NCBI GenBank assembly: GCA_963771045.1
Contig: CAVYRW010000004.1
Coordinates: 1,472,001-1,536,000 of the forward strand
Reading direction: 5' to 3'
Length of the DNA: 64,000 bases
Origin: Waddliaceae bacterium
GTDB lineage: Bacteria; Chlamydiota; Chlamydiia; Chlamydiales; SLFE01
Shown here: one piece after another, positions 1 through 64,000 of the stretch
How the letters are laid out: every line of letters begins with the position of its first letter
Position numbering within the stretch: position 1 is the stretch's first letter
Notes under the pieces: model-generated
The model's input: only the letters and a program-made list of their open reading frames with translations
What the model was told of the DNA's origin: nothing
The model's database searches: none
Translations under genes and position numbers: made by a program

Positions 1-34
1 TTTCTTCATCCTAGTACCCGTGATTGTGACCTAA

Positions 35-1654
35 TCACGGTAGTAGGGAGCGCATTGTATTCCAATCGGCAACGGGATTATGGCTGACTCCTGGATTGAA
101 CTCCGACTGCTTTTCAAAACTTGCCCAAAAGCTGTCAAAAACAGATAGAATAGGAACACTCACGCTATCACCTAAAAACGATTCATATGAAGAATACCCT
201 CCATCCCGAAGTTTTTTGAATTTTTCTCTGTATTCCTTTGGGTCTAGATTAAAATGTTTAGCCTCAAACTCAATGTAAATATCAATAATTTGGTTATTAT
301 ATGCAATATTAAAAGGATTAAAACTTAAACACATTAAAGGCGTTCTTCCTATTGAATCTTTGAGTGGAACGGCGTTATGTTTGATCAAGATATTTATCAA
401 CTTAATTTCTAAATCATCTGTTGCAATTGAAGTGTAGTTATATTCAGGGCTGACAGAACCATGATACACTTTTGAAAAAAGATGATGAAGGGCTGTCCAT
501 CTCGTCCCTATTGTTGTTCTCTGATTCACATTAATTCCTTCGCCTATCAGAGCAACGAAAGCTGCCACATCAGATGCTTGAGCAGCCTTCATTAAAAATA
601 AGTTATTGTTCTCATCAAATTGATTCAATCCTTTTTCTCTATCAAAACCAATTCTTTTTAGAGCTTCCATGTGCGCTCGAGTATTCTTTAAAAAAGGAGA
701 ATTTTCTCTACATTCACCAAATTTACAAAGTAAATTCACTGTCTCGTTAGTATGGGCAGTATCAATGGGCTGAATGGTAACATCACTAAATTTTGAAAGA
801 TAAGCTTTTTTCTTGACATCGATACCAGAATTTCCAAACAATTCAATAAGGGACGGATGAGAAACCCAATGCATATAATTTTGTCCACGATTGTCTTCGT
901 AAGACAAAGTATTAGCTCCCTTTTTAACAAGTAACTCGACCTTTGCGATGGATTCTGGATCTTTGCAAAAGATATTAGCTTGCTCAGCCTGCATTACAGC
1001 TAGATCTAAAAGGTTAACTTTCTTGGAATAACCAATAAGGTTTTGTTCTTTTCTATGTATTGAGTTGAAATCAAAGCTAAAATAAAAAAGAATTTCTAAT
1101 TCTTCTTTACTTGCATAAACGGCAATATTGAAAATTGTGTGCCCATTCAAAGAGTGAATTGAAGCACCTTTTGAAAGCAATAATTGAAGAAAAGACGCAT
1201 TGCTTTTTCTATATGGATGTTCTAAAAAAAATAAATCTAAAGGACCCTCGTCTATTGTTTTTCCTCTAGAAACTTCTCCAATTTTTATTCCTTTTTTTAA
1301 TAAAATTTCAACCATAGCGCTATGCCTATTTTCAATAGCATGCCCCATAACGGTCAATCTATGTGTCCAAGAGTCTTTACAAACCTCAAATGATTGACTA
1401 AGATTGGGCTTTACTCCCCTCTCTAGCATCAATTGCACTATCTTTTCCCGGCCTTCTATAACTGCTAAATCTAAAGCATCTTGAAAAGTTGCTTGATTCA
1501 AATCGCCTCCTTGCCATAACAGAAGAGACATTTGTTTATAATCGTCCTTTTTGACAGCTAAGAATAAAGTACATAAACGATTATCTTCAATATCATGGAT
1601 TGAAAAACGTGATGTGTCAAATATTTTGTGATTTAATGAAGCAATTGGCATCAT
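35..1654 (-). CDS. Ankyrin-repeat protein, candidate secreted effector
   Basis: 539 aa ORF with repeated ankyrin-like motifs (ALDLAVIEGREKIVQLMLERG, HAIENRHSAMVEILLKKG, WTALHHL, GRTPLM); visibly AT-rich. Confidence 0.8.
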   Translation of the reverse strand: MMPIASLNHKIFDTSRFSIHDIEDNRLCTLFLAVKKDDYKQMSLLLWQGGDLNQATFQDALDLAVIEGREKIVQLMLERGVKPNLSQSFEVCKDSWTHRLTVMGHAIENRHSAMVEILLKKGIKIGEVSRGKTIDEGPLDLFFLEHPYRKSNASFLQLLLSKGASIHSLNGHTIFNIAVYASKEELEILFYFSFDFNSIHRKEQNLIGYSKKVNLLDLAVMQAEQANIFCKDPESIAKVELLVKKGANTLSYEDNRGQNYMHWVSHPSLIELFGNSGIDVKKKAYLSKFSDVTIQPIDTAHTNETVNLLCKFGECRENSPFLKNTRAHMEALKRIGFDREKGLNQFDENNNLFLMKAAQASDVAAFVALIGEGINVNQRTTIGTRWTALHHLFSKVYHGSVSPEYNYTSIATDDLEIKLINILIKHNAVPLKDSIGRTPLMCLSFNPFNIAYNNQIIDIYIEFEAKHFNLDPKEYREKFKKLRDGGYSSYESFLGDSVSVPILSVFDSFWASFEKQSEFNPGVSHNPVADWNTMRSLLP

Positions 1655-1812
1655 AAGACAACTCCTAAGTCAATATTGAGTGATTTGCTTTTTCTTATGT
1701 TCTTCTTGCATTATTGTTAGTTGTGGCCTACTCGTCTCTAAAAGAAATGAGCTTCTGGAAGCAAGCTTCCTTCTTTTTTGACGCTTCATGGTCCTTGCGC
1801 TTGCGTCTTACA

Positions 1813-3243
1813 TCAAATTTTCTGAGAATAAGCTTTTCGACGAGGCCTTGAACTTTTTTCTTTTCTGAATTTACCGAATTTTCCCCTCTTCTTGTGAAAG
1901 GATTTAGGTTCCGCTTTTAATTCCTCGGCGTTCATGCCGATATGATCAGGTCCTGTGATTTTTTCGTTTTTTAGCAACAAAGAGAGTAGGCAGGCATTGA
2001 TTTGATGCAAATCCATCGTCTCTTCGAGTTCTTCCAGGCATTTGGGAGCGTCGTCGTCGATAGCTTGATTTTTGATGTCGGATAGGATTTGCCTAATTTT
2101 GAACTTTTTGACCTGTTCTAAAGTCGGCAGGGAATCTATCTTCGGGGGCCGTCCATTAATTCTCGCCATTTTTTTGAGCCATCCGCTTTCTTTGGGGGTG
2201 ACAAACGTCACCGCAATTCCGGTTTTCCCCGCACGGCCTGTCCGCCCGATTCTGTGAACATAGCTGTCCTCGGAAAAAGGAATCTCGAAATTGTAAACAT
2301 GGGTAATATCGGATACATCGAGCCCTCTTGCCGCGACATCAGTAGCAATGAGAAGCCGGCTTCTTCCAAAACGGAAAGAATCAATTGCCCGCTTTCGCTG
2401 GCTCTGGGCCATATCCCCATGCAAAGCAACCACCGAATATCCCTTGCCGGATAAAACTTCGGATAAATGATCAACATCTTTTTTTGTCGCGCAAAAAACC
2501 AGCGATTTTTGTTCTGATTCACAGTCGATCAGCCGAATCAAAGCATCGGTCCTTTCATGATGGCGGAGGAGATAGAATTTCTGGTTAATTTGCTGATTCG
2601 AGGTATTTTCTTTTGTAAGATTGACAAGGAAAGGATCTTTAAGAAGCTTCTTGGCAAGAGTCTTGATTTGCTTCGACATTGTCGCGGAAAATAATAAAGT
2701 TTGCCTCTCTTCGGGAAGGTAGGAAACAATAGTTTCAATGTCTTCTAAAAAGCCCATATCGAGCATTTCATCAGCCTCGTCGAGAATCAAGAATTTCGGG
2801 AGAAAGTGCTTGAGCTTTTTGGAACGGTAGAGATCCAAAAGTCTTCCGGGCGTGGCGACAATGATTTTCGATTGTTTGATCATCTCGATTTGCCTGACGA
2901 ATGATTCGCCGCCGCAAACAGCAGTTGATTTGATCCCGATAAACTCGCCAAAGCGGTTCAATTGTTCATTAACCTGCCTTGCGAGTTCTCTTGTCGGAGT
3001 TAAGACAAGGGCCGAGCTTTCGCGAGCTCCGCTCATTAATTCCAGTACAGGAAGACCGAAAGCAGCTGTCTTGCCTGTTCCGGTTTGCGCCTGGCCAATA
3101 ACATCTTTCCCTTCTAAAAGGGATGGGATAACCTGGCTCTGTATGGGAGTTGGCCTGGAAAATCCCATTTTTTCAAGGGCTTTTAGTATTGAACGACTGA
3201 GGCCGAGCGCCTCAAAGATTCTCGGTTTTTGCTTATTATCCAT
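1813..3243 (-). CDS. DEAD-box RNA helicase (DeaD/CshA-like)
   Basis: Q motif (GFSRPTPIQ), AQTGTGKT, PTRELA, TPGR, DEAD, SAT and HRIGRTGR motifs; basic C-terminal tail; start placed at MDNKQ. Confidence 0.93.
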   Translation of the reverse strand: MDNKQKPRIFEALGLSRSILKALEKMGFSRPTPIQSQVIPSLLEGKDVIGQAQTGTGKTAAFGLPVLELMSGARESSALVLTPTRELARQVNEQLNRFGEFIGIKSTAVCGGESFVRQIEMIKQSKIIVATPGRLLDLYRSKKLKHFLPKFLILDEADEMLDMGFLEDIETIVSYLPEERQTLLFSATMSKQIKTLAKKLLKDPFLVNLTKENTSNQQINQKFYLLRHHERTDALIRLIDCESEQKSLVFCATKKDVDHLSEVLSGKGYSVVALHGDMAQSQRKRAIDSFRFGRSRLLIATDVAARGLDVSDITHVYNFEIPFSEDSYVHRIGRTGRAGKTGIAVTFVTPKESGWLKKMARINGRPPKIDSLPTLEQVKKFKIRQILSDIKNQAIDDDAPKCLEELEETMDLHQINACLLSLLLKNEKITGPDHIGMNAEELKAEPKSFHKKRGKFGKFRKEKSSRPRRKAYSQKI

Positions 3244-3418
3244 GATTTTTCCTTTAGGGTTTAAGTTTAGCCTAAGAAAAAGCCAAACAAATGAACTTAT
3301 GGAGCATATTAACACCTTTCCGAATTTAAAAAAACATTTTTTAATTCACAGTCATTAAAAATATCGACAAATAGAGGGACTTATGTTATATTATTTTTAT
3401 AAAAAAATGAGATTTACT

Positions 3419-5243
3419 ATGCATGATACGAATAAAATCCGAAATGTAGCGATTATCGCTCACATCGACCACGGCAAAACCACTTTGCTGGACGCCCTAT
3501 TAAAGCAATCGAAAATCTTCCGCGACAACCAGGAAGTCCCCGAACGGGTCATGGACTCCTATGATCAGGAAAAAGAGCGGGGCATCACTATTTTTGCCAA
3601 ACACACCTCGATTTTCTATCAGGGACTATAAGATTAACCTGATCGACACCCCCGGACACGCCGATTTCTCCGGAGAAGTGGAGAGGGTACTCGGAATGGT
3701 CAACTCCGTACTGCTGATTATCGACGCTTCCGAAGGGCCGATGCCCCAGACGCGCTTTGTTCTTTCGAAATCGCTCAAAATTGGGCCTTCGTCCGTTTGT
3801 CGTGATCAACAAAATCGACCGGCCTCACGCCGATCCGGAAAGGGTTTTAAATGAAACTTTCGACCTGTTCGTGGAGCTCGGCGCCAACGACGAGCAGCTG
3901 GACTTTCAGTATTGCTATGCTTCGGCGTCTAAACGGCTATGCGCAAAAAGAAACATCGGCGACCCCAAAGAGGATTTGACTCCCCTTCTCGATTTGACAT
4001 CAGTGCCACTCCGGCGCCTCCAGGATCGCTTTCAGCCCCGTTTTTATTTCAAGCCTGCAGCATCGCTTATGACGATTTCCTGGGAAGAAAAGCTTGCGGT
4101 CGAGTTTTGGAGGGACATGTAAAAAAAGGGCAGCAAATTCTTCATATCTCATCTGATGGAAAAAAAACAAAAAGCACCGTCACCTGCATCGAAGGGCATG
4201 TCGGCCTCGAAAGGGTAGAACTGCCCGAAGCGGGCCTCGGCGATATTGTCAATATTTCCGGGATACCCGACGTTATGATCGGCGACACCCTCTCTTCTCC
4301 GGAAAATACCGTCGTTCTTGCCCCCATAAAATTGGATGAACCGACCGTCTCTGTCGACATTGCCGTCAATAGCGGCCCTTTTGCCGGTAGAAGCGGCAAA
4401 CATGTAACGATGAATAAAATCATCGACCGCATGGAAAGGGAGAAAAAAGGCCAATATCTCTTATCACATTTCCTTCTCCTCGGCAGGGCCAGCAAAAAGT
4501 CACCGTTGCCGGCCGGGGAGAACTGCATCTTGCGGTCCTTCTGGAAGCGCTTCGCCGCGAGGGATACGAATTTTGCGTTTCTACTCCTAAGGTTATTATC
4601 AAAGAAATCGACGGCGTGGCCAACGAACCGATGGAGCGCGTTTATATCGAAGTTCCCAAGGACTATTCCGGACCGGTCATCGAGCAGCTGTCCCGCAGCC
4701 GCGGAGAAATGCAGCATCTGCACACCGATCCTCAAGGAATCACCCATATGGAATTTTTAATCCCGACAAGAGGATTGATGGGTTATCGGAATGAATTTTT
4801 GACATCGACCCGAGGTCTTGGCATTCTGACGTCGACCTTCGATAGTTTTGAGCCTTATAAAGGGACCCATCCCGGACCGAACATCGGGCGTTCTCATCGC
4901 AATGTCTTCCGGAAAGGCCAACGGTTTTGCCTGCTTTAATTTGGAAGACCGGGGCGCTTTATTCGTGGAGCCGGGTGACGACGTTTATGAAGGAATGATC
5001 GTCGGACAGCACTGCCGGGACAACGATCTCATCGTCAATATTATCAAGGGAAAGCAGCTGACAAACGTCCGGGCTTCCGGTACAGACGAAAAAATTCTTC
5101 TAACCCCTCCCCGCACCTTTACCATCGAGCAGGCAATCAGCTATATCAATAAGGACGAGCTGATTGAAGTCACGCCAGGCGCCATCCGCCTGAGGAAAAA
5201 ATGGCTCACCGAAAACGAGCGGAAGAGAAATAATTCGGGATGA
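3419..5243 (+). CDS. typA: Translational GTPase TypA/BipA, split over about 7 frames (probably sequencing frameshifts)
   Basis: [44 protein letters not shown] and [10 protein letters not shown] motifs lie in order in successive overlapping ORFs. Confidence 0.93.
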
Positions 5244-6177
5244 TGCTATCAAGCCAATAATGCTCTCAGAAAGGAATGGAGCCGTAAACAAATCCGACAT
5301 GCCCCCCATCGGTCTGTCAGATATCATTTCTGTTGTCTTCGACAACTCCTCTTTGGCGGGAATGACCTCTTCTGTCATAAAGGAATCATCTTTTGAGTGA
5401 ATGATCACAGTCGGGATGCGGATTGCCGGCAAATATTGCCGGCAGCTTGAGCGTTCATAGTAATCGTGAACATCGCGAAACCCGTGCAAAGGGGCTGTGA
5501 CAAAATCGTCGAATTCCCAAAAACTTTTCAATTTGTCAATCTTTCCAAGGTCAAAGGGACAGGGCCTTCCGGCGAATTTTCTTTTGTATTTCCTTTTCAA
5601 GCTGCCGAGGAGATGCCACTGATAGACCCGGCCAAAACCTTGAGTAAATCTATCGGCTACAATTGGGAGGACAAAAGGTACGGAGACAGCGACTGCGGAC
5701 TTTAGCGGCGTGTTTTTCGTCTCTCCCAAGCCACTTGAGAAGGACATTCCCTCCGATGGAAATTCCGACAGCATGGATAGGCGCCTTAGGATGCCTTTCT
5801 TTCAAGTGCCTGACGACGAAATCGAGATCGCCGGTATCTCCTGAATGGTAAGTCCTCTCCAGTCTGTTCATGGTGCCGCTGCATGTCCGGAAATGCATCA
5901 GAACCGGTCTAAAACCCTTTTTGGTCAGAGCGGTCATCAGCCCTTTGGAATAGGAAGAATTAATCCCCCCTTCCAAACCGTGGAGAATGACAACAATTGG
6001 TTTTTGAATGTCGGCATAGCTTGTTTTATCCCAAACGCAATCGAGAAAATCCCCGTCGGGAAGCTCGACCCTCTCCCACTTTGCTGGCATCCGGGATCGA
6101 ATCCTCATGAGCGTGGGCCAAATCGTTTGACCATGGGGGCCCTTCAGCCACCAGGGGGCTTGAAAGTTGTCAATCAT
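5206..6177 (-). CDS. YheT/UPF0017-family alpha/beta hydrolase, frameshifted
   Basis: HGLEGG, YHSGDTGD, nucleophile GISIGG, SKDDSF; GGHVGF His motif after a further frame change near 5310. Confidence 0.85.
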
Positions 6178-7134
6178 AGATTTAGCCTCAACAATCGGTA
6201 AATTTTAGGAACAGCTTTTCTTGCGGCTGCCTTTCCCGCCTCATAGCTGGCCTCATTGCTCGAATCATCAAACAATCCGACATCCTCCAAAATAGGTTGT
6301 ATGATCACATCGGCCTCGGAGGCGCAGAAACTGCTCTGCGAAAGAGACCGTATTTCATGGCACCTTTTCGCCACGCCAAAGAGATTTGTCGGAAGAGACT
6401 CGGGCAAAAGAGCGGTCAAATCAACGGCAACAATGACCCTAGGAGACGTATTTTTTCGCCTCTCTTACCGGTACGGGATCAATGACTCCTCCATCGACAT
6501 AAACTCTGCTGCCTATGCGTACAGGGCTGAATACAAAAGGGAATGCGCAGGATGCATGAACAGCAGGAGCAACAGGTCCTAAGCCGAATGAGACCAGCTC
6601 CCCAGTGCAAAGATTGGTCGCAACGACAATTTAAGGGAATTGCCAGCTCCTCAAAATGCATTGAACCCAGGTGCTCCAGCAAAAAATCTTTTCAAACCCA
6701 TTCCCCAAGAAAGTCCGTGGCACTTGGTAAAAAAATCAAATGTGATGAAATCGCCTCTTCGCATCTTTAAAAGCTCCGACTTGATCCATGAGGCTGATGG
6801 ATGATAGGCATAAAGAGCGCCGACTAAACTCCCCGCGCTGCACCCGACAATCATATCAATCGGAATGCCCTCTTCTTCAAGAACTTCCAAAACCCCGACA
6901 TGGGCCATCCCCCTAGCCCCCCCTCCGCTTAAAACGAGAACTAGACGAATATCTTCGCAAATATGAGCATGCTGAGGGACGGGAAAGGCAATGAATGTCG
7001 TGATCATAAGTTTGCAGCCGCGACTGGCAGCTGTAAAGACAAAACGACAAACTCAATAAAAGGCAAAAAAGCTTGAGGGAATTGCAAAACTCCGGAAAAA
7101 TCGATTTTTGAGCTATTTTGCCGAGATTTGCCAT
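6174..7134 (-). CDS. Patatin-like phospholipase, possibly a lipoprotein, frameshifted; start approximate
   Basis: [13 protein letters not shown] and a DGG-type motif spread across frames; hydrophobic N-terminus ending LYSC. Confidence 0.8.
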
Positions 7135-7210
7135 TCGGCGCAAATTCACATACTCTAGATCGGTGAAAGAGCTGAAAAGCAGTCTGCAGGAGTTTTGTAA
7201 TTCCCTCAAT

Positions 7211-8011
7211 TTATTCATCGTTATCAAAATATCGCGACAAATATTTATCCGCGATATAAGGGTAGCGTTTGGCAATGAATTGATCGAGATTTTTCTTCTC
7301 GTTTAAAGTCATATTTTTCTGAAAGTAATTCTGATCCTCTCCCTTGGTGACGGAACTAAAATTCCCGACTTTCCGATAATACTCGATCACCCTTTCCTTA
7401 TGCAGGGAAAATTCTGCAATGAACTTATCGACATCTCCTTCGTTCAAGCCGCTGAAATCAAGAATTTTCTCAAGTGTTTCCTTGGGCTTTTGCATAAAAT
7501 CTTCGTAATAGATCAAAAGCTTTCTCCCCTTATAGGCATCAAAGATTTCAAGATTTGTAAAATAATAATGTTCGCGGTTTTCAATGCCGCTAATCAGATT
7601 CTGGAAAGTAGCTTGAATGCGGTCTCTGAGCAGCTGGGATGGAATGCATTCTTTATAATTACGAATAATGAGAATCATAGGCCCTGAAAGATTCTCGATA
7701 TCTTCGAGTTTATGAAGCTTCAAAAAATAGGGGTTGTCTTCTTTAACACCTAATGGAAGGAAAGAATTTAAAGAGAGATTGAACTCTCTGTCGACTGATG
7801 CAAGCAGCTGCTCTTTGTTGTCGTAAGGAAGAGCTCCTTCATAAAATCCTCCCCCGGGACCAAACGTGGGACACTTGAGGAGATATTCGATGCAGTACCT
7901 CATCCAAGTATTGGCAGTGCGTGGGTAGGACGCGAGAATATAATGATCCTCCGCCCTTAAGAACTGACTCATCAAAAAGAAAAAAATCAAAAATCGTGCA
8001 AGCATAATCAT
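7211..8011 (-). CDS. Sulfotransferase-domain protein with N-terminal signal or anchor
   Basis: 5'-PSB-like ASYPRTANTW, 3'-PB-like IIRNYKECIPS, YEDF motif. Confidence 0.75.
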   Translation of the reverse strand: MIMLARFLIFFFLMSQFLRAEDHYILASYPRTANTWMRYCIEYLLKCPTFGPGGGFYEGALPYDNKEQLLASVDREFNLSLNSFLPLGVKEDNPYFLKLHKLEDIENLSGPMILIIRNYKECIPSQLLRDRIQATFQNLISGIENREHYYFTNLEIFDAYKGRKLLIYYEDFMQKPKETLEKILDFSGLNEGDVDKFIAEFSLHKERVIEYYRKVGNFSSVTKGEDQNYFQKNMTLNEKKNLDQFIAKRYPYIADKYLSRYFDNDE

Positions 8012-8155
8012 CTATTGTTTTTTTTGAATGATCATATCCCAAAACATTTTAATTTTCACTTAATTGTTTTATCAATTTCATAATCAGTTATTTATATTTG
8101 ACAATAGTCATTTTTTCACCGATCTGTTATGGAATTAAATAAGGAGAATCCAATT

Positions 8156-8495
8156 ATGGAAAAGATTGAAGTCGAACATGTTAAGGAAGCCACGACAGAG
8201 TTCCGAAGAGACTGCTTTGATCAATGTTTTGCCTGAAGAAGCCTTCCTTAATGAGCATATACCGGGCTCTATAAACATTCCGATAGGAGCTGAAGAAGAT
8301 TTTGTGCAAAGAGTCGAAAGCGTCGTCCCCTCGAAAAGCTACCACATTATCGTTTATTGCTCCGGCCCCTCCTGCAGCGCCTCGGAAAAAGCGGCAAAAG
8401 AACTCGATAAAGCAGGGTTTACGTCAGTCATGAGATTCGCCGGAGGGATGAAAGAATGGAAAGAAGCCGATGAACCGATAAAGCCCGGTCAATAG
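8156..8495 (+). CDS. Single-domain rhodanese-like protein (one frameshift near the N-terminus)
   Basis: HIPGSINIP, VYCSGPSC, FAGGMKEW; AAGGAG RBS before ATG 8156, which is out of frame with the body. Confidence 0.85.
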
Positions 8496-8504
8496 GAGTC
8501 AGCT

Positions 8505-9329
8505 ATGAAAGATCGCGCCTTCCCCTTTATTCCTTTAAACAAAAGGCAAAATAAGCCCCGCGACAGAGGCATTACCGAAATCAGAGGCCCCTATTACACG
8601 GTCATGGGGCAAAGATACCTTCAGGATATTCTCGAAACAATGGGCCATTTTGTCGACTCGGTGAAATATGCCGGCGGATCGTTTACGATGATGCCAAGAG
8701 ACGCAGTCAAACAATTGAACGACATTTGCCACTCCCACGGTGTTCTTATATCGACAGGCGGGTTTATAGAAACCGTTCTCGCCCGCTGCCCCGACCTCGT
8801 GGACAAATACATCGAAGAATGCCGGGAGCTTGGCTTCGACATTGTCGAAATTTCCGTAGGTTTCATTACAATACCGGAAGACGATGTCTTAAGACTTGTT
8901 GAAAAAGTGCAAAAGGCCGGGCTTAAAGCGAAACCCGAAGTGGGCATTCAATTCGGAGCTGGAGGGACCGCTACTGAAAAAGAACTTGAAGAAGAAGGGC
9001 AAAAAGATCCTGCAGCGGCACTCCACCTCGCCAAAAGAGCCTTGACGCCGGCGCCTACATGATTATGGTCGAGTCGGAGGGGATTACTGAGAGCGTCAAA
9101 ACATGGAGAACTGACGTTCCGCCTCGCTTTCGTCAATGAACTGGGACTGAAGAACGTCATGTTTGAAGCCGCCGATCCGCTTGTTTATGAATGGTATGTA
9201 AAAAACTATGGTCCCGAAGTCAATGTCTTTATCGATCACAGCCAAATCGTTCATCTGGAATCGATCCGCTCCGGCTCCTGGGGCACTAAAAGTCTTTGGG
9301 GACGTGTGGTGACATATAAGCCCGATTGA
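8505..9329 (+). CDS. Phosphosulfolactate synthase (ComA)/HSA32-family protein, frameshifted near 9045-9125
   Basis: KPRDRGITEIRGPYY, VKYAGGS, STGG, EISVGF, KPEVG; continues in other frames as MIMVESEG...FEAADP...GPEVNVFIDHSQIVHLESIRSGSWG to TGA at 9327-9329. Confidence 0.85.
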
Positions 9330-9696
9330 TGAACTTCACTTCGACAAGGGCGCCAAGAGGAATTAATCCATGATAAAGGTGGTAATACCGGTTGACCCCT
9401 CCGGGATTGGTTTCATAAACCAAGTCGCCCTTCAGGTCAGTCGTTTTGATCTTTAAAATGACAAATCTGTCAACATCTTCCCAATATTTGTTCACAATGC
9501 TGTCTAGCTGATCCCTCCTTGCCAAATGGATAAATTTGCTGTCGTCAGCCGGGAGGACGATTTGCCCTTGATCCCGGCTTTGATCCCAATTATCCATCGA
9601 TAAGATCTTGTAGAGATATTCAGGCTCGGCCTGCTCTCCTGAATGAGAGCCCAGCATCGCCAGACATGCGCATACAAAGGCAGCCTTAAAGATCAT
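9286..9696 (-). CDS. DUF952-family protein with predicted signal peptide
   Basis: YKIL..W, FIHL, LVYE, HLYHGLIP pattern. Confidence 0.7.
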   Translation of the reverse strand: MIFKAAFVCACLAMLGSHSGEQAEPEYLYKILSMDNWDQSRDQGQIVLPADDSKFIHLARRDQLDSIVNKYWEDVDRFVILKIKTTDLKGDLVYETNPGGVNRYYHLYHGLIPLGALVEVKFINRAYMSPHVPKDF

Positions 9697-9924
9697 TCAG
9701 CCTCATCTGCCATTTTTCCAGATCAAATTCCCTTTTTTCATTCATCATCTCGCACATTTCGCCGACAAGAGCCTCTCCCAGGATCTCGTAGGCCTTTTCC
9801 TTCGAGATGCCATTTTCACAAGCTTCTCAAAAGTCATGCCTGTGGCCTCAGGTTCATTTTCATCAACCTGTTTCTTCACGGCTTCTAGCACTTTTTTCTT
9901 ATTTTCTGGGGACAAGTTTTCCAT
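9686..9924 (-). CDS. Small helical hypothetical protein (about 79 aa, one frameshift; missed by the ORF track)
   Basis: GGAGG RBS; MENLSPENKKKVLEAVKKQVDENEPEATGMTFEKLV / NGISKEKAYEILGEALVGEMCEMMNEKREFDLEKWQMRLNDL-stop. Confidence 0.6.
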
Positions 9925-10383
9925 TGATTCAACCTCCGGTTATTCTAAAAATCCTATATACACCAAAAATCAAATTTATTTGGAAGCGAATTGTTGATGA
10001 ATGGAAAAAAAGGTTCTTGTGAAAAATTGGGTGCGTTCTCAAGGGTGTCAATTTGAGAAAAATCGCGCTCGTGCCTGATTACAAACTAACTACTGAAAAT
10101 ATTCTACCTGGTTTCCTTTTGAGGTATTGCCGCCTGCATCGCTGAAGAGCTGCAAAAAACCGTGCAATACTGGGCCTTGGGAACGTTTTACTCCATGAAT
10201 GGACTTTGCAAGACCGATCAAACACAAATCCGGCTAAACAAACTCTCGGAAATTCACCTGATTTATGGAAGCTAAAAGCGAGCTTGGTTCCGACAGCCTC
10301 CATATGAATAACTACTTGCGCCAACTATTTTCTTGAAAATAATCCGACCAAATAATAAGTAGATTTAAATGGAGGTCAAAATC

Positions 10384-10614
10384 ATGATTCAAAGACTTAT
10401 CATGTTTCTTTTAACAGGGGCATCGGTCACCGGATGCGCTACTTTGAATGAGACCATGCGGGCAATGGAGTGCAATAAACAAGCCATTGACATGAGCACC
10501 TGCGTGATTATGGAGAATGCCAGGGCAATTGAAGAAACGAATGCCAAGATCGAAGAAAACAAGCGGCAGCTAGAAGCCATCAATGAAGCTCTTAAAAATG
10601 TCAGCGGAGGGTAA
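10384..10614 (+). CDS. Small coiled-coil lipoprotein
   Basis: GGAGG RBS, signal peptide with lipobox VTGC, heptad-like repeats (IEETNAKIEENKRQLEAIN). Confidence 0.75.
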   Translation: MIQRLIMFLLTGASVTGCATLNETMRAMECNKQAIDMSTCVIMENARAIEETNAKIEENKRQLEAINEALKNVSGG

Positions 10615-10617
10615 AAG

Positions 10618-10850
10618 ATGAAAAAACGTTTACTCATAGCGCCGGTTCTTCTGCTTGGACTTGCCGGCTGCGGTACAGCAGAGAGGATGAACTGCCTGAT
10701 CAACCAATCGACAGAGTCAATTAACTGGAATAGAATGCGCTGCTCGAAAGAAGCACAGAGATTATCCGGGAGAACGGTGAGCTGATCGAACAGAGCAACA
10801 AGGTTCTCGAAGAAAACGGCCGAAAGCTTAAAGCGATGAGCGGCGTATAG
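10618..10850 (+). CDS. Second small coiled-coil lipoprotein, paralog of the upstream gene (one frameshift near 10740)
   Basis: MKKRLLIAPVLLLGLAGC lipobox; ...ERSTEIIRENGELIEQSNKVLEENGRKLKAMSGV-stop. Confidence 0.7.
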
Positions 10851-11453
10851 CTACTTCATCATTGATGTCAAGTTACTGCTATCCACCACGCTGTTTGGGC
10901 CAAACCAAACGGACCAAAGGCCCTTGGCAAACTGCTCGCTCTCAATGGCTCCCACGTTGGTTCCGTTAATCAGTACTTGGATAACTCCTCCTGGAATCCA
11001 TCTGATTTCATGTTCATCGCCGTTTTCCACATTCCCGCTAAAAAATCCTAAGAACTGATTAATTTGTGTTTTAAGCTCCGACGACTCCGCCTCTGAAAAA
11101 ACCTTGCTTAGCGACTCGCGATATCCGTCCTGTACCCGTTTTCCTTCCACGTTCCGCACCCATTTCAAGGTCAACTGCTTAGCCTTATCCGGCTTCATGA
11201 TGGCCTCGATTTTGCTGCCACCGACATCTCCCTTCTGCAAATAAGAGGCTATGCTATAGATTTTAAAAAAGAATTTTTTCCGGGTAGCCACTCCGGTTAA
11301 TGACAGGTCGTAATCCGTTCCGTTGTAAGAAAAAGAGACTTCTTTCGGAAATTTCATCCCTGTATCGCTGCTCACTGCAGTATCTGCTGCCAGAACATCC
11401 AGGCCTGCCAAGCAAAGAACAGCTGTAAATAACTTAATTCCAATGGATTTCAT
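10851..11453 (-). CDS. Chalcone isomerase-like secreted protein
   Basis: Signal peptide; LTGVATRKKFFFKIYSIASY and FAKGLWSVWFGPNSV motifs of the bacterial CHI-fold family. Confidence 0.8.
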   Translation of the reverse strand: MKSIGIKLFTAVLCLAGLDVLAADTAVSSDTGMKFPKEVSFSYNGTDYDLSLTGVATRKKFFFKIYSIASYLQKGDVGGSKIEAIMKPDKAKQLTLKWVRNVEGKRVQDGYRESLSKVFSEAESSELKTQINQFLGFFSGNVENGDEHEIRWIPGGVIQVLINGTNVGAIESEQFAKGLWSVWFGPNSVVDSSNLTSMMK

Positions 11454-11553
11454 AATACTCTCCCTTTTGAGTTATACTTTTTTGTTTAGCAGAAAACCCC
11501 AAAATTGACAAAAGTTAAATGTTTATGTATATTATTCTCATAAGGAGTGACTT

Positions 11554-11982
11554 ATGTCTCACTTTCTCGCAGTTGTCGAATGCATTATTGAGCATGAAGG
11601 AAAGTATTTGATGATTAGAAGGCCCGAAGGGATACACGCTGGAGGGCTTCTCGCCTTCCCTGGAGGCAAAGTGGAATACGAAGACGGCTTTGACTCCCAA
11701 AACATACTCATTAACGCAGTTAAAAGAGAAGTTTTTGAGGAGATGGGCCTCAAATTAATCGATCCCATTCATTTTGCAACAAGCTCTTATTTTATTGGCG
11801 CCCAGCAGCAACACATTCTCGATACTATTTTCTACTGCAAGCTCAATAAAACCAAGGTTGAAATTACCCCTTCTGCAAGGGAAGTTCCCGAGTATTTTTG
11901 GCTCTCATTAGAGGAAATACTCGCCCATGAAAGAACCCCTGAATGGATCGAACCGTATATCTCTAGCACCCTATCAACTTAA
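11554..11982 (+). CDS. NUDIX hydrolase
   Basis: FPGGKVE...AVKREVFEEMG Nudix box with a short insertion. Confidence 0.88.
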   Translation: MSHFLAVVECIIEHEGKYLMIRRPEGIHAGGLLAFPGGKVEYEDGFDSQNILINAVKREVFEEMGLKLIDPIHFATSSYFIGAQQQHILDTIFYCKLNKTKVEITPSAREVPEYFWLSLEEILAHERTPEWIEPYISSTLST

Positions 11983-12042
11983 ACCCGTGATTGTGACCTA
12001 ATCTGAGGCTGGGCGCTACAGATTAGATCACAATCACGGGTT
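11982..12042. repeat. 24-bp inverted repeat (1 mismatch) around a 13-nt spacer; 21 nt of one arm recur at 16-36
   Basis: AACCCGTGATTGTGACCTAATCTG ... CAGATTAGATCACAATCACGGGTT. Confidence 0.75.
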
Positions 12043-12117
12043 AAAATATTAATTTACATTTATTAAATCTTTATAGTTTTTTTTTATAATTTTTTTAAAT
12101 ATATGAGGGGATAAATT

Positions 12118-13323
12118 ATGCATCCGATTAATAGAGTCCATAGTCAAAAAAATAAGAATGCTCTGCCACTTAATTCTATTAAAAAGATACTCGCTGACAT
12201 TCAACTGCCGATTGCATTAGAAGACCAAGAACAAAAAAATGAACTCAAAGAGAAACTCAATAAAGCCTTTCAATTAGTAAAAACTCATCTTGGCACAGGC
12301 GAAAAAAAGAACTATCTCATTTATTTAAGCGAAATTATGACCAAATACGGAAGGCTCTGCTATGAGGAGCACTACCCGACCTGCATGGTTATGATGCGGG
12401 GCTCATTAAACACCCGGCTGCATGCGCTTGGGGCTTCCGACTCATGGTGTTTTGACATTGATGCTTGTGAAAATTTAACCGATTTGACACGCATTCTGTC
12501 AGAGCATGATAAATTTACCTCCTTTGAAGACGAACTGAAAAAAATCGACAGCCAAGCTATCGCCGGCCGCATTGAAGATAAAGCCCACCTGTTGCCGTTA
12601 GGTTATACCCTTTTATGGTTTTCCAATGCCCTTCTTAATTCAGATGGGTTTAAGCCAACAGAAGAAGATAAACTTTTAGCGGCACACAATGAAGAAAGGC
12701 TAGGCAAGGTTTTTGACCTTTGTGAAAATATGTTGCGTTCTGCAGGCACAGAAGAGGCAAATCTCGAACTTGCAGAATTGTATTATAATGGCCGTTGCAA
12801 TGCTTCTTTTCGGGAAAATCCTAAGGATCTCGAAACAGCTTTTTCCTGGCTGGAGCAAGCCAAGATGCTCAACGGTTCAAAACAAATGGCCGCCCGGATC
12901 GCTAATCGGAAATTTTGCACATATTACGACAAAAGCGATTTTGAGAAAGCGAAAAAATATTTATCTGAAGCGATTAATATTTGGCGATCCGTGCCGGATA
13001 AAGACCAAGACCTCTTCCTGATCGCCAATCTGCACAATAATCTGGCAGCAAGCTTGATGAAACAAAATCAATATGACGCAGCCGATAAGGAAATTGATAA
13101 GGCGCTCGAGTATATGAAATCCTGCAAAAAAAATACCCATCAATATTTTGGTATCTATCTGGCTAAAAAAGCCAAAATTAAATTGGTTCAAAATAAGCTA
13201 GAAGAAGCAAAAGTGCTTGTAAATAAATCACTTGAAATTTATCGGATACATTCTGATGCATCTAAAGGATTGATTGAAACAGCCCAAGACCTCTTAAAAG
13301 ATATTCAGAAAGCCATGAACTAG
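12118..13323 (+). CDS. TPR-like helical repeat protein, candidate effector
   Basis: C-terminal TPR pattern (IANLHNNLAASLMKQNQYDAADKEIDKALE, KLEEAKVLVNKSLEI); AT-rich upstream region. Confidence 0.7.
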   Translation: MHPINRVHSQKNKNALPLNSIKKILADIQLPIALEDQEQKNELKEKLNKAFQLVKTHLGTGEKKNYLIYLSEIMTKYGRLCYEEHYPTCMVMMRGSLNTRLHALGASDSWCFDIDACENLTDLTRILSEHDKFTSFEDELKKIDSQAIAGRIEDKAHLLPLGYTLLWFSNALLNSDGFKPTEEDKLLAAHNEERLGKVFDLCENMLRSAGTEEANLELAELYYNGRCNASFRENPKDLETAFSWLEQAKMLNGSKQMAARIANRKFCTYYDKSDFEKAKKYLSEAINIWRSVPDKDQDLFLIANLHNNLAASLMKQNQYDAADKEIDKALEYMKSCKKNTHQYFGIYLAKKAKIKLVQNKLEEAKVLVNKSLEIYRIHSDASKGLIETAQDLLKDIQKAMN

Positions 13324-13467
13324 CAATGATTTTTTACTTAACTCTTTGTATCTATACGAGTTAAGCATTCTAACAACCTAAATCTAAAAATTCTTATTTT
13401 ATATTAAGATAAAATTATTATTATAGTATAATTATATAAAGTAGAGTTTTAATTTATTTTTATTATT

Positions 13468-14514
13468 ATGAGCATACACAATATTAACAACCCAAAACAA
13501 AGACTATTGCCTGAAGGTGTTCAAGCAGGCAAAACAAAGAGCAAATCACCCCAGAAAACAAAAAACATATTCTTCAAAAAAATTTCGAAAACTGCAAAAA
13601 GCGGATGGGGAAAAATCCGAAAACTTGCCGGCCGAGTTTCAAAAGGGCTTGCCTCTCGATCTGCTAAAAAAACCGTATCCTACAAACCTCTTGTAGACGA
13701 AGAACCTGAAGCTCCAGACAGCGGCAACGTAAATCCTTATGTTCCACATAAAAATAAAGGTCCTCCGCCCCCGATACCGCCATTCGACTGGTCGAAATTT
13801 AAAGAATCCACTCCAAAATCTTCGCCTCCCAAGGCACCTCCGTTTGACTGGTCAAAATCGAAAGAGCCGCCTTCTAAACAGGTTATACAAAAATACATTA
13901 AGGAAGAAATACATGCGAATACCACCCCGGGAACTCTCTTGAGATCGGATTTCAAACATGGAGCAATGATCAAATTTGTCGAATCCCATGCGGCAGAATT
14001 TATATCAATGTCGCTTAAACCAACCATGGAAAATGCGATCAACCGTAAAAAAACAAGCCTTGAAGTGAATCCAATATTTCTTCAAAAGTCAATTAGTAAG
14101 AAAGGATTGAAGAAGAGACAGAAAAAATTACTAAGGGCCGTATCGCAATATTTGGAAGATGTGCATCAAGCAGCAGATCAACTTGATAACGAAACAAAAA
14201 CCCTATTAAAATTCATTTATGATGAAGTGAAAAATAAAGAATACAGCAATATCGACAATAGTCCCGAAGAAAAAGTAAAACGTGCAAAACAACAGGTAGC
14301 CGCGCAAATCTTTTTAAGAACGCTCAATCCACGGCTTATCACATCAATAAAAGACCCCAAAGTTCAAAGAGAGTTGATTCTGATTACAAAAATTACGCAA
14401 AATGCCGCCAATCAAGTGGAATTCAATGAAGAATATATGCGCTTTGCAAATGCCTCTTTAGAAAAATTTCAAGATAAAATCGACAAAATCATCCAGGCAG
14501 CGATCACAACTTAA
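13468..14514 (+). CDS. Eukaryote-like RasGAP-domain protein with basic, Pro-rich N-terminus
   Basis: GTLLRSD (arginine finger), SLEVNP, IFLRTLNP and RELILITKITQNAANQVEF..EEYM follow the order and spacing of p120GAP/neurofibromin signature blocks. Confidence 0.8.
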   Translation: MSIHNINNPKQRLLPEGVQAGKTKSKSPQKTKNIFFKKISKTAKSGWGKIRKLAGRVSKGLASRSAKKTVSYKPLVDEEPEAPDSGNVNPYVPHKNKGPPPPIPPFDWSKFKESTPKSSPPKAPPFDWSKSKEPPSKQVIQKYIKEEIHANTTPGTLLRSDFKHGAMIKFVESHAAEFISMSLKPTMENAINRKKTSLEVNPIFLQKSISKKGLKKRQKKLLRAVSQYLEDVHQAADQLDNETKTLLKFIYDEVKNKEYSNIDNSPEEKVKRAKQQVAAQIFLRTLNPRLITSIKDPKVQRELILITKITQNAANQVEFNEEYMRFANASLEKFQDKIDKIIQAAITT

Positions 14515-15253
14515 CAGCTTTAAATAAAGCATAACCAAGATGCTCGTCTTGAAAAATATCTTCGGTTTTTTTGAGATGAATCAACCCGGTTATTCCCCAA
14601 CGTCTTAAGGCTTTCCAAAATATCTTAAGCTGTCCGGAAATTCCCAATTCTTTTTTTGTCTGCTTCATCCATTCGGACATAAGGGTCGGCTTTTCAATGG
14701 TAGTAATTTCCGATAAATTTGCATTTTCGAACAATTTCTTCCAACCTTCCAAAGTTTCGGTCCGCTCCCCTTCCAATTCGAAGAGTTTTTGCTTTAGGTC
14801 CTCCAAGGTATTTTCCTTCCAATAAATATCTGCGATGCCCAGGGTTCCTCCCGATTTTAAAACCCGAACCATTTCAGATAATGCCTTTTTTTGATCCATA
14901 AGTGACAGCGAGCATTCCGATATCACGACATCAAAAGAAGCGTCGTGATAAGGCAGGCTATGGGCATCGGCTTTGGTGAAATCGATCTGAAGATTGTGGA
15001 TTTTAGCTTTTTCCCGAGCTTGCTCAAGTAAATGATCCGAAAGGTCGATGCCAGTAATTTCACATCCGAAATTGCGTGTCAAAATACAGCTGGACTCACC
15101 GGAACCTGAGGCGACTTCAAGAACCTTATGATTTTTCTTTATGCCGCACAGCTTCGCAAGCTCTAGGGTGATATTAGTCCCTCCGGGATGAAATATATCC
15201 AGACCTATGTCGTCATTTTCAACAAGACTTTCAAGAGAAGGCTTAATCCGCAT
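14504..15253 (-). CDS. Class I SAM-dependent methyltransferase
   Basis: HPGG, VLEVASGSG, GIDLS, ADAHSLPY..ASFDVV, EMVRVLKSGG. Confidence 0.9.
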   Translation of the reverse strand: MRIKPSLESLVENDDIGLDIFHPGGTNITLELAKLCGIKKNHKVLEVASGSGESSCILTRNFGCEITGIDLSDHLLEQAREKAKIHNLQIDFTKADAHSLPYHDASFDVVISECSLSLMDQKKALSEMVRVLKSGGTLGIADIYWKENTLEDLKQKLFELEGERTETLEGWKKLFENANLSEITTIEKPTLMSEWMKQTKKELGISGQLKIFWKALRRWGITGLIHLKKTEDIFQDEHLGYALFKAVKL

Positions 15254-15417
15254 TTCTCACACCTAACTGTGAAATTTGTACAATCCGGGTCTTAGTCATC
15301 AAGATGAGAGTATCATATCAGGGACTTCCTTGACAAAAATAAAACATAATTGAATGACAAGGTTATAGAAAACTGCCTTTTTAAACATAGAAGGCCGTAA
15401 GCAGCTGGCAATCAATT

Positions 15418-16488
15418 ATGTGGTACCAAAAACCGTTTTTTAGAAACCTGATCGTGATTGTTTTGATTTTATCGGCAGTCTATTTGGGGTATACCCTCCT
15501 TCCGTTTATCGATTCTTTCTCAGAAGTTGTCACTGTTGTCCTCTATCCCCTAATTCTGACGCTTATCCTCTACTATATCTTCCGCCCTCTTGTAAGGTTA
15601 GTCAAAGAGAAAATCACCGTCTATGGAGGAATACTGCTTGTTTATTTAATTTTATCGGGAATTACTGCGATTTTTGCCTTTTTGGTTTATCCAAAAATTG
15701 TTGAAGAGATTGAACTCATCAATTCGATTGATATCGAAAAATATCTGAGCTTTGAAGATATACAATCTTCCGGAAAAGACACCAAATTCCACATTGAATA
15801 CTATTTGATAGTTGAAATAAAAAAGTTTGTAATTAACGGATTACCCAATTTACACACATATATTGTAAATAAAATACCGTATTTCATTTCAACAATAACA
15901 GATTTGGTTTTGACTTTAATAATAACTCCTTTTATGCTTTTTTATTTTTTGAAAGATGAGAACCTATTATATAATAATTTCATCACAAGCCTCCCTGAAA
16001 AGTTTCAAGACAAGACGAAAACCTTATTACACGAAACCGATCAAATTTTGCTGCACTTCATCACAGCAAGGGTGATCATCTCCCTGATTATCAATAGTCT
16101 GCTCTTAATAGCTTTTTTGATCATGGGCGTCAAATTAGTCGCGATTATTATCGCAATTTCTGTGTTTTTCTACATTATCCCTTCAGTTGGAAGTATTATC
16201 GCAACCTTTTTGGCCCTTCTGATCGGATTTTCTCAAAGTACTTTTGTCGGAATAGAGGTCCTCATTACCATGTCCATAGCAGCCGGTATTGAAGGCTTTC
16301 TAGTCACTCCTCAGGTGATGGGAAAAAAACTCTACATTCACCCTTTGACTGTGCTTATCATTCTTCTTGGAGCAGGATACGTTCTAGGATTTATTGGCCT
16401 TCTTTTTTCCACACCCATTTACGTACTGATAAAACTTCTCTTCAAACATTTTCGGGAGTGGAGGTACCAAAAAGCCGATCAAGCGTGA
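15418..16488 (+). CDS. AI-2E family transporter
   Basis: Multi-TM protein; FYFLKD, IPSVG and IEGFLVTPQVMGKKLYIHPL motifs. Confidence 0.88.
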   Translation: MWYQKPFFRNLIVIVLILSAVYLGYTLLPFIDSFSEVVTVVLYPLILTLILYYIFRPLVRLVKEKITVYGGILLVYLILSGITAIFAFLVYPKIVEEIELINSIDIEKYLSFEDIQSSGKDTKFHIEYYLIVEIKKFVINGLPNLHTYIVNKIPYFISTITDLVLTLIITPFMLFYFLKDENLLYNNFITSLPEKFQDKTKTLLHETDQILLHFITARVIISLIINSLLLIAFLIMGVKLVAIIIAISVFFYIIPSVGSIIATFLALLIGFSQSTFVGIEVLITMSIAAGIEGFLVTPQVMGKKLYIHPLTVLIILLGAGYVLGFIGLLFSTPIYVLIKLLFKHFREWRYQKADQA

Positions 16489-17737
16489 TATTGGCTTCCG
16501 AGTCTTCCTTTGTACGGTCAATTGACTTTAACAGCTCTACGATTTTGGATATCTGCTCATTTGATTCCACCGAAACTATCTTCTGGTATTTTTTATCCAC
16601 TATATCACATATCTCCTTAACGGTATGACATTTGGGGTCGCAAATTAAGTAATATTCATGAACATTTTCTTTAACTTTGCTCTTTGCCATAACATCGCCT
16701 TCGACCAGCCCCTGCATAGTCTCCTGGATAGTTTCAATAGGAATTTTTAAAAGTTTTGACAATTGAATATCGTTAAGTGTGGGCTTGCAGGTGTAATGAT
16801 TTTGTATATATTGATATAAGATCAGGAGGCTTAATTCCTTTCTATTAATGCTCTGTACTTTACCTTCGAACTCATCAATCCCGAATGTCACAATCTCTTC
16901 CATTTGAGCCGAAATTTCAGCCCCTGCCAAAACGATGAGCCAGCTGAATTGAAGCCAGAGTAAAAAGAAAGGGAGGGCCGCAACTGTTCCATAAACGACG
17001 TTATAACTAAAAATATTGATCATGAAATTAATATAAATAATCTGCCAAAACTGATAGCCGCTTCCGGCAATAATGGCGGCGACAACCCTAGGCCAAATTT
17101 TCAACCGGCCATTTGGCATGATCCAATACAGCAAAAAGAAGACAATCCAGCTCAAAACCCAGGGTGACAACGACAAGATAAACAAAAAGAAGTCGGAAAT
17201 GACAACAAGTCCTGTATATTCTTTAATATGAATCAGTTCAGTTTTTGCATATAAGGTCAGGCTGGCAGAAACAACAAAAAATACAGGAGTGATGATGATG
17301 ATAGCCAGATAATCCGTAACTTTTCTAAGCAAAAGTCTTTCAGTTTGAATTTTCCATATATGGTTCAATGCGCTCTCTATGTAACTGAACAAGTTTAGGT
17401 TCGTCCACAGCAGAAACAAGATACCAAATCCTATCATCATGCTCCCTTTTAAGTGGGCAAGCATACTATGCGCAATTTCTATAGCATGCTGCATTACCTC
17501 TTTCTGCTGGTAAAATCCTTTGACAATAAGAGTTTCCAAATATTGATTAAATCCGAACCCCTGGCCAAGACCGATGGCAAAAGCTAAAAGAGGCACAATT
17601 GACTGAAGTGTATAAAATGTTAAAATTGAGGCTCTTGCATAACAATCATCCATCCAAAAGTAATAAGCTGCCGAGATGATGATTCTATACGTCTTTTTAA
17701 AAAAATGGCCAATAAACCTAAGAAAACTCAAAAACAC
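16442..17737 (-). CDS. YihY/virulence factor BrkB family membrane protein with C-terminal HTH-like extension
   Basis: ASILTFYTLQSIVP, ALNHIW, LYWIMPN, YNVVYG..AALPFFLLWLQFSWLIVLAGAE. Confidence 0.88.
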   Translation of the reverse strand: MFLSFLRFIGHFFKKTYRIIISAAYYFWMDDCYARASILTFYTLQSIVPLLAFAIGLGQGFGFNQYLETLIVKGFYQQKEVMQHAIEIAHSMLAHLKGSMMIGFGILFLLWTNLNLFSYIESALNHIWKIQTERLLLRKVTDYLAIIIITPVFFVVSASLTLYAKTELIHIKEYTGLVVISDFFLFILSLSPWVLSWIVFFLLYWIMPNGRLKIWPRVVAAIIAGSGYQFWQIIYINFMINIFSYNVVYGTVAALPFFLLWLQFSWLIVLAGAEISAQMEEIVTFGIDEFEGKVQSINRKELSLLILYQYIQNHYTCKPTLNDIQLSKLLKIPIETIQETMQGLVEGDVMAKSKVKENVHEYYLICDPKCHTVKEICDIVDKKYQKIVSVESNEQISKIVELLKSIDRTKEDSEANITLDRLFGTSTPENV

Positions 17738-17941
17738 ATCCTGTTTATTTTTAGTGAATTATAAATCTTATCACTCCTAACTTGAATATATAAATTATAG
17801 ACATTTAAAGTCATGAAAAAGTCCTTTACTAAATCATCGCATCTTATAAAATGAAAATATAGACAAAAGCTCCCCATCATCTCAGTATTTATTTTTAGCT
17901 AGTCGCAAAACTTTAACGTTATCTAAACAAAGGATGGAATC

Positions 17942-18349
17942 ATGACCGCAAATGAAATCATTTTATTAATTATTGCCATAGCATTTGTCATATTTGTGAT
18001 TTTTGCGGCGATAGTCCTTATTAAATTGGCAAAAGTTTTATTTTCACTGCAAAAACAGATAGATATTATAGGCGCCGAGACAAAAGATCTTGTTCACTCC
18101 GCAGGTCAAATTTCAGATGATTTTCTGTATAAAATGAAAAACACCAACCCATTATTCCAGGCTCTGTCCAATGTCGGCGAAGGGCTGGAAACCAAGAGCT
18201 ATCATTTTAAAGAAAGAGCTTATTGGCAAAGCCGTCAAAAACATTGTAAAACTCAATCGGAAGCAGAAGACCTCGTCACTGATTTTGTTAATTTAGCTCT
18301 GGCAGGAGTACAGGTTTGGCTTTCCGTTAAACATAAAAACGAAGGTTAA
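17942..18349 (+). CDS. DUF948/YoxC-like membrane-anchored coiled-coil protein
   Basis: N-terminal TM (LIIAIAFVIFVIF) followed by a coiled coil; lies upstream of a YtxH-like gene. Confidence 0.65.
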   Translation: MTANEIILLIIAIAFVIFVIFAAIVLIKLAKVLFSLQKQIDIIGAETKDLVHSAGQISDDFLYKMKNTNPLFQALSNVGEGLETKSYHFKERAYWQSRQKHCKTQSEAEDLVTDFVNLALAGVQVWLSVKHKNEG

Positions 18350-18360
18350 GGAGAATTTAT

Positions 18361-18939
18361 ATGGAAGAGGGCAGAATAACCACAAACGAGCTTTTGCTCG
18401 GCGGAGCCATTGGAGCCCTGCTGGCCGCAGGCTCGATTGTTCTTTTAAGATCAAAGCATACCGAATCATATGACACAGGAATCAAAGGAAAATACCAGAA
18501 GTATAAAGATAATATCGAAGAATTCCTTCTATTATTGGAAGACAACATTGAAACAAAAGTTTCGGATAAAGCCCAAGAGTGGGGCCAAACGGTCAAAGAT
18601 ACATCGGAAAATTTAAAATCCGAACTAAGCAAATTCACCGGAGAAGAATACAGCGAGCTAAAAACAGGACTCTTAATTGGAGGTCTTCTGGGTACTGTCC
18701 TTGGGATCGAAGCCACTAAATTGTACTATTCGAAAAATATCAAACAACCGCGTTTCGATGTCCAATCCTTGATTTCCAACAATACGGGTAACTGGAAAAA
18801 CATAGTCCTGGATATTCTGGAAATTGCGGCCAATCGCTCTGACTCCAAACGCGGCAGTCAGAAAGCCGCCAATAAAGTTGACAATATCGTCAATATTGTT
18901 GATTCCGGAATCCAACTTTGGAAGCGCATCAATAAATAA
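18361..18939 (+). CDS. YtxH-like protein with two Gly-rich hydrophobic segments
   Basis: LLLGGAIGALLAAG and GLLIGGLLGTVLG motifs. Confidence 0.6.
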   Translation: MEEGRITTNELLLGGAIGALLAAGSIVLLRSKHTESYDTGIKGKYQKYKDNIEEFLLLLEDNIETKVSDKAQEWGQTVKDTSENLKSELSKFTGEEYSELKTGLLIGGLLGTVLGIEATKLYYSKNIKQPRFDVQSLISNNTGNWKNIVLDILEIAANRSDSKRGSQKAANKVDNIVNIVDSGIQLWKRINK

Positions 18940-18947
18940 ACCTTACA

Positions 18948-18991
18948 AAAAATTAATGGAGCCTTTCAGACGAAAGGCTCCATTAATTTTT
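18948..18991. terminator. Bidirectional rho-independent terminator
   Basis: AAAAATTAATGGAGCCTTTC-agac-GAAAGGCTCCATTAATTTTT perfect stem between convergent genes. Confidence 0.85.
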
Positions 18992-19011
18992 AATGATTTT
19001 TTCTTCAGATT

Positions 19012-19200
19012 TTAGAGATGATGCTCGTGTTCGGCGAATTCTCTAACCGAAATGAGAATAAGAATCCCGGATGCAATTGCAAGCAATTCGATGAATGCAC
19101 GGGGATAAAAGCCAAGGTCAAGACCTAGAGCAGTAGCCAATCCTGTAAGAATCAGGTAGACTGCTAAAAAAATCAAACTGATTATTTTCACAACGCTCAT
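19012..19200 (-). CDS. Small two-TM membrane protein
   Basis: 62 aa, two hydrophobic helices, GAGG RBS; paralog at 19497-19679. Confidence 0.75.
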   Translation of the reverse strand: MSVVKIISLIFLAVYLILTGLATALGLDLGFYPRAFIELLAIASGILILISVREFAEHEHHL

Positions 19201-19496
19201 ATGTACCTCTCAGGTTTTTTAAAAAGGTTTTCTTTCTAACCTTACATTTATAATAATCATGATTATCCTGTCCATTATTTTTTTAAAACATTTTTACTCC
19301 CCTTAAACTCAAATACTTATGGGCGACAGAGTGCTAATTTTTCAGCAACTACTTTAGTATCAATTATTTATTTTTTCCAGAGATCGCAAAAGGTGCAAAA
19401 TTCCCATAGAAAATGGGGAATCTAGTAGACATAATAATCGGTTTTATTATAGAGGTAAGGTTAAAGAACATCAAAAAAAAACACTTGGAGGTTGAT

Positions 19497-19679
19497 GTGT
19501 ACGTTGTAAAAATAATCGGCATGATTTTATTAGCCGTTTTTCTAATTGCAAAAGGATTGGAAGGCTTTCTTGGTTTACACCTAGCCGCAGTTCCCGAGTT
19601 CATTATAAGTGTGATAGGAATCGCAGCCGGAGTGTTAATTCTGGTTTCCATAAGGAATTTTTATCTTGGAAGAAGATGA
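19497..19679 (+). CDS. Small two-TM membrane protein, divergent paralog of 19012-19200
   Basis: GGAGG RBS then GTG start; shared VVKII..I.LAV.LI..GL...LGL.L and IA.G.LIL.S.R pattern. Confidence 0.75.
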   Translation: MYVVKIIGMILLAVFLIAKGLEGFLGLHLAAVPEFIISVIGIAAGVLILVSIRNFYLGRR

Positions 19680-19683
19680 AAAA

Positions 19684-19707
19684 AAGAGGGGGCAGCTGCC
19701 CCCTCTT
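19684..19707. terminator. GC-rich hairpin, probable terminator
   Basis: AAGAGGGGGCAG/CTGCCCCCTCTT palindrome with adjacent A-tract, between convergent genes. Confidence 0.7.
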
Positions 19708-19772
19708 AATATTTCTTCCCCCAAAAATTTTTACTGTGTGCAGCACTTGACCACATCCGGTGAGAAATGGGG

Positions 19773-20231
19773 CTAAATAGGATGGGCATAAGAGACGGCA
19801 ATTTTCCATTTTCCGTCTTTTTGACGCCTGAGAACATCCAGCCCTTTTTCTTTGATTGTCTTCACTTCTAATGAACTTGTCACCGTAAGCGTCCAGATCA
19901 ACCGCACTACAGCTAAATCCCCTTCAATAAAGATTTGCTCGATCTCGGGAGTAGCATAATGGTATTTTTTTTCGGGGTCTTTCAATGCTAGCGAAAATTG
20001 CCGGCACATATCCTGAAAGTTTCTATCTTCGATTCCCGGATAGCTTGCGATAACATCTTCAGCAAACAGACCGCATACAGCTTTTGTATTTTTTGCGTTA
20101 AAATCTTTTGGCCATTGCATCAATAGACCGATAATTTGCTGTTTTGACTGCATGTCTTGGAGGTTTTCAGCAGGAACCAGTGACATCTTGCAAAATATGA
20201 AAATCAGCACTACTTGGAAAAATTGATTCAT
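19773..20231 (-). CDS. NTF2/SnoaL-like (DUF4440-type) protein with signal peptide
   Basis: LFAEDV, GDLAVVRLIWTL and DVLRRQKDGKWKI motifs. Confidence 0.8.
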   Translation of the reverse strand: MNQFFQVVLIFIFCKMSLVPAENLQDMQSKQQIIGLLMQWPKDFNAKNTKAVCGLFAEDVIASYPGIEDRNFQDMCRQFSLALKDPEKKYHYATPEIEQIFIEGDLAVVRLIWTLTVTSSLEVKTIKEKGLDVLRRQKDGKWKIAVSYAHPI

Positions 20232-20527
20232 AGCTTATTTCCTATTTTAGCGGCAATCATGTTTGGGAGGTGCTTTTTTAAAAATTCCGCATGCTCTTCT
20301 TTATAGTTAAAGCTGCAAAAATGATCCTCAGGCTGCTTGTGCTTGATGCAATAAATACCGCCGCATCGACAATTAAATGGAATGGGATAAGGTTTTCTCT
20401 CACAGATGAAACAGCTATCTGAAAATGCTATTTTAGCTGCCTTATCCACTTGCCTCTTTTTTTTAGCTCGATTATTGTCTTCGCGAGAAAAATTCGGGGA
20501 ACCATTTTGAATTAGAGGTATTGTCAT
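20228..20527 (-). CDS. Eukaryote-like AN1 zinc-finger protein
   Basis: C-x2-C-x10-C-x-C-x4-C-x2-H-x5-H-x-C (CFICERKPYPIPFNCRCGGIYCIKHKQPEDHFC) followed by an FNYK...P...AAKI tail as in ZFAND5/6 and plant SAP proteins. Confidence 0.88.
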   Translation of the reverse strand: MTIPLIQNGSPNFSREDNNRAKKKRQVDKAAKIAFSDSCFICERKPYPIPFNCRCGGIYCIKHKQPEDHFCSFNYKEEHAEFLKKHLPNMIAAKIGNKL

Positions 20528-20611
20528 AATCAACCTTTTCTTCACCAAAACGTTTAAATCAACTTAATATATATATGTATTTTTTTGTCAAATCAGTTAT
20601 GAAGAATTTGT

Positions 20612-21775
20612 ATGAAAAAAGCTCTTGCAATCCTTCTGGTTTATCTCCTCGGACTCGTTCAGGGAATCGCTTTTACAACAATACCGGCTGCTGCAAATTT
20701 CTTGACCGGAAGCCGGGGATTTCAGTTTACCGACGCCGAATACGGCTCGATATTTCTTCCTATGATTTTCGGCGCTATTATCGCCTCCTTTGCCGGGGGA
20801 GCTCTGGCTAAAAGGTATACAGTCAAAAACGTATTGCTTGCCGGAATCTTGCTAAGCGCGGCGGCAATGTTTGTTTTCTATTCGGCGTCTTTGCTGACCG
20901 ACGTGCGTTATTCCATCATGATGCTTGTCATGCTGCTGCTGGGAACGGGCTTCGGCGCCAATATCACCTCGCTCAATCCTTTTGCCATCCATTTTTTCCC
21001 CGATCACGCAAGTTCAGCGGTCACAGCTCTCCACAGCTGTCTTGGAATCGGAACGGCAATCGGACCGCTGCTTTGGGTTCTCTACAGCGGCTTAAATATT
21101 TGGTGGGCCGATCCCATCCTTTTGGGCTTTATCTTTGCCGCCCTTTTTCTCTTAAGTTTTCTTTTCCTTCCTAAGTCAGCGGAACTCGAAGGCAAGGGGG
21201 AAGCCCCCTCCTCCCCCCACAAAACGCTTCTCGCAGTTTTTGCCTTTATCGCATTTCTGTATGGAATCATCGAAACAACCTATGGCAATTGGTCAACGAT
21301 ATATTTCCATCAGGTCAAAGGAATGTCGACTGCGAGTTCCAATACCCTCCTGTCCCTTTTCTGGGGGTCGGTTACCGGCGGCAGGATTATAGCGACCTTT
21401 TTGAGCATCGTCATTGCCTCCCGGTGGATCTATCGCGTTCTTCCCTTTCTTGTCTTCGGAAGCGCTGTCGCTTTAGTTTATATCGCTTCTTATGATGCGG
21501 CTTTCGCAGTCATGATCCTCGCAGGGTTGGGATGCTCGGCATTTTTGCCTCTTTCCGTGACCTACGGGGTACAAAATTTAAAAACAAACCCCACTTTCGC
21601 ATCAGGCCTTGTGATCGGAACCTATATGATTGGCTATGGCGTCGCTGCCGAAGGAATCGGATTTCTTCATAAACAGGAAGGGGTTACCTTTGACGCCCTC
21701 TTTATAACTGTCGCCGCTATTGCTCTTGTTCTTATCGGATTTAATTTCGTGTCGACTCTGAAGACGGATCAATAA
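20612..21775 (+). CDS. MFS transporter (FucP/TsgA-like)
   Basis: About 12 hydrophobic segments; FLYGIIETTYGNW and SLFWGSVTGGRI motifs. Confidence 0.85.
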   Translation: MKKALAILLVYLLGLVQGIAFTTIPAAANFLTGSRGFQFTDAEYGSIFLPMIFGAIIASFAGGALAKRYTVKNVLLAGILLSAAAMFVFYSASLLTDVRYSIMMLVMLLLGTGFGANITSLNPFAIHFFPDHASSAVTALHSCLGIGTAIGPLLWVLYSGLNIWWADPILLGFIFAALFLLSFLFLPKSAELEGKGEAPSSPHKTLLAVFAFIAFLYGIIETTYGNWSTIYFHQVKGMSTASSNTLLSLFWGSVTGGRIIATFLSIVIASRWIYRVLPFLVFGSAVALVYIASYDAAFAVMILAGLGCSAFLPLSVTYGVQNLKTNPTFASGLVIGTYMIGYGVAAEGIGFLHKQEGVTFDALFITVAAIALVLIGFNFVSTLKTDQ

Positions 21776-22814
21776 CGGGAATGGGCTTGGCTCCTTTAGT
21801 GTTCAGCTTAATCGCCCACAAAGAATTTGAAGAGCAGATGAACAGGATATTATTATCTTTTCCGCCGAATGTCAGGTTCGCGGTTTGCTTGGGCATCAAA
21901 AATTTTCCGATCAGTTTCCCTTCGGGATTGATGACATGAACGCCGTCGTAGGCTCCCACATAAATGTTATCGTGCTCATCGAGCCTCATGCCGTCAGGGA
22001 AACCGGGAGACACAACAGCAAAAACCCTTTGACCCGAAACTGTTTTGCCGTCTCCGGCCACATCGTAGGCGTAAATGGCGTGATGTTTTTTCTCATAATA
22101 AGTGCGAGGCGCCTGAATAGCGCCGCTGTCGATAACAAAGAGCGTTTTTTCATCTTTGGAAAAGGCAATGCCGTTGGGCATTTGAAGATCGGAAACCTGA
22201 GCGGTCAATTCTTCAGTTTTCGGGTCATAGCGATAGACATTGTTCGGCAGGTAGCACTCCTGGGGAAATTGCAGGCATCCATAAGAAGGATCGGTAAACC
22301 AGACCGTTCCGTCCGACTTGACGACGAGATCATTGGGCGAGTTAAGCGGCTTGCCCTCGTAAAAGCCGACAAGTGTTTTCACTGTGCCGTCAAACTCAGT
22401 GATCGACACCCGCCTTCCTGTTGTTTCCGCTGTCAAAAGACGTCCGTTTAGGTCTGCTGTCTGCCCGTCTGCGATATTCGACGGATGGCGGTATACAACC
22501 GGTTTTTCCCAAGAAAGCGGTGTGATCTTATTGTAGGGCTCAAGACCGTGCCAGCGAAGCATCAGAATATTGTCATTGATTTGATCGGTAAAAAAAAGAT
22601 AGCCCTCTTCCGATCCCTTCATCTGAACATAGACAGGCCCTTCGGTAAAACCGAACCCTTCAGCAATGTGGATCAATCTCGGCTCCATGCCAAGGATTTT
22701 GGCAAAGGATTCGTCGTAAACTTCAAGGGGCAGCTGCGGCGATTCTTTTTCGGGATAAGACGGAGCGTTGACAATCCCCAAAACAGCTAAAAATAAACTC
22801 AGCAAACAAGTCAT
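21741..22814 (-). CDS. SMP-30/gluconolactonase family secreted protein
   Basis: FTEGP, LNSPNDL..KSDG.VWFTDP, PNGIAFS and PDGMRLD; ATG overlaps the upstream stop (ATGA). Confidence 0.92.
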   Translation of the reverse strand: MTCLLSLFLAVLGIVNAPSYPEKESPQLPLEVYDESFAKILGMEPRLIHIAEGFGFTEGPVYVQMKGSEEGYLFFTDQINDNILMLRWHGLEPYNKITPLSWEKPVVYRHPSNIADGQTADLNGRLLTAETTGRRVSITEFDGTVKTLVGFYEGKPLNSPNDLVVKSDGTVWFTDPSYGCLQFPQECYLPNNVYRYDPKTEELTAQVSDLQMPNGIAFSKDEKTLFVIDSGAIQAPRTYYEKKHHAIYAYDVAGDGKTVSGQRVFAVVSPGFPDGMRLDEHDNIYVGAYDGVHVINPEGKLIGKFLMPKQTANLTFGGKDNNILFICSSNSLWAIKLNTKGAKPIPVIDPSSESTRN

Positions 22815-23089
22815 AAGCACTGCTGCAATACTGACCGGATCGCCTCAGCCCGGCTTGTTCCCTGAAGTTTTTTTGTCGCTCCGCTTTTGTCGATGTGCCC
22901 TTCCGCCAGTTTCACCCACTTATCACGAATTTGATCAATCATGGCAGGATCCAGATCGCGGCGGAAATCAAACGTTTCCTTGGCCGCCTCATAAATCGCA
23001 TTAATATCTTCTTTGCCGAACTTGCCCTTCTCTTTATTTTGAATGGCCTTGTCAAAAGCCTTTAGAAGTTTGCTCGCTTCCTCTGACAT
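22811..23089 (-). CDS. Small hypothetical protein (92 aa)
   Basis: Starts 5 nt after the catalase stop; its stop overlaps the next ATG. Confidence 0.7.
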   Translation of the reverse strand: MSEEASKLLKAFDKAIQNKEKGKFGKEDINAIYEAAKETFDFRRDLDPAMIDQIRDKWVKLAEGHIDKSGATKKLQGTSRAEAIRSVLQQCL

Positions 23090-23094
23090 ACTTG

Positions 23095-24539
23095 TTACCT
23101 CGTAATTTTCAAAGCTTTCCGAACCCCCGCGCCGTAGTCCTTGTGAACTTTATCGAAAAGGGCCGTTTGCCGGTCGATAATCTCTTGCGGCACACCCTTC
23201 ATCGCGTCGACGATATTGCTAAACAGCCGCTGTTTTTGATCGTCATCAAACAGCTCGAAGAGAGCCCGCGGCTGGACGAAATCATCACTGCCCTCGCGAT
23301 GGTCATAGCGGTCGGCATCGCCAGAGATCTTAAGCGGCGGTTCTTTGTAGGAGGGATTCTCTACAGCGCCGCCCATAGAATTGGGCTCGTAAAAAGCATC
23401 AGTGCTGCCGCTTTTTTGTCCGAAGAAATTCATCTTGCCGTCTTTGTGATAATGGTGAACGGGGCAACGCGGTGCATTCACCGGCAGGGCCTCATAATGG
23501 GTTCCTAAACGGTATCTATGGGCATCGGCATAAGAGAAGATGCGCGACTGCAGCATTTTATCGGGCGACCAGCTCACTCCGGCAACGATATTCGACGGCG
23601 AGAAAGCCAGCTGCTCGATCTCGGTAAAATAATTATCCGGATTGCGGTTTAGTTCCAGCTCGCCAACGTCGATGCAGGGATATTCCGAATGTGGCCAAAC
23701 CTTAGTCAAATCGAAAGGATTGTAAGAGGTATGAAGCGCCTCTTCTTCGGACATAACCTGTATCTGAAACTTCCATTTCGGAAACTCCCCCCGTTCAATG
23801 GCTCCATAGAGCATCTCCTGAGAGGTTTCACGAGATTTCCCCACAACCTCCACAGCTTCGGCATTTGTGAAAAATTTATGCCCCTGCATTGTTTTGAAAT
23901 GGTATTTAACCCAGTATCTTTCTCCCTTGTCATTCCAAAGGCTGTATGTGTGCGAGCCATAGCCATTCATGTGCATTGGGGATATCGGAAGGCCGCGGTC
24001 CGACATCAAAATCGTCACCTGGTGCAGAGATTCCGGACTGAGCGACCAAAAATCCCACATGGCAGTTAACGAACGGAGATTGGTTTTAGGATGCCGTTTC
24101 TGCGTGTGGATAAAATCGGGAAATTTATAAGGATCGCGAACAAAGAAAACAGGGGTATTGTTTCCCACTAAGTCCCAGTTGCCTTCATCTGTATAAAACT
24201 TCAGTGCAAAGCCGCGCAAGTCCCGTTCCGCGTCGGCGGCCCCTATTTCCCCGGCGACGGTGGAAAAGCGGGCAATCATCGGCGTCTTGGCACCTGGTTG
24301 CAAAGCTTTGGCGCGCGTATACTTAGAAATATCACCCGTGATCCTAAGAGTGCCTTGGCTCCCCACCCTTTAGCGTGAACGGTTCTTTCCGGAATCCGCT
24401 CGCGGTTTTGATGGGCCAATTTTTCTATAAGCTGATAATCCTGAATCAATAAAGGCCCTCTCGGACCCGCTGTGATTGAATTCTGATTATCCGGGATCGG
24501 AGCGCCTGCTGTCGTCGTCAGTTCGGGGGGCTCTTCCAT
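23095..24539 (-). CDS. katA: Small-subunit monofunctional heme catalase (one frameshift near 24355)
   Basis: [50 protein letters not shown], heme-ligand motif [14 protein letters not shown]. Confidence 0.93.
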
Positions 24540-24978
24540 CTTGACCTATCTCCTGTTGACCCCCTTTTAACAATTCCAGATGTTTTTGGAAAGCCCGAAT
24601 CGTGTCTTCGCTAACGTGATGCTCCATCCCCTCGACATCGATTTCCGCAATGTGCTTCGGAACTCCTAAAGTTATCAGATAATCCATGAGAAACGCATGA
24701 CGCTGCTTGCTCATTTTTGCGAGCTTTGTCCCTTTAGCTGTCAGTGTCACAGGCTGATTCTGCTCAGTTTTGACAAGGCCTTTCTTCCGAAGCCTCCCGA
24801 GTGTCCTCACAACGGTCACATGAGAAACACCCAAGTGCTTAGCGATATCGCAAACTCTGGCTTCGCCTTTCTGGGATATAATGTCATCTATGATCTCGAC
24901 ATAATCCTCGGCCGTCTCAGAAACATGATGATTCCGCGTCGCAATAAAGGGTTTTGCTCGTCTTAAGTTCTTTTTCAT
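24487..24978 (-). CDS. mntR: Mn-dependent transcriptional regulator MntR (DtxR family); true stop probably TAG at 24548-24546
   Basis: EDYVEII...[24 protein letters not shown] and [10 protein letters not shown] closely follow the E. coli-type MntR pattern. Confidence 0.88.
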
Positions 24979-26005
24979 ATTGTCTCGAATTGGTAGTCTA
25001 AAGGAAGCCTGAAAAAATATCCTTTCTTTTCAGCCAGATGCTTGTTGGCAATCACGCATAAGCGATTATGCAAAACTTTGTTATCGGTAAGCTCCGATAA
25101 ATAGCGTTTATAAATGGTTCTGGTCAACTCGAATTCACCTTCTTCAATCATACACCAAGAATGTAGGAAAAAGGCAACCCACATGACTTCTATCGCATTG
25201 AACGGCCATTCCCCCAAATGTCCTGTATCGCCGAGGTCTTCTCTCTTATAAAAAATCATTTCTCCCAGACCCACTTCACCGACGATCGAAAGGATCCGCG
25301 AAGTAAAGCAAATTATGGGAATCGCGATTCCCATAATCAGCGAAATCAAACATCTGGACACTCCGTCTTTTCTAACAATTTTTGTCCGTATGCCAGCTTC
25401 CTGAAATACCCTCTGCAAGAAGACATTTTTTTTATATCCTTCTCAATTCTGATAAGCATGTCTTTGAGTTGACCATCTTTGCGATGGATCGAGCTTTTCT
25501 TTGCGGGGCTTGCCTCTTCGCATACCTTGAGGACCTTAAGACGTCTGGAAACCGGATTTTTTGAAAAGAGGCACTGAGAACTGTAGGCATCGAAAAGATC
25601 ATTCAATTTTCGATATAAATGTTTGGGAGGTCTTCGGCAACCTTCAATCCACTTTTGGCAAATCGGACCCAACTTGCAATACTCCCCTTCCCTTATCAAT
25701 TGGATCGACACTGTTCCCAATGCAATTGAAGAAAAAACAGAGATCGCCGTCCATCCTCCAGCATCTCCCAACGGCCTAATTCTCTCAAAGGGATCATTCT
25801 CTTTTGCCAGCTCGATAAATGAACGGACAGCTCCCTCAATACAGAAAAAGGATACCGAAAGGACATAAACCTTCGCTGTTACAAGCGTTCCCGCTATTAA
25901 GGATCCGCGCAGAATCCCCTTCTGTCTAATCGCACTTAAGATCCGATTAAAGAAAAAACGATCATCGGTTTGCGCATGTATTTCTCGTGCAAGTTCTATT
26001 GTCAT
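24975..26005 (-). CDS. Hypothetical membrane protein, probably one gene split at an A8 run (25426-25433)
   Basis: Two overlapping same-strand ORFs; AAGGAG RBS; several hydrophobic segments; stop overlaps the mntR ATG. Confidence 0.6.
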
Positions 26006-26020
26006 TGTCAGCTCCTTAAT

Positions 26021-26067
26021 ATTGTAGCTTAAGCTACAATTGAGGAATTGTAGCCACGGCTACAATT
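26021..26067. promoter_or_regulatory. Two tandem palindromic operators ATTGTAGC-N4-GCTACAAT (putative MntR boxes)
   Basis: 26021-26040 ATTGTAGCttaaGCTACAAT and 26047-26066 ATTGTAGCcacgGCTACAAT, directly upstream of the RBS of the mntR/catalase operon. Confidence 0.8.
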
Positions 26068-26290
26068 AAGATCTATAAAAAATCTGGTATTGAGCAATTT
26101 TGCTTGATCATACATGAGTTTTAGATAAGAAAACTTTTGGTTTTTAGAACCTATCCAACTAAAAATTTTTGTCCAGATTTGAGTTCATTTTTAGTTTTTG
26201 AGGTAGTGTAACATCGTTTCTGTAAATTCAATTTCCGAGAGAAAAGTCTTGAGGAAAAAAGTTTGAGATCAGATTCTCTTTGTCTGCAAC

Positions 26291-27490
26291 CTCTGTACTG
26301 GACAAAAAATCATTTCACACATGACAACCTCCTCTTTCTAAGCAGTCGAATGACCACAGTATCTGTTTGATTTCATTAATATTAGACTCGATGTTCATGA
26401 GTGCCCTCCGAATCATATCCAATCCCAGTCAAAATATGCTTTTACTCTTCCGTCCATGGACTTTTTTCCTGATGGGAGTGATTTTGGACTGGATTTCACC
26501 CGTTCTATAGGCCCAGCAGAAGACGATAGCCAAGACAAAGAGGATCTTCTCGATCTTATCAGGATCGGTAACATGAGTATCTTCCATGCGGAATCCGCGA
26601 CTTTTAAGGCACCCAAAAAGCGTCTCTATTTCCCATCGCCTTTTGTAGACCGCTAATGCATCTTCAAAGTCATGATTCGAAACCACGATCATGGGCTCTT
26701 TCGAACCTTTTTTGCCTTTCTGAAAGGATAAATACAGCTGCAGCCCCCATAGTTCTACCGGGACATTGAGAACTTTTTTTCTTCTTCCGTAACATTTCAA
26801 GAGTTGGTGAATGGAAATCGATTCATGAGAGCCTAACTCGAGAATCTTATACGAGCCCTTCACACGGATAACGAATGGAATGCGAGCGTCTATCAAGAAG
26901 AGAAACCAATCTTCTCCAATAAATTCACGATCAGCAGTAAAAGCTTCGATTTTCTCGGGTGAAAACTTCGTGAGAGTGCGTTTGAGCAGGGATATTCGAT
27001 CGTGTGTGGATGAGTTGCCTTCCAAGTCTAAAACAGACCAGAAAAAAGAGATGCTGATCTCTTTATAGGCGATTGAGAGCATTAATATGTTAATCGGGGT
27101 CTTGCCCCCACTTCCAGTTCGTCCGATCAAGGATGAGCGTACATTTTTGATCAAGGGGAAACAATTTGAGAATGAAGGGGGCTATACAACTGAAGTCAAA
27201 TGAGAAGTCAGTAAAGAATCTGCATATCCTGCGATAAGCAGACTCTTCCTTGCAATCTGTTTGGAATGCCGTTGCGATTTGTGCCAGGTTGATGGTCCGC
27301 ACGCAAAACAGAGCTTGGACGATGTGGGTCAAGCAAGTGATTCTGGCCTTGTCCAATTGAAAAAGTGAGCTAAAATGGTTCTTAGTTCGCTGATGTGATT
27401 CATAAAAGTACCTCGCTGGTTTGGTTTTCAACGAGTTACGATTGCATCAGCGACATTTTTTTATCAAATCATTTTTTGTCCAGTACAGAG
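26291..27490 (-). mobile_element. IS4-family insertion sequence (1.2 kb); transposase 26315-27403 frameshifted
   Basis: Terminal IRs CTCTGTACTGGACAAAAAAT / ATTTTTTGTCCAGTACAGAG; ILDRTNWKWG, ADREF and YKRRWEIETLFGCLKSRGF motifs; no TSD visible. Confidence 0.92.
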
Positions 27491-27784
27491 ATCTAAATCA
27501 CTAAAATTTTCTTCTAAAGTTTTAATGAGAAGATGTTTATCGTTAAATAAATAGTAAACCCTCTTCTTGAGATAGCCATTTTCATAAATGTGTTTATGTA
27601 TTTTTAGTTTCGAACCAGGCTGTTGATAATAGAAAACTTCAGTATCGTTGTCCTCCCATTCATGATGTACCAGGTCAAGCTCGCATAGACAGTCTTCTTC
27701 GTAAAACTCTATATCAGAATTTTCGTATTGGAGACAGTGTTCCCATGACAGAAGGAGAAAAATCGCCAAAAACATCATACACAC
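27491..27784 (-). pseudogene. Hypothetical exported protein truncated by IS4
   Basis: ORF with hydrophobic N-terminus runs into the IS4 IR at 27490. Confidence 0.5.
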
Positions 27785-28099
27785 ATGTTCCGAAATCTAT
27801 TTATTTATATAAACCTTTTTTTAAAATTATAACTTTGACATCAAATTTCTGCATGTAAAATTTATGTCGATATAGAATGGGTCACTTTTATAATAGAGAA
27901 AATTACAAAATTAAGGCACTGCCGATTTTCAAACTATGTCGCCGAGATTAACCGTTTACCTTAAAATACACATACTCTTGAAAATTGGAGATTTTAAGCC
28001 AAATGCAAAGACCCTATGAAAGAGTCGAAAAACCGTGAATGAGAGTGCCAAAATAAAAATAACACATTTTTAATAACCGAGTCTGTATTTGAAGCAAAT

Positions 28100-28182
28100 T
28101 GGGGGTGGTTGGATTTGAACCAACGTAGACCGAAGTCGACGGAGTTACAGTCCGTTGCAATTGGCCGCTATGCGACACCCCC
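28100..28182 (-). tRNA. tRNA-Tyr(GTA)
   Basis: GGGGGTGTCGCATAGCGGCC...GACTGTAACTC...long variable arm...GGTTCAAATCCAACCACCCCCA; CCA not encoded. Confidence 0.96.
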
Positions 28183-28190
28183 TTAAATGA

Positions 28191-28263
28191 TGCTGACAGT
28201 AGGACTTGAACCCACAACCGTCCGATTACAAGTCGGGCGCTCTACCAATTGAGCTATGTCAGC
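28191..28263 (-). tRNA. tRNA-Thr(TGT)
   Basis: GCTGACATAGCTCAATTGGTAGAGCGCCCGACTTGTAATCGG...GGTTCAAGTCCTACTGTCAGCA. Confidence 0.96.
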
Positions 28264-28312
28264 AAAGCGAAAGGCAATTTATAACAAATCGCAGGTTTTG
28301 TAACAACCCTTT

Positions 28313-28579
28313 TTACGGCTCAAGCGACTCGCCGGGCTCCGGAGGAACTACCGTCTCCCCTTTGTCTTTGTCTACAAGGTCTTTGTCTACCGACTTAACC
28401 CGGCTGTGCAGCGAACCGATTTGACTGATCTTCTCTGCCAGGCCGTTTTTCATCACGCTCAGGCTGCGTTTTTTCAGATCAACGCTCAACTTGGGCTGAT
28501 CTTTCTTCCAACAGCACGATTTATACTTTTTTCCCGAGCCGCATGGGCATGGGTCGTTTCTACCGACTTTCTTACTCAT
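28313..28579 (-). CDS. SEC-C motif protein
   Basis: [19 protein letters not shown]. Confidence 0.9.
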
Positions 28580-28664
28580 AATTCTTTTCCTGTAATTGAC
28601 ATCTTGTGCAAAAAATTATAATATATTGAGTGTTTTTAAATAAATGATAAAGATTTAATTTAAT

Positions 28665-29402
28665 ATGAACCTCGTCACGCGCCCCCCTTGGAAAGGTCTC
28701 GGAAGACAAATTGAAAGCCGCTGCCGCAAGGCTCTTTACGATTTCAATATGTTCGAAGATGCCGAAAAGATTGCTGTTGCCTTGAGCGGCGGCAAAGACA
28801 GCCTGACGCTTCTCTACATGCTGAAGGGAATCGTCGGCAGAGGGTTTCCTGACGCGGAAATCCACGCGATCCACGTCGATGGCGAATACACCTGCGGCGC
28901 AGGGGTGAATCGCGATTATTTGAAAGCGATATGCCATGAGCTCGGCATCAACCTTATTGTCCGCACATCTTCGCAGACACTGGGCTCGCTCGAGTGCTAC
29001 AGCTGCTCTAGGGAGCGCCGCACTCTTCTGTTTGAGGCCGCAAGAAGTGTTGGCACGCGGATAATCGCCTTTGGCCACCACCGCGACGACAATGCCCAAA
29101 CGCTCATGATGAATCTGCTTCAAAAGGGAGAATTCGCCGGCATGCTGCCGAAGCTGCATATGCAGCACTATGGATGCACCATCATCCGCCCGCTCATTTA
29201 TATTCCTGAGGATGATATCAAGAATTTTGCCAGACAAACCGGTTTTGCGCGCATCACATGCCAGTGCCCCGTCGGCCAAAATTCCAAACGAAAGCAAGTC
29301 GATGCTCTTTTGGACGAAATGAATCAAATGTTTCCCCATGCGCGGCACAACCTGGCCAATGCCAGTCTCAATTTTGGTTCCGATAAGGCCAAAAGGCCGT
29401 AG
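28665..29402 (+). CDS. ttcA: tRNA 2-thiocytidine biosynthesis protein TtcA family
   Basis: PP-loop ALSGGKDS, CYSCSRERR, GHHRDD, IIRPL and CQCP motifs. Confidence 0.88.
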   Translation: MNLVTRPPWKGLGRQIESRCRKALYDFNMFEDAEKIAVALSGGKDSLTLLYMLKGIVGRGFPDAEIHAIHVDGEYTCGAGVNRDYLKAICHELGINLIVRTSSQTLGSLECYSCSRERRTLLFEAARSVGTRIIAFGHHRDDNAQTLMMNLLQKGEFAGMLPKLHMQHYGCTIIRPLIYIPEDDIKNFARQTGFARITCQCPVGQNSKRKQVDALLDEMNQMFPHARHNLANASLNFGSDKAKRP

Positions 29403-29453
29403 TGAAAAAAGCCTCAATGATGCTACCATACCAGGAAAAACAAGGAAAATAAA

Positions 29454-30311
29454 ATGCCGGAAGATAAAAATCTCTATAGCGAACATGAGGCCAGTACCAA
29501 TATACAAGGAGTGGAAATCGGATTGATGTTTCCCGACATTTTCAACTATGAATGGATCGGACAAAAAGATGTGATGGATCAACTCCTGGCCTCCTGGTTT
29601 GTTCTCGATAAACAAGATATTCCTCTAAATCCAAGAATTGTCGGAAAACCGGGTGTCGGAAAAACCACTCTCGCTTATGCCGCGGCCAAAAAACTCGGTA
29701 AAGATGTCTACATTTACCAATGTACGATGGACACCCGCCCCGAAGACCTGCTGATCACCCCTGTTGTGGACAAGTCAGGAGGCATCCGATACGTAGCCTC
29801 TACTCTGGTGACAGCCATGATCCGCGGCGGAGTGTGCATTTTAGACGAGGCTAACCGCATGAGCGAAAAATCCTGGGCCTCCCTCGCACCGCTTCTCGAC
29901 ACGAGGCGTTATATTGAATCCATTGTCGCCGGCCTTAAAGTAGGCGCACACCAGGATTTTAGAATCTGCGTAACGATGAACGACGACGCGTCAACCTACG
30001 AGATTCCCGAGTATATCCACAGCAGGCTGCAGCCGCAAATCTATCTTGATTTTCCGGAGGTGGAAGAAGAAAAACGCATTCTTCGCGAAAACCTCCCCTT
30101 TGTCGAAGAACATATTATGGACTATGTGGTGAACTTCCTACAAAAAGCGCACGCGGCAAGCGCCAACTACACCATCCGCGACGGCATTAATATTGCCCGT
30201 TATGCCGCAAAAAGAATCAAATGCCTGAATGCAGAGGCGCAATTCGACGGCCTTTTGAGACAAGCCGTTGTGATGACGCTCGGAGACGAGGCTCTTGACT
30301 TTCTGCCATGA
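29454..30311 (+). CDS. MoxR/CbbQ-type AAA+ ATPase
   Basis: Walker A GKPGVGKT, Walker B ILDEANR, LAPLLD.RR, FRICVTMN. Confidence 0.9.
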   Translation: MPEDKNLYSEHEASTNIQGVEIGLMFPDIFNYEWIGQKDVMDQLLASWFVLDKQDIPLNPRIVGKPGVGKTTLAYAAAKKLGKDVYIYQCTMDTRPEDLLITPVVDKSGGIRYVASTLVTAMIRGGVCILDEANRMSEKSWASLAPLLDTRRYIESIVAGLKVGAHQDFRICVTMNDDASTYEIPEYIHSRLQPQIYLDFPEVEEEKRILRENLPFVEEHIMDYVVNFLQKAHAASANYTIRDGINIARYAAKRIKCLNAEAQFDGLLRQAVVMTLGDEALDFLP

Positions 30312-32137
30312 AAGATTTGTTTTATCTGCAAAAAGAGTCGGTCTATGCTATCCCCGTCATCCACTACAACATGGAAATGGCCGGGGAGGTGAAAAAAGTT
30401 TTCGAAGAGATTCAGCCCGATTGCGTGGCTGTCGAGCTTCCGGAGACGATGACGCTGCAGCATCTGCATGCAGCCTCAAGGCTTCCCGATATCAGCGTTG
30501 TTGTGGCGTTCAATGTCCACTTGGAACCGCTTTATACGCTCTCGGAGCCGTGCGATCCGATTTACGAAGCTCTGAGAAGCTCGCTTGAAAAAAAACTGCC
30601 GGCCTATTGCATTGACCTCGATATCGATTCTTATCCCGACCTGATCGATATTGTTCCCGACCCCTATGCGATAGGCAAAATCGGATTGAAAAATTACTAC
30701 GAAGCTTACGAAAAAATTATCCTGGATTCAAAACCCGAACGCACCGAATTCGACGCGCATCGGGAGCTTTACATGGCCAGAAGGCTCAAAGAACTCAGCC
30801 TCTCTTATGATAAAATCCTGTTCGTGGGAGGAATGTTTCATGTCAGACGGGTTCTTGAACTTATCGACAGGCCAAAGTTTCCCGATATAAAGCACGCAAA
30901 CAGAGACTCTGTGCAAGTATGCACGCTTTCTGAGGAGTGCTGCAGGGAAGTGATGGCTGAATTCGGGTGGGCCTCGATAAATTATGAATTGCTCAGGGAT
31001 CAGGTTGAAATCGATGATTTTCCCCCAGACAGGCAAAAGCTCATCTTAGAACTTTATAAGCAAGCCTCGGAAACATATGAGGAAAACAGCGGCCACCCCT
31101 TTCCCGGATATCATTTGCGCAATATCATGAAATTCTGCCGCAATTACTCTCTTTTGAAAGGGAAACTGATGCCCAATCTCTTTCAAATTTTAAGCGCCGC
31201 CAAAGGATGCGTCGAGCACAATTACGCTTATGAGGTTTGGGAGCTGGCTACCGATTACCCATACTTGAAAAATGTCGACGGGCTTGAAGAGCTTGACTTG
31301 AACGCCAAAGATATTTGGGGAGACAGCAAACTTATCCAATTCCACTTGAGGGAAAAGGGGCGCAAAAACTTTTTTCAGATGCACCGACGACGGAAAAAAC
31401 AGGATTATCAGTTCAAGCCGCCGGGACCTTTTGCCATCTGTTCCCACCCTCCCGAAGATATCGTCGTCGAAAATTTTGGCGAATACCTCAAGAAAAAAGG
31501 ATCGCAGATCCTATCCGAAGAAGGGGCGCGGACAGTCCCCTTTTCAACAAGCCTTGAAGACGGCATCGACACGCGCGAAACAATTCGCCACTGGCCTCAG
31601 CACAAACTTTATGTGAAAATGCATGGAAAGCCTCAAGGAAGCGTCGGTTCGGTTGTCGTTATCTTCGATGAAGACACTCCCAGCGGGGATGAGGCTATTT
31701 TTGCTGAAAAATATCCCTGGCGGACGACCTGGCTCGGAGAGCACGACCAGGAGTCGGATATGGCTTTTTACGCGACCCCTATGGCAGAAAATGTGGTTGG
31801 CCCCGGAATCAGCCGATGCGAATACGGGGGGATGATGATGTCCTATCCTCCCCGAAGGATGTATGACATCTGGTCTGACCCTGACTATTTTATGTTCGAC
31901 AAAAAATCGGAAGTGCTTTTAGCCGCGGCCGTCGACTATGCTGTGCAGCCTCTGATCACCTATGTTGCGGCAGCTCCCCCGAGGAGCATGATGAAAAGCT
32001 TTGCAAGACGGTATGGTAAAAAAATTATTTACCTTCCTATCGGCCAGCTGTCCCCTATCACACTAGGCAAGATCAGGGTCTTCCACGTTCTCGAAGGCCA
32101 CGACAAAAGATTTATTGCTGACGAATACATCGATTGA
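30308..32137 (+). CDS. Hypothetical MoxR partner: N-terminal TraB/TIKI-like domain, C-terminal degenerate VWA-like region
   Basis: ATGA overlap with the ATPase; PDCVAVELP, RELYMARRL and ILFVGGMFHV; later GIDTRETIR...SVVVIFD. Confidence 0.6.
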   Translation: MKDLFYLQKESVYAIPVIHYNMEMAGEVKKVFEEIQPDCVAVELPETMTLQHLHAASRLPDISVVVAFNVHLEPLYTLSEPCDPIYEALRSSLEKKLPAYCIDLDIDSYPDLIDIVPDPYAIGKIGLKNYYEAYEKIILDSKPERTEFDAHRELYMARRLKELSLSYDKILFVGGMFHVRRVLELIDRPKFPDIKHANRDSVQVCTLSEECCREVMAEFGWASINYELLRDQVEIDDFPPDRQKLILELYKQASETYEENSGHPFPGYHLRNIMKFCRNYSLLKGKLMPNLFQILSAAKGCVEHNYAYEVWELATDYPYLKNVDGLEELDLNAKDIWGDSKLIQFHLREKGRKNFFQMHRRRKKQDYQFKPPGPFAICSHPPEDIVVENFGEYLKKKGSQILSEEGARTVPFSTSLEDGIDTRETIRHWPQHKLYVKMHGKPQGSVGSVVVIFDEDTPSGDEAIFAEKYPWRTTWLGEHDQESDMAFYATPMAENVVGPGISRCEYGGMMMSYPPRRMYDIWSDPDYFMFDKKSEVLLAAAVDYAVQPLITYVAAAPPRSMMKSFARRYGKKIIYLPIGQLSPITLGKIRVFHVLEGHDKRFIADEYID

Positions 32138-32153
32138 TGCTAAAATACTAGAC

Positions 32154-32849
32154 ATGAAACAGATAAGAATATTTATTGTCCTGGCAGTCTTATTTAGCGT
32201 CAACTTGATTTTGACCAATATCCTGGCAGTTAAAATATTTCAGCTTCCCTTTTCCGGCATTCCGCTAACGGGAGGCGATCTTCTCTATCCGATAAGTTTT
32301 CTGATCACCGACATCGTCTGCGAAATTTGGGGTAAAAAATGGGCCAATTTTCTCGTGATGTGCGGATTTGGGATGAGCCTCTTTATGCTTTTGGCCGTCA
32401 GCCTTACGCTCAAACTCCCTCCACACCCCTTCTGGGCAGCACCAGGCAATCCTTTCGGCTATAGCGACGCTAGCGCCTACCAAACTGCCTTCGAGTCGGT
32501 TTTCCACGTCAGCGGCATCCTCGTCTTTGCTTCAATGACCGCCTACCTCATTTCCCAGTATACCGATGTCAACCTTTTCCATTTTTTTAAAAAGCTGACT
32601 AAAGGCAGGCACCTTTGGCTCAGGAATAATGCCTCGACAATGACCTCTCAACTCATCGACTCGACCGTTTTCTCAACCATTTATTTTTATCTGGGCCTGG
32701 GGTTAAATTTCTCTGCCTGCTTCGAAATCTGGCTGAGCATGTACACGTTTAAATTTCTTTTTGCCTTAGTCGACACTCCCCTTTGCTATGCCGGAGTTTT
32801 CCTCATCAGAAAATTTGGCTATGAAGACTCGGTGGCATCTTCGGCATGA
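32154..32849 (+). CDS. yhhQ: Queuosine precursor transporter (YhhQ/VUT family)
   Basis: NILAVK, YPISFLITDIVCEIWG, ASMTAYLISQ, LWLRNNASTMTSQLIDS and DTP motifs. Confidence 0.92.
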   Translation: MKQIRIFIVLAVLFSVNLILTNILAVKIFQLPFSGIPLTGGDLLYPISFLITDIVCEIWGKKWANFLVMCGFGMSLFMLLAVSLTLKLPPHPFWAAPGNPFGYSDASAYQTAFESVFHVSGILVFASMTAYLISQYTDVNLFHFFKKLTKGRHLWLRNNASTMTSQLIDSTVFSTIYFYLGLGLNFSACFEIWLSMYTFKFLFALVDTPLCYAGVFLIRKFGYEDSVASSA

Positions 32850-35800
32850 GTACTCGCTATCCGATTAGCGGGATGAAGCTGTCTTAAGGTGTCCTCGGCG
32901 ACGCGGCTGATGAGTAGCTCCAAAACCATTGGACGTTTCAGGATAGGGTCAGCCACCGACTTAATAACATCAGCCAGCTTCTCCTCATTGCTTCCTAATA
33001 CTGCCGTCACTGCTTTGGAGACAATCCACCCCTTTTGCCCCGCTTCAAAGCGCGCCGCATCGTAGATCATAGCCGCCAGAAGCTCACACTCCTCTTTAAA
33101 AGAGGGATAAAAAGCCTCTTTTTCGCATGATTTCTTTGGTTCCTCCCGAGACGGCCCCATAAATTTTGTATAGAGCAAGGTTTCCTTAACATCGCTGCTG
33201 TTGGATGGGGGAAGGCTTGGATCCCTAGCAAGGAGTTTTTCATTGATTACTGAAGTGGCTTTCCGGATCACCTCATCAGAATTTAAACGGTATTCATCCA
33301 AGGCTCTGACCATAAGCGGGGCCAATGCATTGTTTAAAATAGCGTTAAAACCAGTGTTAATCAATCCCCCCAAAAAATTCTTAAACCCTCCGGCATTCAT
33401 AATCACGCTTTGAAGAAGCGCCTGATAGGGACGAAGCTCCTCGGGGCTGCACTTTCGTTCGGATTTGCGGCTCGCTACGGCAAAGATCGCAAGAGACAGA
33501 AGAGACAGATCAGCCTTTTTATCTTGAATACTTTTTAAGGCAGGGTCGAGGATATCTTGCAATTTTTCCCGATACAACTGGCGATTTTTTTCGGGGAGGA
33601 ATCGTTTTTCTAAGTAACCCTTTTGTGTTTTATCAGCATTTCCCGATGAGTCACGACATTCTGAATCAGAATTGTTTAGCATTGGTTTATTCGTAGATTC
33701 TGGGGCAAAATTCTCGTTGGATTTCTCTAAGATGTCTGGATCGCTACCGGCCAGTTCCTCTATGGGCAGGTTAGCAACACTTGGCACTTGATCATCGGGA
33801 GCGTCAGCGTGAATTGCCGGTGCTCCGCCAATCGGAAATTCCTCTTGTAATTTCTTAAAGACAACCTCGGAGACCTTGTCAAGACAGTCCTCGGTCAATG
33901 TGTTATTGTAGTTCATAAGAATACCCGCAACATCATTTCGCAGGCTCTCATTTTTCTTTTTTGCCAGCATCATCCCGATAAAAGTTTTCATTAACGTATC
34001 ATTCACTACAGGAAGAATGTCCTCACCGAGGAGCTTTTCAATTTTTTTCGGCTGCATATAAGTATGGATACGGGGTGTGATGACTCCTGCCAAAACTTTG
34101 TCAACAATCTGTTGCAGAGCAAATAGCTTGAAGGCATGATACATTTGGGGAGTTTTTTCTCTAAACCATGTCAACAAATTTCTGTATTTTTTATCCTCTT
34201 CACCAAAAAGAATATTTGCATACTTTTTAATGGTGTTGAGAACATAATTGCTGGGCATAAATCCTTTCGCCAATTCATATCCAAAGTTAGCCAGCTGCCT
34301 CAGATCTTTGGGAAGTTTGATCTCATTTGCGATCCGGAAAAGCAGGTCGCCGATCATTTCAAACTGATCTTCTCCATTTCCGGAACTCTCTTCAGACATG
34401 AGGCCGGGAAGCAGCATATCTCTAAGAGGTTTGCAAATATGGTCTTTCACCCACTCTTCAGTCACCCCACTTTTTACCATCTTAGGGGAATAATGGATCC
34501 CTTTCTCTTTGAGCAGAACGAGGAGATCAGTATTAAATTTATTCCTTCTCATTTTCTTAGCAGTTAATGAAGCATCAATAATCCGGGAAAGAAAATCATC
34601 GATCATCTCAATCTGACCTTCTCCAATGCCTGAACCTTCCTCTGAATCCAAACCAGAAAGAAGAATATCTTGAAGTGGTTTGCAATTTTGTTCTTTCACA
34701 CTCCCTTTAGGGTCATAATGGATCCCTTTCTCTTTGAGCAATTCGAAAAAATCAGAATTCAACGTGTCTGCTTTCTTTTTCCAGGTAGCTGATGAAGCAT
34801 CAAGAATCCGGGAAAGAAATTCATCGATCATCTCAATCTGACCTTCTCCAATGCCTGAACCTTCCTCTGAATCCAAACCAGAAAGCAGGATATCTCGAAA
34901 AGGTTTGCAATTTTGTTTTTTTACACGCCCCTTAGGATCAAAATGAATTCCTTTCTCTCTGAGTGCCTCGAAAAAATCGGAAATAAATTTTTTTGCTATA
35001 TTATCTTGTTTAATCTTATCCTGAGCAGCTAATGAGGCGTTAAGAAAATGACAGAATGTAGAGATGCTGTCGTCAATGATTCTATCCATAGGCGCTACAT
35101 GCAAAGCAGTCACTCCTTGGACGATCAAATGATCAGCTACTTTGGGAACAATTGTCTCACGCGTCTCGTCTAAGATACCTGGCAATTTTTCGGAAAGCCC
35201 GGGAATTCGTTTTCCAGCAAGCTCTATAGTCCTGTCTTTTAACAGGCGCGTTGTCAATAAAGCATAGCAATCGGCGACAAGCCTCATATCGATCTCGGAA
35301 GTAATTTTATTGTTAACCCAAGACTCAAAAGGTTCATTTCCTCGGACTCCATTTTTCATCCAGTCAGCTATAACCTTAAAATACTCGGCAACCTCTTCTT
35401 TTTTATCCTCCGAGCCAGCCCTTTTTACATGAAGTTGAAGAGCCATCTCCCCCTCTTCTTCGAAAATCTTTTGAAGCTTGACGTCTTTCAAAAGAAACTC
35501 GTAAACATCCTTCAAGTAATTTTTCATGGATTGATGTTCCAAATACAAAATATGGCCTGGTTTAAAATCCTTGCTCAGATCCGCGTCTGGAAAAACTTCG
35601 CGAAAACAGCTAACAGCAATTTTATTCTCAGGCTTAGCAAGCCATTGTTTGACCTTTTTCTCCCTATCCTTTAAAGAGGGTCCGCTCCCATTCAACAGCA
35701 ATGGAATCACCGGACCGTTCAAAATTAAAAATTTTTGGATAAGCGGCTCTTTCATAATCACTTTGATTGCGGGAATGCCTATCTCAAAATGTGGAAGGAA

Positions 35801-36295
35801 TTTCATCGCCAGATCGATATATTGTTTTAGATGTTCTTCATAAAAGATATCTGTCGCGGTTTTTGTGAGATTCATCAGCGCACCTCGAAGATCTTCGAGG
35901 TCTTGAGTTTCTAAAGGTACGTACTTGGGTTCGACAATGCGGCTTCCGGATGATGCTGCAAGTGAAAGATGACTGTCAGATCGAGCTGCAGGCTTTGTGG
36001 CCGGAGGTCTAGGGGATTTATTTTCAGCAAGGATTTGTTCAATCCTTTGGCGGTAGTGTGCGAGATCGTCCGCTCGATTTGCTTTCGCACTGACCCGCCC
36101 TAAACCAAACTTTCGCACCAGATTGCGAAGCGGCCGATAGGTATAATTCCAAATCCATCGAAAAGGAGCCGTCAGAATGCGAAAAGCGGTAAGTGCGGTC
36201 GTTCCAATGACAAGAATTTTTTGTTCATCGTTATTCTTAATTTCCGGAGGTCTGGTTAAAGGAATTGAGCTGCTTGCTTGAGTTGTCCTATTCAT
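32819..36295 (-). CDS. Large hypothetical protein (about 1160 aa) with internal 75-aa repeats, candidate effector
   Basis: Long uninterrupted ORF; Ser/Thr/Pro-rich N-terminus; no recognisable family. Confidence 0.75.
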   Translation of the reverse strand: MNRTTQASSSIPLTRPPEIKNNDEQKILVIGTTALTAFRILTAPFRWIWNYTYRPLRNLVRKFGLGRVSAKANRADDLAHYRQRIEQILAENKSPRPPATKPAARSDSHLSLAASSGSRIVEPKYVPLETQDLEDLRGALMNLTKTATDIFYEEHLKQYIDLAMKFLPHFEIGIPAIKVIMKEPLIQKFLILNGPVIPLLLNGSGPSLKDREKKVKQWLAKPENKIAVSCFREVFPDADLSKDFKPGHILYLEHQSMKNYLKDVYEFLLKDVKLQKIFEEEGEMALQLHVKRAGSEDKKEEVAEYFKVIADWMKNGVRGNEPFESWVNNKITSEIDMRLVADCYALLTTRLLKDRTIELAGKRIPGLSEKLPGILDETRETIVPKVADHLIVQGVTALHVAPMDRIIDDSISTFCHFLNASLAAQDKIKQDNIAKKFISDFFEALREKGIHFDPKGRVKKQNCKPFRDILLSGLDSEEGSGIGEGQIEMIDEFLSRILDASSATWKKKADTLNSDFFELLKEKGIHYDPKGSVKEQNCKPLQDILLSGLDSEEGSGIGEGQIEMIDDFLSRIIDASLTAKKMRRNKFNTDLLVLLKEKGIHYSPKMVKSGVTEEWVKDHICKPLRDMLLPGLMSEESSGNGEDQFEMIGDLLFRIANEIKLPKDLRQLANFGYELAKGFMPSNYVLNTIKKYANILFGEEDKKYRNLLTWFREKTPQMYHAFKLFALQQIVDKVLAGVITPRIHTYMQPKKIEKLLGEDILPVVNDTLMKTFIGMMLAKKKNESLRNDVAGILMNYNNTLTEDCLDKVSEVVFKKLQEEFPIGGAPAIHADAPDDQVPSVANLPIEELAGSDPDILEKSNENFAPESTNKPMLNNSDSECRDSSGNADKTQKGYLEKRFLPEKNRQLYREKLQDILDPALKSIQDKKADLSLLSLAIFAVASRKSERKCSPEELRPYQALLQSVIMNAGGFKNFLGGLINTGFNAILNNALAPLMVRALDEYRLNSDEVIRKATSVINEKLLARDPSLPPSNSSDVKETLLYTKFMGPSREEPKKSCEKEAFYPSFKEECELLAAMIYDAARFEAGQKGWIVSKAVTAVLGSNEEKLADVIKSVADPILKRPMVLELLISRVAEDTLRQLHPANRIASTHAEDATESS
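34330..34990 (-). repeat. Intragenic tandem repeat with 225-bp period (two close copies plus one diverged); boundaries approximate
   Basis: EKGIH.DPKG.VK.QNCKP..DILLSGLDSEEGSGIGEGQIEMID.FLSRI.DAS twice; identical DNA at 34596 and 34821. Confidence 0.85.
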
Positions 36296-36379
36296 AAAGC
36301 CTACTCTGTTAAAAATTTTCAAACAAAATCTTAACACAAAGTATAATTACAGAATATTAAGAAATAATAAAAGCGGCCC

Positions 36380-37021
36380 TTGATCTTATCGATGAATTTC
36401 ATTACAATTTTTTTTATGCAAATCAACAAAAAATTTGACAAAGGAACTAACGCTCTTGATTTAACTGACACTGTCGAGTTAACCGATGATCAACTCGTTC
36501 ATGTTCTGCAAAACACAGCCTATCTTAATTTAACCAGATGCAGAAAGCTGACCGATTCATTCATCAAAGAACTTTCAAAAAATTTGCAGCATCTGACTTT
36601 AAGGCACCTAACGAAAGTGACAGGCAAAGAATTTAGCCGGCTGCCAACATGCCTCAAGACCCTGGATCTAACTGGATGCTTCAATTTCAAAGGGGAAAAT
36701 ATCAGACACATCCCCAGAGCTCTTTCCGAGCTCAATATAGAAGGGTGCTATAAAGTAAGCGACAAGCATGTAAAAGATCTTCCCCCTGAATTGACCGTTT
36801 TCACATACTCCCACAAGTGCCCTTATTTTGCCCCATGCGGAAATATTACTCTACAAGGACTCGCTGATCTTCCTGAAACTATCAGGTCGGTAACAATCAA
36901 ACGGTGCGGGATGCACAACACTCAATATCCCGGAATTTTTCCTTCGGGCGTGGTCAAAAGCATCAGCTCGCCGCCCTCCTTAAATCCAAAGGAACGAAAC
37001 TCCCCCCACGAGTTTTCCTGA
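36380..37021 (+). CDS. Leucine-rich repeat protein (Cys-containing LRR type); start uncertain
   Basis: LNLTRCRKLTD, LKTLDLTGC and LSELNIEGCYKVSD repeats. Confidence 0.8.
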   Translation: MILSMNFITIFFMQINKKFDKGTNALDLTDTVELTDDQLVHVLQNTAYLNLTRCRKLTDSFIKELSKNLQHLTLRHLTKVTGKEFSRLPTCLKTLDLTGCFNFKGENIRHIPRALSELNIEGCYKVSDKHVKDLPPELTVFTYSHKCPYFAPCGNITLQGLADLPETIRSVTIKRCGMHNTQYPGIFPSGVVKSISSPPSLNPKERNSPHEFS

Positions 37022-37902
37022 TAAATTTGATCGCCGTAGCCCGGTTTTGAGCCGCACGGCCATCCGTAGGCATACCAGAAGAGCCTCTCGGCGGGATCGA
37101 GAATCTCTGCGCTCACTGTCCCCCAGGGAAGGTCTTCTTTGGAATAACTTTCGCTTTTGCGGGTGCCGTGATTGCAAATTGAAAATCCCCATGCCGGAAG
37201 AAGAGGATTTTCACGAGGATCGCGATCACTATTTTCATGGTCCGACAAAATTTTTTTCATCGCCTCGATATCCAATTGCCCCTCAAACATTTCGACAAGC
37301 TCCTGTCCTCGCTCCATTCTCGTCCGGTTATTGTTGTTTTTGTCGATTATGAGCGACAGGGCGGAATTGTAAGAAATTAGCGGCTCGGAAAGGTAGCAGT
37401 TGACAGCGAGAACGACGCCGGGATTTTCAGCCGAATAGCGGTCGTAGACGGACATGCCGAAATTCCCTACTTCTATATGAGCCAAATCTCCTGCGGCGTC
37501 GGCCAGCAAAACAGAGTAGGCAGGGTGGATTTCCTTATGATTAGCAAAAGCGGCGATCGCCTCGGAAACGGTTTTGCACCGGCCCATGATATATTCGGTA
37601 ATATCGGCAAAAGCAGTTGGATTCTCAGGCTTTGCCAAACCTTCCTTTTCAAAAATCATGGCGCATGTGAACGCAAGACCCGCTTCGTTGATCCCTCTTG
37701 TCGTCTCTTTCTTCCTGGCAAAATATCCCCTCTCTTCCAGGGTATGTTCTGTCGTGGATACAAGTTCGGTGCCGATGTACGCCAGCTTTCCTTTCGGGCG
37801 GACCTGCCTTAGAAAAGTTCTGACATCATAAGGATCGTCGCTCACGCTGCCAAGCAAGGGGCGGCTGTGTTGGTCTGTAAACCCGATGAGAAAGCAGCCC
37901 AT
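36922..37902 (-). CDS. Ntn-hydrolase, peptidase C45/acyltransferase-like
   Basis: Cys near N-terminus (MGC); GINEAGL, CKTVSEAI, LLADAAGD..HIE, ILSDH, ICNHG and GWPC motifs. Confidence 0.75.
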   Translation of the reverse strand: MGCFLIGFTDQHSRPLLGSVSDDPYDVRTFLRQVRPKGKLAYIGTELVSTTEHTLEERGYFARKKETTRGINEAGLAFTCAMIFEKEGLAKPENPTAFADITEYIMGRCKTVSEAIAAFANHKEIHPAYSVLLADAAGDLAHIEVGNFGMSVYDRYSAENPGVVLAVNCYLSEPLISYNSALSLIIDKNNNNRTRMERGQELVEMFEGQLDIEAMKKILSDHENSDRDPRENPLLPAWGFSICNHGTRKSESYSKEDLPWGTVSAEILDPAERLFWYAYGWPCGSKPGYGDQIYQENSWGEFRSFGFKEGGELMLLTTPEGKIPGY

Positions 37903-37904
37903 TA

Positions 37905-38372
37905 TTAAGATTCAAAAAAGTGGCTGTGGAGCATCCAGGCGGTTTTTTCATGAAAACGGAGACGGTCGATCAGCATATCTCCCGTTCCCTCATCGCCAAG
38001 CTCGATAGCCTCTTTGATTTGTTCCCTTAAATCTTTGATGACAAGTTCATGGTCAATCAAAAGTTCCGACAGCATATCGTCGCCGGAAAGGTTTGTCTCC
38101 GCTTCGTCGAGAGTTCCGATATCCAAAAACTCCCTGAGCGATCCGGGAGACTTAAATCCCAGCATCCGAATCCTTTCGGCAATCTCATCTACCGCCTCGA
38201 ACAAAGCTTCATATTGCTCCTGAAAAAATTCATGCAGCGAATGAAACCTGACATCGACAACATTCCAATGAAAATTTTGGGTTTTGACCAAAAGCAAATA
38301 CGTATTTGCCAGGGACCTGGACAAAAGAACCTTAATCTTTTGAGCCGATTTTTTATCTAAACCTGCAGCCAT
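37905..38372 (-). CDS. dps: DNA protection during starvation protein Dps
   Basis: KTQNFHWNV, FHSLHEFFQEQY, DEIAERIRMLG, EKTAWML. Confidence 0.95.
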   Translation of the reverse strand: MAAGLDKKSAQKIKVLLSRSLANTYLLLVKTQNFHWNVVDVRFHSLHEFFQEQYEALFEAVDEIAERIRMLGFKSPGSLREFLDIGTLDEAETNLSGDDMLSELLIDHELVIKDLREQIKEAIELGDEGTGDMLIDRLRFHEKTAWMLHSHFFES

Positions 38373-38502
38373 AATACGACCCTCCTAATTTCAGAAGTTG
38401 CTTGAATATGCCAGAAATGTCAAGATAATCACAAAATACACTGGCTTTTAGTGTTTTATAAAGTCTTATTTAAATAAATTCGCCGCAGGTAATATTAAAA
38501 TT

Positions 38503-40005
38503 ATGAAGAACCTTGTTGTCGTTAATCAAAAAAGAGACTGGCAGATAAAACACCCTGACATCCAGGTTGTTACAGCCAAGGAATACATCAAAAGTCCCGA
38601 TTTTAGCTCCGGGGCGGGATATCGGGTATTCAATTTGTGCCGCTCATACAATTATCAAAAGCTGGGATACTATGTCACGCTTATCGCCGAGGCGCGCGGG
38701 CACAAACCCCACCCGACACTAACAGCTATAGAAGACTTTAAATCCCCTTCTATGGTCAGCTATGTTTCCAAAGAACTCGACGACCTCATTCAAAAAAACT
38801 TGAAAAAAATCACTTCAAATCAATTTCTCTTAAGCGTCTATTTCGGCAAAAACATAGCCAAATGCTACGACCGGCTGGCAGCCTATCTTTACCAGCAGTT
38901 TCAGATCCCCTTTCTTCAGGCAAAATTCACAAAAATGGAAAGGGGATGGACTCTTGCAAGCGTCCGTCCCCTTTCCATGAACCAAATTCCCGAAGAACAT
39001 CTCGATTTTGCCAATGAACAAACCCTGCAGTATCTGTCGAAAAGAAAAACACCCCAGCTAAGCAAAACAAAAACCCGCTATGATTTGGGAATACTGATCA
39101 ACCCGGACGAAACGACGCCCCCTTCAGATAAACGGGCCATACAAAAGTTTCTCAAAGCTGCCGATCTTTTAGGGGTCAATGCCGAACTCATCCAAAAAGA
39201 GGACTTGGCGCGTATCGCAGAATTCGACGCCCTATTTATTCGTGAAACCACCCATGTGAACCACCACACCTACCAATTTTCCAGAAGAGCTTTGGCCAAC
39301 GGCCTTGTCGTCATCGACGATCCCCTATCGATTCTGCGCTGCTGCAACAAAGTCTATTTATATGAAGTTCTGGAGAAGCACAAAATTCCGATACCAAAAA
39401 CAACTATGGTCGATGCCGACAACATCCTCGATATCGCCCCTTCGCTCGACTATCCCGCAGTCCTCAAGCAGCCCGACAGCTCATTTTCAAAAGGGGTGAT
39501 TAAAGTCAGCACTGAGCAGGAATTTATCGAGCAGACAAAAAAACTTCTGGAAAACTCCGATCTGATCCTTTCACAAGAATATATGCCCACGGAGTTTGAC
39601 TGGCGGATCGGCATCCTGGACGGAAAGCCGCTGTACTGCTGCCACTATTACATGGTCAAAAACCACTGGCAGATCTGCCGCACAACGAAAGCCGGAAAGA
39701 TGCAGGAAGGATCGTCCCAAGGCATCCCGCTCGACCAGGTTCCAAAAAAAGCCCTGGAGCTGGCCGTCAAGGCCTCCAAGCTGATAGGAGACGGCCTCTA
39801 CGGCGTCGATATCAAAGAATCGGGTGGAAAGTTTTATGTTATCGAAGTCAATGACAATCCCAGCTTGGACGCCGGACACGAAGATGTCATTTTAAAAGAT
39901 GAACTTTATCGGATCATTATTTCCTCGATAGTCAGACGCCTTGATGATAAAAATCTTAAAATCCGCCAGGAAACAAAAAAACGGTATGCAAAAGTCGCTG
40001 GTTAA
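38503..40005 (+). CDS. RimK-like ATP-grasp ligase with N-terminal RLAN domain
   Basis: FNLCRSYNYQKLGYYVTLIAEARGH (RLAN), FDALFIRETT, VLKQPDSSFSKGV, QEYMPTEFDWRIG, YGVDIK, IEVNDNP. Confidence 0.9.
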   Translation: MKNLVVVNQKRDWQIKHPDIQVVTAKEYIKSPDFSSGAGYRVFNLCRSYNYQKLGYYVTLIAEARGHKPHPTLTAIEDFKSPSMVSYVSKELDDLIQKNLKKITSNQFLLSVYFGKNIAKCYDRLAAYLYQQFQIPFLQAKFTKMERGWTLASVRPLSMNQIPEEHLDFANEQTLQYLSKRKTPQLSKTKTRYDLGILINPDETTPPSDKRAIQKFLKAADLLGVNAELIQKEDLARIAEFDALFIRETTHVNHHTYQFSRRALANGLVVIDDPLSILRCCNKVYLYEVLEKHKIPIPKTTMVDADNILDIAPSLDYPAVLKQPDSSFSKGVIKVSTEQEFIEQTKKLLENSDLILSQEYMPTEFDWRIGILDGKPLYCCHYYMVKNHWQICRTTKAGKMQEGSSQGIPLDQVPKKALELAVKASKLIGDGLYGVDIKESGGKFYVIEVNDNPSLDAGHEDVILKDELYRIIISSIVRRLDDKNLKIRQETKKRYAKVAG

Positions 40006-41191
40006 ACTCCATCTCTTCGAAGCCTTTGGAATCGAGCTGGAATATATGATCGTGGATAAAGACACGCTCGATGTCAAGCCTATTGCCGACCGGCTTTTTT
40101 TCTCTTATGCCAAAACGTATGATTCGGAAATAGAAAGAGGGTCGATTAGCTGGAATAACGAACTGGCGCTTCATGTGCTTGAGCTCAAAACGACCTTGCC
40201 GACAAACGACCTGAGTAAAATTCACCACGCATTCACCAAAGAAGTGCAGATGATCAACAAGCTCCTAAAACCTTTCAACGCCTGCTTGATGCCAACAGCA
40301 ATGCACCCGTGGATGAACCCTCTTGACGAACTGCGCCTCTGGCCCCACGGAGACAACCCCTGGTACCAGGAGTTTCACAGAATCTTCGACTGCCGCGGGC
40401 ACGGCTGGGCCAACCTGCAAAGCATGCACATCAACTTCCCCTTCGAAGGCGAGAAGGAATTTGTTCGTCTCCATTCGGCCATACGGCTGATCCTTCCGAT
40501 CATTCCCGCCATCGCTGCCAGCTCTCCCATCATGGAAGGAAAAGCAACCGGAATCAAAGATAGCCGCCTTGAAGTCTACAAATCCAACTCAAAAAAGATC
40601 CCTTCGATAACCGGAGAGGTCATCCCCGAAGTTGTCCGCTCTTTTAGCGACTACCAAAATATTCTTGGCCGCATATCGGAAGATCTGTCCAAAGAAGATC
40701 CCAAAAAAGTCCTCGATCCAGAATGGACAAATTCTCGGGGCGCCATCGTCCGTTTCGAAAGAAACGCTATCGAAATCAGGCTCATCGACACGCAAGAGAG
40801 CGCCCTTTCCGATCTGGCCGTTTCCCACGCAGTCATCTCCTTAGTCCGCTGGCTGACAGGCCGCGCCACCTCCGACTACCATAAGTTCGATGAAAAGCGG
40901 CTCAAAGCCATACTCGACCAAACAATTAAACATGCGGAAAACGCCCTGATCGAAGACACCGAGTATTTAAATCTTTTTGAATGCAGCTCCCCCTGCAAAG
41001 CAAAAGAGCTCTGGAACCTGCTCTACGATAAACACCTGGCAGCGGATAAAACGTTCGAGCCTCCATTAAAAACCATTCTAGCCAAAGGATCGCTTGCGAC
41101 AAGAATTGCCAGCGCCGCAGAAAAATATCCGTTGAAAGATATTTATCGCAGGCTTTGTCAAACCCTTCACGAGGGGCGGATTTTTGACTAA
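39986..41191 (+). CDS. Glutamate-cysteine ligase family 2 (GCS2) carboxylate-amine ligase
   Basis: GIELEYMIVD, NELALHVLELKT, PTAMHP, SMHINFP, AASSP and AIEIR motifs. Confidence 0.88.
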   Translation: MQKSLVKLHLFEAFGIELEYMIVDKDTLDVKPIADRLFFSYAKTYDSEIERGSISWNNELALHVLELKTTLPTNDLSKIHHAFTKEVQMINKLLKPFNACLMPTAMHPWMNPLDELRLWPHGDNPWYQEFHRIFDCRGHGWANLQSMHINFPFEGEKEFVRLHSAIRLILPIIPAIAASSPIMEGKATGIKDSRLEVYKSNSKKIPSITGEVIPEVVRSFSDYQNILGRISEDLSKEDPKKVLDPEWTNSRGAIVRFERNAIEIRLIDTQESALSDLAVSHAVISLVRWLTGRATSDYHKFDEKRLKAILDQTIKHAENALIEDTEYLNLFECSSPCKAKELWNLLYDKHLAADKTFEPPLKTILAKGSLATRIASAAEKYPLKDIYRRLCQTLHEGRIFD

Positions 41192-41837
41192 CCTAATCAT
41201 CACATGCGAACACGGCGGCAATGAAATTCCCGATGAATGGAAAGACCTGTTTCCTCAGCCATGCCCCGAGCTCATGACACATCGCGGATACGATATCGGA
41301 GCGCTTAAAATTGCCAAACATCTTGCTGAGGCATTCTCCGCGCCGCTGTTTTACAATGAAATTACCAGGCTCCTTATCGATTTCAACCGATCGATAGGTC
41401 GCAAAAACCAGTTTAGCGAATTTTCAAGAAGACTCCCCAAGGCCGAGAAGAACCAATTAATCGAGTCCTACTATCTTCCCTACAGACAAAATATCGAACA
41501 GACGATCCGGCCGCTGCTTCCAGTGATTCACCTATCCGTCCACAGCTTTACTCCCTGTTTGAAAGGGAAAGTGCGCGATGTCGATATCGGCCTTCTTTAC
41601 GATCCCAAAAAACCAACCGAAAAGAAGCTGGCCTGCCGCTGGAAGCAAAACATCCCCAAAAACTACCGCGTCAGGATGAATAAGCCTTACCTCGGCATCT
41701 CCGACGGACTGATCCCTGAGCTTAGAAAGCAATTCGCCTCTCCCGGTTACACAGGACTTGAACTTGAAGTGAATCAGGGTATCCTTTCAAATGATTTGGA
41801 AAACATCCTAAAAGAGAGTTTAGAAAGAACTCTATGA
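41184..41837 (+). CDS. N-formylglutamate amidohydrolase family protein
   Basis: ITCEHGGN, HRGYDIGA, RLLIDFNRS, SVHSFTP, IGLLYD, N.PY and ELEVNQ motifs. Confidence 0.9.
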   Translation: MTNLIITCEHGGNEIPDEWKDLFPQPCPELMTHRGYDIGALKIAKHLAEAFSAPLFYNEITRLLIDFNRSIGRKNQFSEFSRRLPKAEKNQLIESYYLPYRQNIEQTIRPLLPVIHLSVHSFTPCLKGKVRDVDIGLLYDPKKPTEKKLACRWKQNIPKNYRVRMNKPYLGISDGLIPELRKQFASPGYTGLELEVNQGILSNDLENILKESLERTL

Positions 41838-42559
41838 AAGAAAAGCAGCAAATCACATTAAAAATTTCGCCTCAGCCCACGGAGACGACCTGCGGACCGA
41901 CTTGCCTGCATGCCGTCTATGCCTATTATGGCCTCGATCTTCCCATTGAGGATATCATCGAAGAAGTTTCGAGCCTGGAGGAAGGCGGAACAATTGCCGT
42001 CATGCTGGCCCAGCACGCTTTGAGAAACGGATTTCATACAAAAATCTACTCCTATAACCTGCAAGTTTTCGATCCCACTTGGTTTCAGCCGAACCAATTA
42101 AATCCCGAGTCGCTTCAGGTTAAATTGAAAGAAAGAGCTAAGAAAAAGAATAAAAAACGCATCAAACTCACTTGCAATGCCTACATCGACTACCTCTCCC
42201 TTGGCGGCGAGCTGAGAATGCACGAACTCGACCATCAGCTGATCCGAAACTATCTCAAAAAAGGAATCCCCATACTCACCGGACTCAGCTCCACTTACCT
42301 TTACCAGTCCGAAAGGGTCTACTACGACGGGGAAAACTTCTTTCTCGATGATGTCATGGGAGACCCCGAAGGCCACTTTGTCGTCCTTGAGAGCTACGAT
42401 CCGCACACACGGACTGTCACAGTTTTAGATCCGTACCAGCAAAACCCTTACTCCGAAGAGCTGAAATACACGATCGACTTAGACAGGCTCATCAACTCGA
42501 TTCTCCTTGGCGTCCTCACCCACGACGCCAATCTCCTTGTTATTGAAAAATCTGAATAA
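41834..42559 (+). CDS. Peptidase C39-like (papain-fold) protein
   Basis: QPTETTCGPTCL (catalytic Cys), GHFVVL..YD (His) and V.DPY (Asp). Confidence 0.85.
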   Translation: MKEKQQITLKISPQPTETTCGPTCLHAVYAYYGLDLPIEDIIEEVSSLEEGGTIAVMLAQHALRNGFHTKIYSYNLQVFDPTWFQPNQLNPESLQVKLKERAKKKNKKRIKLTCNAYIDYLSLGGELRMHELDHQLIRNYLKKGIPILTGLSSTYLYQSERVYYDGENFFLDDVMGDPEGHFVVLESYDPHTRTVTVLDPYQQNPYSEELKYTIDLDRLINSILLGVLTHDANLLVIEKSE

Positions 42560-42629
42560 TTACCTTTTCTTTATCTAAAATTAATCAAGCCTTAACAATT
42601 TTAAATTAAGCTATATATTTTAAATTAAG

Positions 42630-43643
42630 GTGAACATCATGACAATAAATATTGAATTTGGAAGCTATAATGTCGGCCAGGGTTGGAACGATTATAAGTA
42701 CATGCTCAGTGCAAACCGGACAGAATTAAACAAAATTAACGATAAGTTACAGGGGTTGAATACCCCACAAGAAATCGAAAAAATCATTAAAAATTTATCT
42801 GACCAGATAGAAAGAAAATGCGCGGAAAAAATCTCAAAAAGAATTGATGTTCTCTGCCTTCAGGAATTGATAGATTTAAAGCGGCCATTTGCTCAGGAAT
42901 TAATAAAAAATGGTTTTAAAATCTATCGATGCGGAAACAATCCCGGTGACGTAATGAGCACTGCCGTAGCTGTCAAAACTGACAAGTTTAGCACTATCTG
43001 CAACAAATCATTTAAAAGCATGTCCGGAAATGGACAAGTGGGCGTTTATGGCCAGGAAATCGCATCCATTGAAGCGACACTGAAAAACTCCAAAACAAAA
43101 CTTAATTTCTCTTCGCTCCATTCTTGGGGATTTCAATTATATCATCCCGATAAAACACAAAAAAATATCCCAGACCTTGAAAACAAACAGAGAGCGCTCG
43201 CTTATGCACAAGAGGCCGTCAAAACCGTAAAGACACATACCGGCTGCTCATTCATTGGCGGAGATATGAACAACAATACCGATAATTACAAAGAACAATT
43301 TTCTGTATTTGAGAAAGCTGGTTACGACGTCTTAGAAACGACTCAAACAACAAATATCAACCACGGTGATTTAGCATACGGAGATGAAAAAGAAAGAAAA
43401 GTCGACTATCTTTTTGCCAAAGGACCATCGAAAATCGGCAAGATCTGGAATAAATTTATTTCACTTTTCAAAACAACTATAACAATGCAAACCCTCGGAG
43501 CGTGGCCGCTTAAAGATTTCGAATTTGAGATGGATAAGAATTGCTCCGACCATAAACCCATCTGCACAACGATCATTATCAAATCTCGGAAATCGACTGT
43601 GGCCAGGATTTGGCATTCTTTTAAAAGCGTTTTTCGACGTTAA
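42630..43643 (+). CDS. Endonuclease/exonuclease/phosphatase (EEP) family protein
   Basis: SYNV, DVLCLQE, GGDMN, VDYLF and SDHKP motifs. Confidence 0.85.
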   Translation: MNIMTINIEFGSYNVGQGWNDYKYMLSANRTELNKINDKLQGLNTPQEIEKIIKNLSDQIERKCAEKISKRIDVLCLQELIDLKRPFAQELIKNGFKIYRCGNNPGDVMSTAVAVKTDKFSTICNKSFKSMSGNGQVGVYGQEIASIEATLKNSKTKLNFSSLHSWGFQLYHPDKTQKNIPDLENKQRALAYAQEAVKTVKTHTGCSFIGGDMNNNTDNYKEQFSVFEKAGYDVLETTQTTNINHGDLAYGDEKERKVDYLFAKGPSKIGKIWNKFISLFKTTITMQTLGAWPLKDFEFEMDKNCSDHKPICTTIIIKSRKSTVARIWHSFKSVFRR

Positions 43644-43832
43644 CACATTTACAGCAGTTCCCGCTGAGATTTTTACCGCTGAAAACACGGGGAGAAAATT
43701 TTAGCATTCTACACACATATTAACATTTAGCAGTTAATGCCCAGCGGGAGTACAGGGAAATTGCATGAAGAAATGATTTGACATGTCAAGCCAGATTTTG
43801 AAGACTTTACCTTCTTAAAATGGAGGTATATA

Positions 43833-45026
43833 ATGTCATCTCAAAATCTTATAAGTGAGACATCAATCATGATTAGCTTTTCCGTCCTGCCTGATCCTAG
43901 GGAATCGAGAAATCAAAAATATCCGTTATTCGATATTTTAACTATAGCCATACTCGGGGTTCTTTGTGGTGCCGATGACTGGGTTGATGTCGCCTTATGG
44001 GGCGAATCTAACCAAGACTGGCTTAAACAGTACGGCATTGGAGAAAATGGTACTCCTTCACATGATACTTTTAGTCGTTTTTTCCGCTATGTAGACCCTG
44101 TTGCATTCGAAAAATGTTTCCTCTCTTGGACCCAGAAAATTTCTAAAGCCGTTGAAGGTGTCATAGCTTTGGATGGAAAGACTATTTGCAACTCTAAAAG
44201 TTGCGGTACACAAGCTATTCATTTGGTAAGCGCATTCTCAGCCGAGAATGATCTTGTATTAGGGCAATTGGCCACTGAGGCCAAATCAAATGAGATAACA
44301 GCATTTCCATTATTGATTGAGATGTTGGATTTAAAAAAAGCTACTGTGACAATAGATGCAGCTGGCTGCCAAAAAACAATCGCATCTCTAATCCGCGAAA
44401 AAGGAGGCGATTACGTATTCGGACTTAAGAGGAATCAGGAAAATTTATACGCTGAAGCGGAACATTTTTTTAATCAAGCGCTTAACCTTAAGCCGGAAGA
44501 AGCTGAATGTGAATACTATATAACGGAGGAAAAATCAAGAAATCGTTTTGAGAAAAGAGAGGTGTGGGTAACATCGAATCTTGATTGGTTGCCGCAAGTG
44601 GAAGAATGGAAAGGTTTATCATCTCTGGCTTGTGTAAGGAGCACAAGGATTGTAAAAGAGAAAGAGACAGTAGAGCTAAGGTATTATATATCAAGTATAA
44701 AGGGCGATGCGGAAAGAATAGGAAAAGCCATAAGGAGTCATTGGTCGATTGAAAACAAACTTCATTGGCAGCTTGATGTTTCTTATGGAGAAGATGGAAG
44801 CAAAGTTCGAAAAGATAATGGTGCGGAAAATTTTTCGATAATTCGACGATCAACTTTGAATTTACTTAAAGCAGACAAGAAAACAAAAGCAGGTATCAAA
44901 AATAAGCGATCAAAAGCAGGTTGGAATAAGCAGTATATGATAAATATTTTGACGGGAAAGTGTGTATCCGTTCACGGGGTAACTCTAGGAACGGCTACCG
45001 CCTCGCGCGCTACCCCACAAAAATAA
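43833..45026 (+). CDS. ISAs1 transposase; last about 20 aa come from read-through into IS66
   Basis: DPR, PSHDTF, IALDGK, KSNEITA, TIDA.GCQ and RSHWSIENKLHW.LDV motifs. Confidence 0.92.
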   Translation: MSSQNLISETSIMISFSVLPDPRESRNQKYPLFDILTIAILGVLCGADDWVDVALWGESNQDWLKQYGIGENGTPSHDTFSRFFRYVDPVAFEKCFLSWTQKISKAVEGVIALDGKTICNSKSCGTQAIHLVSAFSAENDLVLGQLATEAKSNEITAFPLLIEMLDLKKATVTIDAAGCQKTIASLIREKGGDYVFGLKRNQENLYAEAEHFFNQALNLKPEEAECEYYITEEKSRNRFEKREVWVTSNLDWLPQVEEWKGLSSLACVRSTRIVKEKETVELRYYISSIKGDAERIGKAIRSHWSIENKLHWQLDVSYGEDGSKVRKDNGAENFSIIRRSTLNLLKADKKTKAGIKNKRSKAGWNKQYMINILTGKCVSVHGVTLGTATASRATPQK

Positions 45027-45836
45027 TAAAAATTTTATACGGCATAAAATAAGATTTTTATTATTATTCTGGTTGTTCAAAACCACTTTATAACATGAAG
45101 CCAACCTACGAAGAACTCTTTGAAAAGCTGAATAAAGCCTTGGAGGAAATTGAAATCCTCAAAAAGGAAAACCAGGCACTCAAGGCAAAAGTTAAGGAGC
45201 TCGAAGATAAACTCAACACCAACTCTTCGAATAGCTCTAAGCCCCCCTCGCAAGATCCTTTCAGAGCTCAAAGAAAGAAGGAACCTACGGGGCGTAAACA
45301 GGGAGCACAAAAAGGTCATAAGGGCCACCCCCGTCAACTAGTTCCAATTAATCAGGTGCAGTCGCTGCATAACATAAAGCCGGACACTTGTCCGAACTGC
45401 CACTCCCACTCGTTTAATTCGGAGGTGGTCAGAACGGATGTACGACAAGTAGTGGAATTACCGGACGCTCCTCCGGAAGTTACTCAATACAACATTCACA
45501 CCTGTCAGTGTAGCGGATGTGGTAAGCATGTAAAGGCTGATATTCCCGAAGAAGCGCGATTTGGTTTTGGTCCCCGATTAATGGGTTTCGTCACTTCTCT
45601 TTCAGGAGAGTTTAGATTATCCAAACGTCAAGTCTGTGCTCTAATGGGCAGACTCAATATTCGGATATGTTCCGGCAGCGTGTGTAAAATCCATGTCCGA
45701 GCTAGTCAGATTTTAAAAGCACCATACGAAGAAATTAGGACACACACTCTAAATGAAGAACATATTTATGCCGATGAAACGAGTTGGAAAACGATGTCGG
45801 AAAAGAGATGGATTTGGGTCGGAAGCGGCAAGGAAA

Positions 45837-47234
45837 GAGGGTGTAAAATAAACTGTGTAAACTCATTTACAGCCCCATCGCTTTTTTCATCCTGTCGTCA
45901 AACAGAATTGAAAACTGAGATATTGCTGATATCCAGCCTTTGATAGGCTTTGTCCATTTCTCGGATAAGCTCGAGACAGTTAAAAATAGCAATTTGAAAA
46001 GAGAGTCGTCTGTTGGAAAGACAGAACGGCTTTTTGTAGTCTTTCTAAACTGCCTGTGGAGTGATTCTACGGCATTTGTAGTATAAATAATACGTCGAAT
46101 TTCTTCGGGGTATTTAAAAAAGGTTCGGATATTATCCCAGTTGTCTGCCCAGGGATTGACGGCTAAGGGGTATCTTGTTGCCCATTTTTCCTGCAGAACA
46201 AGCAGGTTTTCCTCAGCCAAAATTTCTGTTTCAGCCCGATAGATGTTTTTCAGATCCGACACAAATTCCTTCGAATGCTTATGAGGAATGTATTTAAACG
46301 AATTTCGGATCAAATGGATGACGCATAACTGAATCTCAGTCTCGGGAAACACGGCATTAATTGCTTCCGGCATTCCTTTTAAGCCATCAACACAGGCAAT
46401 TAAAACGTCGTCAACGCCTCTATTTTTAAGCTCTGTGAAAACTCGTAACCAAAATTTGGCTCCTTCGTTTTCACCGATCCATAAACCTAAAACATCCTTT
46501 TGCCCCTCAAGATCGATTCCCAGGCAGGTATACACAGCTTTTGTAACCACCTTTCCATCTTCACGAACCTTATAATGAATAGCATCAAAATAGGTAATAG
46601 CGTAGATCTTTTCAAGCGGTCTTGATTGCCACTCTCTTGCGACTTCTAAAGCCTTTTCCGTGATATGGGATACGGCCGTAGGGGATATTTCAGCACCATA
46701 TATTTCCTGAACATGAGCCTGTATATCCCGGGTGCTCATTCCCTTTGCATACATGGAGAGGATTTTCTGATCGAATGAGGTAATATTTCGTTGCCGTTTC
46801 TTGACGATTTTTGGCTCAAAATCACCATTCCTATCTCGGGGCACCTCTAAATCGAGAGGACCGTAGGAACTTTGGACAGATTTTGAAAGCTTGCCATTGC
46901 GGCTGTTGCCGGTGTGATGGCCTTCAGGTGAGTATTTGGAATAGCCGATATGCTCTTCCATTTCCTTCTCAAGGAGTTGTTCTACCATACCACCCAACAA
47001 CCTTTGTAAAAGGCCGTTTTTGCCACATAAGTCGTCCATGGTTTCGCATTTCGACAACTCTTTATCGAGATCGATTTTTAGTTTTGAGAATTTCATAAGT
47101 TGTTCCTGTGTAAATTAAAATTAAAAATTTGTCGCCCCTCCCCCTGCAGGGGGAGGAACCTCCTTCTACTTGTTTACAAGGTATTTACTATAATACACTT
47201 GCAACTTAATTTACACAGTTCAGATTACACTACC
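45837..47234 (-). mobile_element. IS256-family element with 8-bp TSD CAAGGAAA
   Basis: Imperfect IRs GAGGGTGTAAAATAAACTGTGTAAA / TTTACACAGTTCAGATTACACTACC; TSD at 45829-45836 and 47235-47242. Confidence 0.92.
45867..47096 (-). CDS. IS256 (mutator) transposase, intact
   Basis: NSRNG, VPRDRNG.FEP, GMSTRDI, YFDA, DGLKG, QLCVIH and YTTNAVES motifs. Confidence 0.95.
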   Translation of the reverse strand: MKFSKLKIDLDKELSKCETMDDLCGKNGLLQRLLGGMVEQLLEKEMEEHIGYSKYSPEGHHTGNSRNGKLSKSVQSSYGPLDLEVPRDRNGDFEPKIVKKRQRNITSFDQKILSMYAKGMSTRDIQAHVQEIYGAEISPTAVSHITEKALEVAREWQSRPLEKIYAITYFDAIHYKVREDGKVVTKAVYTCLGIDLEGQKDVLGLWIGENEGAKFWLRVFTELKNRGVDDVLIACVDGLKGMPEAINAVFPETEIQLCVIHLIRNSFKYIPHKHSKEFVSDLKNIYRAETEILAEENLLVLQEKWATRYPLAVNPWADNWDNIRTFFKYPEEIRRIIYTTNAVESLHRQFRKTTKSRSVFPTDDSLFKLLFLTVSSLSEKWTKPIKGWISAISQFSILFDDRMKKAMGL

Positions 47235-48047
47235 CAAGGAAACTGTGTTTTTCGCAATCAAGGCTTCACGCAGCAACAAGGCATTCCGCGAGATCTTTGG
47301 TTCTTTCAAAGGGGGTTTAACAACCGATCGCTATAATGCCTATAATTCGCATGAAGGTCTGCGACAACTTTGCTGGTCGCATGCAGATAGAGATTTTGAA
47401 AAGATTGCAGGCAGGGATGGATTTGATAAATGGATCGGGGAACGGTTGTTAGAGTGTAAAAAGTCGATATTCAATCTTTGGCATAGCTACAAAAACGGTG
47501 AGATTGCAAGGGACGAACTGATCGAGAAGATCGAAATAGGCCCAAAAGAAGATTTGAAAGTCCTCCTCAAAGCTGGTGCAATTCACAAAGAATGTTGCAA
47601 TAAAACGAGGTCGACTTGCGCTGATTTTTTTGGACGGTTCGAGATGTTATGGGTATTTGCCTATCATGAGAATATCGAACCGACTAACAATACAGCCGAG
47701 CAACGTCTTAGAGGCGGAGTCATTTGGAGGAAGCTATGCTTTGGCTCACAATCAGAAGAAGGTGAGCGATTTGTCGAACGGGTGTTAACAGTTGGTATGA
47801 CATTGAAGTTACGTGCTCAAAATTCGTTCGATTATTTTACCGAATGTTTTAAAGCATACATTCATGGCGGACAAGCGCCGCCGATATTTTCAAAATAGAA
47901 AACGGTTTCCTACGACACAAATTCACGAGGTAGTTCTCGGTTAACAAAACGTGTTAGAAGTTTACGACTCCCCCTGGGGGGGGTACCCCCGTGAACAGAT
48001 ACGAAAGTGTTAAATAATTTCTTCATGCAATTTCCCTGGGGGGTACC

Positions 48048-49285
48048 CAGGGAAATTGCATGAAGAAATTATTTAACACTTTCCCGTCAAAATATTTATC
48101 ATATACTGCTTATTCCAACCTGCTTTTGATCGCTTATTTTTGATACCTGCTTTTGTTTTCTTGTCTGCTTTAAGTAAATTCAAAGTTGATCGTCGAATTA
48201 TCGAAAAATTTTCCGCACCATTATCTTTTCGAACTTTGCTTCCATCTTCTCCATAAGAAACATCAAGCTGCCAATGAAGTTTGTTTTCAATCGACCAATG
48301 ACTCCTTATGGCTTTTCCTATTCTTTCCGCATCGCCCTTTATACTTGATATATAATACCTTAGCTCTACTGTCTCTTTCTCTTTTACAATCCTTGTGCTC
48401 CTTACACAAGCCAGAGATGATAAACCTTTCCATTCTTCCACTTGCGGCAACCAATCAAGATTCGATGTTACCCACACCTCTCTTTTCTCAAAACGATTTC
48501 TTGATTTTTCCTCCGTTATATAGTATTCACATTCAGCTTCTTCCGGCTTAAGGTTAAGCGCTTGATTAAAAAAATGTTCCGCTTCAGCGTATAAATTTTC
48601 CTGATTCCTCTTAAGTCCGAATACGTAATCGCCTCCTTTTTCGCGGATTAGAGATGCGATTGTTTTTTGGCAGCCAGCTGCATCTATTGTCACAGTAGCT
48701 TTTTTTAAATCCAACATCTCAATCAATAATGGAAATGCTGTTATCTCATTTGATTTGGCCTCAGTGGCCAATTGCCCTAATACAAGATCATTCTCGGCTG
48801 AGAATGCGCTTACCAAATGAATAGCTTGTGTACCGCAACTTTTAGAGTTGCAAATAGTCTTTCCATCCAAAGCTATGACACCTTCAACGGCTTTAGAAAT
48901 TTTCTGGGTCCAAGAGAGGAAACATTTTTCGAATGCAACAGGGTCTACATAGCGGAAAAAACGACTAAAAGTATCATGTGAAGGAGTACCATTTTCTCCA
49001 ATGCCGTACTGTTTAAGCCAGTCTTGGTTAGATTCGCCCCATAAGGCGACATCAACCCAGTCATCGGCACCACAAAGAACCCCGAGTATGGCTATAGTTA
49101 AAATATCGAATAACGGATATTTTTGATTTCTCGATTCCCTAGGATCAGGCAGGACGGAAAAGCTAATCATGATTGATGTCTCACTTATAAGATTTTGAGA
49201 TGACATTATATACCTCCATTTTAAGAAGGTAAAGTCTTCAAAATCTGGCTTGACATGTAAATAATTTCTTCATGCAATTTCCCTG
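48048..49285 (-). mobile_element. ISAs1-family element, copy 2 (inverted), flanked by GGGGGTACC direct repeats
   Basis: IRs at 48048 and 49285; GGGGGTACC at 48039-48047 and 49286-49294. Confidence 0.92.
48073..49206 (-). CDS. ISAs1 transposase, intact
   Basis: 377 aa, same translation as the first 377 aa of copy 1. Confidence 0.95.
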   Translation of the reverse strand: MSSQNLISETSIMISFSVLPDPRESRNQKYPLFDILTIAILGVLCGADDWVDVALWGESNQDWLKQYGIGENGTPSHDTFSRFFRYVDPVAFEKCFLSWTQKISKAVEGVIALDGKTICNSKSCGTQAIHLVSAFSAENDLVLGQLATEAKSNEITAFPLLIEMLDLKKATVTIDAAGCQKTIASLIREKGGDYVFGLKRNQENLYAEAEHFFNQALNLKPEEAECEYYITEEKSRNRFEKREVWVTSNLDWLPQVEEWKGLSSLACVRSTRIVKEKETVELRYYISSIKGDAERIGKAIRSHWSIENKLHWQLDVSYGEDGSKVRKDNGAENFSIIRRSTLNLLKADKKTKAGIKNKRSKAGWNKQYMINILTGKC

Positions 49286-49309
49286 GGGGGTACCCCCGTG
49301 AACAGATAC
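49286..49309 (+). mobile_element. Orphan IS66 right end
   Basis: GGGGGTACCCCCGTGAACAGATAC matches the end of the IS66 at 48002. Confidence 0.8.
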
Positions 49310-49441
49310 AATTTTATTTAATAATAAATACCTAAAATTGGTTAATAATAAAACATTTAATATAATATAATGGTATTTAGATATATTATTTTTTAACCTA
49401 AGAGGTTTATTATGTCTAGCTCTAGACCAGTTGACAAAACC

Positions 49442-51150
49442 CTCTGTACTGGACAAAAAATTATTTCACACATGACAACCTCCTCTTTCTAAGCAGGCTA
49501 AAGGCCACAGTATCTGTTTGATTTCATTAATATTAGACCCGAGATTCATGAGAGCCCTCCGAATTATATCCAGTCCCAGTCGAAATTTGCTTTTACTCTT
49601 TCTCCCATGGGATTTCTTCCGAATGGGGGTGATCTTGGACTGGATTTCACCCGTTCTATAGGCCCAGCAGAAGGCGATAGCCAAGACAAAGAGGATTTTC
49701 TCGATCTTATCTGGATCGGTTACATGAGTATCCTCCATGCGAAAGCCGCGACTTTTAAGACACCCAAAAAGCGTCTCTATTTCCCATCGCCTTTTGTAGA
49801 CCGCTAACGCATCTTCAAAGTCATGATTCGAAACCACAATCATGGGCTCTTTCGAACCTTTTTTGCCTTTCCGAAAGGATAAATACAGCTGCAGCCCCCA
49901 TAGCTCTACCGGGACATTGAGGACTTTTTTTCTTCTTCCATAGCGTTTCAGGATTTGATGAATGGAAATCGATTCATCAGAGTCTAGCTCGAAAATCTTA
50001 TACGAGCCCTTCACACGAATAACGAATGGAATACGTGCGTCTATCAAGAAAAGAAACCAATCTTCGCCAATAAATTCTCGATCAGCAGTAAAAGCTTCGA
50101 TTTTCTCGGGTGAAAACTTTTTGAGAGTGCGCTTGAGCAGCGACACTCGGTCGTGTGTGGATGAGTTACCTTCCAAGTAAGGCGATAGCCAAGACAAAGA
50201 GGATTTTCTCGATCTTATCTGGATCGGTTACATGAGTATCCTCCATGCGAAAGCCGCGACTTTTAAGACACCCAAAAAGCGTCTCTATTTCCCATCGCCT
50301 TTTGTAGACCGCTAACGCATCTTCAAAGTCATGATTCGAAACCACAATCATGGGCTCTTTCGAACCTTTTTTGCCTTTCCGAAAGGATAAATACAGCTGC
50401 AGCCCCCATAGCTCTACCGGGACATTGAGGACTTTTTTTCTTCTTCCATAGCGTTTCAGGATTTGATGAATGGAAATCGATTCATCAGAGTCTAGCTCGA
50501 AAATCTTATACGAGCCCTTCACACGAATAACGAATGGAATACGTGCGTCTATCAAGAAAAGAAACCAATCTTCGCCAATAAATTCTCGATCAGCAGTAAA
50601 AGCTTCGATTTTCTCGGGTGAAAACTTTTTGAGAGTGCGCTTGAGCAGCGACACTCGGTCGTGTGTGGATGAGTTACCTTCCAAGTCTAATACAGACCAG
50701 AAAAAAGGGATGCTGATCCCTTTATAGGCGATTGAGAGCATCAATATGTTAATCGGGGTCTTGCCCCACTTCCAGTTCGTCCGATCAAGGATGAGCGTAC
50801 ATTTCTGATCCAGGGGAAACAATTTAAGGATGAAAGGGGCTATACAACTGAAGTCAAATGAGAAGTCAGTAAAGAATCTGCATATCCTGCGATAAGCAGA
50901 CTCTTCTTTACAATCTGTTTGGAATGCCGTCGCGATTTGTGCCAGGTTGATGGTCCGCACGCAAAACAGAGCTTGGACGATGTGGGTCAAGCAAGTGATT
51001 CTGGCCTTGTTCCAATTGAAAAAATTGGCTAGAATGGTTCTTAGTTCGCTGATGTGATTCATAAATGTACCTCGCTAGATTTGGTTTTCAACGAGTTACA
51101 ATCTCATCAGCGACATTTTTTTATCAAATCATTTTTTGTCCAGTACAGAG
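49442..51150 (-). mobile_element. IS4-family element, copy 2, with internal 508-bp tandem duplication
   Basis: Same IRs as 26291-27490; 49671-50178 repeated at 50179-50686, which breaks the transposase into 50166-51062 and 49466-50197. Confidence 0.92.
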
Positions 51151-52805
51151 AATCTTTTTTATGAATCGAAATGTCTTCTATCTGCTGCCCTAAAAAATCA
51201 GAAGTTATCTATCGACCTCGTAAACCTGAGAAAACTGTTCTTTTTGACGTCATAAAAAGACACTACAAGACATGGTACAAAAACTCTGAAAACCCCATTC
51301 CCAAATACATAGACAGAGAGTTCCACAAGTATCTGGAATGCGGCATATTAGCTAATGGATTCGCCTGTGCTCATTGTTCCGACTGCAACAGAGACATGTT
51401 CATTGCTTTTTCCTGTAAAGGACGGGGTATCTGCCCTTCCTGCAACACACGAACAATGGTTGAAACAGCTGCCCACCTTGTTGAAAATGTCATTCCCTCC
51501 ATTCCCATCAGGCAATTTGTGATCAGTTTTCCTATGCGGATTAGGCATTACCTTCAAACTTACAAAATCCTCCAGACCGTTTTAAATATTGTCATAAGTG
51601 AAATTCGAAAGAGGCTTATCATATGCAGTCCGGATATCATAGATCCGCAAATCGGCGTCATTAGCTTCATCCAGTATTTTGGAAAGACACTAAATTTCCA
51701 TCCTCATTTCCATCTTATTGTGGCTGATGGTCTCTTTAGCAAAGATGGCAGCGACCTTCTCTTTCACGAGGCCTCATTGACTCCCGATGACATTGCGGAT
51801 ACCCAGGATTGCATAAAGAAAAGAGTGCTCAGGTATTTTGGGAGGAGGGGCTGGTTTGATAAGCAGACGATAAAGCAAATGCTCTCTAATGAAAACAGCG
51901 GATTTTCTCTCGATGCTAAAGTAAGAGTACCCTCTTGGGACCGTGAAGGGTTAGAGCGACTGATAAGATACTGTGCCCGACCTAGCTTTGCGAGTGAGAA
52001 TTTGCGGTGGAATGGCCCTTGGATTCATTATCGCCTTCCTAAACCCACCCACACCGGAAAAACCTTTGTCCAGATAGAACCCCTGGAATTTATCGAGAGG
52101 ATTTCCCGATTCATTCCATTTCCCCGCCGACATCTTCGTCATTATCATGGAGTTTTTGCACCAAATTCCCCGTTAAGAAAAAAGGTGGCCGCCAGCGCTC
52201 AAAAACGCCCTGTATCCAACATACAAAAAAATTTACATGAGTCTTCGAAAAAAGTTATAAAGGTTTCTTTTGACTGGGCAAAGCTCATAGCACGTATTTA
52301 CAAAACCGATCCTTTGCTTTGTGAATGTGGCAATAAAATTAAAATTACCTCATTTGTCATCCATACAGCTGAAATCAGATGCATATTAAAACAAATAGGC
52401 TGGCTAAACGAAATCCCGAAGTTCGATCCTCCCTACCCTCCCCCTGAAATGAACATCTGCCAACTCCTGCCCTGGACTGAAGATGGTTTTTCCCTGGTAG
52501 AAGATCGCACTGCAGGAGAATGGGGACCAGATCCTCCACCCATAGATCCGCCCCATTGGACAGACAACACCGACCCACCTTTTTGGGAAGATTGAACCAA
52601 ATACGATAATCTCTTCAGAAACGATGTGATACCTTTTGCCTTAATTCACCCCCAAATCAAGACATATCTCTGCCAAATCTGAAAGAAAGCCTCAAATTAA
52701 GGATTTTGCGCTGATTATCGCTCAAAAATAAAGAATTTAATCCCACCTGTCTCGCTATACAGATAGGGATAAGGCCTTAGACATGCTTGTTTTTCCTAAA
52801 CATTA
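51151..52805 (+). mobile_element. IS91/ISCR-like rolling-circle element; 5' end abuts IS4
   Basis: Transposase plus about 210 bp downstream ending GCTTGTTTTTCCTAAACAT, similar to ISCR oriIS ends; the same end recurs at 58014. Confidence 0.8.
51171..52595 (+). CDS. IS91/ISCR-family HUH transposase with zinc-binding domain
   Basis: YLECG, CAHC, FSCKGRGICPSC, HUH motif FHPHFH, RLIRYCARP and YHGVFAPN. Confidence 0.92.
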   Translation: MSSICCPKKSEVIYRPRKPEKTVLFDVIKRHYKTWYKNSENPIPKYIDREFHKYLECGILANGFACAHCSDCNRDMFIAFSCKGRGICPSCNTRTMVETAAHLVENVIPSIPIRQFVISFPMRIRHYLQTYKILQTVLNIVISEIRKRLIICSPDIIDPQIGVISFIQYFGKTLNFHPHFHLIVADGLFSKDGSDLLFHEASLTPDDIADTQDCIKKRVLRYFGRRGWFDKQTIKQMLSNENSGFSLDAKVRVPSWDREGLERLIRYCARPSFASENLRWNGPWIHYRLPKPTHTGKTFVQIEPLEFIERISRFIPFPRRHLRHYHGVFAPNSPLRKKVAASAQKRPVSNIQKNLHESSKKVIKVSFDWAKLIARIYKTDPLLCECGNKIKITSFVIHTAEIRCILKQIGWLNEIPKFDPPYPPPEMNICQLLPWTEDGFSLVEDRTAGEWGPDPPPIDPPHWTDNTDPPFWED

Positions 52806-53128
52806 GCATTGACTGTAGGCAGTGTACTAAAAGATTTTTTCTTGTATTCTTCTGTGGGCAATCTTTTAAAAAAATCCAAAAGTCTGGGGGGAAATCGGGA
52901 AACAGATTTCGCAAATTTCGCGGGGAAGCGGTTGAGAAAAAATTCAGTTTAAAAGGGCCCTTGTCATGGGTGTTGTTAAAATCGGGAAAGCATCTTCTTA
53001 AATTCCACATGATTCTTTGAAAACATGTTAAAAAAGGGCGGTCTCTTTTAACAGCCGGACCTCTAATTTTTCTCTAGTGCTCAAAGAGAGGCAAACCGTG
53101 AACCTCCTGAAAATATGATGCGCAATCT

Positions 53129-53911
53129 TCAGAAATAATATCCTAGTCGTATCATAATCTCATTGCTATAGGCGCTAAATGAATTTTCAATTTGAAAAGA
53201 GGATCCGGGCTCGTTGACCCCATCCACCGATACAGGGGAGGAGACTCCCTGAACCCTTGGATTCATATAATTGGTATGGCTGTATTCGAGACCAAAACTG
53301 ATACATCTCGTTAGGAGTATTTCGGTACCTAACCCTAATAAGAGCCCTGTCCTGTAACCAACTTCATGAGAATGCAGATCACTGGAAACTTCAACTCCCA
53401 TGGCTTGAAAGTAGCTTGACGCAAAATCAAAGGAGAAACGCCCCCATCGAGGTCCAATCAATCCATAAACTAAAGCCCTGTTGCAAATGAGTCTGCCAAA
53501 CTTAAACATGAGCGCGAACTGATTAGTTAGCTTTATATTTGCCTCGACGGGCAGTAGAAGGTTCGTATTCAACTCAGTGACCATGCCATGAAATTTCATG
53601 TTACCGTCCCCGAAAGCAGCATCGCCGGCGAGGCCGAAAAGATAGCACTGCCGGAAAGCCATATTGTATCCGGCCCTGACCCCTCCTATGATATAATTGG
53701 TTGTCATCCTGCGACGAACTGTGAATTCTAAATTTTGCAGATCCGGAGTGATTAGATTTAACACCCCTATTGTCCCCAAGTTCGGCAACTCAACTCCAAC
53801 CCCTCCGCTAACATTAAATCCGCAAAAGGGAGCTTTGTGTTGAGAATAAGCCTCACCGAAAGTAGGCAGCAGCGAACTCAAACCAATCATTGAGAAGATA
53901 AGTCTTCTCAT
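53129..53911 (-). CDS. Outer-membrane beta-barrel protein (OmpA-TM/Omp25-like)
   Basis: Signal peptide, FCGFNVSGGVG, alternating beta-strands, GLGTE...FGLEY, C-terminal RLGYYF. Confidence 0.8.
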   Translation of the reverse strand: MRRLIFSMIGLSSLLPTFGEAYSQHKAPFCGFNVSGGVGVELPNLGTIGVLNLITPDLQNLEFTVRRRMTTNYIIGGVRAGYNMAFRQCYLFGLAGDAAFGDGNMKFHGMVTELNTNLLLPVEANIKLTNQFALMFKFGRLICNRALVYGLIGPRWGRFSFDFASSYFQAMGVEVSSDLHSHEVGYRTGLLLGLGTEILLTRCISFGLEYSHTNYMNPRVQGVSSPVSVDGVNEPGSSFQIENSFSAYSNEIMIRLGYYF

Positions 53912-54107
53912 AAACCAAACTGTCCCAACTGTTTTTTTCTTTTCCAAGACAGCTGCCATATAGTTAAAAACAAATTTTATAATTTTATACACACCGGACT
54001 CCTTGTTAATTTTCGTTGTTCTCAAGGCCTGTGGACCCGGAAGCAGCGGAGAAATTCAATAGTGACGGAGAATCCCCTTGGCCCAAGGCCGGTCTCTGCC
54101 ACAAATT

Positions 54108-55004
54108 TTAGTAATAATATCCTAATCGTATCATGATCTCGTTGCTTCGGGCGCTAAATGAATTCAAGAGTTCGAATGTGGAGCCTGGAAGCTCAACGCC
54201 ATCCTGTGATATGGCGGCGGCCGCTCCAGGGATCCCGGGGTTCATATAATTGGTATTTGTGTACTCGAGCGCAAGACTGATACATTTGGTGAGCATAAAT
54301 TCTGTTCCGAGACCCAGCAAAAGCCCCATTCTATAAGCGTCATCACTCGTTTGGAGGTCAGCTGAAAGGATTACCCCCACATTCTGACTGTAGCTTGCGT
54401 CGGTATTGAAGGACATACGCCCCCATCGAGGCCCAATCAATCCATAAATTAACGTCCTGTCGCAAACGAGACCGCCAAACTTAAACAAAAGCGCGAATTG
54501 ATTGGATAGCTTAATCGCAGTATTTGTGGGAATACCTAAACTTGAGCCTGGCTCGAATACCAAGCCCTCAAATCTCATGAGGCTGTCCCCAAAAGTCGCA
54601 TCTCCGGCAATGCCAATCAGATAGCATCGTTTAAAAACATTACTATAACCTACCCTGACTCCTCCGGCGAAAGTATTGGTTGTCATCCGGTGGTTTACAC
54701 CTAATTCTGTCTCTAGAATAGCAGGAACTGCAATATGCAGGGTGGCTTTGGTCCAATAATTTGGCATCTCGACACCGATGCCACCGCTAATATTGAAGCC
54801 GCAAAAGGGGGCGTTTGAATGAAGAGATGCGGCCGCAAAGGCGGGCGCTAAGAAACTCAAACCGATCATGGCGGCACAAATGGGTTTCAAGGATAGCCTT
54901 ATTCTAAGTTTCTTACTCTCTCTAGCAGTCTCTTTTAAAAGCGTAAAGAGCCATATTAGATTTGTACGCATATTGCCTTCCCGGTAAACATTTATCCCTT
55001 CCAA
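54108..55004 (-). CDS. Outer-membrane beta-barrel protein, tandem paralog; start uncertain
   Basis: APFCGFNISGGIG, YGLIGPRWGR, GLLLGLGTE and SNEIMIRLGYYY shared with the neighbour. Confidence 0.8.
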   Translation of the reverse strand: MEGINVYREGNMRTNLIWLFTLLKETARESKKLRIRLSLKPICAAMIGLSFLAPAFAAASLHSNAPFCGFNISGGIGVEMPNYWTKATLHIAVPAILETELGVNHRMTTNTFAGGVRVGYSNVFKRCYLIGIAGDATFGDSLMRFEGLVFEPGSSLGIPTNTAIKLSNQFALLFKFGGLVCDRTLIYGLIGPRWGRMSFNTDASYSQNVGVILSADLQTSDDAYRMGLLLGLGTEFMLTKCISLALEYTNTNYMNPGIPGAAAAISQDGVELPGSTFELLNSFSARSNEIMIRLGYYY

Positions 55005-55120
55005 GCTTATACTCTGGCAAAACAGATGTTTCTATATATAAACTGGCATCAATTTAAAATCAATTTTTAATGGACCCAAGATCCGACTTGAAAATCCTTC
55101 CAACGATTACCGCATCAACT

Positions 55121-55254
55121 TTGTATTGGTGAGTGAAACGATGAGTTTTTTGTGACTGCCGAAGCTCAGGAGATCGAAGGAAACTTAGCCAAGTTTCAGA
55201 GATCGAACTGAGTGGCGGTTACGCGAAAAGATCGAGTCTCACCCATCAATACAA
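55121..55254. repeat. About 134-nt imperfect palindromic element (long hairpin)
   Basis: TTGTATTGGTGAGTGA pairs with TCACCCATCAATACAA (G-U allowed); TTTTGTGACTGCC with GGCGGTTACGCGAAAA; apical GAAACTT-agcc-AAGTTTC. Confidence 0.7.
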
Positions 55255-55257
55255 TGT

Positions 55258-55375
55258 TCATCCTCTTCGAGGAAACCCCTCCCTTAAGGGAGGGGTATTT
55301 CAAATCCTTTGTTTTGGGAGGGGTTCAAGCCCCTCCCAAAGAAATACATTCCTCGCCCTTAAGGGCGAGGTTGAC
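55258..55375 (-). mobile_element. Putative non-autonomous IS200/IS605-type miniature element (PATE-like)
   Basis: Minus strand: GTCAAC CTCGCCCTTAAGGGCGAGG ... central hairpin ... ACCCCTCCCTTAAGGGAGGGGT TTCCTCGAAGAGGATGA; two related subterminal hairpins, no ORF. Confidence 0.55.
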
Positions 55376-55575
55376 AGGATCTTAGCCATCTGCCGCTTGT
55401 TGCGGGCAGTTTTGTCGACCGCCCCCCTGCAAATCGAAGGCTTTCAAGAATGCTTTGTCCGCAGGCTCTCCGGACCATATTTTACGACCCATATTTCTGG
55501 ATAACAGTTGTTTAAGAACGATTGACAATTACCCGGCCTTTTGTCTTTATGAAGTTGAAGACAAGGAGGTCTTTT

Positions 55576-55959
55576 ATGGTGAGCAAATCTAACAATCTGA
55601 TAATAAACCAGTTATTCTCCGGTTTTGATTTTCAGAAGACAATCGACCTGATCCCCGGCTCTGTTTTCATCAAAGACAAAGAGGGGGTGATTCTTGCCGC
55701 AAACAGCCGGTTAAAGAAAGACGCGAAAGTAGATCCTGTCGGGAAGACCGATTTTGATCTGCCCTGGAAAGAACAAGCTGAAATGTGCATAGAAAATGAC
55801 AAAAAAGTCATGAGCAGCAAACAACAGATGGTTTTCGTCGAGAAAGTCCATCTGAGCGAAGGGACAAAGACATTCATTTCAGTCAAAGCGCCTCTTTTCG
55901 ATGACAATGGGGCTGTCATAGGAATTATCGGACACGCGACAGAAGCCACAGGCGTTTGA
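55576..55959 (+). CDS. Stand-alone PAS-fold protein
   Basis: AGGAGG RBS; PGSVFIKDKEG...AN, VGKTDFDLPW, ENDKKVM and KAPLFDDNGAVIGIIG. Confidence 0.85.
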   Translation: MVSKSNNLIINQLFSGFDFQKTIDLIPGSVFIKDKEGVILAANSRLKKDAKVDPVGKTDFDLPWKEQAEMCIENDKKVMSSKQQMVFVEKVHLSEGTKTFISVKAPLFDDNGAVIGIIGHATEATGV

Positions 55960-55993
55960 TTTCAATCGTTATTTCTGACTATAAGGGGGTGGT

Positions 55994-56655
55994 ATGTACA
56001 CCCCCGAAAATTCTCACATCATCATCCACTATTTCCCCCAGCTTCTGGGAATCATTTACCTCTTTTTGTTTTGGCCCTTTTTGTTTCAGATGAAAGGGCT
56101 GTTCGGGGAAAACGGCATACTCCCGATTTCCCTCTATCTGGAACACATCAGAAGCCGGGTCGGCAGGAAATCCTATTACTACCTCCCCACGCTGTTTTGG
56201 CTTGGCTCTAGCGAAACGGCCGTTATGGCCCTCCCTATCGCGGGAACCATCCTCTCAATCCTCCTCATCTGCGGCGTCTATCCCGTCATCCTCCTCCCGA
56301 TCCTGATCATTCTTCATCTCTCCTTGACAACCGCAGGACAGGAATTTTTGAGCTTTGGCTGGGAATCGTTTTTCCTCGAGATCAGCTTCTACACCTTTTT
56401 GCTCATCCTCACCCCCTCGCCCAATCTCACGATCTGGTGGTGCTTGAGCCTGCTCCTTTTCCGCTTTCATTTCGAGGGGGGGATCAGCAAGCTTCTCACA
56501 CGCGATGTCAACTGGCGAAACCTCACCGCACTCGACTACCACTACTTCACTCAGCCGCTTCCCAACACTCAAGCCTGGTTTTTCCACAAGCTCCCCATGT
56601 GGCTTCAAAAGTTTTCCTGCCTGATGATGTTCATCATTGAAATCATAGTCCCCTT
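55994..56655 (+). pseudogene. Lipase maturation factor (LMF1) family membrane protein, truncated by an ISCR end
   Basis: GENGILP, FLSFGWES..LE, LLFR...GGISK and LTALDYHYFTQPLPN; family similarity stops at about 56655, where the inverted ISCR end begins. Confidence 0.88.
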
Positions 56656-57210
56656 ATGTATAGGAAGATCAAGCATGTCTAAGCTCTTATACCCGTTTGG
56701 ATGGTCAGACGGGCGGGCTTAAATTCCTTTATTATTGAGCGATAAACAGTCAATTTTCTTCAAATTCGTGTTTTTTTCCTGATTTGTTAGAGATACGTCA
56801 TGATTTTGGGAGAAATTAGAGCAAAAGGTATCACTTCGCTTCTGAAGCGATTATCGTATTTGGTTCAATCTTCCCAAAAAGGTGGGTCGATGTTGTCTGT
56901 CCAATGGGGCGGATCTATGTTTGGAGGATCCGGGCCCCATTCTCCCAGAGTGCGATCTTCTACCTGGGAAAACCCATCCTCAGTCCATGGTAGAAGTTGG
57001 CAGATGTTTATTTCAGGGGGAGGGTAGGGTGGATCGAACTTCTGGATCTCGCTCGGCCAACCTATTCGTTTTAATATGCGCCTGATTTCAGCTGTATGGA
57101 TGACAAATGAAGAAATTTTAATCTTTTTTCCGCATTGACAGAGCAATGGATCGGTTTTATAAATACGTGCGATGAGCTTAGCCCAGTCGAATGAGACCTT
57201 TATAACCTTC
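56656..57210 (-). mobile_element. Inverted 3' fragment of a diverged ISCR/IS91-like element
   Basis: Encodes a variant C-terminus (...DPPFWED); minus strand ends GCTTGATCTTCCTATACAT, oriIS-like. Confidence 0.85.
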
Positions 57211-58014
57211 TTGCGGTGGAATGGCCCTTGGATTCATTATCGCCTTCCTAAACCCACCCACACCGGAAAAACCTTTGTCCAGATAGAACCCCTGGAATTT
57301 ATCGAGAGGATTTCCCGATTCATTCCATTTCCCCGCCGACATCTTCGTCATTATCATGGAGTTTTTGCACCAAATTCCCCGTTAAGAAAAAAGGTGGCCG
57401 CCAGCGCTCAAAAACGCCCTGTATCCAACATACAAAAAAATTTACATGAGTCTTCGAAAAAAGTTATAAAGGTTTCTTTTGACTGGGCAAAGCTCATAGC
57501 ACGTATTTACAAAACCGATCCTTTGCTTTGTGAATGTGGCAATAAAATTAAAATTACCTCATTTGTCATCCATACAGCTGAAATCAGATGCATATTAAAA
57601 CAAATAGGCTGGCTAAACGAAATCCCGAAGTTCGATCCTCCCTACCCTCCCCCTGAAATGAACATCTGCCAACTCCTGCCCTGGACTGAAGATGGTTTTT
57701 CCCTGGTAGAAGATCGCACTGCAGGAGAATGGGGACCAGATCCTCCACCCATAGATCCGCCCCATTGGACAGACAACACCGACCCACCTTTTTGGGAAGA
57801 TTGAACCAAATACGATAATCTCTTCAGAAACGATGTGATACCTTTTGCCTTAATTCACCCCCAAATCAAGACATATCTCTGCCAAATCTGAAAGAAAGCC
57901 TCAAATTAAGGATTTTGCGCTGATTATCGCTCAAAAATAAAGAATTTAATCCCACCTGTCTCGCTATACAGATAGGGATAAGGCCTTAGACATGCTTGTT
58001 TTTCCTAAACATTA
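57211..58014 (+). mobile_element. Direct 3' partial copy of the ISCR element (matches 52002-52805)
   Basis: 804-bp repeat including the oriIS-like end; translation identical to the full copy. Confidence 0.9.
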
Positions 58015-58034
58015 ATTTTTTGTCCAGTACAGAG
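58015..58034. mobile_element. Solo IS4 terminal inverted repeat
   Basis: ATTTTTTGTCCAGTACAGAG. Confidence 0.85.
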
Positions 58035-58150
58035 AAAGAAGTCAAAGCCAGCGAAATCTTTCAAGAACGAAATCTTTCAAAACAAGCCTGCTGAAAAGGA
58101 GCCAATCATTTATTATCGGTAAAATTTTTAAAAAAAGAGTGGAATAATCC

Positions 58151-60664
58151 TCAATTGTGTTGAAAGAGAAGCATCTGATGTTCGGCAGCCGCCCGTTTCT
58201 GTTTTGGCGGCTTTTTCTTTGCCTGCGTGGGTTCGAACGCGCTTTTTCGATTGGCGTTTTCTTCCAAATGCTCGAGGATGTCTTTGGCTCGGCCAAGAAC
58301 CCAGGTTGGCATGCCGGCCAATTTGGCGACGTGGATCCCGTAGCTTTTATCGGTTCCGCCTTTTACGATTTTGTGAAGAAAGATAATGTGGTCCTCGCAC
58401 TCTTCAACCGAGACGTTGTAATTGACCGCTCCGGAAATGCGCTGCTCAAGCTTGGTCAGCTCCCAATAATGCGTTGCGAATAGGGTTTTGGCTCTTTTTC
58501 CTTCGGCGGTGAGGAGATATTCGGCGACAGACCAGGCAATCGATATGCCGTCGTAGGTGCTCGTTCCCCGTCCGATTTCATCCAGGATAACAAGTGAGCG
58601 ATCCGTGGCATTGTTCAAAATATTGGCCGTTTCGGTCATCTCCACCATGAAGGTCGACTGCCCGCGGGACAGGTCGTCGCTCGCTCCAATTCTAGTAAAG
58701 ACTTTATCAACGATCCCAAGAGACGCGCTAGCGGCCGGTACAAACGACCCCATCTGAGCCATAATTGAAATGAGCGCAACTTGCCTGATGTAAGTGGACT
58801 TGCCGGCCATATTGGGGCCTGTAATCAGAAGGAGACGCTCCTCGTTGCTTAAAAGTGTGTCGTTCGGAACAAACCGATCTGTTGTGCCTGACTTTTCAAT
58901 GACAGGGTGGCGGCCGTCGGAAATCTCGATGCAGTCTTCTCCGTGGACCTTCGGCCTGCAGTAGTTGTTTCCTTCAGCCGCTTCCGCAAGGCTCCTCAAA
59001 GTGTCCACTAGAGCAATATTTTTGGCCATAGCCACAACCTGCCGGGAATATCGGGCAACATCCTTCTTGATCGAATTAAAGAGTTCAATTTCGATTCCCC
59101 CGATTTTTTCTTCCGCTGTCAGAACTTTGTTTTCGTACTGTTTGAGTTCAGGGCTGATGTAGCGCTCGGAGTTAACTAAAGTCTGCCGGCGGTGAAATGA
59201 CGAAGACATCTTTTCTGTCTGCCCTTTGCTCACCTCGATGTAATAGCCGAACATGCGGTTGTAGCCCACTTTCAATGTTTTGATTCCGAACTGCTCCCTT
59301 AAATGGGTCTGATAACAGGCGATCCAGTCCTTACTGTCTTTACTGATTTTTCTCAGTTCGTCGAGTTCGGCATGGTACCCGTCTCGTATAATGTTGCCGT
59401 CGGAGACGCGGACCGGAGGCTCGTCTTTAATCGCGCGGGCAATCAAGCTTGTCACATCTGTCAACGGATCAAGGTGCTTTGCCGCTTCCGCAAGAAGCTC
59501 TCCCTTGGCTTTTCCGCATAGGGCTTTTAGCTCGGGGACCGTTTCTAAAGAACTGCGAAGAGCTGCAAGATCTCTCGGAGACGCTGAGTTGCTTGTAATT
59601 CTTGCCATCAGCCTTTCAATATCCCGCACATATTTGAGCTTATCTGCAATCTCCCTCATCCAAAGAGGGGCCCGATAAAACTCCTCGACCGCATCTTGCC
59701 GGGCCTCAATCTCGTTTGCAGACAGTAAAGGCTGCTTGACCCAATGCCTGAGCATGCGTCCTCCCATGGGAGTGCATGTTTTGTCGAGAACGTGCAAAAG
59801 GGTATTTTTTCGGACATTATTGTGCAAAGGCTCTGTCAGCTCCAAATTTCGCTGGGTCATGGAATCCAGGACCATAAACTGAGACGTCGAGTAAGTCGCA
59901 ATGTCTTGAATGTGGTCGATATTGTGAAGAAGCGTGTCCTTAAGATAGCTTAGCAAAGCCCCGGCAGCGTTGATGCCGGCCACCTTCCCTTTCAATCCGA
60001 AACCATCGAGATTCTGAACGTGAAAATGATTGACCAGCGTTCCGCAGCTCAGTTTGTGATCAAAACGCCACTCCTCCTGAACTGTCAGAAGAAACTTATA
60101 GGAGAGCTTGAGCTGTTCGATAAATTTAACGTGTTTTTGCCGAAACTTTTGCGAAGAAAGAAATTCGGCAGGACGGAGACGGTAGATTTCATTGAACAGG
60201 TCAACTTCGTCTTCAAACTCTGAGGCATAAAATTCTCCGGTTGTCAGATCGGCATAGGCAAGTCCCAGGATAGATCCAACCTGTGCGATTGAAGCGAAAA
60301 AGTTGTTGGCATTCTCCTGAATCAGAGACGAGTTAACAATGGTGCCCGGCGTCACAACCCTGACAATTTCCCGTTTAACCAAGCCGCTGGCTTTTGCAGG
60401 ATCTTCGGTCTGTTCCGCAATGGCGACGCAGTATCCCTTGGCGACAAGGCGTTCGATATAGGTTTCGCACGTATGCAAAGGAACCCCTGCCATCGGGATT
60501 TCCTGCCGCTTTGTCAATGTCAGATCAAGCACCTCGGAAATCTTGACAGCATCGTCATAAAAAGCTTCATAGAAATCGCCCATCTGAAAGAGAAGCAAAG
60601 CCTCTTTTGCCTGTTCTTTGCAGGCATTCCATTGCTGCATCATGGGGGTCGTTTTCGTGCTCAT
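58151..60664 (-). CDS. mutS: DNA mismatch repair protein MutS
   Basis: TPMMQQW, GDFYEAF, ITGPNMAGKSTYIRQ, STFMVEM, DEIGRGTSTYDG and SYGIHVAKLAG. Confidence 0.98.
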   Translation of the reverse strand: MSTKTTPMMQQWNACKEQAKEALLLFQMGDFYEAFYDDAVKISEVLDLTLTKRQEIPMAGVPLHTCETYIERLVAKGYCVAIAEQTEDPAKASGLVKREIVRVVTPGTIVNSSLIQENANNFFASIAQVGSILGLAYADLTTGEFYASEFEDEVDLFNEIYRLRPAEFLSSQKFRQKHVKFIEQLKLSYKFLLTVQEEWRFDHKLSCGTLVNHFHVQNLDGFGLKGKVAGINAAGALLSYLKDTLLHNIDHIQDIATYSTSQFMVLDSMTQRNLELTEPLHNNVRKNTLLHVLDKTCTPMGGRMLRHWVKQPLLSANEIEARQDAVEEFYRAPLWMREIADKLKYVRDIERLMARITSNSASPRDLAALRSSLETVPELKALCGKAKGELLAEAAKHLDPLTDVTSLIARAIKDEPPVRVSDGNIIRDGYHAELDELRKISKDSKDWIACYQTHLREQFGIKTLKVGYNRMFGYYIEVSKGQTEKMSSSFHRRQTLVNSERYISPELKQYENKVLTAEEKIGGIEIELFNSIKKDVARYSRQVVAMAKNIALVDTLRSLAEAAEGNNYCRPKVHGEDCIEISDGRHPVIEKSGTTDRFVPNDTLLSNEERLLLITGPNMAGKSTYIRQVALISIMAQMGSFVPAASASLGIVDKVFTRIGASDDLSRGQSTFMVEMTETANILNNATDRSLVILDEIGRGTSTYDGISIAWSVAEYLLTAEGKRAKTLFATHYWELTKLEQRISGAVNYNVSVEECEDHIIFLHKIVKGGTDKSYGIHVAKLAGMPTWVLGRAKDILEHLEENANRKSAFEPTQAKKKPPKQKRAAAEHQMLLFQHN

Positions 60665-60688
60665 ACCGCAAAAACTTTAACATCAATT

Positions 60689-62629
60689 TCAGAGATCCGC
60701 AAGAAAAATCATGATATCGGAAACTTCCCGGATCATCTGGCATGTGGACCGGCCATCGCGATGACCGGTGTCTCGATAAACGCGGAGAAGAATCGGCTTT
60801 TCCGAAGCCTGCGCCTGCTGAAGAGCTGCTGCAAATTTGTAGCTGTGCAGTGGAACGACGCAATCGTCATGATCGCTTGTCGTGATTAAAGTTGCCGGGT
60901 AGGACGTCCCTTTTCTGACATTGTGCAAAGGAGAATAAGAGAAAAGATTAGCGCGGTCTTCGGGATTGTCCGGATCACCATACTCGCTTTTCCAGCACCA
61001 GCCGATCGTGTACCGATGAAACTTGAGCATATCCAGCACTCCGACTTGCGGGATAGCAGCGCCGAATAAATCGGGCCTCTGCAACATAGCCGCTCCAACA
61101 AGAAGTCCCCCGTTGCTTCTGCCGTTGATCGTCAGTTTTTTCGAAGATGTATAGCCCTTCTCTACAAGCCATTCGGCAGCGGAGATAAAGTCGTCAAAAA
61201 CATTTTGCTTGTTCTTTCCCCTGCCGGCATCATGCCACTCGGGACCATATTCCCCGCCGCCGCGCAAGTTGGCCGAAATGTAAATTCCCCCGCTGTCAAG
61301 CCAGGAGAGGGCCAGCAAGGAAAAACAGGGCGTTAAAGGGAGATTAAAACCTCCATAGCCATAGAGCAGAGCAGGGGTGCTTTTATCAATTTTGCTCCCC
61401 TTTTTCCGGATTATGAACATTGGCAAGATGGCTCCGTCTTTGCTTTCGAAAAAGACCTGCTCGGCCGCATAATCAGAGGGATTCCAGCAAATTGAAGGGC
61501 GAAACACACAGCTTGTTTTACCCTCCATCTTGTGCTGAAAAATGGTTGACGGATTGACAAAGTCAGTATAACTAAAATAGAGGTTCGATCCACCGCTTGA
61601 TAACTCAACGCTTCCCATTCCGGGAAGCTCGATATTGTAGAGAAACTCCCCTTCGAGACTAAAAACTTTTAACTCGGAGACAGCATGTTTCATGTAATTG
61701 CAGACCAGACAATTCCCGACAACAGCCGCATCGGCAAGATTATCATCCACCGGCGGGATAATCACCTTTGATTCGGCAGGATTTAGAGGATTGATTTGTA
61801 TGAGAGCCCGTTTATTTTCAATAACAAAAATGAGCCCTTCCCTTTCATCGACAAATTGATAGGAAGCTCGGCGGGAAGGGGCCGCCTCCATTTGCTGCCC
61901 GCTTTTTAAATTCAAGAGAAGGAGCCCATTTTCTCTTTCCAGCAACTCCCGAATGATCAGAAGCAGGTAATCACCTTCCAAAATGACCTTCGGTTCAAAT
62001 AGCAGTTGATTTTCGACCTCCGGAACAAAGAGGCATGAATCCTCGTTTTGCGGAGTGCCAAGGCGATGGTAAAAGACCCCTTGTTTTGTTTCAGAAATGA
62101 ACTTGAGGTAATAAACACCGCGGCTATCCATTGACCATTGAGGAGCATTAAACTTAATTCCCGTCAAGACATCGGGAAGAGTCTTCCCCGATTCCAAGTC
62201 GATAAAATGCCAGTTCTGCAAATCGCTCCCACCATAGGATAAACCATAGGCTGCCTTGGTCCCTTCTTTGTCAACCTCGAATGCAGACAAGGATATCGTT
62301 CCCTCGTCCGATAAAGCATTGGGATCCACAAGTACGGTTTGGCCATATTTTAAAACGGCCTGTTTTTTCCCTGGGCCAAGATATGTATAAAATAGATGGC
62401 TTTCTCTCTCAATGGGAAGAGTCGTCTCATCATAAGCCGCCAGCTCCCCGACGCGGTTTTCAATTGCCTCCCGAGATTTATGATTGAACAAATAGCGGTC
62501 GGTCTTCTCATTCTGTTCTTCCGTCCATTCTAAAACTGCCGGAGAATCCATCTCCTCCAGCCAGGCGTAGGGATCCTGCTCCGCAGCTAAGCGGAAAACA
62601 AACAAAATTACCAAAAAAGTTTTATTCAT
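60689..62629 (-). CDS. Prolyl oligopeptidase (S9A), secreted
   Basis: Signal peptide, DPYAWLE, YGYGGF, RGGGEYG, catalytic GRSNGG, DHDD.V and TGH. Confidence 0.93.
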   Translation of the reverse strand: MNKTFLVILFVFRLAAEQDPYAWLEEMDSPAVLEWTEEQNEKTDRYLFNHKSREAIENRVGELAAYDETTLPIERESHLFYTYLGPGKKQAVLKYGQTVLVDPNALSDEGTISLSAFEVDKEGTKAAYGLSYGGSDLQNWHFIDLESGKTLPDVLTGIKFNAPQWSMDSRGVYYLKFISETKQGVFYHRLGTPQNEDSCLFVPEVENQLLFEPKVILEGDYLLLIIRELLERENGLLLLNLKSGQQMEAAPSRRASYQFVDEREGLIFVIENKRALIQINPLNPAESKVIIPPVDDNLADAAVVGNCLVCNYMKHAVSELKVFSLEGEFLYNIELPGMGSVELSSGGSNLYFSYTDFVNPSTIFQHKMEGKTSCVFRPSICWNPSDYAAEQVFFESKDGAILPMFIIRKKGSKIDKSTPALLYGYGGFNLPLTPCFSLLALSWLDSGGIYISANLRGGGEYGPEWHDAGRGKNKQNVFDDFISAAEWLVEKGYTSSKKLTINGRSNGGLLVGAAMLQRPDLFGAAIPQVGVLDMLKFHRYTIGWCWKSEYGDPDNPEDRANLFSYSPLHNVRKGTSYPATLITTSDHDDCVVPLHSYKFAAALQQAQASEKPILLRVYRDTGHRDGRSTCQMIREVSDIMIFLADL

Positions 62630-63827
62630 TAAAAATGTTATAATCCTTCAAATAAATAGGATCAACCAGAAAACGCTTCCAGTACAATCTCGAAATAAAG
62701 GGAATATTCATAAATTTGCTGGCTTGATTTCTCAACCATATTTTAAACGAGGAAGGAGGAACGAAAGATTGCACAAACGAATCTGCGGTCTTTTGTTTTT
62801 TCTCGACAAAGTCCATAAAAAAATTTTCAAAATTTTTGAAGCCCTCAATATAATTCCCCTCTGCCCGGTACAGCTCTCCTGCCAGAATATAGGCGCCGGC
62901 CATAGCCAAAGCCGCCCCCTGGCCTGAAAGCAAAGACGGGCAAAAGGCCGCATCGCCCAATAAGGCGACCCTTCCTTTCGACCAGGAATTCATCGTAATC
63001 TGACTGACCGAGTCGAAGTAGAAATCCGTTGCAGAATCAAGCCGCTCCAGAAACCCTTCCGTTTCCCACTTTTCTCCTCTGAAATTTTCAATAACAACCT
63101 GTTTTTGATAGTCGATGTCATCAAAATGACAATCCAATTTTTGCGCTCTTTTAAAAATAAAAAAAACCGCAATCTTATTCTCTCTAAGGGAATAGACGGC
63201 CGCCTGCTTATCAGGGATAGAGTACATTGAATAGTTGGATTTAATTTTGTCTCCCAGAAAATTATCCGTAGTGAAAGAAGCGACGTAATAGCCAAGATAG
63301 CGTTCATAATCGGAAAGGGGCCCGAAAGCCAGCGACCTGACTTTCGAGTGCAGGCCGTCAGCGCCTATGACCAGATCAAATGTTTGATCTCCACTGTTTT
63401 TAAAGGAAACGGCAACACCCTCGGCACTTTGCACAAGCGAGGTGATCTCATCACCGAAGATATAATCAACCCGATTCTTCGTTTCATCGTAGAGTACTTT
63501 TGACAAATCGCTTCTCAAAAAGCTAATGAGCCTCCGGTCGATGACATCGAGAGCCTGTTTAATAAGTATTTTCCCTTTGACTTCGCCTTGGCCTCCAAGA
63601 AAAACTAGCTCTTCAATTGAATAGCTCAGGGATTTGAGCTTGTCTAAAATACCCATTTTCTCGGCGGCATCATACCCTGCGCCCCAAAAATCGATGACAT
63701 ATCCCCCTTCCCTGATCTTTGGAAACCGCTCGACAACTGTCGGATTAAACCCATAGCGGCAAAGCCAATAAGCCAGCGCCGAGCCTGCAATCCCCGCACC
63801 CGAAATGAGAATATTCTTGTTTTTCAT
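62622..63827 (-). CDS. FAD-dependent monooxygenase
   Basis: ISGAGIAG, DLVIGADGLHS and GRVALLGDAAFCPS..GQG. Confidence 0.9.
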   Translation of the reverse strand: MKNKNILISGAGIAGSALAYWLCRYGFNPTVVERFPKIREGGYVIDFWGAGYDAAEKMGILDKLKSLSYSIEELVFLGGQGEVKGKILIKQALDVIDRRLISFLRSDLSKVLYDETKNRVDYIFGDEITSLVQSAEGVAVSFKNSGDQTFDLVIGADGLHSKVRSLAFGPLSDYERYLGYYVASFTTDNFLGDKIKSNYSMYSIPDKQAAVYSLRENKIAVFFIFKRAQKLDCHFDDIDYQKQVVIENFRGEKWETEGFLERLDSATDFYFDSVSQITMNSWSKGRVALLGDAAFCPSLLSGQGAALAMAGAYILAGELYRAEGNYIEGFKNFENFFMDFVEKKQKTADSFVQSFVPPSSFKIWLRNQASKFMNIPFISRLYWKRFLVDPIYLKDYNIFNE

Positions 63828-64000
63828 GAAGCCTTAGCTCCTTTTAACGCCAGCCCCCACAGCATAACAAAAATTTAAAATAAGAATCCGTATAACACAA
63901 GGCATAATGCCTCCATAGTCAGTCAAAGTTATCAGCAGATTTATGCTTTTTGCAACGCACTCCTTTTTTACGATTTCCTGTTCAATACGACTAAAGGAAT

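Follow-up and report, generated by a model that had tools for sequence, protein, structure and literature searches.

To our knowledge, only a few families of bacterial manganese importers are known. In alphaproteobacteria and enterobacteria the NRAMP transporter gene mntH is the target of a short-form MntR, and the mntR gene adjoins this target (available parts of PMC1698941). MntR sites are found as pairs at the E. coli gene mntS, which is repressed and encodes a non-transporter, and as multi-site arrays at exporters that MntR activates (PMC11882963). Chlamydiae use Mn/Fe enzymes (PMC9936198), and their manganese supply inside the vacuole bears on the Mn/Fe ribonucleotide reductase and on folate oxygenase. 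In Chlamydia, metal uptake by ytgABCD is controlled by YtgR, a permease fusion that responds to iron (available parts of PMC5599777). An mntR (PUV_18110, ChlamOG_1991) was listed in four environmental chlamydial genomes by Domman and Horn in 2015 (PMC4652624); a term search of the main text and of four of the five supplementary files of that study found no operator, regulon or neighbouring gene. No description of a chlamydial regulon of MntR and a membrane protein was found in the literature covered, which leaves out most subscription papers, and looking for the accessions in papers returned nothing. Here, an mntR locus is described from a window of 64,000 nucleotides in the genome of a Waddliaceae bacterium (G000) and compared with its counterparts in other Chlamydiota.

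MntR and its operators

The mntR gene (24487..24978, minus strand) encodes a manganese sensor of the proteobacterial type and scored 158.3 bits with NF008273, against a curated equivalog cut-off of 153. The protein is of the short form, consisting of the domains PF01325 and PF02742 with neither a C-terminal FeoA/SH3 domain nor a permease fusion, and its best match in the PDB was 2h09. Aligned to 1on1 it has equivalents of D8, E11, H77, E99, E102 and H103, which we take to be the manganese-site residues of B. subtilis MntR; these six positions were invariant in all 38 MntR sequences extracted, by a pattern that partly selects for them. The product is 163 aa long in the window and 141 aa in the sister genome G001, the window gene running 22 codons beyond the stop of G001 and overlapping the catalase start by 53 nt.

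The gene of an uncharacterised membrane protein (24975..26005, minus strand) lies upstream of mntR and is preceded by the ribosome-binding site AAGGAG (26012..26017, minus strand). Ahead of this site are two perfect palindromes with 8-bp arms, ATTGTAGC-N4-GCTACAAT, to which no strand is assigned: the proximal candidate operator (26021..26040), with 3 nt between it and the ribosome-binding site, and the distal one (26047..26066), 26 bp apart. A preliminary description of this DNA had reported two operators with identical arms in front of the first ribosome-binding site, and the same coordinates and spacing were recovered here. A short-read contig showed zero differences over 25813-26067. The right arm of the distal operator holds a putative -10-like hexamer, TACAAT (26052-26047, minus strand); the promoter scanner called no site at the operators.

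In the whole 2.57-Mb genome the twin operators were the sole matches at two or fewer mismatches. With a matrix trained without G000 and G001 they scored 24.8 and 24.5 bits, and the next-best site in the genome, located inside an ORF, scored 17.5 bits. The consensus among relatives, AATGTAGC-N4-GCTACATT, is nearly identical to the MntR boxes predicted at mntH of R. capsulatus and Bradyrhizobium BTAi1 (PMC1698941, Table S5), and the sites are 20-bp palindromes with the TAGC-N4-GCTA core that defines such boxes. It is very likely that MntR uses these palindromes as its operators. They were twin or triple at 31 of 41 loci and single at 7, and TTGACA abuts the first operator at several loci. In 38 of 39 genomes they lay about 20-85 nt before the start codon, often over the predicted -35/-10 elements, a placement that agrees with the repressor geometry described for mntH and mntA (PMC11882963). 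The spacing between sites varied from 16 to 41 bp among relatives, and a particular meaning of the 26-bp spacing was rejected for this reason.

Co-occurrence across the Chlamydiota

A proteobacterial-type MntR was detected in 39 of 401 Chlamydiota genomes, one of 40 matches (G032) being left out as weak and of a different DtxR type. All 39, which are related and not independent, contained a gene of the membrane family with an operator upstream (37/37 in the first scoring, plus G263 and G336, found later with a single-repeat profile). The preliminary description had made its reading depend on conservation of the palindromes, and in this position they are conserved. The membrane gene was adjacent to mntR in 36 genomes, unlinked in 2 and split from it by contig ends in 1, a linkage that is inflated, the divergent members having mostly been found through adjacency to mntR. 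Where the two genes have separate promoters, convergently arranged (G046, G249), unlinked (G213, G263) or with mntR upstream (G318), the operator was at the membrane gene in five of five cases. Exact operator sites were searched in 45 genomes: 42 of 47 were at the membrane gene, and the remaining 5 were fewer than the 10 matches to a reversed-pattern control. G089, which has a gene remnant with an unscored upstream region, was also left out, as was G062, unscored in some counts.

Four scored genomes with the membrane gene but without MntR all possess YtgR, and the operator was absent in three of them; the ytg locus of G000 is also without a box. YtgR was rejected as the factor that binds the operator. 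The genome of G011 (95% complete, 270 contigs) had operators and no MntR was found in it. In the MntR tree the genomes of the core subfamily clustered (5 changes, a number that none of 500 shuffles matched or undercut) and those of subfamily B did not, which shows relatedness and not co-evolution.

The preliminary description also expected operators at mntH, sit and tro promoters. The matrix scan found none at the ytg, znu-like and sod loci of G000, and none was found upstream of the 12 NRAMP matches examined, from a total of 17, and a wider MntR regulon was accordingly rejected. The membrane gene is, as far as can be predicted, the sole conserved member of the regulon. Genomes with MntR and the membrane family were mostly without NRAMP, and none was found in G000, whose ytg-type ABC system could import manganese. 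The membrane family and NRAMP are not anti-correlated, because some genomes have both (G145, G249 and, weakly, G011).

The membrane protein

In the window the membrane gene is split over two frames (26005-25346 and 25418-24975, with a break near 25378), a split to which the preliminary description gave little weight; in G001 the protein is intact with 342 aa. The catalase gene is likewise in two frames in the window (24539-24276 and 24366-23095, break near 24358), which the preliminary description does not mention, and both frameshifts are probably assembly errors. Contigs from the three listed sequencing runs, none of RNA, span neither break.

In the membrane protein a hairpin of two helices occurs twice, giving four hydrophobic helices (internal repeat P = 98.9%, E = 3.8e-17), each unit consisting of a transmembrane helix, an acidic loop, the motif G[DH]xG[GE]W and a second helix; family members with a single repeat also exist. 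The outer loops, 28 and 24 aa long on helix boundaries set by the analysts, bear His and contain 4.6-5.0 D/E against 1.5-2.7 K/R, and the inner flanks of TM1 and TM3 are basic. The hydrophobicity of helices 2 and 4 is no more than moderate (mean KD about 1.0). Among 73 family sequences, G80, W85, G242, G261, H262, E265 and W266 were conserved in at least 90%; the two divergent subfamilies, B and C, do not adhere strictly to the motif and have N, Q, D or T at the His/Glu places. The core subfamily is predicted to be ordered from residue 2 (pLDDT 85), and the N-termini of divergent members are variable, Ser/Thr-rich and of low confidence.

Searches with Pfam gave sub-cut-off matches only for the 73 members, to BrkB (4) and DUF2207_C (1), and NCBIfam gave none above cut-off for three members; in neither collection was there a match to NRAMP/MntH, ABC permease, MntP, ZIP, CDF or CorA families. 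ESM Atlas revealed no family (best 0.77), and the PDB sequence search found nothing (best E 0.29). The structure search that had been proposed for the joined protein yielded no fold match either: Foldseek against PDB and viral structures had none at E ≤ 0.001, and the best results of a wide search with VIA (Z 8.8 and 7.8) were to generic hairpins. Such null results are no proof of a new fold.

The family comprises at least 95 clusters, all without annotation, and among the genomes searched it was confined to those of Chlamydiota type; it was present in 0 of 29 genomes of the small-genome family f35, which by its genome size is probably Chlamydiaceae. It includes WP_013925188 of the cultured species Parachlamydia acanthamoebae, and is therefore open to tests both in E. 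coli and during infection of amoebae. With its near-perfect operator, the one-gene regulon provides this unannotated family with a specific function that can be tested.

The downstream catalase cluster

Three genes follow mntR on the minus strand: a small-subunit monofunctional heme catalase (23095..24539), p92, a 92-aa conserved chlamydial protein (22811..23089), and an SMP-30/gluconolactonase-family protein with a hydrophobic N-terminus (21741..22814). The catalase is intact in G001 with 481 aa, and this copy, with PF00199 and PF06628 over about 480 aa, is close to solved small-subunit catalases. p92 was found in 11 of 400 genomes with varied neighbours; a look-alike in the ESM Atlas (PF11867, 0.95) is of low recognition and serves as a lead only. 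The tight coupling of five genes in the preliminary description was seen again, with ATGA overlaps between the membrane gene and mntR (24978-24975) and between p92 and SMP-30 (22814-22811), and 5 nt between catalase and p92. G001 has intact copies of the five genes, with mntR and katA 13 nt apart, and on the same strand no promoter-like site was found from the operators to the catalase start.

Catalase, p92 and SMP-30 are located downstream of the module in the same direction in 2 of the 39 MntR genomes (G000 and G001). Catalase was present in 15 of the 39, and in 13 of those 15 it was elsewhere or convergent. G002, of the same genus, has the cluster of catalase, p92 and SMP-30 with neither operator nor module in the 1.2 kb upstream; its katA has an AT-rich upstream region, the place of which is taken by mntR coding sequence in the module-bearing clade. 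The catalase and the SMP-30 gene are clade-specific passengers, and p92 is outside the conserved MntR module. Catalase as a conserved MntR target is not supported by these sequences. The proposal that MntR represses catalase and its partners is not supported as the purpose of the locus; manganese repression of catalase is plausible as a recent acquisition of the G000/G001 clade only, the short gap in G001 being in keeping with it.

Discussion

Because the palindromes match MntR boxes and precede the membrane gene in 39/39 genomes, manganese-loaded MntR likely represses it. Across environmental chlamydiae the operator stands in front of a membrane protein of no recognised family, which is therefore likely to import manganese as a transporter of a new kind, and we moderately favour the prediction that the protein is a manganese-repressed importer or channel in the slot usually held by mntH. 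The suggestion that the uncharacterised protein is a component of metal homeostasis is very likely right, and its role in transport is a prediction.

The system may be depicted as follows: When Mn2+ is sufficient, MntR dimers would cover the -10/start region and keep the membrane gene off, together with any mntR that lies downstream of it or diverges from it. Under Mn2+ shortage the membrane gene would be expressed, and its product is predicted to work in the inner membrane as a manganese importer or channel belonging to a new family. The hairpin units, two per chain or one in half-size members, might form a ring; both termini and the middle of the chain would be inside, the acidic, His-bearing loops outside. 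At the outer tip of the second helix, His and Glu of G[DH]xG[GE]W...E would take up the ion. In the G000/G001 clade, the module would have arrived immediately in front of a catalase-p92-SMP30 cluster that is older, and read-through from the same promoter may therefore make catalase when manganese is scarce; such a capture would be a small example of regulon growth by gene juxtaposition. The full version, in which a new manganese-channel family with a fold absent from the PDB and a ring with a His/Glu filter constitutes the entire environmental-chlamydial MntR regulon and replaces MntH, might equally be right or wrong.

Among the alternatives, the protein could be repressed by manganese and not transport it, being an accessory or manganese-sparing factor (MntS-like, or working with the ytg ABC system) or a manganese-independent substitute. 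MntR regulons do include non-transporters, and mntS has paired, promoter-overlapping sites (PMC11882963); the failure of the searches to find a transporter fold, ligand residues that differ among subfamilies, and large soluble helical domains suggestive of protein contacts point the same way. We nevertheless regard this as rather unlikely, since the gene is the sole conserved regulon member in genomes mostly without NRAMP, occupies the mntR-adjacent slot of alphaproteobacterial mntH (PMC1698941, as available), and encodes acidic outer loops with invariant H/E.

Slightly less likely still is an MntR-repressed, type III-exported Inc-like protein of the inclusion membrane that would let Mn2+ of the host cytosol enter the vacuole, in the manner of Legionella MavN. 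The restriction of the family to Chlamydiota-type genomes among those searched, the Ser/Thr-rich, variable N-termini of divergent members and the two hydrophobic hairpins, whose loops of 24-28 aa fall within the <30-residue limit applied in screening by Dehoux et al. (PMC3048545), are compatible with it, and MavN carries Fe, Mn, Co and Zn across the vacuole membrane (available parts of PMC11381811). However, known Inc loops average 8 residues, with a maximum of 22, and are free of K/R/D/E (PMC3048545), whereas those of the membrane protein are longer and have about 5 D/E each. The order of the core subfamily from residue 2 and the absence from all 29 genomes of f35 also argue against export, and the acidic loops would point to the lumen, away from the metal source.

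A manganese exporter whose gene MntR would switch on from the paired sites is improbable. The twin or triple sites and the abutting TTGACA are reminiscent of B. subtilis, where exporter genes are activated by MntR from neighbouring sites, one of them over the -35 element (PMC11882963), but activated promoters have weak, cooperative sites (PMC11882963), and the chlamydial ones are near-perfect, variably spaced or single, and reach beyond the predicted -10 in the direction of the ribosome-binding site, with the conserved acidic face predicted outside. A conserved circuit that represses catalase when manganese-based antioxidant defence suffices is slightly more improbable: the same-strand coupling in G000, intact in G001, the short mntR-katA gap and the mntR sequence standing upstream of katA would fit it, but the linkage in two genomes, the 13 of 15 catalases placed otherwise and the module-free cluster of G002 indicate at most a recent capture, which may be real in this clade.

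Returning to the importer or channel as the preferred reading, the membrane protein presumably resembles MCU or CorA in its helix-loop-helix unit and in a conserved Trp/acidic motif where the second helix begins. The single and duplicated chlamydial forms would imply a ring as in such channels; there is no match in sequence or fold, and the likeness is one of analogy. Legionella MavN is likewise a membrane protein restricted to one lineage, regulated by metal and equipped with His/Glu ligands, in a vacuolar bacterium that lives in amoebae, but it is iron-regulated and secreted and its transport has been shown; the likeness is drawn from its published description (PMC11381811, as available). 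The boldest form of the importer reading, export to the inclusion membrane as a chlamydial counterpart of MavN, is unlikely. YtgR is likewise a DtxR-family metal repressor over metal uptake but separate from MntR (available parts of PMC5599777); G000 has both, and its ytg locus is without the box. Finally, MntR-mntH differs in that its target is NRAMP, whereas the chlamydial target is a four-helix repeat protein without family match; the two have in common, in the available parts of PMC1698941, the short-form MntR, a near-identical 20-bp TAGC-N4-GCTA box, and an mntR that adjoins its target with the site in the promoter region.

Predicted operators before the membrane protein gene

The window spans positions 1472001-1536000 on contig C4 of the source genome (G000). 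The preliminary description placed twin palindromes at 26021-26040 and 26047-26066, upstream of an uncharacterised membrane protein gene; the window sequence agreed in position, and the 8-bp arms were perfect. No further copy with two or fewer mismatches occurred in the rest of the 2.57-Mb source genome, which is that of an environmental chlamydia, and by base-composition arithmetic the exact palindrome is expected by chance about once per thousand genomes of this kind. In the same-genus relative G001, the second site had changed symmetrically in both arms, which fits the expectation for a dimeric binder. An IS element (26289-27492), with a DDE_Tnp_1 transposase in two frames, lies upstream of the operators and stops about 220 nt short of them; at least six copies, 92-95% identical, were present in G000, and a different gene occupied this position in G001.

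A search of 401 Chlamydiota genomes with the NF008273 profile (E≤1e-10) gave 40 MntR matches, reduced to 39 by leaving out the weak and different type in G032. An operator preceded the membrane gene in 39/39 of these genomes (37 by leave-one-out matrix scoring, with G263 and G336 added afterwards), a linkage to be read in the light of related genomes not being independent and divergent family members being found mostly via mntR. The membrane gene preceded mntR in 19 of the 39 and followed it in one; the two were divergent in 14, convergent in two, unlinked in two and separated by contig ends in one. Where mntR had its own promoter, the operator stayed at the membrane gene (5/5 cases). At least two sites were found at 31 of 41 scored membrane gene loci, one at seven and none at three, the siteless loci being those of genomes without MntR (G302, G352 and G044). 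G011 kept degenerate sites, and MntR was not detected there; YtgR was present in all four. The exact operator pattern occurred 47 times in 45 genomes, 42 times at the membrane gene, and the reversed-pattern control gave 10.

The consensus of 64 chlamydial sites was AATGTAGC-N4-GCTACATT (matrix). The mntH boxes predicted for R. capsulatus and Bradyrhizobium BTAi1 in Table S5 of PMC1698941 are nearly identical to it, and its core is common to the enterobacterial MntR consensus given in that source. At a locus of G249 (G249:C1:799000-809000), the membrane gene carried twin operators, and a pair of mntH and universal stress protein genes about 3 kb from mntR carried none. Neither of two Fe/Mn superoxide dismutase genes in the source genome (G000:C4:1964819 and 543460), one of them frameshifted, had an operator.

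The regulator

The regulator (24487-24978, minus strand) scored above the NF008273 MntR equivalog cut-off, and its closest solved structure was 2h09 (E 8e-29). The six Mn-site positions aligned with those of solved relatives; they were invariant in 38/38 extracted chlamydial copies, the extraction pattern itself favouring invariance. G000 also carried a separate YtgC-YtgR fusion, and no match to Fur was found in it. A second mntR in G185 (G185:C5) had neither an operator nor an adjoining membrane family member. Domman and Horn already listed mntR for four environmental chlamydiae (PMC4652624, supplementary row), and no operator or MntR target was found in the main text and four supplements of that paper. 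Our literature searches, with closed journals outside their coverage, found no published account of a regulon of MntR, operator and membrane gene.

The membrane protein family

The core profile matched in 29/400 genomes, and divergent members occurred in 15 further genomes, 14 found beside mntR and one via a single-repeat profile; profile-profile comparison joined the three subfamilies with a probability of 93.7-99.2%. The family comprised 95 clusters at 50% identity, including Parachlamydia acanthamoebae WP_013925188, and a literature search by family accessions found no paper naming any. The AlphaFold model was all-helical (pLDDT 89, pTM 0.82). Searches of family, sequence and structure collections gave no family or fold match for the protein; its likeness to MCU/CorA we take as an analogy only. 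The two halves were homologous (P 98.9%); in each, a first, hydrophobic helix is joined through an acidic loop and G[DH]xG[GE]W to a second helix of more polar character. H262 was kept in 71/73 and E265 in 70/73 sequences. The motif was relaxed in the divergent subfamilies, which weakens its reading as a strict filter. Charge bias places the acidic loops, by prediction, outside, and half-size single-repeat members imply that the protein would form oligomers. A 659-aa member with 3-4 repeat units was found in G044 (contig C17), which lacks MntR and the operator.

Gene integrity and the catalase cluster

The five genes described as tightly coupled lie on the minus strand: membrane gene (24975-26005), mntR, catalase (23095-24539), p92 (22811-23089) and SMP-30 (21741-22814). 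The ATGA overlaps (membrane gene/mntR and p92/SMP-30) and the 5-nt catalase-p92 gap were correct, and all five genes were intact in G001 (342, 141, 481, 92 and 359 aa, respectively), but the membrane gene and catalase of the window were each in two frames; the window mntR ran 22 codons beyond the G001 stop. Comparison of 151 G001 ORFs (at least 200 aa, taken from 243 kb) with G000 gave close matches for 104; 17 of these, including the two genes above, were split over frames and 6 further contained internal stops. Given so many broken genes, the two breaks, which public contigs did not span, are probably assembly errors, and split genes of G000 should generally be treated as probable sequencing errors.

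Catalase occurred in 17/47 genomes searched. It follows the module of membrane gene and mntR in G000 and G001 but in no other of the 47; in G185 it was convergent, about 1 kb away. In the same-genus G002 (82% complete), catalase-p92-SMP30 lay downstream of an unrelated gene without an operator, and p92, found in 11/400 genomes, had varied contexts; thus the module came to sit before an older cluster. The 13-nt mntR-katA gap in G001 makes read-through, and hence a Mn-repressed catalase, plausible in the G000/G001 clade only.

The p92 protein is helical, conserved in chlamydiae and has an invariant C-terminal QGTSRAEAI.SVL motif; look-alikes in Atlas bear PF11867 (type I restriction R-subunit C-terminus), and in G345 and G357 it adjoins a gene that reads as Fic-like. 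An MFS transporter gene (20612-21775) is convergent to SMP-30 and overlaps it, and MFS, SMP-30 and p92 are also grouped, in different order, in G016. A second, frameshifted catalase-p92-SMP30-MFS copy on a short G001 contig (C46) may be a duplicate or a strain mix. Nearby, the 106 aa encoded at 20228-20548 include an AN1-type zinc finger (PF01428, above cut-off), a mostly eukaryotic domain, and the protein may be host-directed; the DUF948 and YtxH-like pair at 17942-18939 resembles a general-stress pair.

Predicted function and comparison with known systems

Operator sites lay about 20-85 nt before the membrane gene start, often over predicted promoter hexamers, and this geometry is that of MntR repression (PMC11882963). 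Mn would thus repress the membrane gene through an operator over its promoter region. The protein is predicted, at somewhat better than even chances, to be a Mn2+ importer, because its gene appears Mn-repressed, is the sole regulon member and adjoins mntR where others have mntH, and because NRAMP was not found in G000. NRAMP occurred in 16/400 genomes and together with the membrane family in three, so that a replacement pattern across genomes was not shown. That the protein is a non-transporting accessory is rather unlikely, and a MavN-like conduit in the inclusion membrane slightly more so. We consider an exporter whose gene is activated improbable; a catalase-centred circuit, with catalase behind the module in two genomes, is the least probable of all. 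The regulatory logic, an MntR box with mntR beside its target, is of an already known kind, but the target of the operator belongs to an unannotated family with a strong and specific functional prediction.
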